DNA of 63,455 nucleotides from Minisyncoccia bacterium. Its GTDB lineage: Bacteria; Patescibacteriota; Minisyncoccia; Phycocordibacterales; UBA1006. Shown here one piece after another: positions 1 to 63,455 of this stretch (within the stretch, counting starts at the first letter, position 1; every line of letters starts with the position of its first letter). The DNA lies in contig JBGATS010000005.1 in NCBI GenBank assembly GCA_044229075.1, forward strand, positions 1 to 63,455. The letters are read 5' to 3'. Under the pieces are notes generated by a model that did not search any database, had not been told where the DNA came from, and worked only from the letters and a program-made list of their open reading frames with translations. A program made the translations under genes and the position numbers.

Positions 1-185
1 TCATTATAAATTATTATCTCGGTATTATTCCGAGGTTTCCAATTTCTAATAGCCAATTTAATTTCATCTGACGAAAAGTTATGCTTTTCATGTTGCATAC
101 TTTGTATAAAGGCGTACAACGGCAGATATGCCAATTCTTTAGGAGTAAGGTTCCTAGAAGAAATGATTTGATTAACTTTTTTCAT
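1..185 (-). CDS. Hypothetical protein, partial (runs off the left edge)
   Basis: ATG at 185-183 overlaps the TGA of the upstream ORF (ATGA coupling). The frame stays open (MKKVNQIISSRNLTPKELAY...) to base 1. Not in the ORF track. Confidence 0.6.
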   Translation of the reverse strand, partial: MKKVNQIISSRNLTPKELAYLPLYAFIQSMQHEKHNFSSDEIKLAIRNWKPRNNTEIIIYN

Positions 186-382
186 CGTTTTACTTTTAAT
201 AACTGTTCTAGAACCTCAACTCTACTTTTTAGCTCGATAGATGTTATGTTTTTTACTATTGCGTGAGTAACTTTAATAATAGCGTGTGCCTGACGTAACG
301 ATATTTTACGTGACAATATATTACTTAATGTTTCAGACAATATGACATGAACTTCTTCGAGTGAAAATGATTTTTTATTCAT
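182..382 (-). CDS. Small hypothetical protein in the methylase operon
   Basis: 66-aa ORF, co-oriented and tightly packed with its neighbours (5-bp gap upstream, 4-bp overlap downstream). Confidence 0.6.
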   Translation of the reverse strand: MNKKSFSLEEVHVILSETLSNILSRKISLRQAHAIIKVTHAIVKNITSIELKSRVEVLEQLLKVKR

Positions 383-387
383 AGTGG

Positions 388-774
388 TTATTGATTATGT
401 TCTATTAATTCAAACCATGCCCGCACTTCTTGTGCTCGACCATGCTTACTTGCATTTTTATAGAGTGCAAACACAACATTTGGCGTCATGGTTCGTGCCC
501 AGCGATATACCTCGTTCAGAACAAGTCCTTCACAAGATATTTTCTTGTTCCAGTCAGTAAGTGTTCCCAGGTCTTTTATATTGTAAGTTTTTGCAAATTC
601 GGTTTGTGTTCGTATTTGTAATAAACTCATAGTTATATCGTCGGTAATTCCAAGCTTTTCAAGAGTAGTTCTAGGCTGTCCCTTCAAAAAAGAAGGGAGT
701 GACCGCCAGAGAATATACGCATTGAATTCTTGTTTTTTATAAACATCGATATTTGATTGTGTATTCTCTGGCAT
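388..774 (-). CDS. Hypothetical HTH-like protein, possibly phage small-terminase-like
   Basis: 128 aa. QTEFAKTYNIKDLGTLTDWNKK resembles a helix-turn-helix. Lies directly downstream of two phage-type DNA methylases. Function is inferred. Confidence 0.5.
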   Translation of the reverse strand: MPENTQSNIDVYKKQEFNAYILWRSLPSFLKGQPRTTLEKLGITDDITMSLLQIRTQTEFAKTYNIKDLGTLTDWNKKISCEGLVLNEVYRWARTMTPNVVFALYKNASKHGRAQEVRAWFELIEHNQ

Positions 775-779
775 ATATA

Positions 780-1532
780 TTAATTAATTCTCACCGCTTT
801 CTTTTTTGTTAATTTTTCGACCCGCTTTATAATAATCTCAACGTATTCAGGATCCATTTCTATCCCAACACATTTTCTACCTAGTTGTTCCGCAGATAGT
901 AGTGTTGTCCCACTACCAAGAAATGGATCGTAGACATAGTCGCCATACTTCGTAACATTAGGAATTATTTTCCTGATAAGACCAAGTGGCTTCTGTGTTG
1001 GGTGGAGTTTTGATCGAGATGGTTTTGGATGAAAAATTACATTTTTCGTTTTACTACGTTCAAACTTGTGTTTTCCATGCCATCCATACGCAATAACTTC
1101 AAACTGTGAAATATAGTCTTTCATGCTCATAACAGGTTGATTCTTTAGCCAAATAAGCATTTGACTAAAAGTAATTCCCGCGGACATCATGCCTTGTTTT
1201 AACGCAAAGAACATGAGATCTGAATTAAATACATGAAAGGTATTATAGTTGTCTAAGTGAGGTATAACTGCTGAGCACCATTTCTTGGTAAAATCTGCAT
1301 ATTGCACATCTGTTTGAATTTCATCACCAATAATCTCTTTTGCTTTTGCAGCTATATGTATACCCATGTCGAACTTGTTTTTTACATAGTCGACCCCATA
1401 AGGTGGGTCAGTAATTACCGCACGCATCTTTCGACCATTAATTGCTTTTGCAACAAATAGTGGATCAAGTGAGTCTCCACATGCAATAATGTGCCCATTA
1501 ATTTCAAAAATATCATTAAGTTGTACTTTCAT
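780..1532 (-). CDS. DNA adenine/cytosine-N4 methyltransferase (N6_N4_Mtase family)
   Basis: Catalytic DPPY, HPTQKP and the SAM-binding motif DPFLGSGTT are present. Start is probably the ATG at 1532 (MKVQLNDIF), not 1577. Confidence 0.9.
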   Translation of the reverse strand: MKVQLNDIFEINGHIIACGDSLDPLFVAKAINGRKMRAVITDPPYGVDYVKNKFDMGIHIAAKAKEIIGDEIQTDVQYADFTKKWCSAVIPHLDNYNTFHVFNSDLMFFALKQGMMSAGITFSQMLIWLKNQPVMSMKDYISQFEVIAYGWHGKHKFERSKTKNVIFHPKPSRSKLHPTQKPLGLIRKIIPNVTKYGDYVYDPFLGSGTTLLSAEQLGRKCVGIEMDPEYVEIIIKRVEKLTKKKAVRIN

Positions 1533-2808
1533 AAATAAGTTCTGCTTTTTTGCTAGTAAATTGCTCCCAGCGATCAAGAATAATCGTTGCGAAAATAGGA
1601 TCTATTTCTACACCTCGCCATTTTCTGTGTAGTTGTTCGCATGCGATCAGGTCACTACCGCTACCCCCGAAACAGGAAAGTATAATATGTCCCGGAGCGG
1701 AGCATCTCCGAAGCGGACGCTCGCTCAGTGAAACAGGTTTTTGGGTCGGATGGACGTATTCTTGTACGTTATCTCGTTTTATGAGCCACAGATCAATCAT
1801 GTCGAGAATATCTTCATGTGCTTGATTGCCAGTACCGATTTCTGTATTTAATACTTCACCAAGATTGTTGATAGTATTATTTAGATATGGTTTTCCCATG
1901 GTTCCATAAAGACACACTTCGTGCATACGATTAAATGCAATCTTGTTGGTCACATTACTGTTATTTTTGACCCATAAGAGTAGTCTTTGAAATTTTATCT
2001 TCGCATTACTAAATAATCCCTGTATCATACCTATATACCGAGCGTCAGCCCAGTAAAAGAAGTGTGTACTTGGTCCGCTGTATGTTTTTGCAACCTCAAT
2101 ACTTTTTCTAAGAAATTCCTTAAAGTTTGCATCAGTTTTTAGATCATCCTTTTTAGAATAACTTCCTCCGTAGTTTTGACTACCTGTTACGCCAGAATTG
2201 TACGAGATACCTATATTGTAGGGACTATCACTAATAACCATGACTGCATGCTCGTCTCCCATTAGGGTTTTCACCATCTCTATATTTGTAGAGTCTCCTA
2301 CAAGAAGTTTATGTTCTCCAAGTTTCCAGACTTGTCCGAGTTTTACTCTTGGTTTAATTGTTTCTTGGATAGCTTTATTAAGATTAAAGTCATCCTCAAC
2401 AAGCTCTACATCATCAAACAAGAATTGAAGTTCCGCATCCTCAAATCCAACATCCAGGAGCATTGGTAGACTCATTTCTTTTAAAAGTTCGGAGTCCCAA
2501 GATCCAATATTTTTGTTTAATCTTAGGTTAAGTTCTTTTTCTTCATCAAGAGATAGTTCTCGAGAAGGTACCATACAACTTATCTTTTCCACTCCTAAGT
2601 CAGCATATATTTTAATTCGTTGCTCACCACCGATAATAGTGTTTTTTCTTGTCCCTGTATTTAAGACTACGGGGACTACGGTTCCAAATTGAGTAATAGA
2701 TCTTTCAAGATCCTCTCGCTCATTTTGTTCTAGTTTCCTCGGATTATATCCGTTTTTAATAAGTTCAGAGACTTTGCGTTCTGATACTGTCCATGTGATT
2801 TTTTGCAT
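1516..2808 (-). CDS. ParB-like N-terminal domain fused to a DNA methyltransferase
   Basis: N-terminus NGYNPRK...GTVVPVVLN...IIGGEQR is ParB/Srx-like. C-terminus has SDSPYN (DPPY variant), HPTQKPV and CFGGSGS (motif I). Confidence 0.85.
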   Translation of the reverse strand: MQKITWTVSERKVSELIKNGYNPRKLEQNEREDLERSITQFGTVVPVVLNTGTRKNTIIGGEQRIKIYADLGVEKISCMVPSRELSLDEEKELNLRLNKNIGSWDSELLKEMSLPMLLDVGFEDAELQFLFDDVELVEDDFNLNKAIQETIKPRVKLGQVWKLGEHKLLVGDSTNIEMVKTLMGDEHAVMVISDSPYNIGISYNSGVTGSQNYGGSYSKKDDLKTDANFKEFLRKSIEVAKTYSGPSTHFFYWADARYIGMIQGLFSNAKIKFQRLLLWVKNNSNVTNKIAFNRMHEVCLYGTMGKPYLNNTINNLGEVLNTEIGTGNQAHEDILDMIDLWLIKRDNVQEYVHPTQKPVSLSERPLRRCSAPGHIILSCFGGSGSDLIACEQLHRKWRGVEIDPIFATIILDRWEQFTSKKAELIYESTT

Positions 2809-2922
2809 ATGTTTAAAAATAATTAAAAAGTTAATAGGCTAAACATATCTAGCTAGTTATATGTCTATACTGTCTATTATCTATTTTTAGGAAATTAAAT
2901 ATAGACGCATAAAATAGTAGAA

Positions 2923-2963
2923 AATAACAAAACACCCTTATAAGATAAGGGTGTTTTGTTATT
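2923..2963. terminator. Perfect 19-bp inverted repeat, probable intrinsic terminator
   Basis: AATAACAAAACACCCTTAT-aag-ATAAGGGTGTTTTGTTATT, lying between the end of 2998-4197 and the start of the methylase operon. Confidence 0.65.
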
Positions 2964-2997
2964 CGTATAACTGCCATTTTATACGTTTTTTATATCT

Positions 2998-4197
2998 TTA
3001 AAAAATGTTGTTAAATATAATATATGCGTCAGTTGCTTCCAGGATTGGTTTTTTGTTTTTAGGGTGTATATTTTCAATGTTGTTTCTTTTTAAAAAACCT
3101 TGGAATGAAGTTGAATTTCTTCCGACATTCAGTCTGTAGTCTTTTCCAAATCTATTAGATTTTGGAAACTTTTTTTCAAAGTCACTTATTTTTATCCTTG
3201 TATCACCTTCAGGAAAATGTTCCACAATTCTTCTAAGTATTTTTATGTATTTAGGTTCTTTTATTTGATATGATAACTCTCCTTTATTATAATGATGAAT
3301 GCGGTTATTTTTTACAAAAAATACTTTTTTACTCACGTGTTCAATAGTTTCGCCTTGATTATTATCTTGAATATAGAAATGAATTCTTTGTAAATGGTTA
3401 GTAATATCTGTTTTTGGTATAACACTTAATTCTGCAGTTTTTTCAGTTAATATACCTACATAGTCATTGTATTCTTGTTTCGTGTGTATTTTTTCGAATA
3501 TCTTTGTATTTAAATACTCCATTGATCTTTTTTCTGAATACTCGTCTGTATTAATTTTTGGTGCAGATGGTTTTAGGTCAAATTCCTCAAAAAGGGTATT
3601 CTTTTCTTTCAAGAAATCCAATGACTGAGTAATTGATTTTGTATATCTTTTTGTATAGAAATCTTCTTTATTAACAAAATCTTCTATATCTTTAGATATA
3701 GACATTTCAACACCACTTCTTTTTCCTTGTTTAAATAAAGTCTGAACATTTTTTTCAAATCCCAGGTCTATAACTTTTTGTACAATGTCACCTAAATCCA
3801 TACTTATATCACCATAATCAATCTTAAGAGGTGATAGATTTATATCAGATGAATTACCATTTAACTTAGTCTTAATATCAAAAAAGTCCCAATTTATTTC
3901 TTTTTCATTAAAAATGCCTAATGCTTTTGTTTTTTTCTCTAAAGTTGTAGTTAGTTTCTGTATTTTATCTATAATACTTTTTTCTAGTGTATTAAGATCA
4001 TTCTTTTCAGAAAGAAAATTATTAGTCTCTACTGTTATTCCTGAAACTAATGTAGCTCCGTCTATTTTTAAGAAATTCATATAATCACAAAAACTGACTA
4101 AGAATTCACGATCTGTTTGTGATAATATAACACGCTCGTACAGTGCATGTTCTTTTTGTAAAAGAAGACTACTTTCCATATGTATCAATCCTAGCAC
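2998..4197 (-). CDS. Hypothetical protein (AT-rich, 399 aa)
   Basis: Long uninterrupted ORF with no recognised motif. The C-terminal ~90 aa might be a winged-helix domain (speculative). Confidence 0.7.
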   Translation of the reverse strand: MLGLIHMESSLLLQKEHALYERVILSQTDREFLVSFCDYMNFLKIDGATLVSGITVETNNFLSEKNDLNTLEKSIIDKIQKLTTTLEKKTKALGIFNEKEINWDFFDIKTKLNGNSSDINLSPLKIDYGDISMDLGDIVQKVIDLGFEKNVQTLFKQGKRSGVEMSISKDIEDFVNKEDFYTKRYTKSITQSLDFLKEKNTLFEEFDLKPSAPKINTDEYSEKRSMEYLNTKIFEKIHTKQEYNDYVGILTEKTAELSVIPKTDITNHLQRIHFYIQDNNQGETIEHVSKKVFFVKNNRIHHYNKGELSYQIKEPKYIKILRRIVEHFPEGDTRIKISDFEKKFPKSNRFGKDYRLNVGRNSTSFQGFLKRNNIENIHPKNKKPILEATDAYIIFNNIF

Positions 4198-4391
4198 TTT
4201 TTTATATTTTTGGCATTTTTTGGCATTTGAGGTACCGACTCACTTGCCTTAATCCACCGCTTGTATTTTTGTTAATATACCCTTATAATACTTACAATCA
4301 CGGGTACTTAACTCATGTACACCGCCAAGACAATTTAGTATCGGACACGACTCACGTGTCAAAATGTCTATTTAAGAGTTATGCTTAGAAC

Positions 4392-4850
4392 ATGTTTAAT
4401 CTATTCAAAAAACAACCAATTAAGCTCGTAAAGCACCAGTACAAAAATTTGGTTATTAAACTTCCTGTAAATTGGAAATATGAACTCGAGGAAGGGGACC
4501 TAGAAGCTTGTTTTGATCCAAAGTCTCAAAGCACTCTACGACTTCATGTAATCAAAGCTGTTTCTCAGAAAGATGAGACTTCGGAAGAGAGTATAAATTC
4601 TCTAACTGGTAGCAATCCTTATGTTATTACACTCAAAGGATATCTCTCAACCAAACCTACTTACAGTAATACAACTGAGAGTGGTAAAAATATTACACTC
4701 ATCACTTGGAAATTAATTAACATAATTGGTGATGAAAAAATAATTGCCGTCTTGACATATACAGTTTTGTCAGAGGAGAAGGATTCAAATCAAGAAAAAG
4801 GAATGATTGCCATGATTGAAAGTTCCCTGAACAATTCTGAGCTGGTATAG
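4392..4850 (+). CDS. Hypothetical protein
   Basis: 152-aa ORF followed by a bidirectional hairpin. Confidence 0.7.
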   Translation: MFNLFKKQPIKLVKHQYKNLVIKLPVNWKYELEEGDLEACFDPKSQSTLRLHVIKAVSQKDETSEESINSLTGSNPYVITLKGYLSTKPTYSNTTESGKNITLITWKLINIIGDEKIIAVLTYTVLSEEKDSNQEKGMIAMIESSLNNSELV

Positions 4851-4963
4851 TGCATATTTTAAAATATATACCCGACCCACATGCCTCGGCTTAGTCTCTG
4901 AAGTTATCCCAAACAGTGCTTACGGTGTCTCACCACTCTGGTACTGAACCCGCATGGCCCGCA

Positions 4964-4990
4964 AAAAAAGAGTCTCATTGACTCTTTTTT
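4964..4990. terminator. Bidirectional intrinsic terminator
   Basis: AAAAAAGAGTC-tcatt-GACTCTTTTTT between convergent genes. Confidence 0.7.
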
Positions 4991-5001
4991 ATATTCATAT
5001 A

Positions 5002-5406
5002 TTAATATTTTTTTAGCCATTCATTCATCTGTGAAATTTCTGCTGTTTGCGCTTTGATAATTCCTTCAGCGAATGATTTTAACTCTGGGATAACACTTGG
5101 ATCCTTGAGGAGCATGTTTGCCATATCGACAGCTCCTTGGTGATGAGGAATCATTTCGGTAATGAATGACTTTTCGAGTTCTGAACCAACCTTTCCTTGC
5201 ATATTGGCAGTCATGTCCATCATCACGCCATGCATAGAAGTATTTTGGTTCATATGAGTATCTCTCATCATAGATCCGTCTGACATCTGGTGATATCCAT
5301 TATGCATACGCATTGGACGTTTATCATTTTTACGAATGGTTACACAGATAGTTATGAGTAACAGGATTCCTAAAACAATCGAAAGCAGTTTATAATTGAT
5401 AGTCAT
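5002..5406 (-). CDS. DUF305 (CopM/ferritin-like) protein with N-terminal TM/signal and a Met/His-rich linker
   Basis: FITEMIPHHQGAVDMA and IIKAQTAEISQMNEW are the DUF305 signature. Confidence 0.85.
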   Translation of the reverse strand: MTINYKLLSIVLGILLLITICVTIRKNDKRPMRMHNGYHQMSDGSMMRDTHMNQNTSMHGVMMDMTANMQGKVGSELEKSFITEMIPHHQGAVDMANMLLKDPSVIPELKSFAEGIIKAQTAEISQMNEWLKKY

Positions 5407-5470
5407 AATAATATAGAGTTAAGAATTAGGACAAGAAATCTTGTCATATTTATAATAGCATATATGAGAA

Positions 5471-6136
5471 TTAATGTCCTAAAGTAAACCCGAACACTTT
5501 TTCTGGATATGGGAAAAGATTACGGATTGTTTCAAGAGTTCCCCCGGTAGTAGTAATATCATCAACAATAATAATGACATCATCAGTTTGTATGTTATGA
5601 ATTTTTTCGAGAGAAAATGCTCCGGTAATATTTTCAAATCGTTCAGCTCGATCAGTGATAAGGGCTTGTTTCTTGGTTTTTGTATTTTTACGTAAAAAGC
5701 TTTTTGTAACAACAGGAAGAGAGATCTTTTTTATAAGTATTTTCCGTAAAGCATCAATGATTATCTCTGTTTGATTGTATCCACGATCTAGGAACCGGGA
5801 ATAGTGTAGTGGAACAGGTACTAGAATAATTCTGGATGGCTGATGATAGGTTATAATACCCGAGAACCAACCGAGGATCATTCGAGTATGTTTTTCAAGG
5901 AGCGATTGTGCAAAAACTATATCCGGATAATTTTTTAAGTGATGAATGCATTTTGTTACTGACTCGTCTCGATATCGGTAGAGTGAAAATATCCATGGTT
6001 TCCCAAATTCTCGGGTAACCATAAAATTTTCAATACAATGGTTACAAATGTTTTTTGAAACATCCTCATTCCTACACACAACACATTGCGGAGGGAAGAA
6101 ATAGGAAAATATACTCTGGATTAACTGAGTAATCAT
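5471..6136 (-). CDS. comF: ComF family competence protein (Zn-ribbon + PRTase)
   Basis: CVVC...CNHC, VPVPLH, RGYNQTE and IIIVDDITTTGGTL. Divergent from pilM. Confidence 0.85.
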   Translation of the reverse strand: MITQLIQSIFSYFFPPQCVVCRNEDVSKNICNHCIENFMVTREFGKPWIFSLYRYRDESVTKCIHHLKNYPDIVFAQSLLEKHTRMILGWFSGIITYHQPSRIILVPVPLHYSRFLDRGYNQTEIIIDALRKILIKKISLPVVTKSFLRKNTKTKKQALITDRAERFENITGAFSLEKIHNIQTDDVIIIVDDITTTGGTLETIRNLFPYPEKVFGFTLGH

Positions 6137-6212
6137 GAATACAAGTGTATCATTTTTCTGGGTTCAATAGTAGGTATTGTTAGTTTTTTTGTTTTTATGA
6201 TAGAATAGTAAC

Positions 6213-7325
6213 ATGTTTAATGTTATTAAAAAATTATTTTCAAAACCTGACAGCGGAGTATTGTCAAGTTTTTCCTCGGGTTCATCAGGGAGTACTTGTG
6301 GAATTGATATTGGAGGTGGTTCAGTAAAAGTTGTTCAAGTAAAAGAAGAAAAAGGGAAAATTATTTTGGAAACCTATGGGGCTCTTTCACTTGCTCCATT
6401 TGCTCGTGAACCTATCGGAAAACCAGCACGTCTCTCTGATGTTGACACCGCAAAAGCAATTACCCAGCTCATCCAAGAGGCAAAAGTTACTGCAAAGAAT
6501 TTTGTCGTATCACTTCAATCAAATGCAATTTTGGTTTTTGTTATCACACTTCCACGTGCAAGTGCTCATGATTTGGGGACCATTCTTCCTAATGAGGCTC
6601 GAAAATACATTCCTGTCCCTATTACTGAGGTGGCGCTCGACTGGTTTATTATTCCTGACAAAGAAACATATGATGAAGAAGTATCAACACCGTCAACAAC
6701 AATTGAGGTTCTCGTGGTTGCAGTACGCAATGAAACATTTTCAAATTATCAATCAATTTGTACCCAAGTATCGATTCAAAATCCCATTTTTGAAATTGAA
6801 AGTTTTGCTACTATGCGATCTGTACTCTATCGAGAGATTGCGCCATTGCTCATTGTTGATGTAGGAACAGCGTTTACGAGTATGATGATTGTAGAATACG
6901 GAGTAATTAGAATTTTCCATATCGCTAATCGCGGATCTGCATTTGTTACGGAATCAATTATGAGAAGCCTGTCAGTACCATTCGAGAAAGCAGAAGAAAT
7001 GAAGTATAATGCAATAAAACACCCAGAAATTCAATCAACAATTGACGCAGCACATGAATACCTCATCGCAGAAATGAAGCGGGTCATGCTGGAGTATGAA
7101 CATGCGCATAGTCGTGTTGTTTCAAAAATTATCCTTTCCGGAGGGGGTGCGGTTGTAAATGGATTTATTACGAAGGTTGCAACAGAGACAGGGATTGAAA
7201 CAGTATTTGCAAACCCATTTGCAAAAGTAGAAGCTCCCGATTTTATGCGACCATTATTACAATCATCAGGACCGACATTCTCTGTTGCAACTGGTCTCGC
7301 ATTAAAAAATCTCTTGTCTTTTTAA
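6213..7325 (+). CDS. pilM: Type IV pilus assembly protein PilM
   Basis: GIDIGGGSVKVV, EARKYIP, VDVG and IILSGGGA (actin-like fold), ending in VATGLALK. Confidence 0.9.
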   Translation: MFNVIKKLFSKPDSGVLSSFSSGSSGSTCGIDIGGGSVKVVQVKEEKGKIILETYGALSLAPFAREPIGKPARLSDVDTAKAITQLIQEAKVTAKNFVVSLQSNAILVFVITLPRASAHDLGTILPNEARKYIPVPITEVALDWFIIPDKETYDEEVSTPSTTIEVLVVAVRNETFSNYQSICTQVSIQNPIFEIESFATMRSVLYREIAPLLIVDVGTAFTSMMIVEYGVIRIFHIANRGSAFVTESIMRSLSVPFEKAEEMKYNAIKHPEIQSTIDAAHEYLIAEMKRVMLEYEHAHSRVVSKIILSGGGAVVNGFITKVATETGIETVFANPFAKVEAPDFMRPLLQSSGPTFSVATGLALKNLLSF

Positions 7326-7355
7326 GAGACATGACGTACACTATATTATAAATAT

Positions 7356-8111
7356 ATGGAACAAGAATTTCGAACAACGTTTATCCCGAAAAAACCACTG
7401 GTACAGACACCAGTATCTTCGGGTACACCAGTATCGCGTCCAATCGGGATTGTTTTTGTGATTTCACTGATAATTTTTATTATAAGTATCATAATGGGTA
7501 CTGGAGTATTTCTTTATAAATCATATCTTGAAAAAGAAGTTGCAGATCTTGTTGTTAAACTAGAAAAATTACAAGAAAATATTGACCCGAACGCAATACG
7601 TGAGTTTTCGTTAATGGACAAACGGTTAAAGAATGCTGAGACGTTAATTAATCAACACGCAGTTATCTCTCCATTGTTTTCAGTATTACGTTTGACAACG
7701 CTTCCTACGGTTCGTTATTCAAAATTTGATGGAACATTTGGGGAAAATCGAGATCTACAGGTAACCATGTCGGGGGAATCAGATAGTTATCGATCTATTG
7801 CACTGCAATCTCAAACACTCGCAAAAAATGCAAATCTCAAGAATACTATTTTTTCTAACTTTGTAGTTACTCCGAAAGGTCGTGTTGCGTTTGATGTTTC
7901 TTTTTCTATTCCTGTGAGTGATCTATCTTTTGCAAAACACACTGATCAGGTTACTGACGCAGATAATATAATAATTCCTCCAGTTACTTCAATAATAGAT
8001 GAGCAATTACCACAAACTACTACCGGAGAAATAACTACCGAAGAAGCTGCGACTGTTAATCAATCAAGTGATACTTTTGATGGAGTAAATACTCCTCAAA
8101 AAACTCAATAA
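7356..8111 (+). CDS. PilN-like fimbrial assembly protein
   Basis: One TM segment followed by a coiled coil and a ferredoxin-like PilN region. Follows pilM. Confidence 0.65.
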   Translation: MEQEFRTTFIPKKPLVQTPVSSGTPVSRPIGIVFVISLIIFIISIIMGTGVFLYKSYLEKEVADLVVKLEKLQENIDPNAIREFSLMDKRLKNAETLINQHAVISPLFSVLRLTTLPTVRYSKFDGTFGENRDLQVTMSGESDSYRSIALQSQTLAKNANLKNTIFSNFVVTPKGRVAFDVSFSIPVSDLSFAKHTDQVTDADNIIIPPVTSIIDEQLPQTTTGEITTEEAATVNQSSDTFDGVNTPQKTQ

Positions 8112-8131
8112 TACAACATCTTTGCACACTT

Positions 8132-8683
8132 ATGAAAACCATTCTTTCTATTATCATGATTTTGGCATCAATCGGGGGATTCATTCTCTATATTGTTCCA
8201 ACGTATACGGATGCACAGGCAGTCAACCAGAAAAAGGTTGAGTATTTAGAGTTACTCGCTAATGGGCGACAATTGGAAGAACGACGTGATAAATTATTAC
8301 AAATTTATAGTAGTGTGAGCCCGGCAGATCGCGACCGACTCGAACGGATACTTCCAGCTAATCCAGATAATGTGAAACTCATTCTTGAAATCGAAGGACT
8401 TGCAAAAGCTCAGGGACTCAACCTTCAAAACGTAAAGATCAAGGAATCTTCAGAAGATCAAAAAAATCAAAATAATAGAACTACGCAACGAATAAGTCCT
8501 GACATTGGGTCACTCACATTGGAATTTACCATTGTTGGACCGTATCCTGGGTATGTGTCATTTATTAATTCACTCGAGAAAAATCTCAGAATTATGAATG
8601 TTAAAAAATCATCATTTATTGCTCCTGACGATAAATCAAATTATCAGTTTCAAACTTTGGTCGAAACGTATTGGGTAAAATAA
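8132..8683 (+). CDS. pilO: PilO-like pilus assembly protein
   Basis: N-terminal TM, coiled coil, LP..PD, GPYPGYVSFINSLEKNLRIMNV. Third gene of the pilMNO operon. Confidence 0.75.
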   Translation: MKTILSIIMILASIGGFILYIVPTYTDAQAVNQKKVEYLELLANGRQLEERRDKLLQIYSSVSPADRDRLERILPANPDNVKLILEIEGLAKAQGLNLQNVKIKESSEDQKNQNNRTTQRISPDIGSLTLEFTIVGPYPGYVSFINSLEKNLRIMNVKKSSFIAPDDKSNYQFQTLVETYWVK

Positions 8684-8696
8684 TAATAAAAATTAT

Positions 8697-9182
8697 ATGA
8701 ATAAACAAAAAATAATAATTGGTATTATTGTAATAATCCTTATTGGTTTGGGAGGATATATGTATTTATCAGGAGGAATGAGGGAAACAGAAAAATCAAC
8801 ATCAACACTGGTTTCATCCAATACTGGAGATAACCCTGTTGCGCTAGGCGACTCAAAAGTAAATTCAATTGCTACTACTACTGCAGCTCAAGGTGAGATC
8901 GCTCAATTATTAAAGAGTGTAAATCAAATAAAATTAGACACACGAATTTTGCAAGATCCTGCATTTTTGGCATTAGTTGACACCACATTATCACTTCCTG
9001 ATACAGTGGTTTCTGGGCGCATTAATCCGTTCGCACGATCAGGAACTCTTGATGCAGCAGCTCCTGTGGTGAGCCAGATGAATACAGAAACCTTAGTAGA
9101 AACCACTACGTCATCGTCTTCAGAAGTTTCTGCGACTACAACACAAAACACTGTTCCAGTATCAACAAAACTAAAAAGATAA
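8697..9182 (+). CDS. Membrane-anchored protein in the PilP position, Ser/Thr-rich tail
   Basis: N-terminal TM. The GRINPFA motif resembles the R.PF motif of PilP-like proteins. Assigned mainly by synteny. Confidence 0.55.
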   Translation: MNKQKIIIGIIVIILIGLGGYMYLSGGMRETEKSTSTLVSSNTGDNPVALGDSKVNSIATTTAAQGEIAQLLKSVNQIKLDTRILQDPAFLALVDTTLSLPDTVVSGRINPFARSGTLDAAAPVVSQMNTETLVETTTSSSSEVSATTTQNTVPVSTKLKR

Positions 9183-9210
9183 GAAAATATATTTTGTGTT
9201 GTAGTTATAC

Positions 9211-9240
9211 ATAAAAAAGATACGCGAGTATCTTTTTTAT
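9211..9240. terminator. Bidirectional intrinsic terminator
   Basis: ATAAAAAAGATAC-gcga-GTATCTTTTTTAT between the convergent pil operon and dnaE. Confidence 0.75.
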
Positions 9241-9319
9241 ATATCTTTGTTATCAATGGTACAATATTTTAAATTGTCTTGTATAATAACCATAGGATTT
9301 TTCTTAGGTTTCAATTACA

Positions 9320-12300
9320 TTATTGCAATTCTTTTATCTGATCAACCATAAACGATTTTTCTCCATCACGATCAGAAATCTTTCCTTTCAAGAGGACAAG
9401 TTTTTCTGGAACACAGAATCTACGAACGTCTACATAGGTTTTTGGAAACACAACGGTATCAATAGAATCGGTAAGATCTTTGATTCGTACAAATGCCATT
9501 TTATCATTGTTTTTCTTTGTATAGATCTCTCGAACGTCTTCGATAATTCCTGCAATAACCGTTGTCGAGCCTACTAATCCTTCTGTTTTTAATTTGAAAA
9601 TACTCGAACCTGTTTTTTCCAGACGTTCCCGAAACTCGTCTAATGGATGCCCTGATACATATTGCCCAAGGAGCTCTTTTTCCCAGGCGAGACACTGCTG
9701 CTGGGTAACGCGTGGTGCATCGTGCATAACCAGTCGGGCGGTAGGAGCATCGTCAAAGTCTGCAAAGAGCGAATCGGAACCTTTATTTGTATCTTCCATG
9801 AGCGCTTTATGAAAAGCAAGAATCTCTTCAATATTCCCCAAGAGGTACCCACGGTCTCCCTGATGACCATTTTCAGTAGGAAGGGTATCGAGTGCACCAC
9901 ACATAATGAGCGCCTCCAGGGATTTTTTATTGACGTGTTTATGGAGTACCCGTTGTAACAAATTTTCTAATGTGAGATAGCGACCGTTCGTTTTCCGTTC
10001 ATGGATGATTGCTTTTCCGATTTCATTTCCAAAGTTTTTAATACTCCCTAATCCAAATCTGATTTTATCGGTAATCACACCTTCTTCTACCACTACGGTA
10101 AAATCTGAAAATGATTCATTGATATCTGGTGGCAAGATTTTGAATCCCATCCGTTTTGCCTCGTTAATCATTTCGGTCACGGTATCGAGATTGTCAGACT
10201 CGACGGTCAGTACCGCAGTCATATATTCCGCAGGATAGTTGGTTTTCAGATATGCGGTACGATAGGCGAGCAATGCATAGACGGCACTGTGTGATTTATT
10301 GAATCCATATGCTGCAAATGTTTCAATCATGTCCCATAATTCGTGGGCTACCTCTTTTTTCATACTGTTTTCAATACAACCATCGATAAAATGTCCCTTT
10401 TGTTTTGCCATTTCCTCGGGAATTTTTTTACCTACCGCTTTACGGAATTTATCTGATTCGCCACGTGTGTAGCCTGCCAGATCGGTTGCCATGCGCATGA
10501 CATCCTCTTGGTAGACGATAATTCCATACGTGTTTTTCAAGATTGGCTCCATACGGTCATCTGCGTATTTGATCTTGCTTGGGTCATGCTTTCGTTCGAT
10601 ATAATCAGGAATGAATGCCATCGGTCCAGGTCGATACAGTGACGCCATGGCGATCAGGTCTTCTAGGTTACTTGGTTTTAATTCCTTGAGCCATTTTTGC
10701 ATACCAGGTGAACCAAACTGAAATACACTGACTGTTTCACCGCGTCCGAATAATTCATATGTTTTATCATCGTCGAGCGGAATTTTTTCTACATCAATTG
10801 TGATACCGCGAATTTTTTGGATACGATCAACTGCCTCTTTTAAAATAGTAAGGTTTCGCAATCCTAGAAAATCGAATTTTGGTAGGTTGATGATTCCTTC
10901 GCGGTCACCAGAATACATGTCGTATTGTGTGATTACCTTACCTTCACCTTTTGGGTCGTACTGAACAGGTGAAAAATCATCCACGCGTCCTGTTGGTGAA
11001 ATCACCACACCAGCAGCGTGTACTGAGATGTGTCGGACGTTACCTTCGATTTTTTTTGCCATGTCGATAATTTCTCGAACTTGGTTATCAGTATCGTATA
11101 ACTCTTTTAACTCTGCCTCATCTTCGAGTGCCCGATCCAGTGTCATGGGGAATCCTTGGGATCCCATAGGAATCATTTTTGATACACGATCACCCAATGA
11201 ATAGGGAAACGACAATGCGCGTGCAACATCACGTACGGCACCACGCGCTGCCATGGTTCCAAATGTACCGATCTGTGCAACTGCTGCGTCTCCGTATTTT
11301 CCACGTGCATACGTAATAATGTCGTCACGGCGATTATCAGCAAAGTCCATATCAATATCGGGCAATGATGGTCGATCAGGGTTCAAAAATCGTTCGAACA
11401 ATAATCCGTATTTTAATGGATCGATATTTGAAATTCCAATCAGATACGCAACCAGTGATCCTGCTGCAGATCCACGGGTTTGATTAAAAATACCCATCTC
11501 TGTCGAGTTTTTCATGAAATCCGCCACACACAAGAAATAACTTGGGTAGCCCTTGTCAGAAATTGTTTTTAATTCGTATTCAATACGTTCGCGAACACTG
11601 TCTGTTAATTCCATGTCGCGTGTTTCCAGCCCTGCGTACACCATTGCGCGCAATACCTCGTCATAGGTAGTATTTTTATCAATAGGGAAACTTGGGAAAA
11701 ACCATGATGTTGTATCAATTTCGAGATCTACCAAATCTGCAACCTTTTTGGTATTTTCGATTGCCTCTGGATAATCTGTAAAAACCTCACACGCTGTTTT
11801 TTGATTAATGAACGACCAATTACCATCCATTTTCATTCCTGATCCACCCGTATTGATTTTTAATAACGTATCATGCGCAGGTGCGTCATCCACACACAGA
11901 TAATGTGAATCCCAGGTCCCTACAATGGGCAAATCTACCTCACGTGCAATGCGGACAATGTCAGGTAGGATAGATTGATACCACGCCATATCGGGCGCCT
12001 CTGTATGATTCATGATTTCTACGAACACATGTTCGCGACCGACTGCGTCACAGTATAACTGCAACAATTCTTTTGCCTTGTCGAAATATTTTTCCCGAAC
12101 GAGCGAAACAAATTCACTGCCTGGGCAACCAGATAAAATAATCAACCCATCACCGTATTGTTTTAACAGATCTTTATCAATACGTGGTTTGTAATAGAAC
12201 CCTTCTAGGTTTGCAGCAGACACCATTTTCATCAGATGTTTATATCCAGTCAGGTTTCGGGCCAAGATTGTTAAATGATATCTCTTTGTATCAATGGTTG

Positions 12301-12550
12301 GATCACGATCAAAACGAGTACGGTTTGCAACGTACACCTCGCACCCAATAATTGGCTTGATATCATGTTTTTTACATTCCTTGTAAAAATCGATAGCTCC
12401 ATACATAGCACCGTGATCGGTCAGGGCAAGTGCAGGCATACCAAATTCCTTGGCTTTTTTTACCAAGTCTTTTACCTTTGACAGTCCGTCCAGTAATGAA
12501 TAGTGGGAATGGACGTGTAGATGGATAAAATTGTCGTGGTGGGTACACAT
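9320..12550 (-). CDS. dnaE: DNA polymerase III alpha subunit
   Basis: PHP domain HLHVHSHYSLLDG, RGSAAGS, PDIDMDF, YGFNKSHS and a C-terminal OB fold. Start is probably the ATG at 12550. Confidence 0.97.
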   Translation of the reverse strand: MCTHHDNFIHLHVHSHYSLLDGLSKVKDLVKKAKEFGMPALALTDHGAMYGAIDFYKECKKHDIKPIIGCEVYVANRTRFDRDPTIDTKRYHLTILARNLTGYKHLMKMVSAANLEGFYYKPRIDKDLLKQYGDGLIILSGCPGSEFVSLVREKYFDKAKELLQLYCDAVGREHVFVEIMNHTEAPDMAWYQSILPDIVRIAREVDLPIVGTWDSHYLCVDDAPAHDTLLKINTGGSGMKMDGNWSFINQKTACEVFTDYPEAIENTKKVADLVDLEIDTTSWFFPSFPIDKNTTYDEVLRAMVYAGLETRDMELTDSVRERIEYELKTISDKGYPSYFLCVADFMKNSTEMGIFNQTRGSAAGSLVAYLIGISNIDPLKYGLLFERFLNPDRPSLPDIDMDFADNRRDDIITYARGKYGDAAVAQIGTFGTMAARGAVRDVARALSFPYSLGDRVSKMIPMGSQGFPMTLDRALEDEAELKELYDTDNQVREIIDMAKKIEGNVRHISVHAAGVVISPTGRVDDFSPVQYDPKGEGKVITQYDMYSGDREGIINLPKFDFLGLRNLTILKEAVDRIQKIRGITIDVEKIPLDDDKTYELFGRGETVSVFQFGSPGMQKWLKELKPSNLEDLIAMASLYRPGPMAFIPDYIERKHDPSKIKYADDRMEPILKNTYGIIVYQEDVMRMATDLAGYTRGESDKFRKAVGKKIPEEMAKQKGHFIDGCIENSMKKEVAHELWDMIETFAAYGFNKSHSAVYALLAYRTAYLKTNYPAEYMTAVLTVESDNLDTVTEMINEAKRMGFKILPPDINESFSDFTVVVEEGVITDKIRFGLGSIKNFGNEIGKAIIHERKTNGRYLTLENLLQRVLHKHVNKKSLEALIMCGALDTLPTENGHQGDRGYLLGNIEEILAFHKALMEDTNKGSDSLFADFDDAPTARLVMHDAPRVTQQQCLAWEKELLGQYVSGHPLDEFRERLEKTGSSIFKLKTEGLVGSTTVIAGIIEDVREIYTKKNNDKMAFVRIKDLTDSIDTVVFPKTYVDVRRFCVPEKLVLLKGKISDRDGEKSFMVDQIKELQ

Positions 12551-12612
12551 ACTATATCTATCATACACTGAAAAACGTGTTTGCAGAAAGCGGAAAAGGA
12601 TTGTGGAAATAC

Positions 12613-12640
12613 TTGACAAATATTCTGTATATGATATAAT
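12613..12640 (+). promoter_or_regulatory. Consensus sigma70 promoter with extended -10
   Basis: TTGACA-N16-TATAAT with TG at 12632-12633, upstream of 12729-13313. Confidence 0.7.
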
Positions 12641-12728
12641 AGTACCAAGTTAGTACATTGTCAAAAAATTAGTTTGGTGACTACAGATTCTAACTATTTT
12701 GGAATTTTTAGTCACCAAATTAAATAAA

Positions 12729-13313
12729 ATGAAAAAATTAGTAAAAATAACTGTATCAGTAATTGCAATATCTTTAATAAGTTATTTCGTGTATGGATAT
12801 TACCAAGAACAAAAAGCAGAACAACAAAGAATAGAACAAGAACAAAAAGCAGAACAACAAAGAATAGAACAAGAACAAAAAGCAGAACAACAAAGAATAG
12901 AACAAGAACAAAAAATAACGAAATTATTTATATCTCAATTAAATAAAAAGAACATAAACAATCTTCCATTGAGTGAATCTTATCCTTTTAGTGAACAAAA
13001 GTATAAGATTAATAATAATTGTATATGGCAATTTTATGTAAACGATAAATTGCTACATACTTTTATAGCAGATCTTGCTAATAAAAATATTGGTAAAAAT
13101 AAATATAACAATAAAAATTCAGATCTGCTTATTGGTATTGCTTATGTTGGATGGGCTGATGCATATTGTTTATATGATTTTTCACTCGAACTTCATAGAC
13201 CAAATAAAGAAGATTTCTCTGTTGAAAAACATTACTATTATAATCTTTTTGAACCTAATACTTTTATTCTAAACAAAGAAATGATGGATAATGCTGGAAT
13301 TGTTCTTTGGTAA
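12729..13313 (+). CDS. Hypothetical membrane-anchored/secreted protein with a QEQKAEQQRIE coiled-coil repeat
   Basis: AT-rich ORF with an N-terminal hydrophobic helix and an 11-aa repeat. Start is probably the ATG at 12729. Confidence 0.7.
   Translation: MKKLVKITVSVIAISLISYFVYGYYQEQKAEQQRIEQEQKAEQQRIEQEQKAEQQRIEQEQKITKLFISQLNKKNINNLPLSESYPFSEQKYKINNNCIWQFYVNDKLLHTFIADLANKNIGKNKYNNKNSDLLIGIAYVGWADAYCLYDFSLELHRPNKEDFSVEKHYYYNLFEPNTFILNKEMMDNAGIVLW
12804..12914 (+). repeat. Perfect 33-bp tandem repeat, 3.3 copies
   Basis: Unit CAAGAACAAAAAGCAGAACAACAAAGAATAGAA three times plus a partial copy. Confidence 0.95.
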
Positions 13314-13377
13314 AATTAAAAATAACTCATTTAGAGACTACAATCCGTAGTCTCTTTTTTTATGTTAAAATAATATT

Positions 13378-14004
13378 ATGAAATCTAGTCAGAAAAAGAG
13401 AATGCAGTATATCATCGGCATCGACGAAGTCGGTCGTGGACCGATCGCAGGGCCAGTGACGGTGTGTGCGTTTGCGATCCGACAGGTTGATATTCAAAAA
13501 TTTTCACGTTTTGCAAAAAAACTCGGCATTACAGACTCAAAAAAACTTACCGAGAAAAAACGCACTGAACTTTCAAATATACTATGTACTATGCAAATTA
13601 ATGGTGAATGTGATTTTTCGATTATGATGACATCTGCACATATTATTGATCGACAGGGAATTAGTGTGGCGATTAAAATGGCTTTACAAAAATCACTTGA
13701 TGATGTGTGTACTCGACAAAAAATTTCACCAGATCAGGTTTTTGTTTTCTTGGATGGCAGTTTATACGCACCAACGGAATATGGTCATCAGGAAACTATT
13801 ATCAAGGGCGATGGATTGATTCCTGTGATTTCTGCTGCATCAATCCTTGCAAAGGTACATCGCGATCGTTATATGACTGCCACGGCAAAAAAATATCCAG
13901 GATATGCATGGGAACAAAATAAAGGATACGGAACGCGACTGCATTATCAAGGTATTAAAAAACAGGGAATTACGAAACTACATAGGAAGAGTTTTTTGGA
14001 TTGA
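13378..14004 (+). CDS. rnhB: Ribonuclease HII
   Basis: GIDEVGRGPIAGPV, DSKKL, LDG, KGD...ISAASILAKVHRD, NKGYGT. Confidence 0.95.
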   Translation: MKSSQKKRMQYIIGIDEVGRGPIAGPVTVCAFAIRQVDIQKFSRFAKKLGITDSKKLTEKKRTELSNILCTMQINGECDFSIMMTSAHIIDRQGISVAIKMALQKSLDDVCTRQKISPDQVFVFLDGSLYAPTEYGHQETIIKGDGLIPVISAASILAKVHRDRYMTATAKKYPGYAWEQNKGYGTRLHYQGIKKQGITKLHRKSFLD

Positions 14005-14044
14005 TTAGTTGCATTTTTAGTTGATTATGATATACTCGTCGCAT

Positions 14045-14248
14045 ATGGTTATCCGAATGCGTCACACAAAATCACATACCGCGAATCGTCGTAGTCACCA
14101 CGCCCTTGCAACACCTAGTCATGTTACTGACCAAAAGACTGGAAGTGTACACTTGCGTCACCGTGTTGATATGAAAACTGGTATGTATAAAGGTAAAAAA
14201 ATTATTGATGTTGTCGCAAAAGTTGCGAAAAAACAATCAAATGCATAA
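14045..14248 (+). CDS. rpmF: 50S ribosomal protein L32
   Basis: MVIRMRHTKSHTANRRSHHAL...HLRHRV...GMYKGK, a zinc-free L32 form. Confidence 0.85.
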   Translation: MVIRMRHTKSHTANRRSHHALATPSHVTDQKTGSVHLRHRVDMKTGMYKGKKIIDVVAKVAKKQSNA

Positions 14249-14300
14249 TTTTTTACTATTGATTTAACTATTTATTCATTTTAGCTCTTTCCTTTACAAT

Positions 14301-15206
14301 ATGTCACATCGTCATGTTTCTCGTTCACTTTGTATTCAGGCATTGTTTGTCTGGGATTTCAATGGTTACCATACCGAAACACTACCCGAAATTATCGAGT
14401 ATGTTATTCGTGAGTTTGGAGCAGGAATTGATGATGCGACGTTTATCCAGGAAACTATCCAGGGGGTCGTTGCAAAACGACCTCTTTTGGACGAAATTAT
14501 CCAAAAAGCTGCCCCAGAATGGCCAGTAGAAAAGATCGGGTTAGTTGATCGTAATGTATTACGACTTGGTCTGTATGAATTGCTTTTTGGTGATCAATCT
14601 CAGATTCCACCAAAGGTAGCATTGAACGAGGCTATCGAACTTGGTAAAGCATTTGGTGGTGAAAACACTGGAAAATTTGTTAACGGCGTGCTGGGTGCTG
14701 TGTACAAGGAAATGGGCGAACCAGGTAAAGATCAAATCAGTAAGAAAAAGAAATTCGACCACACTGTTAATCCTGCTGATATTCCTGTCGAGGAAAAAGG
14801 TGGTGCCGTTGTATTTTCTCGCGATACTGAAGGAGTAATCCGATTTGCGATGGTGCACGACGTATTCGGGTATTGGACCTTATCAAAAGGTGGAATTGAA
14901 TTAGGAGAAACCCCCGAAGAGGGAACCATCCGCGAGGTACAAGAAGAAATTGGATTAAAGGTGGCTATTATTGAAAAACTGGGCGAGAATGAATATGTTG
15001 CACATCATCCAGAAAAAGGGAAGATTCGTAAACATGTGCATTATTTCCTCGCAGAGGCACCTTATCAGGATCTCGTTTTGACTCAGGACAGTGGCGGACT
15101 CGATAATGCGAAATGGTTCGAATTATCAGACATTTCTGATCTCATGATGTACGATGATGTGACAAAATTAATGGCAAGTGCAATTGAAAAAGTGATTGGT
15201 ATATAA
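14301..15206 (+). CDS. nusB: Transcription antitermination factor NusB fused to a NUDIX hydrolase
   Basis: NusB motifs DRNVLRLGLYEL, VALNEAIELGK and FVNGVLG. C-terminal perfect Nudix box GGIELGETPEEGTIREVQEEIG. Confidence 0.9.
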   Translation: MSHRHVSRSLCIQALFVWDFNGYHTETLPEIIEYVIREFGAGIDDATFIQETIQGVVAKRPLLDEIIQKAAPEWPVEKIGLVDRNVLRLGLYELLFGDQSQIPPKVALNEAIELGKAFGGENTGKFVNGVLGAVYKEMGEPGKDQISKKKKFDHTVNPADIPVEEKGGAVVFSRDTEGVIRFAMVHDVFGYWTLSKGGIELGETPEEGTIREVQEEIGLKVAIIEKLGENEYVAHHPEKGKIRKHVHYFLAEAPYQDLVLTQDSGGLDNAKWFELSDISDLMMYDDVTKLMASAIEKVIGI

Positions 15207-15282
15207 TCATACAGCATTTCTTTTCTCATAATTTTTTCTTCGGAGATTTCCATGATAACAACTGAGGATTATTATAAAACAT

Positions 15283-15975
15283 ATGAAAGATTTTACATTA
15301 CTTGAAAATAATTTAGGTATTACCTTTGAAAATAAAGACTTGTTGCAACAGGCGTTTATTCATCGTTCCTATATTAACGAACATGTCGGCACCAAGCTTA
15401 CCCACAACGAACGGTTGGAATTTCTGGGTGATGCAGTAATGGAGCTCGTAGTGACTGATTATCTGTATGAATTTTTTCCTTCGAAACCTGAAGGAGAACT
15501 CACCGCGTATCGTGCGTCATTGGTAAACACAATTACGATTTCTGATACTGCACGAGAACTTGGGTTCGATGAATTTCTGATCCTTTCCAAGGGAGAGGCG
15601 CGTGATACAGGAAAGGCTCGATCCTACATCCTGGCGAATACTTATGAGGCATTCATTGGTGCACTGTATCTGGATCAGGGATATCCTGCAGCGCGTAGTT
15701 TTATTCATACAACACTCATCAAAAAACTCGATCATATTATTCAGAACAGTCTCTGGCGTGATGCAAAATCATACGTTCAAGAAAAATCACAAGAAATCGA
15801 ATCAGTGACACCATCATATAAAGTACTCCATCAGGTTGGCCCAGATCATGATAAAGTATTCACGATTGGAATCTATTTCGGAGATACGTTAATCGCCGAG
15901 GGCAAGGGAAGTTCAAAACAAGAAGCCGAAACGGATGCAGCACGGAATGCGCTGGAAAAGAAGGGGTGGAATTAA
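15283..15975 (+). CDS. rnc: Ribonuclease III
   Basis: HNERLEFLGDAV signature plus a dsRBD (DAKSYVQE...GKGSSKQEAE). Confidence 0.97.
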   Translation: MKDFTLLENNLGITFENKDLLQQAFIHRSYINEHVGTKLTHNERLEFLGDAVMELVVTDYLYEFFPSKPEGELTAYRASLVNTITISDTARELGFDEFLILSKGEARDTGKARSYILANTYEAFIGALYLDQGYPAARSFIHTTLIKKLDHIIQNSLWRDAKSYVQEKSQEIESVTPSYKVLHQVGPDHDKVFTIGIYFGDTLIAEGKGSSKQEAETDAARNALEKKGWN

Positions 15976-16368
15976 AACACTGAGAAGATCAATTCTCAGT
16001 GTTTTAATATATTTAGGAGGGTTTTCTTGTTTGTATTATGAAAGATTTTATAGTGCATATGTAATATATCTCTTGGTGTACTCAAGAGGATTTTTATTCC
16101 CAACATCTCGATGCTCTGCATTAGGGTTTTTCATTTGACTAATATTAATTTTTATATTTTGTTTTATATTTTACTTATATTTTATTTTGTATTCATATAT
16201 ACTGAAGAGTACCTTATACCAGTGAGTAGGCTGAATATAAGATTTATTAGTAACTTTTTTATAATCATTTGTTTATTTAGGACATAGTCAGATTATTGTA
16301 AAAAATTTTTGTTATGATTATTTTAAAAAAAAACAAAAAGTTCCCATATATTTTTTCAATGTGTCTCA

Positions 16369-19300
16369 TTGATCGTATTGGGCATTGTAATGGGTAATAG
16401 TGGAATTGCTGCATTAATAGGTTTTATTCCGTTAACAGAAGCATCATTCACTCAGAATAATTCAGCAGGAACATGGAAAGTTGATTTTAATAATAATCAA
16501 CAAGGACTTGCTCCTGATGGTGCTCCATTACGAGAGAATATTACCATCGATACTTCTGCTGGTATTGCAAAAATAACCCCTACTTTCTCATCTGGGTATT
16601 TTAATACTGTTGCAGTCTCTCCAAATTCTTTTTCTGCCTGGGACAGGATAGTCGTTGATGCTGTATATGCTACTATTTCTGATATCCATATTTCACTCTA
16701 TACGTGTACAAATACTCCTATTCTAGGATTTCAAAATATGCTCTTAGGAGTTGATGGATCTATTAACATTTCAGGACTTCCTGTTAGTAATACGTGTATT
16801 AAGGCACGAGCGGATTTAACTGATAGTGGTGGTCCTCGCCCAATAATAAACGATATTAAAATAACTTGGGTCCCGCTTCCTGTGTTTCTTTTAAGTCATA
16901 GCGCAAATACGACGCGCCCAGTCGGTGATGGTGTTGTATATTCTATTAATTACTCTATCTCATATGTTGATGATAGTGGTGTTATAGTATGGGTCCCGCT
17001 CCCACGTTCATCAAATGGAACAGTTACCAACTATACGACGTCCTACGGAGTTACACCTGACCCATCATTTGTTTCTGCTTCCAGTGGCGGGCAATATTCA
17101 GCAACAGCAATAACTGTGGCAGGAGTGTCTATACCTGCACATTCAGTATATTGGAATTTAGGTTCAGTTCCTGCCGGCCGTTCAGGAACATTAACGTACG
17201 AACTATCGACTCAAAATAATTGGCAACAAGGAATACAATATCACTCACAAGCGTTTATTGATTCACTAGCAGCTAATCAAGTTGTTTCTGATAGTGACCT
17301 CATTACGGCTGGTAATCAACCAGTACTAACAACACTTACCGCAACCCCACTTCCCTCAATAGAAAAAGAAGCATTAGGGGTTATTCGTATTGGAGATGAA
17401 AAATTTGTTGCTAATTTTGGTTCTTATACTAATACGGTTACCTATCGTATTAAAATAAAAAACGGGAATGCACAGAGTGCTCGTGAATCAATTTGGAACC
17501 CAAGTATTACAGATGATCTTTCAAATATTTATACACGACTTTCCACGGTATGTGGTATTACAGTTCCTTCATCTCGAGTTACTCCAAACAATGGTGGTAT
17601 AAAGATAGGGAATACTATTGTGTGGGATACGCCAACAGGTGACTTAACTCATTTGTCTGCAAACCAGGAAAAAATTGTTACATATACTATTGACTACACA
17701 GGATGCCCACCCGACCCATCGCGTACGTATATAAATACTGCGACCCTCTCTGCTGATAATATTGTTGCTATTACAGATCAGGAAATTATAAAAATGGGAG
17801 TTCCAACAGGTCCTAGTGGTGTATTTTCTAAAAATGGACCTGATATGAATTATGGTGCTGTTAAATATCATAACGATAGTTATAATTACACATTGAGCGC
17901 CTCTAATGATGGTTCTGTGGTTATTGGAGATATTATTATGGCGGATAAAATTGACCCACTTCTTGATCTTGTTTCTGTGTCTACTACTTCAGGGTCAGGG
18001 GCTATTACCTACTATAATACAGGAGGGGCAGGAAACCCTGTAACAACTCCGCCAGTATATACCATTGTTCCAGGGGTTGGGATTACTGGTGTTGGATGGA
18101 CCACTACTAAACCGTTGAGTGGTACCAATTGGATAATAACGTATATTCCATGTGTCGATTCAGCGTTATTCCCGGCACCCTCTGGTAACACGCAATGTTA
18201 CCAAAAACCAAATCAAGTTATTAGTACAATTACAGTACAACTAAAACAACCTGTCGCAGCTTGTTTAGAGTACACCGTACCTAATACTGGTGCCTTTTGG
18301 ATTCATGCAGTGTCTCCCTCACCTACAAACAATACAATTAATCCTACAGCACCCCTTAATTTTACTGACGGACTTGTCACAAAAGTCCTCCCTCGCCTAG
18401 CCTCATTTTCTACGGAAAGTGAATTGACTGCCCCGAACACAGCCCATGTTACTGATGAGATTACTTATACTCTACAAATAAAAAACACAGGCGTAGATAC
18501 CGCGTATAATGTTTCTGCAAATATACAGATTCCGACAGCAACCGTAAATGGTATTTCTGGTGTTCCGTTTGATTTTGTAAATTCTATCGGAGGAACATTG
18601 ATAGCAACAGGATTACCTAATACAGCAACAATTCAGCTCGGCACAATCCCCGAAAGTATTACAAAAAACGTACTTATCACACTCCGACCACCAAAAGGAA
18701 TTTCAAATCTACAAATTGCAACCATGAATGTAACAATTTCTGCAAGTGATGATAATAATTGTAAACCAATTACTACATCTCTTTCAAAATCAGTGACTGT
18801 TACATCAGAGCCGTTACTTACTATTACAAAAAATCGGAAAGAATCACTCATACCGTCTGGTGGCGATATTCATTACGCTATAAATTTTGAAAGTACTGGA
18901 AATGCACCGACCACTAGTTCTTATATTGTTGATTTTATTCCAACAAATACTATTTTTAAATATGCATACACCACAGGAACAGATTCTTCGGGGGCAACAT
19001 TTAATTGTCCTGCATGTAAGATACTTTTTTCTGACTCTCTTCCATCACTACCACCCGGTACGTCTCCCTTCGACGTACTCACGCTAAACGATATTACGCA
19101 ATCATTTAGCTTGGGAACAGAAATTTCTCCAGGTGTATGGACGTCACCATTTGGTTCAATGACGCATTGGGTAGCTTATTTACTTGATGATCCAGCAATA
19201 AGTACTCCTATGGTTGTTACCGGTCGTACAGGTACCGTTGGACTTACACTTACTAATGATTTTGATGGAGTTGGACCAGGGGTAATTGGATCGCCTGTTA

Positions 19301-22300
19301 GTGACGTAATTACTAACGAAGCAGCAGTTTTTACAAATGAACTTCTTCAAGCAATTGGGAACCAGGTCCAAACTACAATTGCTCCTGCACCTGGGCTCTT
19401 TCTCGAAAAACGTGCTGATACTCAAACTATTGCAGGGGGACAGTCATTTAACTGGCTTGTTGATTTGTATAACGATGGTTCAGGACCTGATTCTGTAGTT
19501 ACATTAACTGATACTATGGATCCATTGGGCGGAACGCTCCAAGGGGTGTATTTCACGTGGAATCCTGTAGCCATTGGTAATGGTGCGCCAGCAGGAGAAG
19601 TCAATATTACAGCAAATCCAAATGTCACACTTTCTGCAGCTCCAAGTGGTGTTATCACAACAACAATGGATCTCACAGGATATCGTGGTGGAAACCTTAA
19701 CCCACTCGAAGGGGGAATACTTCGTTTCGAAGTTCTCACGGCGACAGGAATTACAACAGGAATGAATTTTGTAAACGATATTTCAGGCACGTACACTGCT
19801 GGCGCTATTACAGAGACTGCTACAGCAAGTCATCGTGTACCTGTTGCCAATCCTGATCTCTGGATACGAAAAATTGTTGATAATCAATCACCTCTACCAG
19901 GAACTCAGGTAGCATTTACACTTACTCTTTCTAATGAGGGGAACCACAATGCTCCCAATGTGTCTGTTTCTGATACATTACCATTAGGTATGTGTTTTGT
20001 TCCTGGGTCAACGAGCCTCATCTCTCCATTGTCTGCTGGATACAGTATTTCAGCACCGATCGTGACAGGCAACTGTACGACAATACCTCATGTGCTCACG
20101 TGGAACAATACTCTTGTGACACCACTTGGTACTACTATACTACCTGCAAATTCTCCTGATATTAGTTTCTCATATCGGGCAACGGTTTCAGCTGGAGTAT
20201 CTTCAGGGACAACACTTACTAACGGTGCAACAACATCAACGACATTAACAGAAGACACAGTATATATGAATGCGTCGAACCAAAGTGTGACAACACCACT
20301 CCCTGATCCATATGTACGTAAATCTGCACCACCAACAGCTATTCCTGGTGATCCATTAACCTATATAGTTACGTATGGTAATGAATCAGTACAGCCTGTA
20401 ACCAATACCTACATCATCGATACACTACCAGATTTCGATACTGATGGAACAGCCGACATCACCCTTGTGTCTATTTCTGGAACAGGTGGTGAATCATTCT
20501 ACTATCATAGTGCTCCAGTATCGGTAACACCGCCAGTATTCGACCCTGCATCACCACTCACAGGTGGGTGGACAGCTGCACCTGGTCCCGTGGTTTCATA
20601 CATTGCTATCCGTAAAACAAATCTCGCTGGACTCGAGGGTCCACGCACTGTCACAGTGAGCGCAACACTCATTGATCCTGATACAGGATTACCTGTACCT
20701 ACAGGTATCAGTCTCGTGAATAGAGTAACTATTACTGGTGCAGGTGATAGTGATAGTACAGATAACACAGCCAGTACAGAAACTCGCACTCCTGGCTTTG
20801 ATTTAACGATCACAAAAACAGGAACACGTACAGGTGCTGTTCCTGGACTTGCTCCTGGAGGATCAAATACCTATACACTCACATTCCAAAACCAAGGAAC
20901 GGTATCAGTTTGTGATGTTCATGTACATGACACATTGGGGAGTAATCTTTCTTTTGTAGGGACAGGACATAATTTTACATCAATTGCCCTGACCGATATC
21001 GATGGGAACACTATCACACCGAGAGACCCTCTCGGAACATTGATTCTTACACCAGGGAATCCGACCGTTACCATTGCCGGTAATGTATTAACAGCAGATC
21101 TGGGATCTGGTCTGTGTATACCGCCAGGCGCGAAACAAAGCTTTGAAGTCTATGCAAAAACTGCTCCCACAACGACCGATGGAACTATCGTTACTAATAC
21201 TGCCGAAGTCTACACAACAGGTTCAGGCGTAGAACAAATTCTCGAAAACAATACAGCCACTGTCCAAACATCTGTATGGCGTGCTGATGTCGTTGCGACG
21301 AAAACAGGTGCTGTGACCCCAAGTGGATCAACAACTCTTGCAAATCCAGGTGAAACAATTGCCTATACCATAGAATACGACAATATCGGTAATGCTGATG
21401 CTGAGAATACCATCCTCACGGATACTATACCGTCAGAGGTGTGTTTCGTCTTGGGTAGTATCTCTGCAATTCCTGGAACAACAACACAGTATTCAAATGA
21501 TAATGGAACAACATGGACATATATCCCAGTGGGTGCTCCTGGAGCACAGGATTGTAATGTAAAGAATTTTAGAATTCTCTGGAATACACCACTACCTGCC
21601 CCTGCAAGTTTTGACGGAGAGGGCACCCGTACTGACTTCATGGACATTGGTTTGACAAATACAAGAGAAACAATGGTTTCAGGAAACGAAGTTATTCAAC
21701 TGGCTGACGCTCCACCGTTTCAAATAGTTTCTCCACAACCAGCAACTACTCACACCCCACTAGGTCAACAGGTTACCACGTTCGGTGATTTTAATAATGA
21801 TAGTAAAATGGATGTTGTTGTCAGTAATTCGTTCTCTCTTCCAACTACAGGGTACCGAGCTTTGTTATTTCTTGGTAATGGCGATGGAACATTTTTACCA
21901 GGTCTACCTATTGATACCGTAACAAATCGTGTTGATGTTGATAACGGCGATTTTAATGGTGATGGAAACCTTGATTTGGTATTTTCAGGGTGTTCAGGAG
22001 GTACTTCGTGTTTATCAGGTCCTGGTGCAACATCTGCGCGATATTATTATGGTAATGGTGATGGAACATTTGGTTCCGGGAACGTATTACCCGGTACTGC
22101 AACGGGGCGTGCGGTTTCTGTTGCTGATATGAATAATGATGGGCGATTAGACATTGTCTTAACTAGTAATACACGAGTTTATCTTAATAATGGATCTGGA
22201 TTTACTCTTGCGTATACAAATGTGTATTCGGGAAGCGAACTTGATATTAATGATATTGATGGTGACGGGGATAATGATATCGTAGTTGTATCCCTAAACT

Positions 22301-25300
22301 CAGGCACAGGTATTATCTATTATAATAATGGAGCTGGAAATGCTTTTACATTGTATACATTACCTGCCACATCTGCAACTAGGTCTGTACCTCAATTAGT
22401 AGACCTTGATCATGATAATGATCTAGATATAGTTTTGTCAGACTCATCAGTGTCGCCTGGAAATAATTGTTATTTTATTAATAATAATGATGGAACCTTT
22501 CAATCATGTGTTGCGTATAGTAATACATCAATTCGTGCAGGTACTATTGCCGACTTTAATCAGGATGGATACAATGATTATCTTTCGTCAATTCAAAGTA
22601 GTACAACCAGTCGTCTCTTTCTAGGAGAATCCGGCTCTATCCCAATCTCTGCATCTTCACACACAACAATTACTTGGCCAAGTGTTAATAATGGTATTCA
22701 AAATTGGAGATATAATCAAAAGGATATCAATGGAGATGGGAAAATCGATGTTGTTGTTCCAAATAATACAACAGGAATCTCGGTGGCACTTAATCGATTT
22801 AATGAATATGTTGCCTCTGGGTCATATACAACTACAATTGTTGCACCCACAGCAGTCACATCATGGAACAAACTCCTCCTAAATGCTGATGTTCCGACCG
22901 ATACAGCACTGACATATACAATCCTCCCATCATCATGTACAGGAACACCGTACGTCAATGCCCAACCAGCACCACAGGGATATGTGGATATTTCACACAT
23001 ACCCAACACTGTGACATCACTGTGTCTACGTATGAATTTTGCAACAACAAATGTAAGCAAGACACCGGTACTCGACGCATGGAAAGCAACCTACACATCA
23101 CCGATAAAACCAAAATTCACCTACAATGCAGTGGTGAAAACATCACCACAATTAGGTGTGATACCAAACAGTGTACAAATCAGTACAACAACCATTGAAA
23201 TCAATACAGGGAATAACGATGCGATCAAAGAACATCAGCTCATTACATCTGACGTCTCTGTAAAGAAAACAGTGACAAAAACAGCAGCACTAGCAAGTGA
23301 TACATTAACCTATACATTAACATACAAAAACGAAGGACCAAGTACTGCAAATGCAGTCGTTTTGACCGACACTCTCTCATCACTCGTTACAGCACCATCG
23401 AGCATCGTTGTCTCTGCGACCTCTGGACCCGCACCTGTATGTACTCACAGTGCTGGAGTCATTATCTGTGATAACGATGGAAATCCACTGACACCATCGA
23501 CATGGAATCTCGCAGTGAATGATACAGGGACCATTACGATTACTGTCGATATTCTCGGTACCGTGTCTGCTGGTGATATTGTGACGAATACTACAGCTAT
23601 TACAACACTAACCTATCAAATCATAACTACGAATGATTCGGACACGGTGAACACAGTGATTGGGTCATATCCGAACCTCTTCATAGAGAAAACCGGCCCA
23701 ACACGAGCCAATGTTGATAGAGATATCATCTACACCATCGAGTATGGTAATAACGGGAACACACTAGCTCCTGATGTTACTCTTACAGATACTTTTGATA
23801 GCAACACAACCTTTGTTTCAGCGGTATCTACTGACGGAACCATGCCAGCATGTAACAGTACAGCAACGACGATCACATGTGGTGGCGCAGGATATAGTCT
23901 ACCAGTAGGGGCAAGTCACACACTCACAGTGACACTTCACGTGAACAATGATTTTAACCTACTCATTAATGAAGAAATCATTGACAACGATGTAGCCATT
24001 ACTACAAGTATTCCTGAATCAAGTATTTCTGATAATGCTTCTACGTACGATATCCCTGTGTACCCATTTGCACTATCAAGCATCTCTGGATATGTGTATA
24101 TCGATGCCAATGGCAGCATAACAAAAGATCCTGTGGAAACAGCACTACCAGGAATTACCCTTAACTTGGTAGGGACGGATATTTATGGTGCTGCAGTATC
24201 ATTGTCGACCGTGACGAATGCATCAGGACAGTATATCTTTTCAGGACTTAACCCTGGAACCTATACCGTCACACAGACTCAGCCAGGAGGATATGATTCT
24301 ACAGGGGCATCTGCCGGTACAAATCTCGTCCCAGCAGGGAACAATGGAACAGTGTCTGGCCCTAACATGATTGCATCAATCACCGTTGGAGAGGGTCATA
24401 CATCGCTTGAAAACAATTTTGGTGAAGCATCAGGTACAATAGGTAATCAAGTCTTTTACGATCAAAATACAAATGGTACGTTCGATCTAGGCGATACAGG
24501 ACTTGCTGGTGTACGTATTCTTTTGATTACTGATACGAATAATAATGGACTTCAAGATACAGGTGAATCAGTACGTGTTGCCTACACTGATGCAGTAGGA
24601 AACTATCAATTCACGAATCTTCCATTTGGAAATTATATTACAAAAGTTTCTGATACAGCAGGTGTTCTCAGCAGTTATACACCCGTGTCAGGAATCTCAA
24701 CGGGCGGATTAGATAATGATGCAAAAAATGTTTCAGGATATACGATGAATCTCTCTGGGACAAATCCATCAGTACAGAGTGCTGATTTCGGATATACACT
24801 GACACCATTTACACCGGGAACTCCTGGAACGATTGGAACAAAAGTCTTCTCTGACTTTAATGGTAACGGTATCCTCGACGGTCTTGATACAGGTATACCA
24901 AACGTATCTGTTGATTTGTATCGTGATAACGATAGTTCAGGGACAGTAACATTTGGCGACACATTCCTCGGTAGACTCTTTACCGATGGATCAGGGGACT
25001 ATCTCTTTGGTGGACTCACTCTCGACCGCAGGTATGTCGTCCGTGTATCAGATACACTTGGTGATCTTGCTGGATATATCAATACACTCGGTACTCCACA
25101 TACAGATAACCATGGACAAAACCCTCTCGCATATCCTGTCTACCTACAAACAGGAGTGAATGAATTTACGATTATAGCAGACTTCTCATACCAGCCACCG
25201 TACCCAGATCTTAAGATTACAAAATCACATGTCGGCCTCAATGTACAAGGGAGTACGGCAACATACAACATTGTAGTAGAAAACAAATCCACTGCATCAG

Positions 25301-28300
25301 GCAATGCAACATCACCTATTCGTGTAACAGATACGCTCGTTTCAGATCTGACGTATGTCTCTACATCAGGAACGAATTGGGATTGTAGTGCAACGGTTGC
25401 ACCACTTGTCGACTGTACCTATACAGGAGCATATCCAGTAGTACCAGGAACCGTATTACCAACCCTTACGATTACAGCAACGATTTCAGGAACTGCTGTA
25501 CCACCCCTTACGAACACAGCAAGTGTTTCAACACCTCTTGAGCTTCCTCATGTACTTCTTGATAATACTGCAAGTGATCCTGTAACCTATGTTGCAGCAT
25601 CAGCTGATGGTGTGATCGGTACGACGATATGGATTGACGAGGATCGTGATGGAGAGCGTGACGTGTCTGAACCAGGACTTTCTGGTATTATTGTCAGACT
25701 ATACAGCGATCTAGACGGCAATGGGTTACCTGATGATACGAATAGCGATATGGTTATTGATATAAATGACGAAGTTGCCACCGCTCAGATAACAGATTCA
25801 AATGGAGAATATCTCTTTTCTGGCCTTGACCGTGATGACTTGGTGAATGGATATTATGACTATCTCGTAACTGTTGATACTGTGGGTATCCCTCCTGGAT
25901 ATACACATACGACAGGAACAGTTGCGACTGACAATTTCTCTCAAGTGGAGACAAATTATCCAGTACGACTTTCAAATATTAATCCATCGAATATTACAGC
26001 AGATTTCGGGTATGCACCGACAATGCCTGACCTTGCAATTACAAAAACTCATAGTGGCACAGTACATCAAGGAGATACAGTAACATTTACGATAGCAGTA
26101 TCAAATGTTTCTGGTGCGGGTGATGTTCCCGTAACGAACGATATTGTCGTAACGGATACTATGCCTATAGGGATGACACTCATTCCATCAGCAACAGTAA
26201 GTGCAACGAATGCTATCAGTAGTTCATGGAATTGTAGTACTTCGACAGCTACATTGCTTCGATGTATTTCAAATGCAGGACTTGTAGGTGGTGCATCACT
26301 TCCAAATATTGCTGCCGTTATTGAAGTCAATCCTGTGTCAGTACCGACAAGTATTACAAACACTGCTACCGTATCAACAGTTCGTGAAACAGGGCCATCA
26401 GCAATCCTTGCGAACAACACAGTCAATGACACAGTAGATGTTGTATTAACAAATACAGGAAGTATTGGAAATCTCGTATGGGATGATCATAATGGAAACG
26501 GTCATTATGATATAGGGGAAGACCCTATTGGTGGAGTTCATATATACCTCTACCGTGATGTCAACGAAGACGGACTGGTTGATGCAGGAGATATTCTCAT
26601 TGATACACAAATCACCAGTACAACTGTAGGAAGTATTGGAACTTATCAGTTCGTTAATCTGGAAAGAGATCTCGGCCTCGGTTATTATCCATATATTGTA
26701 CGAGTAGAAACAACTGATATTACTGCGATTAATACACTCTATACACAGACGATCGGTATACCAGGAACAGATAACGAATCTCAGGTTCAGGACTATCGTG
26801 TAACACTCAACAGTACTAATATATCTGACCAAACAGCAGATTTTGGATTTAAATTACCTCCTGATCTCACACTGGTAAAAACTATCAGTGGGACGAGCAC
26901 TGCCTATGTTGGTCAATCAATGACATTTCTTCTCGAAGTTACCAATATTGGAGGGGGTACAACCAATGGATCCGATATTATCGTGACTGATACATTGCCT
27001 AGCAACCTCAGTTTTGTGAGCACTGGTACGAGCCCAGAATGTAATGCAGTAGGTCAAGTCGTAACTTGTACACTCACTGGTATCCCTGCGGTACTTGCTC
27101 GTTTAACAGGATCACACACCTTTACCATTGTCACCAGAGCAAATGCAACAGGACCTGTTGCAAACTCTGCGACAGTTACAAGCGGTGGAATATCAGGAAG
27201 TGTTTCATCACTTGCGAGCGTGGGAACAATTCCTCCTACAACGCTTTCAATTACCAAAACAGGAACACCTCTTTCAGGACTTATAGGTACTGCAGTTACT
27301 TTTACCGTAACTATTGAGAACACTGGACTTGGAAATACTGTAGGAACATATTCTGTAGCTGATACTCTGGCTACAGGACTTGTCTTTGATGCAGCAGATT
27401 CTGATACACGATGTACCGCTGTAGGACAAGTAGTCACCTGTGCTGATACAGCAGTACTTGCTCCAGGAGCATCTACATCATTTGATATCAAAGCAACTAT
27501 TGCAGCTGCTGGGTCATATGAAAACACCGCAACAGTTTCTGGTGGCAGTGCAATAAGTGCAACTTCAAATACTGTTACCGTTGTCCGTACAGCTCAACCA
27601 AGTGGAGGCGGTGGCGGGGGTGGTGGAGTTATCGGAACATGGTGCCCATCAGGTCAAACATGGAATGGAAGTCTTTGTGTAACAACACCTAAACCTGTAA
27701 CACCAGTACTTACACCCACTGTACCGAAGTCTCCAAGTAGTGTACTGAGCATATCTACATCACTACGCAAATCACGTCTCGGTCTCCTTTGGCAGACAGG
27801 GTCAGATACATTCGGTTCATGTGGGTATCCAGTTCTTACGACACCAATTAAGCTTGGAAAAACAAACAAGGTTTCCGACGTGAAATTCCTCGAACAATTC
27901 CTTAATACATATGAAAATGAAAAACTTACAGTGAATGGTATATATGAACAAGAAGATTTTGAAGCGGTAATACGATGGCAAGAAAAATATGCATCTGCAG
28001 TACTTGCCCCTTGGGGTGTAGTAAAAGGTACTGGATATGTGTACAAAACAAGTCTTGCCCAAATTGCACGTCAGTACAAAACAGTATGTACTAGCGATGA
28101 CACGGCGAAACCTAAAACAGATCTTCCAAAGGATGTACCCGTTCCAGTTGTTGCTGATATTGAAATCACAAGTACTCCAACCAATATCACAGGTACTCGT
28201 ATCAGAATTCCAGCTATTGGACTCGACAAGATTGTATACACAACGGGAACGTTAAAACAAGTAAAAGACAACATTTGGCATTCGCCAGATACAGAAATGC

Positions 28301-28617
28301 CTCATGAGGGTGGAAATACTGTCTTTGTAGGACACCGTTACGTAAACCTCGTTCGTGATGCGAAGGGGAATGTTGTCCAAATCCCACCAAAACCAGGAGT
28401 CTTCTTTGAATTACCAAGTGTTCCTGTAGGTTCCGATATCTACGCGACAGATTCTGGTCGTGAATATCATTACCGTGTGACACAAAGTTTCGAAGTAAAG
28501 CCCGATGAAATTTGGGTAGAGGATGAAACAACAAATCCGACACTTACACTTTATACCTGTACGCCACTGTATACTCATAACAAACGTCATGTAATACGTG
28601 CAGAATTAGTGAAATAA
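16369..28617 (+). CDS. Giant (4082 aa) surface adhesin: DUF11-like and SdrD-B-like repeats, FG-GAP propeller, PG-binding-like domain, C-terminal sortase domain
   Basis: About 16 DLxITKT...YTLT.N...TNTA modules, 5 G.IG..V..D.N modules, 7 DFN.DG..D repeats (about 21775-22790), a poly-Gly linker, VKFLEQFLN...VIRWQEKY (PGBD-like), then RIRIPAIG...GHR...TLYTCTP...KRH (sortase). Confidence 0.9.
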   Translation: MIVLGIVMGNSGIAALIGFIPLTEASFTQNNSAGTWKVDFNNNQQGLAPDGAPLRENITIDTSAGIAKITPTFSSGYFNTVAVSPNSFSAWDRIVVDAVYATISDIHISLYTCTNTPILGFQNMLLGVDGSINISGLPVSNTCIKARADLTDSGGPRPIINDIKITWVPLPVFLLSHSANTTRPVGDGVVYSINYSISYVDDSGVIVWVPLPRSSNGTVTNYTTSYGVTPDPSFVSASSGGQYSATAITVAGVSIPAHSVYWNLGSVPAGRSGTLTYELSTQNNWQQGIQYHSQAFIDSLAANQVVSDSDLITAGNQPVLTTLTATPLPSIEKEALGVIRIGDEKFVANFGSYTNTVTYRIKIKNGNAQSARESIWNPSITDDLSNIYTRLSTVCGITVPSSRVTPNNGGIKIGNTIVWDTPTGDLTHLSANQEKIVTYTIDYTGCPPDPSRTYINTATLSADNIVAITDQEIIKMGVPTGPSGVFSKNGPDMNYGAVKYHNDSYNYTLSASNDGSVVIGDIIMADKIDPLLDLVSVSTTSGSGAITYYNTGGAGNPVTTPPVYTIVPGVGITGVGWTTTKPLSGTNWIITYIPCVDSALFPAPSGNTQCYQKPNQVISTITVQLKQPVAACLEYTVPNTGAFWIHAVSPSPTNNTINPTAPLNFTDGLVTKVLPRLASFSTESELTAPNTAHVTDEITYTLQIKNTGVDTAYNVSANIQIPTATVNGISGVPFDFVNSIGGTLIATGLPNTATIQLGTIPESITKNVLITLRPPKGISNLQIATMNVTISASDDNNCKPITTSLSKSVTVTSEPLLTITKNRKESLIPSGGDIHYAINFESTGNAPTTSSYIVDFIPTNTIFKYAYTTGTDSSGATFNCPACKILFSDSLPSLPPGTSPFDVLTLNDITQSFSLGTEISPGVWTSPFGSMTHWVAYLLDDPAISTPMVVTGRTGTVGLTLTNDFDGVGPGVIGSPVSDVITNEAAVFTNELLQAIGNQVQTTIAPAPGLFLEKRADTQTIAGGQSFNWLVDLYNDGSGPDSVVTLTDTMDPLGGTLQGVYFTWNPVAIGNGAPAGEVNITANPNVTLSAAPSGVITTTMDLTGYRGGNLNPLEGGILRFEVLTATGITTGMNFVNDISGTYTAGAITETATASHRVPVANPDLWIRKIVDNQSPLPGTQVAFTLTLSNEGNHNAPNVSVSDTLPLGMCFVPGSTSLISPLSAGYSISAPIVTGNCTTIPHVLTWNNTLVTPLGTTILPANSPDISFSYRATVSAGVSSGTTLTNGATTSTTLTEDTVYMNASNQSVTTPLPDPYVRKSAPPTAIPGDPLTYIVTYGNESVQPVTNTYIIDTLPDFDTDGTADITLVSISGTGGESFYYHSAPVSVTPPVFDPASPLTGGWTAAPGPVVSYIAIRKTNLAGLEGPRTVTVSATLIDPDTGLPVPTGISLVNRVTITGAGDSDSTDNTASTETRTPGFDLTITKTGTRTGAVPGLAPGGSNTYTLTFQNQGTVSVCDVHVHDTLGSNLSFVGTGHNFTSIALTDIDGNTITPRDPLGTLILTPGNPTVTIAGNVLTADLGSGLCIPPGAKQSFEVYAKTAPTTTDGTIVTNTAEVYTTGSGVEQILENNTATVQTSVWRADVVATKTGAVTPSGSTTLANPGETIAYTIEYDNIGNADAENTILTDTIPSEVCFVLGSISAIPGTTTQYSNDNGTTWTYIPVGAPGAQDCNVKNFRILWNTPLPAPASFDGEGTRTDFMDIGLTNTRETMVSGNEVIQLADAPPFQIVSPQPATTHTPLGQQVTTFGDFNNDSKMDVVVSNSFSLPTTGYRALLFLGNGDGTFLPGLPIDTVTNRVDVDNGDFNGDGNLDLVFSGCSGGTSCLSGPGATSARYYYGNGDGTFGSGNVLPGTATGRAVSVADMNNDGRLDIVLTSNTRVYLNNGSGFTLAYTNVYSGSELDINDIDGDGDNDIVVVSLNSGTGIIYYNNGAGNAFTLYTLPATSATRSVPQLVDLDHDNDLDIVLSDSSVSPGNNCYFINNNDGTFQSCVAYSNTSIRAGTIADFNQDGYNDYLSSIQSSTTSRLFLGESGSIPISASSHTTITWPSVNNGIQNWRYNQKDINGDGKIDVVVPNNTTGISVALNRFNEYVASGSYTTTIVAPTAVTSWNKLLLNADVPTDTALTYTILPSSCTGTPYVNAQPAPQGYVDISHIPNTVTSLCLRMNFATTNVSKTPVLDAWKATYTSPIKPKFTYNAVVKTSPQLGVIPNSVQISTTTIEINTGNNDAIKEHQLITSDVSVKKTVTKTAALASDTLTYTLTYKNEGPSTANAVVLTDTLSSLVTAPSSIVVSATSGPAPVCTHSAGVIICDNDGNPLTPSTWNLAVNDTGTITITVDILGTVSAGDIVTNTTAITTLTYQIITTNDSDTVNTVIGSYPNLFIEKTGPTRANVDRDIIYTIEYGNNGNTLAPDVTLTDTFDSNTTFVSAVSTDGTMPACNSTATTITCGGAGYSLPVGASHTLTVTLHVNNDFNLLINEEIIDNDVAITTSIPESSISDNASTYDIPVYPFALSSISGYVYIDANGSITKDPVETALPGITLNLVGTDIYGAAVSLSTVTNASGQYIFSGLNPGTYTVTQTQPGGYDSTGASAGTNLVPAGNNGTVSGPNMIASITVGEGHTSLENNFGEASGTIGNQVFYDQNTNGTFDLGDTGLAGVRILLITDTNNNGLQDTGESVRVAYTDAVGNYQFTNLPFGNYITKVSDTAGVLSSYTPVSGISTGGLDNDAKNVSGYTMNLSGTNPSVQSADFGYTLTPFTPGTPGTIGTKVFSDFNGNGILDGLDTGIPNVSVDLYRDNDSSGTVTFGDTFLGRLFTDGSGDYLFGGLTLDRRYVVRVSDTLGDLAGYINTLGTPHTDNHGQNPLAYPVYLQTGVNEFTIIADFSYQPPYPDLKITKSHVGLNVQGSTATYNIVVENKSTASGNATSPIRVTDTLVSDLTYVSTSGTNWDCSATVAPLVDCTYTGAYPVVPGTVLPTLTITATISGTAVPPLTNTASVSTPLELPHVLLDNTASDPVTYVAASADGVIGTTIWIDEDRDGERDVSEPGLSGIIVRLYSDLDGNGLPDDTNSDMVIDINDEVATAQITDSNGEYLFSGLDRDDLVNGYYDYLVTVDTVGIPPGYTHTTGTVATDNFSQVETNYPVRLSNINPSNITADFGYAPTMPDLAITKTHSGTVHQGDTVTFTIAVSNVSGAGDVPVTNDIVVTDTMPIGMTLIPSATVSATNAISSSWNCSTSTATLLRCISNAGLVGGASLPNIAAVIEVNPVSVPTSITNTATVSTVRETGPSAILANNTVNDTVDVVLTNTGSIGNLVWDDHNGNGHYDIGEDPIGGVHIYLYRDVNEDGLVDAGDILIDTQITSTTVGSIGTYQFVNLERDLGLGYYPYIVRVETTDITAINTLYTQTIGIPGTDNESQVQDYRVTLNSTNISDQTADFGFKLPPDLTLVKTISGTSTAYVGQSMTFLLEVTNIGGGTTNGSDIIVTDTLPSNLSFVSTGTSPECNAVGQVVTCTLTGIPAVLARLTGSHTFTIVTRANATGPVANSATVTSGGISGSVSSLASVGTIPPTTLSITKTGTPLSGLIGTAVTFTVTIENTGLGNTVGTYSVADTLATGLVFDAADSDTRCTAVGQVVTCADTAVLAPGASTSFDIKATIAAAGSYENTATVSGGSAISATSNTVTVVRTAQPSGGGGGGGGVIGTWCPSGQTWNGSLCVTTPKPVTPVLTPTVPKSPSSVLSISTSLRKSRLGLLWQTGSDTFGSCGYPVLTTPIKLGKTNKVSDVKFLEQFLNTYENEKLTVNGIYEQEDFEAVIRWQEKYASAVLAPWGVVKGTGYVYKTSLAQIARQYKTVCTSDDTAKPKTDLPKDVPVPVVADIEITSTPTNITGTRIRIPAIGLDKIVYTTGTLKQVKDNIWHSPDTEMPHEGGNTVFVGHRYVNLVRDAKGNVVQIPPKPGVFFELPSVPVGSDIYATDSGREYHYRVTQSFEVKPDEIWVEDETTNPTLTLYTCTPLYTHNKRHVIRAELVK

Positions 28618-28745
28618 AAATCACCCTACGGGTGTTTTTTATTTCAAGGAGATTGCAAGCTTTTTGATACTTGAGAAGCTATTGCTTTTTATTGACAAAT
28701 ATGGTATTATGAAACAAAAAATTGTTTCACAAAAAATATAAAAAA

Positions 28746-29273
28746 ATGGTAAAAAGTATTAAAAAAATTCAATCATTCAAAGAATTTTTTAGAGTTCCGC
28801 ATGGAACCGAATTAAAAAATTTTTTACGAAGAATGGTAATTCTTCTACGAGATCATCCCAACCTGGGATATCAGGTTTTACAAGATTGCCAATTAATTAT
28901 TAACAATCTAGTTGCAGAGTACCGAGAAGAAAAGCCGTTTCTTGGGAAAAATCAATTCATTGCTGTTATAGGCAATATGGCAATTCCAGAAGATGTTGCA
29001 CGGGAAATTGCTCGGGAACTGGGATTAACAAAAAGTAATATGAGATTTTTCACTGGGTATAAGTTATCCAATGAAGATATTAATACAATTTCGGCAGACA
29101 ATTGCTTAGTAGTCATTATGGGACCAATACCTCATAAAACTATTGGAAATTTTGAACAGACTTTCCAATACAAAATTATAAAAGCAAAAACTAAATCAAA
29201 AGAATTAAAAATTACAAAAGATTCTTTCAGAGAAAGTTTATACGGAGCCTTGGAAAAAATAAAAAATAATTAA
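28746..29273 (+). CDS. Hypothetical protein (AT-rich cassette)
   Basis: Open ORF flanked by hairpins. The C-terminal alpha/beta region contains GPIPHK and ELKITKDSF; family not assigned. Confidence 0.7.
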   Translation: MVKSIKKIQSFKEFFRVPHGTELKNFLRRMVILLRDHPNLGYQVLQDCQLIINNLVAEYREEKPFLGKNQFIAVIGNMAIPEDVAREIARELGLTKSNMRFFTGYKLSNEDINTISADNCLVVIMGPIPHKTIGNFEQTFQYKIIKAKTKSKELKITKDSFRESLYGALEKIKNN

Positions 29274-29324
29274 AATAATAAAGTATCAGAGATCTGATAC
29301 TTTTTTTATTTTCCATTTTCTGGT

Positions 29325-30422
29325 ATGGTGCACATAATGTGGTTTTTCAGTTTTATTCACTATATCATTACGCAACCTGGTCGAGGGAAACAGGTTTTTA
29401 TTGGTGTGTCTGGTGGCGTTGATTCGTCTGTTTCGGCATTACTCTTGAAACTCTATGGGTATACGGTAACCGGAGTTTTTATTCGTACGTGGCAACCTGA
29501 TTGGATTGTGTGCACCTGGCGAGAGGAACGACGTGATGCGATGCGGGTGTGTGCCCACCTGGAAATTCCTTTTCTTGAGCTGGATTTATCGGATCAATAT
29601 AAGAAAGGTGTTGCTGATTACATGATTGCCGAGTATCGAGCAGGGAGAACGCCGAACCCTGATGTAATGTGTAATCGAGAGGTGAAATTCGGTGGTTTTT
29701 TACCATGGGCGATTCAGAAGGGTGCAACATATATTGCAACAGGTCATTACGCGCAGAATAGTAACGATCAATTACTAAAAGGGGTTGATCCGGCAAAAGA
29801 CCAATCGTATTTTCTGTGGACGTTAACTCAAAAACAACTTTCTTCTATTTTATTCCCGGTTGGTGGGTTTCCAAAAAAAGTCACCAGAAGGTTAGCGCGA
29901 TGGTTTATGATTCCTACTGCACAAAAAAAGGATTCCCAAGGAATTTGTTTTATTGGTGAAATTGATATGAAAGATTTTTTACGACAATATATTCAGGAAT
30001 CGCCAGGGGAAGTAGTAGATGAGTCTGGTAAAGTAATTGGGGGTCATTACGGAGTGTTGTTTTATACGTTAGGGGAGCGGCATGGATTTTCCTTGATACA
30101 TCAGGGTACATATACAAAACCATACTATGTCATTGGAAAAGATTTGGAGCGTAATCAATTGATTGTTTCGCAAACAATACACCCAAGACCGAAATCACGA
30201 CGGGTCGTTTTGTCTGAATGTGTTTGGCGACAGCCTTTGGAACAGAAACTTTATACTGCACAAATTCGCTATCACGGGACATTTCAATCATGTAGTATTT
30301 CGTTTCATGATGGAGAATATAGTATAGAGTTTGCTATTGATGACCCAACATTGGCACCAGGTCAATCAGTTGTTATCTATGATAGGGAAGTCTGTATTGG
30401 AGGCGGTATTGTTACAGGATAA
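29325..30422 (+). CDS. mnmA: tRNA-specific 2-thiouridylase MnmA
   Basis: SGGVDS, PNPDVMCN, ATGHYA, KDQSYFL, KKDSQGICF, PGQSVV. Confidence 0.96.
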   Translation: MVHIMWFFSFIHYIITQPGRGKQVFIGVSGGVDSSVSALLLKLYGYTVTGVFIRTWQPDWIVCTWREERRDAMRVCAHLEIPFLELDLSDQYKKGVADYMIAEYRAGRTPNPDVMCNREVKFGGFLPWAIQKGATYIATGHYAQNSNDQLLKGVDPAKDQSYFLWTLTQKQLSSILFPVGGFPKKVTRRLARWFMIPTAQKKDSQGICFIGEIDMKDFLRQYIQESPGEVVDESGKVIGGHYGVLFYTLGERHGFSLIHQGTYTKPYYVIGKDLERNQLIVSQTIHPRPKSRRVVLSECVWRQPLEQKLYTAQIRYHGTFQSCSISFHDGEYSIEFAIDDPTLAPGQSVVIYDREVCIGGGIVTG

Positions 30423-30830
30423 TACCAGTGAGTTTTTCAGCGGTAGGTTTTCCAAGAACCAGAAAGGCCGCCTTGCGGCGACCAATCTGGAAAACGTTTG
30501 TTGATATCGTAAAGATTTCTTTTTTGAAGTCCTCACTCACACTAGTAGTATATCATATCCAATAATAAAGTCAAGCTTTTTCAGAGACGGGGAAGTTTGT
30601 ATCTGTGGATAACTTTTGAGACTTGTTTTTTCACAGTTTTTACCGTATACTTGTAATTGCGAACCCGATGTCCGCCGCACAGGTGGCCGACGGCTAGCAC
30701 TCACATAAAACGTTTGTTTGGAGTCCGCACCCGTTGGCCTCTTGTGCGAATCAAACAAGTAAAAATGCCCATAGGATGGGTATTTTACTTGTTGTTTTTT
30801 ATGAATTGTGCTATATTTTTCTCGTTCTAT

Positions 30831-30903
30831 CGAGATGTGGTGTAACGGCTAACATGCCTGCTTTGGGAGCAGGTGACTCAGGGTTCGAATCCCTGCATCT
30901 CGA
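30831..30903 (+). tRNA. tRNA-Pro(TGG)
   Basis: Acceptor CGAGATG/CATCTCG, anticodon arm CCTGC-TTTGGGA-GCAGG, T-loop GGTTCGAATCC. CCA not encoded. Confidence 0.95.
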
Positions 30904-30946
30904 CACTCCAAGTTCTGCTACTTTTTGTAAAGAAATTTGGATATAT

Positions 30947-31019
30947 GGTGGCCATGGTGTAACGGTTAACACAGCGGGTTGTGGTTCCGCTAATTCGGGT
31001 TCGATTCCCGATGGTCACC
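30947..31019 (+). tRNA. tRNA-His(GTG)
   Basis: G-1 plus GTGGCCA/TGGTCAC, C73, anticodon arm GCGGG-TTGTGGT-TCCGC, GGTTCGATTCC. Confidence 0.95.
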
Positions 31020-31215
31020 CAAGTTTATTCTATCTTTTTAGTAAATTCTTTTCATTTAGAAAAAAATAGAGTATACTATGTATAGAATTAGAGAATCTCG
31101 ATTATTTCTAGATACCCATATAGTTTTTTGTTTAATATAAAATGGTATTATTCGAGTATTCTGATAATATCGCGAGTTTGACGTTGCTATAAAAAAATGC
31201 CGAGAGGCGGTTTTT

Positions 31216-31244
31216 TTGACAAGAAATATGTAATATGATAAAAT
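31216..31244 (+). promoter_or_regulatory. sigma70 promoter
   Basis: TTGACA-N17-TAAAAT with extended TG, upstream of 31259. Confidence 0.6.
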
Positions 31245-31258
31245 AAAAAAAAGAAATC

Positions 31259-31675
31259 ATGAATATACAAAATTTAATAAAAGAATCTAAATCGTATAGA
31301 TTTGGAAAAGGAAGAAAATTGATAAAACCATTTGGCTCATTTGATGAAATTTGGTTACTGTTGAACAATATTGAATTTGAAGCAGTTATCGATGCAGATG
31401 AAAATTTCAATTTTTTTATTAGAAAAAAATTGTTCTGGATTTTAGATTTGAATCACGATGCGACTACGCAATTAAAGTTTAAAGAAGTATCTCAAACAGA
31501 GCAAAATACTCGGCTGGTAGCTATTGCTGATCAGGTATTACTTACTTATTTTGAAGAAGACTTAAATTATCTCTTTTTAGAAGGTATAACTTACCGAAAA
31601 GATCCATATAATTCTCTTTCTTCGTATCGAATCAATTCTGCGCGTGGAACAAGTCAAAATGCTTCCCAAAATTAA
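31259..31675 (+). CDS. Hypothetical protein (AT-rich cassette)
   Basis: 138-aa ORF with its own promoter; no motif recognised. Confidence 0.65.
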   Translation: MNIQNLIKESKSYRFGKGRKLIKPFGSFDEIWLLLNNIEFEAVIDADENFNFFIRKKLFWILDLNHDATTQLKFKEVSQTEQNTRLVAIADQVLLTYFEEDLNYLFLEGITYRKDPYNSLSSYRINSARGTSQNASQN

Positions 31676-31776
31676 AGTATTTATTTAACTAGCTTCTTGA
31701 AAAAGAGGCAGTTTTTTTATTACAGGAATATGCTTTGTTTCGACAGGTTTCCTCTAATATGGTAAAATGGGTAATC

Positions 31777-33951
31777 ATGAAGATTTTCCACCAAAACAAA
31801 CTTGTTTTAAAAAGCGAATACCAACCATCAGGTGATCAACCTGGTGCTATTGTTGCGCTCACAGAGGGAATTAAAAAGGGAATGCAAAAACAGACACTGT
31901 TGGGTGCGACAGGAACTGGAAAGACGTTTACCATGGCAAATGTGATTGAAAAAATTCAAAAACCAACACTTGTGATTGCGCACAATAAAACTCTTGCTGC
32001 ACAACTTGCGCAGGAATTTGAAACATTTTTTCCTGATGCTGCTGTTCACTATTTTGTTTCCTATTACGATTATTATCAGCCAGAGGCCTATATGCCAATC
32101 ACTGATACCTATATCGAGAAAGATGCCCAAATCAACGAGGAAATTGATCGACTGCGACATGCTTCAACTCAGGCACTGTTGACGCGGAGTGATGTAATTA
32201 TTGTTGCGTCGGTTTCGTGTATTTATGGTTTGGGAAGTCCAGAAGAATATGCAGCTATGAACGTAGGACTTCAGCTTGATCAGAATATTTCAAAACGAGA
32301 TTTGATGGAACAATTGGTGCGAGTCCACTATTCGAGAACGACTGCTGATCTGACATCAGGGCAATTTCGAGCAGTTGGAAACCGAGTAGATGTCATGCCA
32401 GTTTCAGAAAAATATATGATATCGATCGTATTTTCAGGGAATCAAATTGGATTGATTCAAGTTATTGATCCAATAACATCAACAATTTTGGAAACTCCAG
32501 AACATGTGTTTCTATTCCCAGCAAAACACTTTCTCACCGAAGGTGAGAAAAAAGAAAAAGCAATAAAAGCTATTGAAAAAGAAATGAAAGATCAAGTAAA
32601 GAAATTTGAAAAAGAAGGGAAATTATTGGAAGCAGAACGTATCAAACGACGTACCCAGAACGATCTTGCGATGATGCGAGAGATTGGATATTGCAGTGGA
32701 ATTGAAAACTATTCACGACCATTGTCAGGTAAAGGACCAGGCGAACCGCCTGAAACATTGATTTCGTATTTTCCGCATGACAAGGATGGAAAGCCAGAAT
32801 TTTTAACAATGATTGATGAATCGCACGTGACCTTGCCGCAATTGCACGGAATGTATGCAGGTGATGCGTCACGTAAAAAGACACTGATAGAGTTTGGATT
32901 TCGATTGCCGTCAGCAGCAGATAACAGACCATTAAAATACGATGAATTTGAAAAACGGATTGGGCAAGTGGTGTATGTTTCTGCGACACCAGGGAAAATA
33001 GAATTGGAGACATCAGAACAAGTTGCAGAACAAATTATTCGACCAACAGGGTTGGTTGATCCGGTGGTTGAGGTGAGACCAGTGACTGCGAGTGGGCCAT
33101 TACGAGAGATATCTCCTCGTTTATCGTCTTCGAAAATTCCCTCGTCTGACGACTCGGTTTCGCCGCGAAGCGGCTTGATCTCATCCTCAAAACGAGGAGA
33201 TATTTCTCGTAATTTTGTATATCCAGGTCAAATCCAAGACTTCATCAAGGAAACAGAAACTGAAATCAAAAAAGGAGGCCGTGTGATTGCAACTACTCTT
33301 ACCAAGAAAATGGCAGAAGACTTGTCAGAATATCTGAAGGAACGTAAGATAAAGGCAGAATATCTGCACAGTGAAATTAAAACGATTGATCGAATTCAAA
33401 TTATTTCACAATTTAGAAAAGGAGATTTTGATTGTTTGGTTGGAGTAAACTTGCTCCGCGAAGGACTTGATATGCCCGAAGTTTCTTTCATTGGAATCTT
33501 GGATGCAGACAAGGAAGGATTTTTGCGGTCAGAAACAGCATTGATTCAAACTATTGGACGTGCAGCACGTAACGTAGATGGTCGCGTAATTTTATATGCA
33601 GACAATATAACAGGATCCATGGAACGTGCGATTAGTGAAACTCAACGCCGTCGAGATAAACAAATTGCATATAATACCAAACATGGTATTACGCCGATGT
33701 CTATTAAAAAAACTATCCGAGATATTACCGAAGGAATGCTGTCGGATCATGAAAAAGCGGTATCGGCAAGTCTTGCGATTGATGCACAATTGTTTGCAGA
33801 TAATCCAAAAGAATTGATCAAGATAAAGGAAGTACAGATGAACGACGCCGTTGCCGAACTCGATTTTGAAACTGCTGCTATTTTGCGAGACGAAATTCAG
33901 ATTATTAAGGAAAAAATTGGAGTCGCAAAAAAGAAATCTCGGAAAAGATAA
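31777..33951 (+). CDS. uvrB: Excinuclease ABC subunit B, carrying an in-frame palindromic insertion
   Basis: GATGTGKT, YYDYYQPEAY, DESH, SATP, RPTG, NLLREGLD, QTIGRAARN and a UVR domain. About 38 extra aa after DPVVEVRPV. Confidence 0.96.
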   Translation: MKIFHQNKLVLKSEYQPSGDQPGAIVALTEGIKKGMQKQTLLGATGTGKTFTMANVIEKIQKPTLVIAHNKTLAAQLAQEFETFFPDAAVHYFVSYYDYYQPEAYMPITDTYIEKDAQINEEIDRLRHASTQALLTRSDVIIVASVSCIYGLGSPEEYAAMNVGLQLDQNISKRDLMEQLVRVHYSRTTADLTSGQFRAVGNRVDVMPVSEKYMISIVFSGNQIGLIQVIDPITSTILETPEHVFLFPAKHFLTEGEKKEKAIKAIEKEMKDQVKKFEKEGKLLEAERIKRRTQNDLAMMREIGYCSGIENYSRPLSGKGPGEPPETLISYFPHDKDGKPEFLTMIDESHVTLPQLHGMYAGDASRKKTLIEFGFRLPSAADNRPLKYDEFEKRIGQVVYVSATPGKIELETSEQVAEQIIRPTGLVDPVVEVRPVTASGPLREISPRLSSSKIPSSDDSVSPRSGLISSSKRGDISRNFVYPGQIQDFIKETETEIKKGGRVIATTLTKKMAEDLSEYLKERKIKAEYLHSEIKTIDRIQIISQFRKGDFDCLVGVNLLREGLDMPEVSFIGILDADKEGFLRSETALIQTIGRAARNVDGRVILYADNITGSMERAISETQRRRDKQIAYNTKHGITPMSIKKTIRDITEGMLSDHEKAVSASLAIDAQLFADNPKELIKIKEVQMNDAVAELDFETAAILRDEIQIIKEKIGVAKKKSRKR
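33099..33213. mobile_element. MITE-like/palindromic element inserted in frame in uvrB
   Basis: 24-bp terminal inverted repeats (33099-33122 and 33190-33213) matching at 23/24, with an internal GCCGC-GAA-GCGGC hairpin. Confidence 0.7.
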
Positions 33952-34200
33952 TACATAACCAAGGGTTATTTCGAGAATTGGTAATTACTCTAAGTATTTT
34001 CAAAAATAAAAAACTCCTCACGAAAAAGAGAGGAGTCCCTCGCCGGGGAGTAGCCGGCCGAGGACCTACAGTATATCATATTCCTTCGAATGTATGCAAG
34101 AGAGTGCAAGATGTATTTTGGCTAATAGGTACTTGATAATAACGAATGTTCCAGAGAATTACTGGAAAAAAAGGCCCTACTGTGATAGTATTATCATACT

Positions 34201-35607
34201 ATGGAACAAAAAGATCTCATGGAAAAAATTGTATCATTATGCAAACGCCGCGGATTTATTTATCAAGGATCCGAGATTTATGGTGGGTTGGCTGGAACAT
34301 TTGATTATGGACCGCTTGGCGTATTGCTCAAGAAAAATATCGAGAATCTGTGGTGGAAACGATTTGTCCTCGACCGAGAAGACATGTATGGAATCGACGC
34401 ATCAATTTTAATGAACCAGGAAGTTTGGAAAGCATCAGGGCATGTGGGTGGTTTTTCTGATCCGTTGGTAGAAGATTTGGAAACAAAAAAACGCTACCGT
34501 GCTGATCATCTATTGGAGGCAAATACTATCGACCCACGCGGTATGACAATTGCTGATATGGATCGGGTTATCAAGGAACAGGGAATCAAAAGTCCTGAGG
34601 GAAATCCACTTGGTGACGTGCGTCAATTTAATATGATGTTTCAGACCAATATTGGCGCAACCACTGATGAATCATCAATTTCATATTTACGACCAGAGAC
34701 AGCACAGGGAATGTTTGTAAATTTCAAAAATGTGATGGATTCGTTCCATCCAAAATTACCGTTTGGTATGGCACAAATTGGAAAAGCATTCCGTAATGAA
34801 ATCGCACCACGAGACTTCATCTTCCGCGTGCGTGAACTTGAACAAATGGAAATTGAATATTTTGTAGACCCAAGAAATCAAGAATCAGTGATGCAACTGT
34901 TTGACCAATTATTTGATGATCAAATAAAATTCTTACAGGACGACCTCGGATTTACTCCTTCAAAAATTCATAAGATTGAAATCGACGCCAATGATCGTGC
35001 ACACTATTCATCACGCAGTGTTGATACAGAATTTGATTTTCCATTTGGACAGAAAGAATTACTAGGTCTAGCATATCGAACTGATTATGATTTGCAGGCA
35101 CACACGAATGCCAGCGGTGTTGATCTATCGTATTTTGACGAAGAAACAAAAGAACGACTGGTGCCACACTGTATCGAGCCGACATTTGGATTGGGACGAT
35201 TAATACTGGCAGCACTTTCTGATGCATATCACGAGGATGATCTGGGTGGTGAAACACGGAGTGTTTTGAAACTGTCACCAAAGATTGCACCCTATATTTG
35301 TGCAGTCTCACCATTACTCAAAAACAAACCAGAACTACAGAACAAGGCACGCGAAGTATTTAGTATGTTGAAAAAACAATTCGGTCGCGTTGTGTATGAT
35401 GACAATGGAAATGTCGGAAAGCGTTATCGACGACAGGATGAAATTGGAACACCTTGGTGCATTGTGGTAGATTTCGATACCACTGGAACAGGTGATAGTA
35501 TCAATCCAGAATGGAAAGATATGGTGACAGTACGTGATCGTGATACAGGGGAACAAACACGTGTTGCTATTAGTGACCTTGTTAATTACTTTCAAGAAAG
35601 AATTTAA
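34201..35607 (+). CDS. glyQS: Glycine--tRNA ligase (homodimeric GlyRS1 type)
   Basis: SLCKRRGF, YLRPETAQG, GKAFRNEI, IEPTFGLGR, GKRYRRQDEIGTP. Confidence 0.96.
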   Translation: MEQKDLMEKIVSLCKRRGFIYQGSEIYGGLAGTFDYGPLGVLLKKNIENLWWKRFVLDREDMYGIDASILMNQEVWKASGHVGGFSDPLVEDLETKKRYRADHLLEANTIDPRGMTIADMDRVIKEQGIKSPEGNPLGDVRQFNMMFQTNIGATTDESSISYLRPETAQGMFVNFKNVMDSFHPKLPFGMAQIGKAFRNEIAPRDFIFRVRELEQMEIEYFVDPRNQESVMQLFDQLFDDQIKFLQDDLGFTPSKIHKIEIDANDRAHYSSRSVDTEFDFPFGQKELLGLAYRTDYDLQAHTNASGVDLSYFDEETKERLVPHCIEPTFGLGRLILAALSDAYHEDDLGGETRSVLKLSPKIAPYICAVSPLLKNKPELQNKAREVFSMLKKQFGRVVYDDNGNVGKRYRRQDEIGTPWCIVVDFDTTGTGDSINPEWKDMVTVRDRDTGEQTRVAISDLVNYFQERI

Positions 35608-35646
35608 AAACTACCAGAAATGGTGGTTTTTTGATATAATAAAAAA

Positions 35647-36375
35647 ATGAAACTTGGTTTTGAAAAATTTAACAGAAGAGAATCCGTGAAAGAAAACCTT
35701 GATTATGAAGTTGTTATTAATGATACTTCATATCAAATACACCTTTTAAAGAGTGGAAAATATTCATATGAAATAACTTTTTCGGCTGAAAATACTGGAC
35801 TCATCACTAATAAGGGAATTAAGCAATTTTACTCATTAGTAGAAGAAATTAAAAAAATTATTGAAAATTTACAAAAAACTGAAATAATAAAGGAAATTAC
35901 TTTTTGTGCTTCAGCTGAGTATAGGAACTTGGATACTATGTTAGAAATACAAAAAAAGATGCAGGAAAAGTTTAAAACAGACAATCATTGTTTCGACGGG
36001 TTCTCATTTGAAGACGATCAGGAAAAGATATTCATTGACAATAAAACTCTTTTTTTTGGTCTTAAATTATATCATTCAAAACTAGAGCGAGTATTAGGAA
36101 AAACAAGGAAGGAGGTGAAAAATGAAATCAATATTGAGGAAATAGTAGACAATGTATCTGAAGTTGAACATTATTTTTCAAACAGTATATGTTTAAATCA
36201 ACTACTTAAATATATAAAAATTTCTCTACCAGAAGAATTGTTATTTCAAATAAATAGTGATTTTGATAACAAGAAAGCTGAGCAAAGAAACTCCCTTTAT
36301 AAAAGGGTTCTTGAAAGAAGTTTCCCAAATTTAAAGTATGAATTTGACGGTAAGCAGTTTAAAATATTTTTTTGA
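35647..36375 (+). CDS. Hypothetical protein (AT-rich cassette)
   Basis: 242-aa ORF, very AT-rich, no motif recognised. Confidence 0.7.
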   Translation: MKLGFEKFNRRESVKENLDYEVVINDTSYQIHLLKSGKYSYEITFSAENTGLITNKGIKQFYSLVEEIKKIIENLQKTEIIKEITFCASAEYRNLDTMLEIQKKMQEKFKTDNHCFDGFSFEDDQEKIFIDNKTLFFGLKLYHSKLERVLGKTRKEVKNEINIEEIVDNVSEVEHYFSNSICLNQLLKYIKISLPEELLFQINSDFDNKKAEQRNSLYKRVLERSFPNLKYEFDGKQFKIFF

Positions 36376-36434
36376 CATTTTTATTATATTATGTAATATA
36401 AGAGAAAATTTATAATCTTTAAAAACTTAATAAC

Positions 36435-37550
36435 ATGAATATAAAACAATTTATTCCAGGATCATTACCTGATCACTTTATCCAGCAATTGATAAATGAA
36501 CGTTTTATTAAAAATGCACTTTCTGAGAATGTAAAGCCAAGTTCTCTTGATTTGCAGATTGATGTGAAAACACTTGTCGAGGTGCCGTGTGCATTTTTAC
36601 CATCAAAAAATAAATCAACTGTTGCACAGACTTTGGAATATTTAGGTGCAAAAAATATCTATCAATCTGGTAAAACAATCATCCAGGTTGGAAAGGTGTA
36701 CGTTGCACGTGTTGTGGAATCAATTAATTTATCACAAACACGTGGAATTTTTGCCAGAGCTAATCCGAAATCATCAACTGGACGCAGCGACATTCACGCA
36801 CAGTTACTTGCAGATTTTGTTCCTGCATATGATACTATTCCACAAAAATGGTCTGGAAATTTATATGTCTTGTTACGACCAAAATCATTTTCTGTCGAAT
36901 TTCCTGATGATATTGTGTCATTGAATCAAATCAGATTTTTTCAGGATGAACGAGTATTAATTTCAGATGAATCACTGCGTCAGGTCATCGGAACGGGAAT
37001 TATTAAAAATACTCATCGCGACATACCATTGCAATTCAGTGATATTATTCGTGGGAATAATCGTATTGAACTTTCTCTTGATTTGCGTGATTTAGGTGAA
37101 GTACCTGGATATATCGCAAAGGTTGGTGTGTCAAAACCATTGGTCTGGAAAAAACATGCAAATGATTGGCAAGATTTTTTTGAGCCACTACCAAAGATTT
37201 TAGATAACAAGGCAATGATTTTTGAGAAAGATCGATTTTATATTCTATCAAGTAGAGAATCAGTACGTATACCACGTGAATATGCGTGTGAAATGGTTTC
37301 GTTTGATGATACGTTGGGCGAATTTCGTTCTCATTATGCTGGTTTTATTGATAACGGTTGGGGACAGAACAGTCATAGGCCATTAACGCTCGAATTGCGC
37401 ACCAATGAAGACATGTATATGTATCACGGACAACCGGTAGCACATATTGTACTTGATCAAATGTGTGCACCTGTAGAAAAATCGTATGACGAAATCGATT
37501 CTAATTATACAGATCAAGTAACAGCCCGATTAGGAAAATTTTTTAAATAG
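36435..37550 (+). CDS. dcd: dCTP deaminase, long two-domain form
   Basis: PSSLDL, ANPKSSTGRSD and FRSHYAGFIDNGWG, with duplicated dUTPase-like domains. Confidence 0.85.
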   Translation: MNIKQFIPGSLPDHFIQQLINERFIKNALSENVKPSSLDLQIDVKTLVEVPCAFLPSKNKSTVAQTLEYLGAKNIYQSGKTIIQVGKVYVARVVESINLSQTRGIFARANPKSSTGRSDIHAQLLADFVPAYDTIPQKWSGNLYVLLRPKSFSVEFPDDIVSLNQIRFFQDERVLISDESLRQVIGTGIIKNTHRDIPLQFSDIIRGNNRIELSLDLRDLGEVPGYIAKVGVSKPLVWKKHANDWQDFFEPLPKILDNKAMIFEKDRFYILSSRESVRIPREYACEMVSFDDTLGEFRSHYAGFIDNGWGQNSHRPLTLELRTNEDMYMYHGQPVAHIVLDQMCAPVEKSYDEIDSNYTDQVTARLGKFFK

Positions 37551-37665
37551 TACAATATAATATATTTTCACGATATAAAAATTTCTCATCGCAAAGCTTT
37601 CAATTCTCTATATTGGGGGCTTTTTATTTAAGTGGGAATAAAGAGTTGAACTCACAAGCTACTTC

Positions 37666-37693
37666 TTGACTCAAAACAAAAAAAGAGTATAGT
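37666..37693 (+). promoter_or_regulatory. Probable rpoBC promoter
   Basis: TTGACT-N16-TATAGT about 150 bp upstream of rpoB. Confidence 0.45.
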
Positions 37694-37843
37694 AACTACC
37701 AATACCGAGACATGAATGAGTTCCAGCGGGTAGATTACTAACGCCTCATTACGAATAGGAAGCCGCTCTGATATCAGGGATGGTTTTTATTCGTTTTGGA
37801 TAAACAATACTACATTGTTTATAATTTTGTTCGCATAATTCTT

Positions 37844-40800
37844 ATGTCAAAAAATCAAAAAGAACAAGGTATCGTTCAGGGACCATTCCCAAAAAAGGTT
37901 TTCAGTAAATATCGAAAACCATTAGTAGAGGTGCCAAACCTCATTGAAAACCAGTTAGTTTCTTACCAAAAATTTCTTGAACATGACCTTGGTCGTGTAA
38001 TCAAGGAATATTCACCAGTGCTCGATTATTCTGAAAAGAAATTTGAATTTTCTATCACTGGCATTCGTCTCATTCGACCTGACCATGATGAACATTTCGC
38101 AAAAGAGAACAAACTCACGTTCGAGGGTCAATTGAAAGCCCAAGTAAAAATTCACAACAAAGTATTAGGTGCAGTAAAAGACCAAGAAATTTCCTTGGCA
38201 CAAATTCCGCTCATTACTCCGAATGGTACCTTCATTATTAACGGTGTAGAACGAGTAATTGTTCCACAGTTAATGCGAAGTCCCGGAGTATCGTTTACTG
38301 ACAACCTCACGCGTAAGGGGAGATTTTTCGGTGCAAAAATTATTCCCGCACGAGGTGTGTGGATTGAACTTGAATCTGATGGAGACAATGCAGTATTCGT
38401 TCGTATTGATAAAAAAAGAAAATTCTATGTAACCACATTATTGCGTGCAATTGGTCCAGATTCTGATGAAGAAATTATGAATTTGTTCACCAACGAAGAT
38501 GCAAAAAATTATATTGAGTACTGTCTTTCAAAAGACACAACAAAAACAAAAGGGGAAGCTTTTGTAGATATTTATAAAAAATTGCGAGACGGAGAATCTG
38601 CGCCTGCAGATAGTGCAAAGGAGTTTTTCCAGTCAGTTATGTCTCCAGAACGATATGATTTATCAAAAGTTGGACGCTATTTTTTCAATAAACGATTTAA
38701 TAAAAGTCTCAGCGAGACTGATCTTGCAGTACAACAATTAACGGTAGATGATGTAGTAACGATTGTTGAACATATTATCACATTAAACAATACGCCACGA
38801 GCAAAGGTAGATGATATTGATCACCTGGGATCACGTCGTGTGCGTTTTGTGGGTGAATTAGTGGAACTCGCAGTTCGTAAAGGTATGGCACGTGTTAAAA
38901 GAAACACCCAAGACAAAATGTCGACGATTGATGTAAACACCTTGTTACCGATTCAATTTATTAACCAACGACCACTCCAGGCAGCGATCAGTGAATTCTT
39001 TACCCAGAATCAATTGTCGCAGTTTATTTCTCAGGAAAACCTCCTTACCGAGGTAGACCACCTTCGACGTGTTTCTGCACTTGGTCCAGGTGGGCTTACT
39101 CGTGAACGAGCAGGATTCGAAGTTCGAGACCTCCACCCATCTCACTACGGACGTCTTTGTCCTATCCGAACTCCAGAAGGACCAAACATTGGGTTGATTC
39201 TTCAGCTTTCTATGTATGCACGAATCAATGAATTTGGAATGATCGAAACCCCATACATGGCTGTTGAGAACGGAAAAATTACCAACAAAATTGATTACTT
39301 GAACGCGCTGGAGGAAGAAAAATACGTTATTGCCCACGCAGGAATGGTGAATGAAAAAGGAATGATCAGCCATGAAGTTGTCGAGGCGCGTATTCATGGT
39401 GGCCCAGGATATGCAACTCCACAACAGGTACAATATGTTGACGTTGCTATTAATCAAGCATTCTCTGTAGGAGCTTCATTGATTCCATTTCTCGAACATG
39501 ATGACGCAAAACGAACATTGATGGGATCAAACATGCAGACACAGGCAATGCCATGTGTGGTACCTATGGCACCATTGGTTGCAACAGGAATTGAGGATCG
39601 GGTAGCGCTTGATACTGGGAGACTCTGTCTTGCAGCAGAGGATGGAGAAATAACCTATGTAGATGGAAGAAAAATTGAAGTAAAAAACGCTAAAGGAAAA
39701 ACAATCACCTATCCAATGACTGTATATACACGAACTAACCAGAGTACTATTTACCATCAGCGACCCATTGTTTCTGTTGGACAAAAGGTAGTCATGGGAC
39801 AAGTATTGGCAGATGGTGCAACCACGGAAAACGGGCAACTTGCGATTGGGCAAAATGTTCGTGTTGCGTTCATGTGTTGGAATGGTGCAAACTTTGAAGA
39901 TGCGATTATTGTGTCAGAACGATTGGTAAAGAAAAATGTATTTACCAGTATTCATATTGACGAATATGACTGTGTTGTTCGTGATACAAAACTTGGTGAA
40001 GAACAAACAACGCGTGATATCCCGAACGTTGGTGAAGTGCGATTAAAAGACCTTGACGATGAAGGAATTGTTCGTATCGGTGCAGAGGTTCGTGAAGGAG
40101 ATATCTTGGTAGGAAAAATCACTCCAAAAGGTGAAGTAGAACTCACACCAGAAGAACGATTGTTGCGCAGTATTTTTGGTGAAAAAGTTCGTGATGTAAA
40201 AGACACCTCACTCCGCATGGAGAAAGGAGGAAAGGGACGCATTATTGGTGTGAAGGTATTTTCTCGAGACAAGGGTGATAATTTGGAATCAGGGGTACTA
40301 AAGAGAATTTATATCCAAATCGCGCAGCTTCGCAATATTCAAATGGGAGACAAGCTTGCTGGACGACACGGAAACAAGGGAGTAGTCTCTGTTGTTCTTC
40401 CCGAGGAAGACATGCCATACAGTGCTGACGGTCAGCCAATTGATATTGTGTTGACACCTCTCGGAGTACCATCTCGTATGAACTTGGGGCAAATTTTGGA
40501 AATGCACCTTGGGCTCGCTGCAAATACGTTAGGATATCAAGCAATTGTTCCGCCATTTGCTGGAGCAACTCCAGAAGAAATCAAGGATGAATTAGTACAA
40601 GCAGGATTTTCACAAACAGGAAAAATGCCATTATTTGACGGACACACCGGAGAACAGTTTGATCAAGATGTTGCAGTCGGATATATGTATATGTTGAAAC
40701 TTTCTCACATGGTGGAAGATAAACTCCACGCACGTTCGGTTGGTCCATACAGTTTAATCACTCAGCAACCACTGGGTGGAAAGGCACAAGGTGGTGGACA

Positions 40801-41125
40801 GCGTTTCGGGGAAATGGAAGTGTGGGCATTGGAAGGATATGGTGCTTCACACACGCTCCGAGAAATGCTCACCGTAAAATCAGATGATATTTTGGGACGA
40901 ACACAAGCTTTCGATGCGATTATCAAAGGTGAAAGTATCAAAAAACCAAATGTTCCTGCATCATTTCAGGTAATGTTGAACTACTTACGTGGTCTTTCAC
41001 TCGATATTTCTATTCGAGATGCAAACACCGGAAAAGAAAAAGGAGCTTCATCAGGTCCTGTGAATAAGGTCGAGATCAATTATGATTTAGATGAATTAGT
41101 CGAAGAAGACGACTTTAACGCATAA
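37844..41125 (+). CDS. rpoB: RNA polymerase beta subunit
   Basis: FIINGVERV, TPEGPNIG, MGSNMQ, GDKLAGRHGNKG, GGQRFGEMEVWALE. Start is probably the ATG at 37844. Confidence 0.98.
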   Translation: MSKNQKEQGIVQGPFPKKVFSKYRKPLVEVPNLIENQLVSYQKFLEHDLGRVIKEYSPVLDYSEKKFEFSITGIRLIRPDHDEHFAKENKLTFEGQLKAQVKIHNKVLGAVKDQEISLAQIPLITPNGTFIINGVERVIVPQLMRSPGVSFTDNLTRKGRFFGAKIIPARGVWIELESDGDNAVFVRIDKKRKFYVTTLLRAIGPDSDEEIMNLFTNEDAKNYIEYCLSKDTTKTKGEAFVDIYKKLRDGESAPADSAKEFFQSVMSPERYDLSKVGRYFFNKRFNKSLSETDLAVQQLTVDDVVTIVEHIITLNNTPRAKVDDIDHLGSRRVRFVGELVELAVRKGMARVKRNTQDKMSTIDVNTLLPIQFINQRPLQAAISEFFTQNQLSQFISQENLLTEVDHLRRVSALGPGGLTRERAGFEVRDLHPSHYGRLCPIRTPEGPNIGLILQLSMYARINEFGMIETPYMAVENGKITNKIDYLNALEEEKYVIAHAGMVNEKGMISHEVVEARIHGGPGYATPQQVQYVDVAINQAFSVGASLIPFLEHDDAKRTLMGSNMQTQAMPCVVPMAPLVATGIEDRVALDTGRLCLAAEDGEITYVDGRKIEVKNAKGKTITYPMTVYTRTNQSTIYHQRPIVSVGQKVVMGQVLADGATTENGQLAIGQNVRVAFMCWNGANFEDAIIVSERLVKKNVFTSIHIDEYDCVVRDTKLGEEQTTRDIPNVGEVRLKDLDDEGIVRIGAEVREGDILVGKITPKGEVELTPEERLLRSIFGEKVRDVKDTSLRMEKGGKGRIIGVKVFSRDKGDNLESGVLKRIYIQIAQLRNIQMGDKLAGRHGNKGVVSVVLPEEDMPYSADGQPIDIVLTPLGVPSRMNLGQILEMHLGLAANTLGYQAIVPPFAGATPEEIKDELVQAGFSQTGKMPLFDGHTGEQFDQDVAVGYMYMLKLSHMVEDKLHARSVGPYSLITQQPLGGKAQGGGQRFGEMEVWALEGYGASHTLREMLTVKSDDILGRTQAFDAIIKGESIKKPNVPASFQVMLNYLRGLSLDISIRDANTGKEKGASSGPVNKVEINYDLDELVEEDDFNA

Positions 41126-41134
41126 TCCTTATTT

Positions 41135-44100
41135 ATGAAAAATACTGAACACCACGTAATGTATACACCAGATACTATTTCACTCTCGCTGGCATCGCCA
41201 GAGCGTATTCGTGATTGGTCATATGGTGAAATTCAAAAACCAGAAACGATTAACTATCGAACTGGCCGATCTGAACGCGGCGGTCTCTTTGACGAACGAG
41301 TATTCGGACCAGAAAAAGATTATGAATGTTATTGTGGAAAATATAAGAGAATTCGTTATGCAGGGATTATTTGTGAAAAATGTGGGGTAGAGGTTACTCG
41401 ATCCATTGTTCGTCGTGAACGAATGGGACATATTGAACTCGCAAGTCCTGTTGCGCATATTTGGTTTTTACGAGCTGCGCCATCACGACTTTCCTTACTC
41501 TTGGATGTACCACTCGCAAACTTGGAAAAAGTTGTGTACTTTGCTGGATACATTATTACCGACGTCCACGAAACAGAACGACAAAAAGTTCTCAAGGATC
41601 TCGAACATGAATTCAAGATTCGCATGAAAACATTGGAGAACGATTCAGAAAAAGATGCAATGCAAGAGCTCTTTACGAATACGAAAAAAGAAATCCTCGA
41701 AATTGTTCCGCATCGGGTTCTTTCAGAAATAGAATATCATCGGTTTTCTGTTCGGTACGGAACTATTTTTGAGGCAGGTATCGGAGGAGAGGCGGTATAC
41801 GAAATTTTGTCAAAACTTGATCTTAAAAAAATGGAGGCAGAGCTTGAAAAAATTATTGAAAAGAAAGCAGAAACAGCAACTCGAGAAAAAATTGAAAAAC
41901 GTCTCCAGTTAGTACGATCATTTCTTGTTTCTGGGCAACGACCAGAATGGATGTTCCTCAAAGCAATTCCAGTTATTCCACCTGCACTTCGTCCGATGGT
42001 GCCATTGGAAGGTGGACGATTTGCAACTTCTGATGTGAACGATCTCTATCGTCGAGTAATCAATCGTAACAATCGTTTGAAAAAATTGAAAGAAATTGGT
42101 GCTCCTGATGTTATTTTGCGAAACGAAAAACGAATCCTTCAGGAAGCTGTTGATTCATTGATTGATAACACTATTCGTAAGAGTTCTGGATCAGTTGCAA
42201 TGAACCAATCACAAAAACGTCAATTGAAATCACTTGCAGATTACTTAAAAGGAAAACAAGGAATTTTCCGACAGAATTTACTCGGAAAACGAGTAGATTA
42301 TTCTGGGCGATCAGTAATCGTTGTTGGACCAAATTTGAAATTGAACCAATGTGGAATTCCAAAATATATGGCACTGGAATTATTCCGACCATTCGTTATT
42401 GGAGAAATCATGAAACGAGAGTTGGCGTATAACATTCGCGGAGCTGGAAAATTAATCGAAGAAGGAATTCCGGAAGTTTGGGAAATTTTGGAACAAGTAA
42501 TTCAAGGGAAATATGTACTCTTGAACCGTGCGCCAACATTGCACCGATTATCTATTCAGGCATTCCATCCAGTACTCATCGAAGGAAAGGCGATCCAGGT
42601 GCACCCGCTCGTATGTTCTGCGTTTAACGCCGACTTTGACGGTGACCAGATGGCAGTTCACGTACCACTATCACAGGCTGCACAGATCGAAGCTCGGGAA
42701 CTTATTGCTTCAAATAAAAACTTATTAAAACCACAATCAGGAGAACCAGTAGTTGCACCATCACAGGACATTGTTTTGGGAGTGTATTGGTTGACAAAAA
42801 TTGTTGCAGGAAAACCAGGAGAAGGAAAGTATTTTACAGGACCAAAGGAAGCATTGCTCGCACATAGTTATGGATTGGTAGATTTACGTGCAAAGATTTT
42901 TGTTGCACCAGGGTCATCACCACGATATCAATCGTTTGATGGAAAAATGATGGAAACATCAGTTGGGCGAATTTTATTTAATAAAATTCTTCCTGATAAC
43001 TATCTTTTTATTAATGATATTGTGAATAAAAAAGGCCTTTCAAAAATCGTTGAAACAATGATTAATGATTATGGTATTGATGCAACACCACCGATTCTCG
43101 ACGCTATTAAATCTTTTGGATACAAATATGCAACGCAGTCAGGAACGAGTATGGGTATTGACGATGCGCTTGTTCCAGAAACAAAAGGAGCTATTATTGC
43201 AGAAGGAAGAGAGTCAGAACGAAAAATTATTGATCAATATCTTGATGGACTTATCTCTGACGAAGAACGTTATATAAAACTCATTGAATTATGGGAAGGT
43301 GTTATGCGAAAGGTTGAAAAAGAAATTCAAGCAAACTTTGGTTCATCAGAATCAATTTCTGACATGGCGGTATCAGGTGCCCGAGGAAGTATTGGTCAGC
43401 TTACCCAGATGGCTGGTATGAAAGGAGTAATTGTAAACACACAAGGGCGACCGATTGAATTTCCAGTAGTATCATCGTATAAAGACGGTCTTTCACCAAT
43501 CGAATATTTCATTACGAATCACGGATCCCGAAAGGGGCTTGCCGATATTGCATTGAACACAGCAACGTCTGGATACCTCACTCGAAAACTGATCATGTCT
43601 GCTCAGGATGTAGTAATTACAGAAATTGATTGTGGTGCAAAAAAAGGATTAGTATTACGAGAGGAAACCGTTGATGGAATTGTAAAACCAATTACCAAAC
43701 ACCTGTTTGGACGTGTACTTGCAGAAACATTGAAAGATGATCAAGGAGAAATCCTCTTTAAAAAAGGTCACCTCATTACAAAAAATGATATGGCGGTGGT
43801 AGAAAAACGACATATTGTTGAAGCAGTCGTTCGATCTCCACTTACCTGTGATACGGTGTACGGACTTTGTCAGCATTGTTATGGCCTTGATCTCGGACGT
43901 AACCATTTGGTAAAATTCGGTGAAGCAGTAGGAATTGTTTCCGCTCAGGCAATTGGAGAACCAGGAACACAGTTGACATTGCGTGCAACTCACTCGGGAG
44001 GAGTAGTGGGAGCTGATATTACTGCGGGACTTCCTCGAGTAATTCAATTATTGGAATGTAGTACTGCAAAATTCCCAGCCGTGATTAGTTATGTTGACGG

Positions 44101-44788
44101 GGAAGTTGTTGATATTCGTGTTGATGGAGATACAAAAATTATTCAAGTACTCGCCGATCCAAGTTCTGTGAAAAACGGTGAAAAAAATCACGAGTACACC
44201 ATTACTATTCCTCGATCAGTTGTTGTGAAAAAAGGGTCACGAGTTCGTAAGGGTGACTTGCTCACTGATGGTGCTGCAGATGTTCATGAAATTCATGACA
44301 TTGCAGGATTCGATCGCGTTCAAGAATATATTATTACTGAAATTTCTCGAGTATACGAATTGAACAGTCTTTTCCTTGCACGAAAACACTTGGAAATTAT
44401 TGTTCGACAAATGTTATCACGAAGAAAGGTTATTGTACCAAACGGTACACGATTCACCACAGGACAGGTAATTGAAAATGTTGAGTTTGTAAAAGAAAAT
44501 GAACGAGCTGTCGCGGCAGGGGAAATTCCTGCAACTGCAAAGGTGATGCTCATTGGAATTTCACAGGTATCACTTACCTCTAAATCATGGCTTTCTGCGG
44601 CTGCGTTCGAACGAACAACTACAACCGTGGTTCATAAAGCTATCCAAGGAGGAATGGACGAATTCCGTGGACTTACAGAAAACGTAATGATTGGAAACTT
44701 GATTCCTGCGGGAACGGGGCTCAGTGAAGATTTTATCCCAGAAGTTTCTCTATTGAAAAAACAAGAAGATGCATTAGCAGAACATTAA
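41135..44788 (+). CDS. rpoC: RNA polymerase beta' subunit
   Basis: CYCGKYK...CEKCGVE, NADFDGDQMAVH, GEPGTQLT. Confidence 0.98.
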   Translation: MKNTEHHVMYTPDTISLSLASPERIRDWSYGEIQKPETINYRTGRSERGGLFDERVFGPEKDYECYCGKYKRIRYAGIICEKCGVEVTRSIVRRERMGHIELASPVAHIWFLRAAPSRLSLLLDVPLANLEKVVYFAGYIITDVHETERQKVLKDLEHEFKIRMKTLENDSEKDAMQELFTNTKKEILEIVPHRVLSEIEYHRFSVRYGTIFEAGIGGEAVYEILSKLDLKKMEAELEKIIEKKAETATREKIEKRLQLVRSFLVSGQRPEWMFLKAIPVIPPALRPMVPLEGGRFATSDVNDLYRRVINRNNRLKKLKEIGAPDVILRNEKRILQEAVDSLIDNTIRKSSGSVAMNQSQKRQLKSLADYLKGKQGIFRQNLLGKRVDYSGRSVIVVGPNLKLNQCGIPKYMALELFRPFVIGEIMKRELAYNIRGAGKLIEEGIPEVWEILEQVIQGKYVLLNRAPTLHRLSIQAFHPVLIEGKAIQVHPLVCSAFNADFDGDQMAVHVPLSQAAQIEARELIASNKNLLKPQSGEPVVAPSQDIVLGVYWLTKIVAGKPGEGKYFTGPKEALLAHSYGLVDLRAKIFVAPGSSPRYQSFDGKMMETSVGRILFNKILPDNYLFINDIVNKKGLSKIVETMINDYGIDATPPILDAIKSFGYKYATQSGTSMGIDDALVPETKGAIIAEGRESERKIIDQYLDGLISDEERYIKLIELWEGVMRKVEKEIQANFGSSESISDMAVSGARGSIGQLTQMAGMKGVIVNTQGRPIEFPVVSSYKDGLSPIEYFITNHGSRKGLADIALNTATSGYLTRKLIMSAQDVVITEIDCGAKKGLVLREETVDGIVKPITKHLFGRVLAETLKDDQGEILFKKGHLITKNDMAVVEKRHIVEAVVRSPLTCDTVYGLCQHCYGLDLGRNHLVKFGEAVGIVSAQAIGEPGTQLTLRATHSGGVVGADITAGLPRVIQLLECSTAKFPAVISYVDGEVVDIRVDGDTKIIQVLADPSSVKNGEKNHEYTITIPRSVVVKKGSRVRKGDLLTDGAADVHEIHDIAGFDRVQEYIITEISRVYELNSLFLARKHLEIIVRQMLSRRKVIVPNGTRFTTGQVIENVEFVKENERAVAAGEIPATAKVMLIGISQVSLTSKSWLSAAAFERTTTTVVHKAIQGGMDEFRGLTENVMIGNLIPAGTGLSEDFIPEVSLLKKQEDALAEH

Positions 44789-44839
44789 TTACGAGAGAGC
44801 GTCTTTGTTGTATAACCAGGGCGTTCTTTCCCGTTTTCT

Positions 44840-46558
44840 ATGAATACCGTTAAAAACTTGATTCGAGAAAAAATGCATATCGAGGAAGTAATGGGTTCCT
44901 ATATTACGTTAATTCCTGCTGGGAAAAATTATAAAGCATGCTGTCCTTTTCATGTAGAGAAAACACCTAGTCTCCAGGTTAATACCGAAAAACAGATGTT
45001 TTACTGTTTTGGGTGTAAAAAGGGAGGAGATGTATTCACCTTTATCCAAGAGATTGAACATGTTGATTTTAAAGAAGCCCTCAAAATCTTATCAGAAAAA
45101 TCAGGAATCCCTCTGGATTACTCAGAACAATTTTCAAAAGAGGTTGCCCAGAAAAAAACATTAATTACCATTCATGAAATGGCGACTCGGTTTTATCAAC
45201 TGTGTCTTTCTCGGGATACACATGCTCGTGATTACATAGTAAAACGCGGAATTACTCCTGTGTCGATAAAGGTATGGCGTATTGGATATGCTCCGGATGA
45301 TTTTCAGGCGTTAGTGACAACACTTATCAAGAAAGGATTTTCAGAAGAAGACCTAATCGCATCAGGGTTAGTAGGAAAATCGTCTCGAGGATTATATGAT
45401 CGATTTCGTGGAAGAATCATGTTTCCCATAACAGATCATCAAGGAAACACCATTGCCTTTTCTGGGAGATTGTTGCCCGGCACTCGCGAAGGAGCACGGT
45501 CAGATGTCGGAAAATATATTAATTCCCCTGAAACATTGATCTACCACAAATCACAAGCACTCTTTGGGTTTTCACTTGCAAAAGAAACAATACGTACTAA
45601 AAAAGAGGTTATCATTGTAGAGGGTCAAATGGATGCAATTCTCTCGCATCAGGTTGGGCATCCGGAAACGGTTGCCCTATCAGGAACTGCTGCTACTGAT
45701 CATCATATGGAAGTGTTAGTGCGGTTTGCTGATAGGATTATTATCGCTACAGACGGTGATCGTGCAGGAATTGCATCTGCTCATAAAATTGCACTTTCCG
45801 CATATCGGTTTGATCGAGAGGTTGGGTTACTCATCCTCCCAGATGGTATGGATCCTGCTGATATGATTACTACACATCCAGAATCGTGGGATACTCTTAT
45901 TTCACAACAGCAGGATTATATTGATTTCCACGGAATGATTACAAAAAATCATACATTGCGAGAAAAAATTATTGAAACAGAACAGTACCTTTTTCCAGTT
46001 ATTGCAGAAATAATGAATCATGTACGACGGGATGGGATGCTCCAAAAAATTGCACATCATCTCCAGGTTTCTGTGGAAAGTATCCGAAACGAATTTCAAA
46101 AATATCTCAGTAATACCAAGTCGATCGGTGGTTATCAGGATTATGATAATCACATTATACCATCAGAAATTAATTCTCTGGAAAATACAAATGATCGATT
46201 GTATCAGGAACTTGCTGGGATACGTCAAGTATTCCCACAAGAAACTATGTTTTGGTTTGATGATCATCCAGAAATAAAAGCTATAATAGCTACGAATCAG
46301 TATCCTGTATCACAAGAGCAACTTTCCGTGATACAATCAACCTATAACCATCTCGACCCAACAGACCAAACAGCTTGGCGAATACGACTTGATACTATAC
46401 GATATAGAATTTCATTGAATATATTAGATACAGAAATTGTAAAGACTCGAAACCAATTAATTCAAGAAGAAAACTCAGAACATATTGCACAGGTACAGAA
46501 ACAACTTCTTGAGCTTCAATCGAAAAAAGAAGCGTTGATACGTCAATTAGCAGAATAA
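44840..46558 (+). CDS. dnaG: DNA primase
   Basis: CPFH.EKTPS...CFGC zinc finger, [28 protein letters not shown] and DGDRAG. Confidence 0.96.
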
Positions 46559-46572
46559 TCTTTGTATGTACT

Positions 46573-47916
46573 ATGGCACAAAAAAAATCTCAAAAAAATA
46601 CTGCTAAGAAAAATACTCACACAGCACGTGTGACGAAAAAGGTGGTAGTAAAAAAGCCAGTAAAAGAGGTAGAAAAAAAGATGAGTCAAAAGAAGGGAAC
46701 ACCAATGACAAAAAAAATAGTTTCAAAAAAACTACCATCAAAAAAAATAGCAACAAAAACAGTTCCTAAAAAAGTAATTTCTTCCAAAAAAGCTACCACG
46801 AAAATACCACCACAACCAGTACGAGGTGTTACCAGAGAAGAAATCGAAGAGCGCCTCCAACTCCTCGTTGAAAAAGGAAAAAAACGAAGATTTGTTACGT
46901 ATGAAGAAATATTGAAATCGTTTCCAGATGTTGAAGACGACATTCTTTTTCTGGATGAACTCTATGTAAAATTGGCTGACGCAGGTGTTGATGTATTAGA
47001 GAGTGGGAATTTACTCTCAGTAGACATGCCACAATCACCAATTCTCGAAGAGTTGGTAGGGCGACGGTATGAGCGTGAACGCAGCACCTACGACTCTATT
47101 CAGATGTATTTGAAAGAGATTGGAAAATATCCACTCATCCGTGCAGCTGAAGAAAAAGAACTTGCGCGCCGTATTGCAGCAGGGGATGAAGAAGCAAAAA
47201 ACTTGCTTGCACAGGCTAACTTGCGACTCGTAGTTTCTGTAGCAAAAAAATATTCCTCAAAAAGTTCTGATCTCACACTCCTTGACCTCATTCAAGAGGG
47301 GAATATTGGGCTCTATAAAGCAGTCGAGAAATTTGATTGGACCAAAGGATTCAAGTTCAGTACCTATGCGATGTGGTGGATTCGTCAATCCATTACCCGT
47401 GCTCTGGCAGACCAGTCACGTACGATTCGTATTCCTGTACACATGGTAGAGACCATTTCAAAGTTTCGACAGGTAACGCGCCGTATGGAACAGGATCTCG
47501 GGCGAACACCGCTTCCCGAGGAAATTGCCCTGGAAATGGGGCTCGATGTTGAAAAGATTCACATGATTAACAAAATTAATCAGTCGACAATGTCGCTCGA
47601 AGACACGGTGGGTTCTGGTGATGACGATAAATCTACCCGCGGGGAATTCATTGCTGATGAAAAAATTCTTTCACCTGATCGAGAAGCATCAAAGAGAATC
47701 TTACAAGATCAAATTCGCGAAATTCTCGACGACCTTTCTGATAAAGAGCGAAAGATTATTGAAATGCGCTACGGGTTGGTAGACGGAATTAATCATACCC
47801 TGGAAGAGGTAGGTAAAGAATTCGGGGTTACCCGGGAGCGTATTCGTCAGATTGAAGCAAAAGTTCATGATAAAATGCGTGGTAATGATAAAATTATGAA
47901 ACTAAAAGATTATTAA
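46573..47916 (+). CDS. rpoD: Primary sigma factor RpoD with a Lys-rich N-terminal extension
   Basis: [60 protein letters not shown]. Confidence 0.96.
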
Positions 47917-47926
47917 TCTATTCATT

Positions 47927-48151
47927 ATGAAAAAACAACGATTCATGGAAATGATCTATTCATGGTCCTTCCTGATTACCTGTCTCGCAGGGATTCAGTG
48001 GGGAATGATTGGAATTGGAGGTTTTCTTAACAAGAATTTGAATATGGTCAGTATTCTTGCCAAAGGAAATACTACAATCGAATATGGAACGTATTGTGTT
48101 ATCGGAATAATTACTATTATTTTTATCGCAATTTCCAGTATACAAGACTGA
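47927..48151 (+). CDS. Small two-TM membrane protein (DUF378-like)
   Basis: LAGIQWGMIGIG...NLNMVS...YCVIGI resembles DUF378. Confidence 0.55.
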   Translation: MKKQRFMEMIYSWSFLITCLAGIQWGMIGIGGFLNKNLNMVSILAKGNTTIEYGTYCVIGIITIIFIAISSIQD

Positions 48152-48173
48152 TAAACGAATTTTAGATCTTCAC

Positions 48174-48202
48174 AAAAACAACCTTCCCAGAAGGTTGTTT
48201 TT
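48174..48202. terminator. Intrinsic terminator
   Basis: AAAAACAACCTTC-cca-GAAGGTTGTTTTT after the dnaG-rpoD-DUF378 run. Confidence 0.7.
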
Positions 48203-49459
48203 GTGATAGAATCATGGTTATCTATGATTGAAACAGCACATCTTGTGTTTATCTATGTCTCATTATTTTTGAGTCTCTATTTTCAAATATTTCTTCTTCT
48301 TACCTATTTTGGATGGTCTAAAAAGGATACCTATTCAGGTTTTTCAGAAGAATCCCTTCCATCAGTGTCAATTATGGTGCCGTGCTGGAACGAGGAGTCT
48401 ACCGTGGTAAAAACCGTGCATTCATTGCTTGATTTGGATTATCCGAAAGACAAACTGTTCGTAGTAGTCATTGATGATGGTTCGACTGATACAACATGGC
48501 AGGTTGTGCAACAATTCGCAGACCATCCGCAAGTACGATTATTCCATAAAGATAATGAGGGAAGCAAATATGCTGCATTGAATTATGGGTTGGATCGTAT
48601 TTCAACTGACATCGTAGGATGTCTCGATGCTGATTCACGAGTTGATGATCAAGCACTTCGTCATTCGATTTTACCATTCTCTGATCCAGAAATAATGTGT
48701 GTGGTACCATCCATGGTAATTGATCAGCCGAAAACACTCATGCAGTATATGCAGAAACCAGAATATGAAATTGGTATTTATTTGCGTAAGGTATTTTCTG
48801 CGCTCAATGCGCTCTATATTGCGCCCGGTCCGTTTACTATTTTACGTAGGTCAGTGTTTGACAAAATTGGGTATTATATCGAGGCTCACCATACCGAAGA
48901 TCTCGAAATCGCATTGCGTATGCAGGTTCACGGTATGAAAATAGTTCACGCACCAGATTCTATTGTATACACCCATGGACCAAAAACATGGCCAGCATTA
49001 TTGAAACAACGCATTCGCTGGACCTATGGAGGTATGAAAAATATTCTTTCCGAATATGGACACATTCTGTTGAAAAAACGGTATGGCAATCTGGGAGCGT
49101 TTATTTTGCCATTTTCCATGGTTTCTATCATTACTGCGATCATTTCATTTCCATTGATTATGTGGAGCGCAATGAAAGGAATTTATAATCTTGCAGTAGA
49201 ATTGTTTGTTACTGGATTTGATTTTTCAGCACCCAGATTCGACTTATTTTTTACCAGTACTCATTCATATACCTACCTTGCATTTTTACTCTTAATAATA
49301 ACAATGTTTATCGTGTATGTCAGCCGTAGGAGTATTCTGCGTACGCGGTTACTTACCTTCGACTTACTCACGTTTGTTATTTATCCATTTTTTGCATCAT
49401 GGTGGACCATTCGATCTACCTATAACTTTCTTACTTCCAAGAAAAATTCTTGGCGATAA
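48203..49459 (+). CDS. Processive family-2 glycosyltransferase
   Basis: VPCWNEE, DDGSTD, DAD, TEDL and QRIRW, with N- and C-terminal TM helices. Confidence 0.9.
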   Translation: MIESWLSMIETAHLVFIYVSLFLSLYFQIFLLLTYFGWSKKDTYSGFSEESLPSVSIMVPCWNEESTVVKTVHSLLDLDYPKDKLFVVVIDDGSTDTTWQVVQQFADHPQVRLFHKDNEGSKYAALNYGLDRISTDIVGCLDADSRVDDQALRHSILPFSDPEIMCVVPSMVIDQPKTLMQYMQKPEYEIGIYLRKVFSALNALYIAPGPFTILRRSVFDKIGYYIEAHHTEDLEIALRMQVHGMKIVHAPDSIVYTHGPKTWPALLKQRIRWTYGGMKNILSEYGHILLKKRYGNLGAFILPFSMVSIITAIISFPLIMWSAMKGIYNLAVELFVTGFDFSAPRFDLFFTSTHSYTYLAFLLLIITMFIVYVSRRSILRTRLLTFDLLTFVIYPFFASWWTIRSTYNFLTSKKNSWR

Positions 49460-49464
49460 AATAT

Positions 49465-50181
49465 ATGAAACAATCTACTTTTGAATGGTTTAAATACGTG
49501 GTCACCTTTGTGATTACTGCCGGAATTTTTATCACGGTGTTTTATGTGACCAAAATAATGAGTGAACGAAAACTCACTGAAATTCGATCGATTCAGGACA
49601 AGATTTCTATTGACCTCCTGTCTTCTGAAACACAGTTTTCACTCTTGAAACGGTCAACCTGTACACAGGATGGTAATTCGCTACTCGCCCCAGAGATTGG
49701 TAGTCTGGGAGAACGACTCGCTTTTATGGAAAGTCAGCTGGGGACCGACAATGCACAGGTGATTGGTTTGAAAAAATACTACTCATTACTCCAGATCAAG
49801 GATTATTTGCTGGGACTCGAGTTATCACAAAAATGTGATTTCAAGCCAATTTATATTCTGTATTTTTATAAAAATGAATGCACCGATTGTGAAAAGCAGG
49901 GCTACGTATTAACCGCGCTCCGTGAAAAATATCCAGAATTACGCGTGTATTCTTTCGACACAGAACTCGATCTGTCTGCTATTGCCACCCTGAAAACACT
50001 GTATAAAGTTTCTGATACACTGCCGGTGGTGGTAATTAACGAAAAGCCATATACCGGATTTCAGTCTATTGAGACAGTTGAAAAGCTGATTCCAGAACTC
50101 AAGAAAAGTTTGGAAACAAGTAATACAACAGATAAAACAGTTGATACAAAAACCACGAACAAGACCAAAAAACCTGAATAG
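49465..50181 (+). CDS. Membrane-anchored protein with a C-terminal thioredoxin-like CxxC domain
   Basis: N-terminal TM; YFYKNECTDC...LPVVVIN. Confidence 0.6.
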   Translation: MKQSTFEWFKYVVTFVITAGIFITVFYVTKIMSERKLTEIRSIQDKISIDLLSSETQFSLLKRSTCTQDGNSLLAPEIGSLGERLAFMESQLGTDNAQVIGLKKYYSLLQIKDYLLGLELSQKCDFKPIYILYFYKNECTDCEKQGYVLTALREKYPELRVYSFDTELDLSAIATLKTLYKVSDTLPVVVINEKPYTGFQSIETVEKLIPELKKSLETSNTTDKTVDTKTTNKTKKPE

Positions 50182-50234
50182 GGAATTAAAAAATACCTTT
50201 ATTTTATAAGGGTATTTTTATTGATGAAAAGAGA

Positions 50235-50263
50235 TTGACAAATAGTAGCTAATATGATATACT
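50235..50263 (+). promoter_or_regulatory. sigma70 promoter
   Basis: TTGACA-N17-TATACT with extended TG, upstream of the broken ORF at 50307. Confidence 0.6.
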
Positions 50264-50306
50264 TCTGAGTGAAAATATTCCTTAACAAATTAAAAAACAA
50301 ACAATA

Positions 50307-50654
50307 ATGAAACAAATAAATATGAAAGAAAGTTTAATGTTTTATTGCAAAAGACATTTAACCAATAATACCTCAATATTCTTAAGAATTAAAAATGATT
50401 TACTCTTATAAGAAATAGAGAATTTCATTGATAAAAATTTAGAAAAAGGAAATAGTCTTATTGGTTTACTTTATTATTTTTACGAAAAACAATGTGGTTT
50501 TATTACATGGGACAAAAAACCTGGAATAAGAAATTTTGCAGGTTTGCAATTTCTAATATATAAAACCAAAGATGAAAAAAGAGGGGAAAGATTGGTAAAT
50601 GCTTTCAAATCTTATTTTAAATTTGTCAAACATTTTGACAAAACAGAAATATAA
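50307..50654 (+). pseudogene. Hypothetical gene interrupted by an in-frame TAA
   Basis: ATG at 50307, TAA at 50409-50411 (codon 35); the same frame stays open for another 80 codons to TAA at 50652-50654. Confidence 0.6.
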
Positions 50655-50707
50655 AAAAAGGCGACTGTACTATCAAAATTAATTATTCACAAATAAAAAA
50701 AAAGAAA

Positions 50708-51000
50708 ATGACAAAAAAAGCAAAAAATCTTAACAGTAACTTAGGTTTTACATCTAATTTTGAATTAGATGTAGAAAAAATTGAAAATGGATACAGGCTA
50801 TCATTTTCAACCGGCTTTCAATGCGAAGCTCGGTTGTTAAAAAAAAAGGAGATGTAAATATTTATGTTTACAACTCAAAATATGGGGGTGTAAACCATCT
50901 TCACGAGAGAATAGATGGTGATACTATCTATTTTCAAACAGTCCAAGATGGATTGAACCCAGGCGGTTCAACCTTCCAATTGGAAGTTGAGAAAGAGTAA
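50708..51000 (+). pseudogene. Hypothetical gene frameshifted at an A9 run
   Basis: ATG at 50708 and A9 at 50839-50847. One extra A would join the 5' part to an open frame ending at TAA 50998-51000 (about 97 aa). Confidence 0.5.
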
Positions 51001-51073
51001 ACAAAAAGTATAGAGTCCCTCTGGGCCACCTGTAACAAGGTGCTTTTTTATTTCAATTTTTTTTATAGCGGTA

Positions 51074-51110
51074 AAGAAAAAACCTTGCACAGGATGCAAG
51101 GTTTTTTCTT
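51074..51110. terminator. 16-bp hairpin terminator downstream of tRNA-Thr
   Basis: AAGAAAAAACCTTGCA-cagga-TGCAAGGTTTTTTCTT abutting the tRNA CCA end. Confidence 0.75.
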
Positions 51111-51186
51111 TGGAGCCGGCAGAGGGATTCGAACCCACGACCTACGGTTTACAAAACCGTTGCTCTACCAACTGAGCTATGCCGGC
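51111..51186 (-). tRNA. tRNA-Thr(TGT)
   Basis: Reverse complement GCCGGCATAGCTCAGTTGGTAGAGCAACGGTTTTGTAAACCGT...GGTTCGAATCC...GCCGGCTCCA. Confidence 0.96.
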
Positions 51187-51232
51187 ATAATAACCATTTC
51201 GGTTATTTATTATTCTACAGATTAACATATAC

Positions 51233-51411
51233 AACGGTTTTTACAAAACCGCTCGGAATGAATTTGGTCATTCCTCGCCTCCACCAACTGAGCTATATTG
51301 GCACAATAATTATCAATTATTGAACATATCAGATAGTTAGTATAATACTACCGTCTTACCAAAACTGGTCAAAATGGATTTGGTCATTCCTCGCCTCCAC
51401 CAACTGAGCTA
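51233..51411 (-). repeat. Two degenerate tRNA-Thr 5' fragments sharing a perfect 34-bp direct repeat
   Basis: ATTTGGTCATTCCTCGCCTCCACCAACTGAGCTA at 51262-51295 and 51378-51411. CCAACTGAGCTA is also in the intact tRNA (51168-51179). Confidence 0.85.
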
Positions 51412-51448
51412 ACCACGAATGGCTATGCCCCAGATCAGAAAGAGAATA

Positions 51449-51784
51449 CTATTTTTTTAGACTCTCTTGGGTGAGATGGGAAAGATTTGATTTCTTTTTC
51501 AGAATACCTTTTGAGGTGTGGTGTTCGTAGAGTAACTCGCGAACTTTTTGTTTTACGGTAGTATGGATAGAGATATCGCGCGTAATATGGCGATACCAAT
51601 ATACCAGATGCACTACAATAAACTTTAAAAAATTGCGAATCCACGAACGTAACGACATCGAAAAGTATTCTATCCAACGATCTGTATCAATGAGATAACG
51701 ATTACCTGTTGATCGTATTGGTGATCGATACAGGATGATTCCCATACCGAGCAACGCACATATCATTGCAAGTAAAAAATACAT
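51449..51784 (-). CDS. Small membrane hypothetical protein
   Basis: 111 aa with an N-terminal TM and a basic C-terminus; co-oriented after tsf. Confidence 0.65.
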   Translation of the reverse strand: MYFLLAMICALLGMGIILYRSPIRSTGNRYLIDTDRWIEYFSMSLRSWIRNFLKFIVVHLVYWYRHITRDISIHTTVKQKVRELLYEHHTSKGILKKKSNLSHLTQESLKK

Positions 51785-51836
51785 AGACCATCAGAGTATA
51801 GCATATTCCAGAAAAAAGAAAATACCCCGGCCATTG

Positions 51837-52424
51837 TTATACTGAAAATCGAGAGAATTTTCCAATTTCAATTTTTTCACCTGTTTTTTGGATCAATTGA
51901 TTGATCAGTTGTTCGATGGTTACGTCTGGGTTTTTTACAAACGGTTGATTGAGGAGTGTTTTCTCTGCAAAGAAATCATTGAGTTTTCCTTGGAGGATTT
52001 TTTCCTTGATTTCTGCAGGCTTATCAGTTTTTGCAATTTCCTCGTTAAAGAATGCCGTTGCTTTTTCAAGTGACGCCTCGTCAATATCTGTTGATCGAGT
52101 AAATTCTGGAGCCATTGCGGTAATATGCATCGCGAGGTCGTTTGCTGCATCTACGAATTCTGGGTTTTGTGCTACGAAATCTGTTTCACAAAAGAGTTCT
52201 ACGAGCGCCCCCATTTTTTTATTAGAGTGTACATATGATCCAACAATTCCTGCACCCAATGTTCGTTCTGATTTTTTTGAAGCTGCACTTGCAGAATTTT
52301 TTCGTAAAATCATACGAGCTTTTTCCATGTCGCCACCCGCTTCTTCTAATGCTTTTTTACATTGCATAACAGAAACGCCGGTTTCATCGCGTAACGCTTT
52401 TACATCATCAGTTGTGATAGTCAT
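51837..52424 (-). CDS. tsf: Elongation factor Ts (short form)
   Basis: VKALRDETGVSVMQCKKAL, ELFCETDFVA, LLNQPFVK. Start is the ATG at 52424. Confidence 0.96.
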   Translation of the reverse strand: MTITTDDVKALRDETGVSVMQCKKALEEAGGDMEKARMILRKNSASAASKKSERTLGAGIVGSYVHSNKKMGALVELFCETDFVAQNPEFVDAANDLAMHITAMAPEFTRSTDIDEASLEKATAFFNEEIAKTDKPAEIKEKILQGKLNDFFAEKTLLNQPFVKNPDVTIEQLINQLIQKTGEKIEIGKFSRFSV

Positions 52425-52464
52425 AAAGAGAGATAGATTATAATGAATAAAGAACAAGAAATAA

Positions 52465-53133
52465 TTATGCAGTTTTTAGAGCTGTTGCAAATTGTTTCAA
52501 GAAAAAGTCTACACTTTTTCGACTGTTGTCGTTTGCCATAACTGGGTAATCCAGTGTACTCACATCATTATCAGTATTGGCAATGGCAATAACAGGAACT
52601 CCCATCATACGTGATTCAGTAACTGCGTTCACTTCTTCTCGTGCATCAATAACGATTACCGCTGCAGGGATTCCCTTGAGCGAAGAGAGTCCACCGAATC
52701 GACGATTCAATTTTTCAATTTTTCGTTCAATGAGTAATTTTTCTTTTTTGGTACTGTAGGTCAGTGTTCCTTCTTCTGATTTTCCAGAGAGGTCATCCAA
52801 CGTAGTTACGCGACTTTTGATTTGTTTCCAGTTGGTCAATGTTCCACCGATCCATCGTTCATCGACATACGGCATATTCATTGATTCTGCAGTTATTTTT
52901 ACGAGATCTCGTAATTCTGGTTTTGTTCCAACAAAGATAACCTGTCGACCAGTTGCTGCGATTGATTTTAGTAATTCTTCAACTTTTGCAAGTTGCGCTT
53001 CTGTTTTTTCGAGATCAATAATATCAGTTCGATTTTTTGATCCATAAATATATTGTTTGGTAGTAGGGTGACGACGAGTACGACTGTATCCGTAGTGAGC
53101 ACCTACTTCAAACATGTCCTGAATTCTAGACAT
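52465..53133 (-). CDS. rpsB: 30S ribosomal protein S2
   Basis: GAHYG, IFVGTK, RWIGGTLTNW, ANTDND..PVMAND. Confidence 0.96.
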   Translation of the reverse strand: MSRIQDMFEVGAHYGYSRTRRHPTTKQYIYGSKNRTDIIDLEKTEAQLAKVEELLKSIAATGRQVIFVGTKPELRDLVKITAESMNMPYVDERWIGGTLTNWKQIKSRVTTLDDLSGKSEEGTLTYSTKKEKLLIERKIEKLNRRFGGLSSLKGIPAAVIVIDAREEVNAVTESRMMGVPVIAIANTDNDVSTLDYPVMANDNSRKSVDFFLKQFATALKTA

Positions 53134-53290
53134 AGTTAAAGATTAACACGAATGCACAAGAGGTGGGTTAGTAATAAAACCTCTCGTTTCAGCAGGTGAC
53201 GCCTGCAGGAACAGTTGCAATTTTCTTACAAGTTCGGAATTTTTATATCCATTCCGACGACTGTTCTGACACTGTGTGACCAGGAAAATA
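53134..53290 (-). promoter_or_regulatory. Possible structured rpsB 5' leader (S2 autoregulation)
   Basis: The minus strand upstream of rpsB has hairpins GCAGG-cgtca-CCTGC and ACGAGAGG...CCTCTTGT. Structured rpsB leaders are known in other bacteria; homology not verified. Confidence 0.3.
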
Positions 53291-53342
53291 TAGCATATTT
53301 TGATGAAAAGGCAAGGATTTTTTAGATAAATAGGGTAAGACA

Positions 53343-53370
53343 TTGACAATATGGCTGCATATGATATAAT
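53343..53370 (+). promoter_or_regulatory. Consensus sigma70 promoter of the second DGR-type target gene
   Basis: TTGACA-N16-TATAAT with extended TG. Confidence 0.75.
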
Positions 53371-53437
53371 AAAGTCAGTAGGAATTCTTGCTACTTTCAG
53401 CATTTGTTGAAAGACGTACCTTTTAAATAAATACAAA

Positions 53438-54157
53438 ATGGCTACTTACGAAAAAGTCGTTGGACTGTTAGGTGCAAACCTTGCGTCCTTTTTGGAGCTT
53501 GCGAAAAAGCTCTTGATTGATTGGGCAATCGAACCCAAAAAACTGTTGCATTTGTTTCAGAACATCCGCAAAGAAGACTTAATCGGTCTGGTTGACGGAA
53601 CACATGAAATAAAAGCAAAGACAGTTGAAGTTAAACCCGAAGCTGTACCAGGCGAAAAGTTCGACTTGTTGCTTGACCTTGGTGTTATCACTGTACCAGA
53701 TGATTTTGTTCACTCAACTCATTTGGCTACATTTAGTAAGAACAACCGTAAAAAGTTTTATTACTACCGTGACGACATTACTGACAAGAATTTCAACAAG
53801 GCAACCGTTCAATTAGTACCGGGTCGCAAGCTTCGCGTAAAAGCATTTAAGCAAACAGTTTCTGGCTACACCACCTCTGAAGAACGTATGGCGTTCCTTA
53901 AAACACAAAACAACATCTTCACAGGTGCAGTAGGCGCATCCTTAGTTTTCGAACAGAAACGTGACCTATTACCGAAAGGCAAACCGTACTCCTCCTTTGA
54001 TGAAAAGGAAGCTCTGTTGAAAGACTCTTGCGACATGCACGGCGTGCCGGTCGTGTACGCTCGCACTGATGGCGGCTTCTGGTTCGGCCTCGAAGGCTTC
54101 GAGTGTGACTGGTATGTCGACGGCTGTTTGCTTTGCTTCTGCGACGAAGAACTTTGA
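53438..54157 (+). CDS. DGR-type variable (target) protein whose VR does not match the local TR
   Basis: C-terminus HGVPVVYARTDGGFWFGLEGFECDWYVDGCLLCFCD resembles CPR DGR target C-termini as I recall them. 54031-54140 is 60% GC with only 12 A in 110 nt and is rich in NNC codons. A hairpin follows. Confidence 0.75.
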   Translation: MATYEKVVGLLGANLASFLELAKKLLIDWAIEPKKLLHLFQNIRKEDLIGLVDGTHEIKAKTVEVKPEAVPGEKFDLLLDLGVITVPDDFVHSTHLATFSKNNRKKFYYYRDDITDKNFNKATVQLVPGRKLRVKAFKQTVSGYTTSEERMAFLKTQNNIFTGAVGASLVFEQKRDLLPKGKPYSSFDEKEALLKDSCDMHGVPVVYARTDGGFWFGLEGFECDWYVDGCLLCFCDEEL

Positions 54158-54198
54158 CTCTTAAAAAATTGAATAAGGCTGTTAGACCCTTAGATTTT

Positions 54199-54232
54199 CG
54201 GCTTTGCTAAAGCAAAGCCGTTTTTTTTTTTT
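54199..54232 (+). terminator. GC hairpin plus T-tract after the second target gene
   Basis: CGGCTTTGCT-aa-AGCAAAGCCG followed by T12. Confidence 0.75.
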
Positions 54233-54269
54233 GCAAAAATCACTCATTTCCTGTACCATGTAATTATCT

Positions 54270-55508
54270 ATGAAACAGTCACAATTATTTACCAAAACAC
54301 GAAAGGAAGCCCCAGCAGACGAGGTTGCAAAAAACGCTCAACTCTTGATCAAGGCTGGGTTTATTTATAAAGAAATGGCTGGCGTATATACCATGTTACC
54401 ATTAAGTGTTCGTGTATTAAATAATATTGCTAACATTATACGTTCAGAAATGAACGCAGTTGGAGGTGTTGAAATGCAATCAACCGCATTACAAACAAAA
54501 GAAGTTTGGGATAAAACTCGTTGGAGTGATGAAATTGTAGATAATTGGTTTAAAACAACGTTGAAAAATGGAACAGAACTTGGACTTGCATTTACTCACG
54601 AGGAACCGCAAACCTCGATGATGAAAAATTTCATCCATTCATATAAAGATTTACCAGTATATCCGTATGATATTCGTAGTGTGTTCCGAAATGAAATGCG
54701 TGCGAAATCAGGAATAATCCGTGGGCGTGAGTTTTTTTGGAAAGCGCTCTATTCATTTTCTAAAGACAAGGCAGAGCATGACGCTTTTTATGAAAAAATA
54801 TCTCAAGCGTACAAAAATGTCTTTGAACAAGTAGGACTTGGTGAAAAAACTTATTTTACATTTGCGTCAGGTGGAACGTTTTCAAAATATTCGCACGAAT
54901 TTCAAACAATCTGTGATGCAGGCGAAGATATTATTTATGTGAGTCGCGAAAAAAATCTTGCTGTAAACAAAGAGGTTTATAATGATGAAGTTTTGGCAGA
55001 TCTTGGTTTACATAAAGCAGATCTGGTAGAGGAAAAAGCAGTAGAGGTTGGAAACATTTTTTCGCTCGGACATAAATTTTCAGAACCTTTGGAATTGGTA
55101 TATACTGATGCAGAAGGTAAGCCGCAAACAGTTTATATGGGTTCCTATGGAATTGGTATTTCACGATTGGTGGGTGTTATTGTAGAATTGTTATCTGACG
55201 AAAAAGGAATCATCTGGCCAGAATCAGTGGCGCCATTTGCAGTCCACTTGATACAGATTGGAAATGTGAGTGATCAGGCAGAAAACTTATATGCAGATTT
55301 AATAAGTAAAGGGATCGAGGTATTGCTCGACGATCGTGATGTATCAGTAGGTTCAAAATTTGCAGATGCAGATCTGATCGGAATTCCACATCGCGTGGTG
55401 ATTTCAGAAAAATCACTGGAAAAAGGTGGATTGGAATATAAAAAACGAAATGAATTAGAGGGTAAAATTATTACTGATAGTGATTTATTTGAAATTTTGA
55501 AGAAATAA
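54270..55508 (+). CDS. proS: Proline--tRNA ligase (short form without the editing insertion)
   Basis: MKQSQLF, FTHEE, FRNEMRAKSGIIRGREF, MGSYGIGISR and an anticodon-binding domain. Confidence 0.95.
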   Translation: MKQSQLFTKTRKEAPADEVAKNAQLLIKAGFIYKEMAGVYTMLPLSVRVLNNIANIIRSEMNAVGGVEMQSTALQTKEVWDKTRWSDEIVDNWFKTTLKNGTELGLAFTHEEPQTSMMKNFIHSYKDLPVYPYDIRSVFRNEMRAKSGIIRGREFFWKALYSFSKDKAEHDAFYEKISQAYKNVFEQVGLGEKTYFTFASGGTFSKYSHEFQTICDAGEDIIYVSREKNLAVNKEVYNDEVLADLGLHKADLVEEKAVEVGNIFSLGHKFSEPLELVYTDAEGKPQTVYMGSYGIGISRLVGVIVELLSDEKGIIWPESVAPFAVHLIQIGNVSDQAENLYADLISKGIEVLLDDRDVSVGSKFADADLIGIPHRVVISEKSLEKGGLEYKKRNELEGKIITDSDLFEILKK

Positions 55509-55556
55509 AAAAAAGCGAATGCAATGCAGACGCTTTTTGTTTTTATAACATTTGGT

Positions 55557-55886
55557 TTAGTTATAAATTTTATAATTATTTAAAATAGTCTGTTCGACTA
55601 AATTATTTTCTTTAATAAAATTTGTAACTTCTTCCAATGTTACTAATGCTTCGCAAAGGGCATAATGACCAATTGCTTTTTCTGTAGGTTCTGTCATCCA
55701 TAGTCTTACAAAAACTTTTTCTCCAGATTGCTTTTGTTGTACGCCTATGAAAGGTTTTTCACTTTTAATTATTTCAAATTTTTCCTTTACCAATTTAAGG
55801 TCTTTTCTGTAATCAATTTCATAAGCGTTTAATCTTTGTTCATAAAGCAAATAAAGCATTGTTTGAATTTTTTCTTGCTCAGTCAT
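55557..55886 (-). CDS. Hypothetical protein (AT-rich cassette)
   Basis: 109-aa ORF with its own minus-strand promoter TTGACA(55974-55969)-N17-TATATT. Confidence 0.65.
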   Translation of the reverse strand: MTEQEKIQTMLYLLYEQRLNAYEIDYRKDLKLVKEKFEIIKSEKPFIGVQQKQSGEKVFVRLWMTEPTEKAIGHYALCEALVTLEEVTNFIKENNLVEQTILNNYKIYN

Positions 55887-56018
55887 TTTTAATATTTTAT
55901 TAAGTTTTAATATTTTATTAAGTGTGAATTACACTCTTATAAAGTAATATATCATATTAAATATTTATTGTCAACAACTTCCGCAAAAGTCGCTTCCATG
56001 CTATAGTCCGTACATCTT

Positions 56019-57065
56019 ATGTTCAAAAACCTCTATAACAAATTTTCAAACGATATCGGAATCGATCTGGGAACAGCAAATACGCTGGTATATTTGCGCG
56101 GACAGGGAATTATCATTAACGAACCATCTATTGTGGCACTCAATACTAAAACAGGACGTATTGTTGCGGTCGGTATAGAGGCAAAGCAAATGCTCGGCCG
56201 TACGCCAACCCATATCAAAGCAATTCATCCAATCGTTGATGGAGTGATTTCAGATTTTGAAGTGACCGAGGAAATGTTGGCATACCTGATTGGAAAGGCT
56301 GAAAAACTCTCACCGAAAACATTCAAACCACGTGTGGTTATTGGGGTGCCTTCGGGAATTACGAATGTAGAACATCGTGCGGTATATGATGCTGCGATTT
56401 CTGCAGGAGCTCGTGAGGTATATATTATCGAGGAACCTATGGCAGGTGCGATTGGGATAGAACTTCCCGTACTCGACCCTGTTGGATGTATGGTGGTTGA
56501 TATTGGTGGAGGAACAACCGATATCGCAGTGATGTCGTTGGGTGGAATTGTACAGTCAAAATCGATCAAGCTTGCAGGTGATAAAATGAATCAGGATGTG
56601 ATTGATTATCTGAGAAATGCATATAAAATTTTGGTAGGAGAAAAAACTGCAGAAGATATAAAAATTGCTGTTGGTGCTGCACAGGCATCTGGTGAACGAC
56701 GATCGGTGACTGTTCGCGGGCGTGATCTGATCTCTGGTCTTCCTCGAGAAATTGTGGTTACGGATCATGATATTTTTCAAGCAATTCGCGCATCATTAGA
56801 TGTTATCGTTGACGGTGTACGCGAAGTTCTCGAAACGACTCCACCAGAAATTGTTGCTGATGTGATTAATCGTGGAATTTTTGTTACCGGAGGTGGAGCA
56901 TTAATTGTTGGAATAGACGAGGTTCTCTCGAAAAATTTCAAGGTTCCGGTACATATTCCGAATGAGCCACTCTCTGCGGTTGCTCGGGGATGTGGTGTTG
57001 TCCTGGAAGACTTGGAACACTATGGGCAAGTTCTCGTAAAAGAAGATTATGGCGTTACCTTTTAA
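56019..57065 (+). CDS. mreB: Rod shape-determining protein MreB
   Basis: IGIDLGTANT, EEPMAGAIG, VDIGGGTTD, GEKTAEDIK, TGGGAL. Confidence 0.97.
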   Translation: MFKNLYNKFSNDIGIDLGTANTLVYLRGQGIIINEPSIVALNTKTGRIVAVGIEAKQMLGRTPTHIKAIHPIVDGVISDFEVTEEMLAYLIGKAEKLSPKTFKPRVVIGVPSGITNVEHRAVYDAAISAGAREVYIIEEPMAGAIGIELPVLDPVGCMVVDIGGGTTDIAVMSLGGIVQSKSIKLAGDKMNQDVIDYLRNAYKILVGEKTAEDIKIAVGAAQASGERRSVTVRGRDLISGLPREIVVTDHDIFQAIRASLDVIVDGVREVLETTPPEIVADVINRGIFVTGGGALIVGIDEVLSKNFKVPVHIPNEPLSAVARGCGVVLEDLEHYGQVLVKEDYGVTF

Positions 57066-57822
57066 TCAATCTCGAACAAACAAAAACTCTGGAAAGAAAC
57101 TCTTTTTCAGAATTTTTTTTGTAGGCATATTTGTATTCATGGGGATTGTTTTTGGGAGAACAATCCTTCGCGGTATGTCGGCAGTACGACAATCTACCGA
57201 GGAAATACTCGCCTATACTACGAACTTGGCAACCCCAAAAAAAATATTAATTGCGCAGATAGAAACATTACGAGACCAAGAACAACAATTACAATCACAG
57301 GTTGCCCACCTGCAATTAATCGAGGATGAAAACACATCATTGCGCACCCTTTTGGACTATCCAAAATCTACCCATACCATGATCACTGCGCGAGTCATCG
57401 CAAGACCCTCACAAAACCTCTATGATCGTATTATGATTGATCGGGGGACTCGTGACGGAGTTGTTGTTGGAGATAGGATTATTGCCGGTGAAAATGGGGT
57501 TATTGCAATAGTAGATCAAGTAACAGAAACAACAGCGCAGGGAACATTGATCTCGGGAAGTTTTTGGAAAGGAGATGCAGTAATTGCACGATTGGGTATT
57601 ACGGTTCCTGTGGTTGGTAAAGGATCTGGGAATTTCGAACTACACGTGCCGCGGGATTTGGATGTGCGTGATGGTGATGTGATGACGCTACCAGGTTCAC
57701 CAGAATTTATTTTTGGAATGATCAAGTCGGTAACATTCGATGAACGCGATCCGTATCAGACAGTGCTTGCCCGAACGCCGGTAAATGTGCAGGAATTGAA
57801 GTTTGTGCGGGTGGTGAAATAG
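57049..57822 (+). CDS. mreC: Rod shape-determining protein MreC
   Basis: TM, coiled coil, ENTSLRTLL, IDRGTRDGV, GKGSG; overlaps the end of mreB. Confidence 0.9.
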   Translation: MALPFNQSRTNKNSGKKLFFRIFFVGIFVFMGIVFGRTILRGMSAVRQSTEEILAYTTNLATPKKILIAQIETLRDQEQQLQSQVAHLQLIEDENTSLRTLLDYPKSTHTMITARVIARPSQNLYDRIMIDRGTRDGVVVGDRIIAGENGVIAIVDQVTETTAQGTLISGSFWKGDAVIARLGITVPVVGKGSGNFELHVPRDLDVRDGDVMTLPGSPEFIFGMIKSVTFDERDPYQTVLARTPVNVQELKFVRVVK

Positions 57823-57891
57823 CTCAGCAGATGATTTTGTAAAATAAGAACCACCTGACAAAAGGGTGGTTTTGTGATATATATAAAAAAT

Positions 57892-59649
57892 ATGATAAAT
57901 CCAAATCCTGCAAAAATAGAAGATCTTCTGAGGTTGTCAGCAAAATATGAAGTTCCAAGGTATCAAAGACAATATACTTGGGGAAAATCAGAAGCTTTAG
58001 AATTTCTTGATGATTTAAAAAGTTTTGGAAATGAGAATTCCCAAGGAAGCTTGTTTTTAGGTACGGTTATTTTTGATGTTTCTGAGCTAAATAATTCTAT
58101 TATTAAAATAGTTGACGGACAACAAAGAATTACAACAATCTTAATTCTTTTAATTGCATGTAGAGAAGTTGCGAAAAGGATTAATTCTGTATCTTTTGCT
58201 CAGGAAATACAAAATAAAATTACGTTTATATCAAGAACTGGAGAATCTGTTGGTCCAAGATTAATAACATCTGAATCCATTAAAGATATTTTTAGTTATA
58301 TTTCTAAATCTGATTGGGGTGGAGTCTTTGTTGATAAGTTAAATAATAGAAGTATTAAAAGACAAGTTAATAAAATAAAACCAATTTATGATTTCTTTTT
58401 TAAAGAAATTCAAAATTTCAATCATAATGAACTAGAGAGGTTTATTAATGCTGTTTACGATTCTTATGTTGTAAGAATTGATATTGAAAATGAATTAGAA
58501 GCATTTAGTATTTTTGAAAGAACAAATGCGAGAGGGGTTGATCTTGAAGCTTCTGATTTACTTAAAAATTATCTATTCCAATCAGGTATTGAGGGATTGG
58601 ATGAAACATGGTCTCAAATAATTGAGAATTCAGGAGGAACAATCTTGAGAATGTTAAAGTATTTTTATGTTTCCAAAAAGGGTTATGTTAGTAAGTCGAA
58701 TTTGTATAAAGCTATAAAAAGTTATTCAACAGAAATAGGGCCATTAAATCTTGTTAATGAGATTGATGAATTTTCTAGATTCTATTCAATAATAAGATCT
58801 GGCGAGATAAGTCAACTCCAAGATTATTTAAAATTAATAGGCTATATTACACTACCTCAAGATCAAGAAAAGATTCAAAAATTATTTAGCAGTATTGAAG
58901 CTCTAAGATTGTTTAAAGTAACACAGGTATACCCTTTAATTTATTCTGCACTAAAGTCTTTCATCAAAAATGGTCATGATAATAATACAGATTCAAAGAA
59001 ATTAATTAATTTCTTTGAAAAATTAGAAAAATATCATTTCGTTAATAATGCAATATGTGAAAGGGTTGGAAATGAGGTTGAAAAGTTATATTCTGATTAT
59101 TGTAAATTTTTCTCAGAAACAAATAATTTTATTGGAACCTTAAATGAACTAACTGTAAGCCTGTCTGAAAAAATTGCATTAAAAGATGAGTTCGTTTCAA
59201 GATTTAGTGACATTTCATATTCTTCAGATTCAATAGCTTTAATATCTTATATATTTGATCGTTTGAATAATTACGGTGTTTTTCCAGCGTCTTGGATCAA
59301 AATATTTAATCCAAGTGAGAAAGTTACGAGAAGAGCTCATAATATTGAACATATTTTCCCGCAGAATCCAGTAGGTGGTATTAATTCAGATATTTCTGAC
59401 TATATTGATAATATTGGTAATTTGATTGTAATTAGCTTTAGAACCAATTCTAGTCTAGGAAACCTCTTACCTGAAGAGAAAGTTAAAAAGCTTGAAAATG
59501 AATTATTTCCACAAATTCAAAATCTAGATTATGTTAGAAAATTTATTGAAAAATATAAAGAATTTTCACCTAATTGGAATAAAGATATTATCTTAAAAAG
59601 ATCTGAAGATTTAGCAGTTGAGTCTTATGATAATGTTTGGAAGTTTTAG
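57892..59649 (+). CDS. DUF262 + DUF1524/HNH protein (GmrSD-family modification-dependent restriction enzyme)
   Basis: VPRYQRQYTW, IVDGQQRITT, FERTNARG (DUF262); IEHIFPQ and IGNL...NSSLGN (HNH). Markedly AT-rich. Start is probably the ATG at 57892. Confidence 0.85.
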   Translation: MINPNPAKIEDLLRLSAKYEVPRYQRQYTWGKSEALEFLDDLKSFGNENSQGSLFLGTVIFDVSELNNSIIKIVDGQQRITTILILLIACREVAKRINSVSFAQEIQNKITFISRTGESVGPRLITSESIKDIFSYISKSDWGGVFVDKLNNRSIKRQVNKIKPIYDFFFKEIQNFNHNELERFINAVYDSYVVRIDIENELEAFSIFERTNARGVDLEASDLLKNYLFQSGIEGLDETWSQIIENSGGTILRMLKYFYVSKKGYVSKSNLYKAIKSYSTEIGPLNLVNEIDEFSRFYSIIRSGEISQLQDYLKLIGYITLPQDQEKIQKLFSSIEALRLFKVTQVYPLIYSALKSFIKNGHDNNTDSKKLINFFEKLEKYHFVNNAICERVGNEVEKLYSDYCKFFSETNNFIGTLNELTVSLSEKIALKDEFVSRFSDISYSSDSIALISYIFDRLNNYGVFPASWIKIFNPSEKVTRRAHNIEHIFPQNPVGGINSDISDYIDNIGNLIVISFRTNSSLGNLLPEEKVKKLENELFPQIQNLDYVRKFIEKYKEFSPNWNKDIILKRSEDLAVESYDNVWKF

Positions 59650-59687
59650 TAAAATAAAAAACCATTTGAAATGGTTTTTTATTTTAC
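59649..59687. terminator. Perfect 18-bp inverted repeat terminator
   Basis: GTAAAATAAAAAACCATT-tga-AATGGTTTTTTATTTTAC. Confidence 0.75.
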
Positions 59688-59717
59688 AATTCTATATTCC
59701 TGAGTACTATATATTTT

Positions 59718-60962
59718 ATGTCACCATTCAATTTCAACATCCTCAAAAAACTCCCTGGAACACTCGCGCGCGTAGGGGAAATCCATACACCACACGGGGT
59801 GATACAGACGCCGTGTTTTGTGACTGTGGGGACAAAGGCGACCGTGAAGGCGCTCACTCCAGAAATGATTCACGGCCTGGGTGCACAGGTTGTTCTCGCC
59901 AACACGTATCATTTATACCTGCAACCTGGTGATGATATTGTTGCGTTGCATGGTGGGTTTCCACGTATGATGAATTGGACTGGTCCAACGATGACCGACA
60001 GTGGTGGATTCCAAGTATTTTCACTCGGCACTGCATTTGATCAAAAGGTAGGGAAACTCGCGAACACAGAACAGATTATTCGTGAACAGATTAACGAGGA
60101 AACCGGAGAGCGAAAGAATAAAACTTCCAACATGGTAACAATTGATGAAGAAGGAGTAACCTTTCGTTCTATCAAGGATGGATCATCGCATCGATTTACA
60201 CCAGAACGATCTATGGAGATTCAATGGAATCTGGGTGCTGATATGATTTTTGCATTTGACGAATGTACGTCACCACTTGCGCCCTATGATTATCAGGTCG
60301 AGGCAATGAATCGTACTCATCGATGGGCATTACGATGTCTGGATCGTCATAATCAACTTGATCATGAAAAACGTCAAGCTCTCTTTGCGGTGGTACAGGG
60401 TGGACGATTTGCCGATCTGCGTAAACAGTCTGCAGAAATTCTTGCAAACATGAAAAACGAACAAGGTGATGAATTCGACGGGTTCGGCATTGGCGGGTCA
60501 TTTGAAAAAGAAGACTTGGGATCTGCGGTAAAATGGGTGAATGAAATTTTACCCGAAGGCAAACCTCGTCACCTGCTGGGAATCGGGGAACCGATTGATT
60601 TGTTCCTGGGTGTAGAAAATGGATGCGATACGTTCGACTGTGTTTCCCCAACACGTATTGCGCGTCATGGACAATTCCATACGATCAATGGAAAAAGAAA
60701 TATCAAGAATGCACGATTCAAAACTGATATGGGGAAACTGGATGCATCGTGTATGTGTTATGCATGTAATCATTATACACCAAGTTATATTCACCACCTG
60801 ATCCGATCAGGGGAAATTCTGGGGGCGACGTTACTGTCGATTCATAACTTATTTTTTATCAACAAACTCGTGGCAGATATTCGCGAGTCGCTGGTGACAG
60901 AAAATTTCTTCTCGTTCAAGGAATCGTTTTTGGGGCAGTATTATGGTGCTAACTCAAAATAG
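59718..60962 (+). CDS. tgt: tRNA-guanine transglycosylase
   Basis: TPHGVIQTP, LANTYHL, TDSGGFQVFSL, VQGG, PRHLLGIG, FDCVSPTR, CMCYAC zinc site, HNL. Confidence 0.96.
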   Translation: MSPFNFNILKKLPGTLARVGEIHTPHGVIQTPCFVTVGTKATVKALTPEMIHGLGAQVVLANTYHLYLQPGDDIVALHGGFPRMMNWTGPTMTDSGGFQVFSLGTAFDQKVGKLANTEQIIREQINEETGERKNKTSNMVTIDEEGVTFRSIKDGSSHRFTPERSMEIQWNLGADMIFAFDECTSPLAPYDYQVEAMNRTHRWALRCLDRHNQLDHEKRQALFAVVQGGRFADLRKQSAEILANMKNEQGDEFDGFGIGGSFEKEDLGSAVKWVNEILPEGKPRHLLGIGEPIDLFLGVENGCDTFDCVSPTRIARHGQFHTINGKRNIKNARFKTDMGKLDASCMCYACNHYTPSYIHHLIRSGEILGATLLSIHNLFFINKLVADIRESLVTENFFSFKESFLGQYYGANSK

Positions 60963-60967
60963 AATAC

Positions 60968-60995
60968 TCGACAAATATTCATATTCTGCTATAAT
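60968..60995 (+). promoter_or_regulatory. sigma70 promoter of the DGR target gene
   Basis: TCGACA-N16-TATAAT with extended TG. Confidence 0.55.
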
Positions 60996-61036
60996 AGAAC
61001 AGAATATTCAAAAACAATTAAATTAAATAAGAAAAT

Positions 61037-61672
61037 ATGAAATTTCCAAAAGTAACACAATTGGCAGCAAGCACTGCAGATCAAGAACTAAAAGCGGAAC
61101 TTGATCAATTGCTTAAACTTGCAGCAGACGTAGTCGCAAAAATCATTGAAGTCATTGGTAAGATTTTCATCAAAACAAATACCGTTATCAATGGCACACA
61201 ACTTGCCGAAGGCAGTAGTACTATTGAACGTCAATTGGAAAACTTCAAAGAAGTTGCCAAAGCACGTGGCATCACGAATGTTTGGACTGGTGATAACATC
61301 ACCAGATGGTTCCCAAACGAAAAGGTTTCAAAAACCATTGCTGGGCCCAGCCGATTATTACGTTTTATGAAAAGTATTACACACGCAAAAATCATTGACG
61401 GCTGCAAGCAGTTAAATGCTTACCAGGAATATGATTTGAGTGATGGAATCGAGCGTGCAACTGCATTGGTAGTTGCGGGTGAATTAGATAAAAAAGATAA
61501 TACAGGCATTATTATTTATCTGACAAACTGCAAAGACGGCACTCCGTGCAGGCTGGGCGTGTGGCGTTACGGTGACGGTGAGTTGCGCCTCGGTGTTAGC
61601 AAGGTCAATCCAGACTATGAGTGGAACGCTGGTTACGGTGTTCTGTGCAGCAACGAAAACTTGGATGTATAA
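61037..61672 (+). CDS. DGR target (variable) protein
   Basis: The 3' end contains the VR matching the TR at 61971. VR-encoded CRLGVWRYGDGELRLGVSKVNPDYEWNAGYGVLCS is consistent with a C-type-lectin-like DGR display fold (fold inferred). Confidence 0.92.
   Translation: MKFPKVTQLAASTADQELKAELDQLLKLAADVVAKIIEVIGKIFIKTNTVINGTQLAEGSSTIERQLENFKEVAKARGITNVWTGDNITRWFPNEKVSKTIAGPSRLLRFMKSITHAKIIDGCKQLNAYQEYDLSDGIERATALVVAGELDKKDNTGIIIYLTNCKDGTPCRLGVWRYGDGELRLGVSKVNPDYEWNAGYGVLCSNENLDV
61545..61654 (+). repeat. DGR variable repeat (VR)
   Basis: 97/110 identical to the TR; all 13 differences are at TR adenines (8 A>G, 3 A>T, 2 A>C). Confidence 0.97.
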
Positions 61673-61684
61673 TCCTTTGTATTG

Positions 61685-61728
61685 GACCCTTTGTAGCTTT
61701 GATTCTTGAATCTCGGCTGCAAAGGGTC
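61685..61728. other. Post-VR hairpin/cruciform (candidate retrohoming recognition element)
   Basis: GACCCTTTGTAGC...GCTGCAAAGGGTC (12/13) enclosing the inner palindrome GATTC-tt-GAATC, 30 bp after the VR. Confidence 0.65.
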
Positions 61729-61735
61729 TTATTTT

Positions 61736-61744
61736 TGTTATAAT
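61736..61744 (+). promoter_or_regulatory. Extended -10 promoter, candidate start of the TR/DGR RNA
   Basis: TG-T-TATAAT right after the post-VR hairpin, about 225 nt upstream of the TR. Confidence 0.5.
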
Positions 61745-61970
61745 GAATGTACGAATGAATACGAAATCGGCTACGGCTTGTTTCTTCATCGTAGGAGTTG
61801 TCACGAACGGAATGTAAACAGGGTTTCTATTTACAGTGTTTCAAGACAAAGCTTGATATAAAAAATTTTTGTTGGTGGATGGAATTAGAGAATTTTAATG
61901 ATTCCGAATAAGATACAGTCATTTTCGTGTATACGAAAGACAGTGACAAGGACGGTTTCATCCACAAGAT

Positions 61971-62080
61971 CGTGCAGGCTGAACGTGTGGCGTAACGATG
62001 ACGGTAAGTTGAACCTCAATGTTAACAAGGTCAATCCAGACAATGAGTGGAACGCTGGTAACGGTGTTCTGTGCAGAAAC
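61971..62080 (+). repeat. DGR template repeat (TR)
   Basis: AAC/AAT-rich copy of the VR (32 A in 110 nt) lying between the target gene and avd/RT. Confidence 0.97.
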
Positions 62081-62089
62081 ACAAATTTT

Positions 62090-62114
62090 CTCTCCTATTT
62101 TTTATATAGGAGAG
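62090..62114. other. Hairpin immediately 3' of the TR, overlapping the avd stop
   Basis: CTCTCCTAT-N7-ATAGGAGAG followed by TTTTT. Confidence 0.55.
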
Positions 62115-62458
62115 TTTTTCGTTTCCAGTGTTTTTTCAATTCCTTTTTTCCATCCGCCCAACATTCGTCCAATTTCGTCCAGATCAGCAGAGATTTTTAT
62201 ATACTGATTGTTTGCCATGATTTTTCCTTCCCATGCGACAGATAGTAGAAACTTTACCATATCCAATTGTCCTGTTGCACGCACGATGGTATTTATTTTC
62301 TCAGTTGGGTTTTGATATGTCGCTTGATACACATAGGCAAGCATGTTCAAGAAATGTTGATCGATATTATTGCCCAGTGTGTATCGTGATGTTTTCGGAA
62401 AATTTTTCAAAATCTCCATCCATGCAATATAAGCGATTTTAGATTTTGGTAAAATCAC
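62102..62458 (-). CDS. avd: DGR accessory variability determinant (Avd-like four-helix bundle)
   Basis: FPKTSRYTLGNNID...LDMVKFLLSVAWE...LDEIGRMLGGW is the bAvd/four-helix-bundle signature; located between TR and RT on the opposite strand. Confidence 0.88.
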   Translation of the reverse strand: MILPKSKIAYIAWMEILKNFPKTSRYTLGNNIDQHFLNMLAYVYQATYQNPTEKINTIVRATGQLDMVKFLLSVAWEGKIMANNQYIKISADLDEIGRMLGGWKKGIEKTLETKNSPI

Positions 62459-62471
62459 TGGTAATTTCGCC

Positions 62472-62482
62472 GGGGGGGGGGG
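62472..62482. repeat. G11 homopolymer between the avd and RT starts
   Basis: Eleven consecutive G in a low-GC region. Confidence 0.9.
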
Positions 62483-62495
62483 TACTATTATTGGA

Positions 62496-63455
62496 ATGAA
62501 AAAAATTTTGAGTCATGTATACCAAGATATCATATCAATGGAAAATTTGCTTGCCGCATGGCAGGAATTTAAAAATGGAAAACGCAGTAAGCCAGATGTT
62601 GCAGAATTTGAGCGAAATTTAATGGATAACCTATTTGATCTACAGGAACAATTATTGAATTATTCATATCAACACAGCGGATATAAAGCGTTCAGAATTA
62701 ACGACCCAAAACCTCGTGACATTCATAAAGCATTAGTGCGTGATCGGTTAATGCACCATACTATCTATCGGCAATTCTATTGGTTTTTTGATCGAACATT
62801 TATTTACGACTCGTATTCATGCAGAATTGGTAAGGGAACTCATAAAGCAATCAATCGTTTCAAGGAATTTTCCAGAAAATGTTCGCGTAATAATACTCGG
62901 ACTTGTTGGGTTCTGAAATGCGATATCAAAAAATTCTTTGCAAGTATTGATCATGAAATACTCAAGCAGATTTTGCGGAGCCATATTGATGACAGTGATA
63001 CGATTGGATTATTGGAAAATATTATTGATAGTTTTTGTACAAGTGGCAACCCACATAGTGGTTTGCCACTTGGTAATCTGACTTCTCAATTGCTCGTAAA
63101 TATTTACATGAACAAGTTTGATCAATTTGTAAAACATCAACTGAAACAAAAATACTATATTCGGTATGCAGATGATTTCGTATTTCTTGCAGAGAGTAAA
63201 AATGAATTAGAGAAATTATTGCCGTTGATACGGAAATTTTTATGGAAATCGTTACGACTAGAATTACACCCTGAAAAGGTGTTCATCAGAACAGTTGCAT
63301 CAGGGGTAGACTTTTTAGGGTGGGTACATTTTGAGAAGCATAGAGTATTGCGGATGAGTACAAAACGTCGTATGATTCGTAATTTAAAGGACACTCAAGA
63401 ACTAGAGTCCATAATAGCATATAGAGGGATGTTGTCTCATGGGAATACGTGGAAA
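62496..63455 (+). CDS. DGR reverse transcriptase, partial (runs off the right edge)
   Basis: Open frame from ATG 62496 (MKKILSHVYQDIISMENLLAAW) with KPRDIHKA..RDR, SYSCRIGKGTH, CDIKKFFASIDH, GLPLGNLTSQ (63060), YADD (63165-63176) and GVDFLGW. Absent from the ORF track because no stop lies in the window. Confidence 0.96.
   Translation, partial: MKKILSHVYQDIISMENLLAAWQEFKNGKRSKPDVAEFERNLMDNLFDLQEQLLNYSYQHSGYKAFRINDPKPRDIHKALVRDRLMHHTIYRQFYWFFDRTFIYDSYSCRIGKGTHKAINRFKEFSRKCSRNNTRTCWVLKCDIKKFFASIDHEILKQILRSHIDDSDTIGLLENIIDSFCTSGNPHSGLPLGNLTSQLLVNIYMNKFDQFVKHQLKQKYYIRYADDFVFLAESKNELEKLLPLIRKFLWKSLRLELHPEKVFIRTVASGVDFLGWVHFEKHRVLRMSTKRRMIRNLKDTQELESIIAYRGMLSHGNTWK

Follow-up and report, generated by a model that had tools for sequence, protein, structure and literature searches.

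A conserved, length-variable homopolymer in the avd leader of a Patescibacteria DGR: a candidate contingency switch on hypermutation

Introduction

To our knowledge, little is known about the regulation of DGRs. In a Minisyncoccia bacterium, a DGR was found in a window of 63,455 nt (the whole stretch of DNA analysed, 38.1% GC) with a run of 11 G residues at the junction of the accessory gene avd and the reverse transcriptase (RT) gene. No other G or C run in the window reaches 7 nt. This tract separates the putative avd start codon from the conserved avd core and leaves the two one base out of frame. The locus thus raises the question of whether the tract is an error or an incidental feature of the junction, or a mutable element that sets the production of Avd and, through it, the extent of hypermutation. 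An earlier note made from the window alone had proposed a phase-variable ON/OFF switch. Here, this proposal is weighed against its rivals by means of the reading frames at the junction, the tract length in samples of the same species, a family survey and the predicted structure of Avd.

The DGR and its activity

The element presented adenine-restricted mismatches between template repeat (TR) and variable repeat (VR), an RT gene adjoining the TR, an Avd protein and retrohoming in nature, as expected of a DGR (Table 1). The alignment of TR and VR over 111 nt revealed 14 mismatches, 14 of 14 placed at TR adenines. The gene order was target/VR, TR, avd (reversed) and RT, with TR, antisense avd and RT being co-directional, and the tract was located ~820–940 nt from the VR. 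The product of the target gene had no match in Pfam or NCBIfam. The comparison with a second strain (X3) revealed 14 differing VR sites, 12 of them at TR adenines, and the remaining two copied changes of X3's own TR (positions 62005 and 62050, at an offset of 426). The DGR is alive, and its VR has been rewritten since the window (G11) and X3 (G12) strains split.

Table 1. Features of the DGR and of the avd/RT junction in the window.
Feature	Position	Strand	Basis or remark
DGR target gene, 211 aa	61037..61672	+	ORF
Variable repeat (VR), 3′ end of target gene	61545..61655	+	TR match; differs between window and X3 strains
Template repeat (TR)	61971..62081	+	111-nt ungapped match to VR
avd core ORF, 118 aa from GTG, bAvd four-helix bundle	62102..62458	-	Pfam, NCBIfam, predicted fold
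avd leader ORF from ATG 62516	62439..62516	-	Sequence, homologous N-termini and in-frame P0001/P0035 form
Hairpin adjoining the 3′ end of the C run, GGCGAAATTA-CCAG-TGATTTTACC	62448..62471	-	MFE fold, shuffles; GTG start in loop and 3′ arm
G11 (+) / C11 (avd strand) homopolymer	62472..62482	.	Sequence; Pro run of Avd leader, frame-setting between ATG 62516 and Avd core
DGR reverse transcriptase, 5′ part (truncated by the contig end)	62496..63455	+	RVT_1, E=3.9e-25

Reading frames at the junction

On the minus strand, the C11 tract occupies codons 12–15 of the long Avd, with the start ATG of the family before it and the folded core after it. With C11, the leader ORF that begins at ATG 62516 comprises 25 codons (MTQNFFHSNNSTPPPGEITSDFTKI) and ends at a TAA stop (62441–62439); with C10 or C13, the leader is fused with avd, the C10 translation being MTQNFFHSNNSTPPPAKLPVILPKSKIAYIAW. 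The GTG that opens the avd ORF is 58 nt downstream of this ATG, and the head-to-head overlap of the long avd with the RT start is 21 nt, RT codons 1–7 being antisense to the avd leader and the ATG itself antisense to RT codon 7 (His, CAT). All of these points of the earlier note, that is, the G11 run, the one-base offset, the restoration of the frame by C10 or C13, the spacing and the overlap, were confirmed from the sequence in every detail.

It had also been supposed that ATG 62516 is the likely true start of avd. In fact, the N-terminus M-x-Q-x-F...TPPP-x-(K/Q)-LP is shared by close and distant Avd homologues, and all eight repeat-free relatives carry an in-frame ATG 24–42 nt upstream of the GTG-equivalent codon, which indicates that this ATG is the normal avd start of the family. 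Moreover, the in-frame C10 protein predicted earlier turned out to be real, being encoded in two other samples of the species (P0001/L001 and P0035/L097). In each of them GTA replaces GTG, and therefore only the upstream ATG can serve as start.

Tract length among near-identical genomes

Tract-length variation, as a phase-variable switch would show, was observed among near-identical genomes, with lengths of 8, 10, 11, 12 and 13. Within the species, the comparison of assembled contigs, some of them of low depth (X6 at 2.4x, L083 at a coverage of 0.42), gave lengths of 8, 10, 10, 11, 12, 12 and 13, so that in-frame and out-of-frame alleles were both present. For example, the G11 of the window was also found in an independent assembly (Logan, run X1, contig depth 11.4), the X3 strain carried G12 (contig depth 13.4), and further samples carried G8 (X6) and G13 (X5), in addition to the two C10 alleles described above and a C12 allele with GTA. 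In a sister strain, a single C in the tract was the sole difference over 1,365 nt between L095 (C12) and L096 (C11). Contig ends often fell at the tract (X2, X8, L003, L018, L028 and L081), which is no more than suggestive of switching within a population.

Four further loci (L084–L087, all C10) had been recruited by exact identity to an in-frame protein, so they carry no evidence on length variation. The junction was absent from four other runs of the same sample or study and was found in no RNA run, and a scan of metagenome contigs for the tract flanks with a variable gap returned six chance matches, none with a C run.

Conservation of the tract and of the adjoining hairpin

The family survey covered 81 species-level CPR loci. 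A C7–C12 run was present at the junction in 68 of these loci, and G or C runs of at least 8 nt were found 65 times at the junction versus three times elsewhere in 386,737 bp; the run is at this position far beyond chance. In one locus (L072), the C run was replaced by (GA)8 at the equivalent position. The 68 runs and this substitute indicate that repetitiveness is conserved, and not the peptide or a G motif; the use of pure CCC codons in genomes of ~38% GC also points to it.

The tract was in frame with the upstream ATG in only 21 of the 68 loci, which is about the one third expected of a free-running switch. Eight more were in frame with an alternative start, 29 presented the +1 type of offset, 14 the other and three both, and the ranges for offsets 0, +1 and +2 were about 21–29, 29–32 and 14–17 loci, respectively. 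The repeat is located in a reading frame near its 5′ end, polymorphic in length and maintained by selection, being over-represented, conserved in position and replaceable, as contingency loci are. A link between downstream 'bypass' start codons and out-of-frame tracts was also considered; there was a within-species hint, but the family-level counts did not support it and this idea was dropped.

A hairpin was predicted directly after the C run, with an MFE of –4.8 kcal/mol in the window; in relatives, perfectly paired stems, differing in sequence, reach up to 10 bp. A stem of at least 5 bp starting 0–3 nt after the run was found in 30 of the 68 loci (44%) versus 1.3% of shuffles, comprising nine stem sequences, and more than half of the loci had no such hairpin. 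The wobble pairs favoured the avd-sense RNA in the clade of the window and the RT-sense RNA in the Nomurabacteria clade, and the mean fold energy was slightly more stable in the RT sense (–7.5 versus –6.6 kcal/mol in the avd sense).

The Avd protein

The avd product matched the Pfam bAvd family (PF22296, E=4e-17) above the cutoff, and reached 74.4 bits against NCBIfam DivGenRetAVD, under the cutoff of 80. The GTG ORF aligned to the Pfam and NCBIfam profiles from positions 15 and 11, respectively, so the first 10–14 profile positions are unmatched in the GTG form. A sequence search of the PDB with the Avd profile returned no match, but the fold search did: the predicted Avd core reached target-normalised TM-scores of 0.82–0.90 with bAvd chains (4DWL, 8UB7), with a sequence identity to BPP-1 Avd of only about 17–20%. 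In the predicted structures, the GTG-start form included the whole four-helix bundle, residues 1–20 of the long form were disordered and helix 1 began at the GTG-equivalent codon; a repeat in such a disordered leader would be expected to tolerate extra prolines. Public annotation (P0038) places the avd start at Met14 (105 aa), a position that, according to the model, would delete most of helix 1, and an exact look-up of the 118-aa GTG-form protein found it not on record.

The Avd core was intact in 80 of the 81 loci, and the dN/dS ratio was 0.03–0.1 for the closest pairs of loci that were both out of frame (OFF). Purifying selection on the Avd cores is thus strong even where the tract is OFF, and these genes are not pseudogenes.

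A candidate switch on Avd

The reading that we consider somewhat more probable than its negation, judging from the sequences compared, is that the tract is a simple-repeat contingency switch acting on Avd and hence on hypermutation, random and heritable, with an on and a low state. The G11 run would be a conserved hypermutable simple-sequence repeat in the 5′ coding leader of avd in a CPR-type DGR. Translation of the long Avd would start at ATG 62516 and proceed through ~11 codons, the C run (Pro-Pro-Pro) and the short hairpin into the four-helix bundle, and replication slippage would alter the run length and thereby set the frame. C10 and C13 would give the long Avd, and with C8, C11 or C12 the leader would end after ~25 codons. 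In the present genome (C11), the long Avd would be off and at most a short Avd would be made, from the derived GTG 62458 or through rare polymerase or ribosome slippage. The RT of DGRs is known to require Avd, a dependence established with the Bordetella phage element; accordingly, mutagenic retrohoming would be switched by tract length, in a heritable, reversible and stochastic manner between an on and a low state. We infer in this way that the tract controls the level of Avd and, via Avd, the activity of the DGR.

The switch may be leaky, given the derived GTG, the adjoining hairpin and the rewriting of the VR between two out-of-frame strains. A GTG form with the full fold, VR turnover in out-of-frame strains and the hairpin together imply that 'OFF' may mean 'low', and the rewriting of the VR after the split of the G11 and G12 strains implies either a passage through ON lengths or that OFF alleles function. 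In some lineages the switch may be bypassed, since the GTG form has the complete fold and a sister lineage has an ATG after the tract. Two observations count against a switch: an identical length and offset (C9, +1) is shared by at least 10 Nomurabacteria species, which is more stable than free drift predicts, and dN/dS values near 0.05 are strikingly low if the gene is silent in most genomes. The phase-switch proposal is partly supported: the mutable, conserved and frame-setting tract was borne out, and the out-of-frame state may or may not silence hypermutation.

A broader form of the proposal, to which we give only a minor probability, is a two-layer control in most CPR/Patescibacteria DGRs (B3), in which a slippage-set frame and a hairpin-aided leak would produce a graded and evolvable diversification rate. 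The first layer would consist of a hypermutable repeat, maintained by selection within the disordered leader of Avd, with the frame set by replication slippage, and the second a covarying hairpin that would make out-of-frame alleles leaky via tRNA-Pro or polymerase slippage.

Alternative explanations

It is possible, yet rather unlikely, that the locus is frame-agnostic, with the C run and hairpin forming a recoding site at which the ribosome (tRNA-Pro, +1 or –1 on CCC) or RNA polymerase slips. Every length would then yield some full-length Avd, and length variation in the DNA would be a by-product or a level tuner. A slippery run followed by structure within 0–3 nt has the geometry of a frameshift signal, and this explanation is also favoured by the VR rewriting between two out-of-frame strains and by the 29 loci in which no ATG, GTG or TTG precedes the core in the Avd frame, the cores being nonetheless under strong purifying selection. 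Moreover, the +1 offset was twice as common as the other in out-of-frame loci (29 versus 14), the Nomurabacteria C9 alleles included. However, programmed frameshift sites keep one direction, and here offsets 0, +1 and +2 were all found; the (GA)8 repeat fits DNA slippage and not tRNA-Pro slippage; the hairpin is present in under half of the loci, with wobble pairs that favour neither strand; and bacterial RNA polymerase slippage is known mainly from A/T runs.

An improbable alternative is that in this lineage Avd is made from GTG 62458 and that the tract and hairpin are placed in its 5′ untranslated region, the DGR being insensitive to tract length, so that the switch is bypassed. The GTG ORF covers most of the Avd profiles and all four predicted helices, the GTG is retained in the window strain and in X3, both of them out of frame and with a VR that changed after their split, and the sister lineage carries ATG-CCA-GTT immediately after the tract, called as a 122-aa protein. 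Nevertheless, the GTG is a derived codon without conservation, being GTA in alleles of the same species and GTT, GCA or GCG in relatives, and any start codon after the tract was found in only 10 of the 39 OFF loci. The GTG is also placed within the hairpin behind a weak GGCGA, and it would be left unexplained why 68 of the 81 species maintain a pure C run at this junction.

Even less probable is a role chiefly for the opposite strand, with the run as part of the RT 5′ leader, a promoter spacer or the TR-containing DGR RNA, which has to extend through antisense avd, the effect on the avd frame being incidental. The G run ends 13 nt ahead of the RT ATG and is followed by the –10-like hexamers TACTAT and TATTAT; TR, antisense avd and RT share their direction; and on the RT strand the hairpin precedes the G run, with the slightly more stable fold. 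However, in relatives the run lies anywhere from ~10 to >26 nt away from the RT start, its flanks are not conserved among them and contain no conserved hexamers, and a promoter/terminator scan gave matches at chance level (4 versus 2.1 ± 1.3 expected for promoters). The scan and the flanks bear equally on promoter-spacer phase variation of the Bordetella fim and Neisseria porA/opc kind, where a tract is placed between conserved –35 and –10 hexamers, and which this locus may or may not share. The (GA)8 replacement and the in-frame ATG of all repeat-free relatives favour a role in the coding frame.

Finally, the assembly or sequencing error named in the earlier note, with an in-frame G10 as the true state, is very improbable. 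Homopolymers of ~11 nt are indeed error-prone, and public C10 alleles show that the in-frame form occurs in the species, but a second assembler also gave G11, X3 gave G12 at a depth of 13.4, an out-of-frame tract is present in about two thirds of the 68 species, and L095 and L096 differ at the tract alone.

Relation to known systems

The candidate switch resembles the poly-G/C contingency loci of Campylobacter jejuni, Neisseria meningitidis, Haemophilus influenzae and Helicobacter, which are intragenic and operate by translational phase variation through slipped-strand mispairing: in both, a G/C homopolymer of ~8–13 nt lies near the 5′ end of an ORF, in a residue-tolerant region, is strongly over-represented relative to the rest of the genome and differs in length between otherwise identical genomes, and in-frame and out-of-frame alleles occur naturally. 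Unlike in these loci, the gated gene would encode not a surface or modification function but a retroelement accessory protein that serves to hypermutate another gene; the tract occupies the same orthologous position in numerous candidate phyla and is not confined to a species; and the host is an uncultured Patescibacterium, in which switching is a proposal.

Homopolymer recoding is known from dnaX in Thermus (transcriptional slippage on A9), from +1 slippage of tRNA-Pro on CCC-C and from the rescue of poly(A) frameshifts in endosymbionts. There too, a slippery run, often near a stem-loop, joins two frames of one gene, but at the avd/RT junction the offset is not conserved, the run is C/G instead of A/T and a dinucleotide repeat can substitute for it.

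The DGR of Bordetella phage BPP-1 (mtd-avd-TR-brt) shares the Avd fold (4DWL, 8UB7) and the adenine mutagenesis in the VR; its avd, unlike the one described here, is co-directional with the TR and upstream of it. We know of no homopolymer in BPP-1 avd.

The element also resembles the CPR/Patescibacteria B3 DGRs, whose TR-(avd)-RT order and orientation are the same (Wu et al. 2018, PMC5758913; Roux et al. 2021, clade 2, PMC8144416), as are the Avd fold, the DGR-type RT, the adenine-only TR/VR mismatches and the small chromosomal target with a C-terminal VR. Neither paper speaks of a repeat within avd, of a problem with its frame or of a hairpin where avd meets the RT gene, and we found no published description of such a tract in the avd of CPR DGRs; as far as could be found, it is an undescribed feature of a known DGR class.

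Implications

In public annotation, avd is mis-started or truncated, and calls of DGR 'activity' could be stratified by tract state. Roux et al. (2021) reported an activity below average for the Patescibacteria DGR clade in population surveys (PMC8144416), which the switch, if true, could help to explain. A hypermutator would then be placed under a stochastic and heritable switch by means of a mutable repeat that gates its accessory protein, and a lineage could freeze a useful VR variant and later reopen diversification.

The tract within an active DGR

The window carries a live diversity-generating retroelement (DGR), the features of which are collected in the table. The 118-aa avd product matched Pfam bAvd (E = 4e-17) and NCBIfam DivGenRetAVD slightly below the cutoff, and the ORF of the reverse transcriptase (RT) matched RVT_1 (E = 3.9e-25). 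The variable repeat (VR) and the template repeat (TR) formed a 111-nt pair in which 14/14 mismatches were placed at TR adenines. The gene order, target/VR, TR, reversed avd and RT, corresponds to what Wu et al. 2018 call architecture B3, reported there for 90% of CPR DGRs (PMC5758913). The related loci were found in Nomurabacteria, Paceibacterota, Uhrbacteria, Moranbacteria and other Patescibacteria, whose DGR clade was reported to have below-average activity (Roux et al., PMC8144416). From 61971 to 62496, TR and RT point the same way and avd lies antisense between them; a TR-RT transcript would run antisense to the entire avd. In the Bordetella element this region is a 'spacer' RNA, whereas its counterpart in the window would be complementary to the coding sequence of avd.

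Features of the DGR locus in the window
Feature	Coordinates	Strand	Remarks
Target ORF	61037-61672	+	VR at its 3′ end
VR	61545-61655		3′ end of target ORF; paired with TR
TR	61971-62081	+	Paired with VR
avd ORF, 118 aa	GTG 62458 to 62102	-	Mechanical ORF list
Hairpin	62471-62448	-	GGCGAAATTA-CCAG-TGATTTTACC; GTG in loop and 3′ arm
G11 homopolymer	62472-62482	+	C11 on the avd strand
Leader ORF	ATG 62516 to TAA 62441-62439	-	Reads MTQNFFHSNNSTPPP through the C run
RT ORF	Starts 62496, past contig end	+	ORF list; RVT_1 match

The G11 tract (C11 on the avd strand) was the sole G/C run of at least 7 nt in the 63,455-nt window, the GC content of which is 38.1%. Other homopolymers in the window included a T12 run at 54221-54232 and an A9 run at 16325-16333. 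Past the C run, the leader ORF continued with the off-frame GEITSDFTKI up to its stop codon. The GTG start lay 58 nt downstream of ATG 62516, with the two frames one base apart, and a run of C10 or C13 would join them. Since the RT ORF starts at 62496, it and the long avd would share 21 nt in a head-to-head overlap. The earlier note had described this tract, ATG, frame relation and RT overlap from the sequence, and all of these statements hold: the tract is real, it lies inside the avd coding leader, and the long Avd is out of frame in the window genome.

The avd start and the structure of its leader

The N-terminal extension predicted by the same note was found in called homologues of Avd. 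The 137-aa protein P0001, 97% identical, presented the N-terminus MTQKFFHSNNSTPPPAKLPVILPK, the leader of P0003 contained MSQLFSHTLNNTPPPTKLPAIL, and P0004 and P0005 resembled these two. In the repeat-free species-level set, which left out 68 tract-bearing loci, a (GA)8 locus and four contigs starting at the tract or gapped after it, 8/8 loci had an ATG in frame, located 24-42 nt ahead of the window-GTG equivalent. ATG 62516 is the family-typical avd start. The AlphaFold model of the long Avd had a mean pLDDT of 88.6, with residues 1-13 below 50; secondary structure was absent up to residue 20, and the GTG-equivalent marked the beginning of helix 1. Superposition of the core model on Bordetella phage Avd (4DWL, 8UB7) gave target-normalised TM-scores of 0.82-0.90. 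The C run thus encodes prolines of a leader that is predicted to be disordered and precedes the helical bundle. The public annotation of the contig places avd (P0038, 105 aa) at 62102-62419 on the minus strand, starting from Met14, which would take away most of the predicted helix 1; gene callers gave at least six different N-termini for the family.

Variation of tract length within the species

The window and sequencing run X1 shared G11 (depth 11.4) and the GTG. In other runs, G12 was found in X3 (12-kb contig, depth 13.4, GTG present, 4 substitutions in 801 nt), G8 in X6 (depth 2.4), and G13 in X5 (151-nt contig, depth 7.3), where TTCGCC+GG stands ahead of the aligned G11. Two ENA samples (loci L001 and L097) carried C10 and encoded the in-frame 137-aa protein; GTA replaces GTG in both, so the upstream ATG alone can serve. 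A further ENA locus, L083 (coverage 0.42), carried C12 and is without an alternative start because it also has GTA. The in-frame lengths, 10 and 13, were a minority among species alleles. In a sister lineage sampled three times under adjacent ENA accession numbers, L095 carried C12, and L096 and L098 carried C11. A single C was the sole difference between L095 and L096 across 1,365 aligned nt, so the tract changes faster than any other site of the locus.

Assembly breaks or gaps exactly at the tract were common: contigs of X2 and X8 were broken inside it (62472-62482), those of L003, L018 and L028 ended there, and L081 had Ns after C12. These breaks could reflect populations in which several tract lengths coexist, or difficulty in sequencing across the run. 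In L082, a 571-nt ENA scaffold with a 97% identical avd copy, unrelated AT-rich DNA replaces the leader, the tract and the 5′ hairpin arm upstream of AAATTTTACC; the scaffold is chimeric, or else the allele has a deletion.

The tract across the family

A usable C7-C12 run directly upstream of the Avd core was present in 68 of the 81 species-level loci (79 GTDB representatives, one NCBI genome and the window). The comparison of homologous CPR avd/RT junctions, which the earlier note had suggested, revealed that lengths vary: runs of 7, 8, 9, 10, 11 and 12 nt occurred in 4, 8, 26, 17, 12 and 1 of the 68 loci, respectively. Among the remaining loci, three sit on contigs starting at the tract and one has a scaffold gap immediately after it. 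In L072, from an uncultured 'Saccharibacteria' bin (CAYQKB010000014.1), (GA)8 replaces the C run, at a distance of about 40 nt from the Avd core on its upstream side, and the upstream ATG misses the Avd frame by one repeat unit. G/C runs of at least 8 nt numbered 65 at the junction versus 3 elsewhere in the 386,737 bp searched.

An in-frame ATG upstream of the run was found in 21/68 loci and only an in-frame GTG or TTG in 8/68; a start codon existed only downstream of the run in 10/68, window included, and in 29/68 the Avd frame contained no ATG, GTG or TTG before the core. Among loci without an in-frame upstream ATG, the offset was '+1' (window type) in 29, the other in 14 and both in 3. C9 with the +1 offset was common to at least 10 Nomurabacteria species, a clade in which the tract is unusually stable. 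The Avd core was intact in 80/81 loci, and the closest pairs with both members out of frame had dN/dS of 0.03-0.1 at dS 0.6-1.2 (median over 35 pairs, 0.17). Selection this strong on the core implies frequent enough expression of these genes for it to act.

Probable frame switching and its alternatives

That AT-rich genomes keep a pure C run at a single orthologous position, where another type of repeat can stand in for it, suggests that mutability itself has been selected, and neither a peptide nor a G-rich motif. Moreover, about one-third of loci in frame and all three offsets represented is the expectation for a free-running frame switch, and a programmed frameshift of fixed direction would leave a different pattern. 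Loci without the repeat are always in frame. Taken together, these observations qualify the site, at the sequence level, as a simple-repeat contingency locus. With moderate confidence, the likeliest mechanism is slippage at the DNA level, by which the long Avd would be switched and, along with it, the activity of the DGR.

Recoding at the run and hairpin irrespective of frame is a rather doubtful alternative. A slippery run followed by structure is the geometry of a ribosomal frameshift signal, and a perfect stem of at least 5 bp, 0-3 nt past the run, was found in 30/68 loci (44%, versus 1.3% of shuffles), with 9 distinct arms. The stems had different, mutually compensating sequences (window, L002, L088, L011, L026, L029, L047), including perfect 10-bp stems differing in sequence in L002 and L088. 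However, the hairpin was absent from more than half of the 68 tract-bearing loci, and its wobble pairs agreed with the avd-sense RNA in the clade of the window but with the RT-sense RNA in the Nomurabacteria clade. The occurrence of all three offsets speaks against a fixed direction.

Bypass of the switch via GTG 62458 in the window lineage is unlikely as the main explanation, although it is a possible start: its predicted product would hold the whole bundle, and the sister lineage has an ATG immediately after the tract. This GTG is derived, since same-species alleles have GTA and relatives GTT, GCA or GCG. 

The out-of-frame state may be leaky in the window species, as the possible GTG start, the hairpin next to the run, the constancy of C9 in Nomurabacteria and a change in VR all suggest. 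The window (G11) and X3 (G12), both out of frame, had 14 differing sites clustered in VR, 12 of them at TR adenines. At 61579 and 61624, the two remaining sites, X3 carries exact copies of the substitutions in its own TR (62005 and 62050), at an offset of exactly 426 nt. Such copies are a clear trace, left in nature, of information passing from TR to VR, and retrohoming therefore took place after the two strains had split. Since then, either the tract passed through in-frame lengths or Avd was still supplied by out-of-frame alleles.

A role of the tract on the RT/TR strand is very improbable, and assembly error as the origin of the tract length is even less likely.

Full-text literature searches returned no paper tying Avd or DGRs to a homopolymer, simple repeat, slipped-strand or contingency mechanism, and two large DGR surveys (Wu et al. 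2018, PMC5758913; Roux et al. 2021, PMC8144416) made no mention of an avd tract. Simple-repeat phase variation and DGRs are each already well known separately; a variant in which a conserved repeat gates the accessory gene of a DGR seems not to have been described before.
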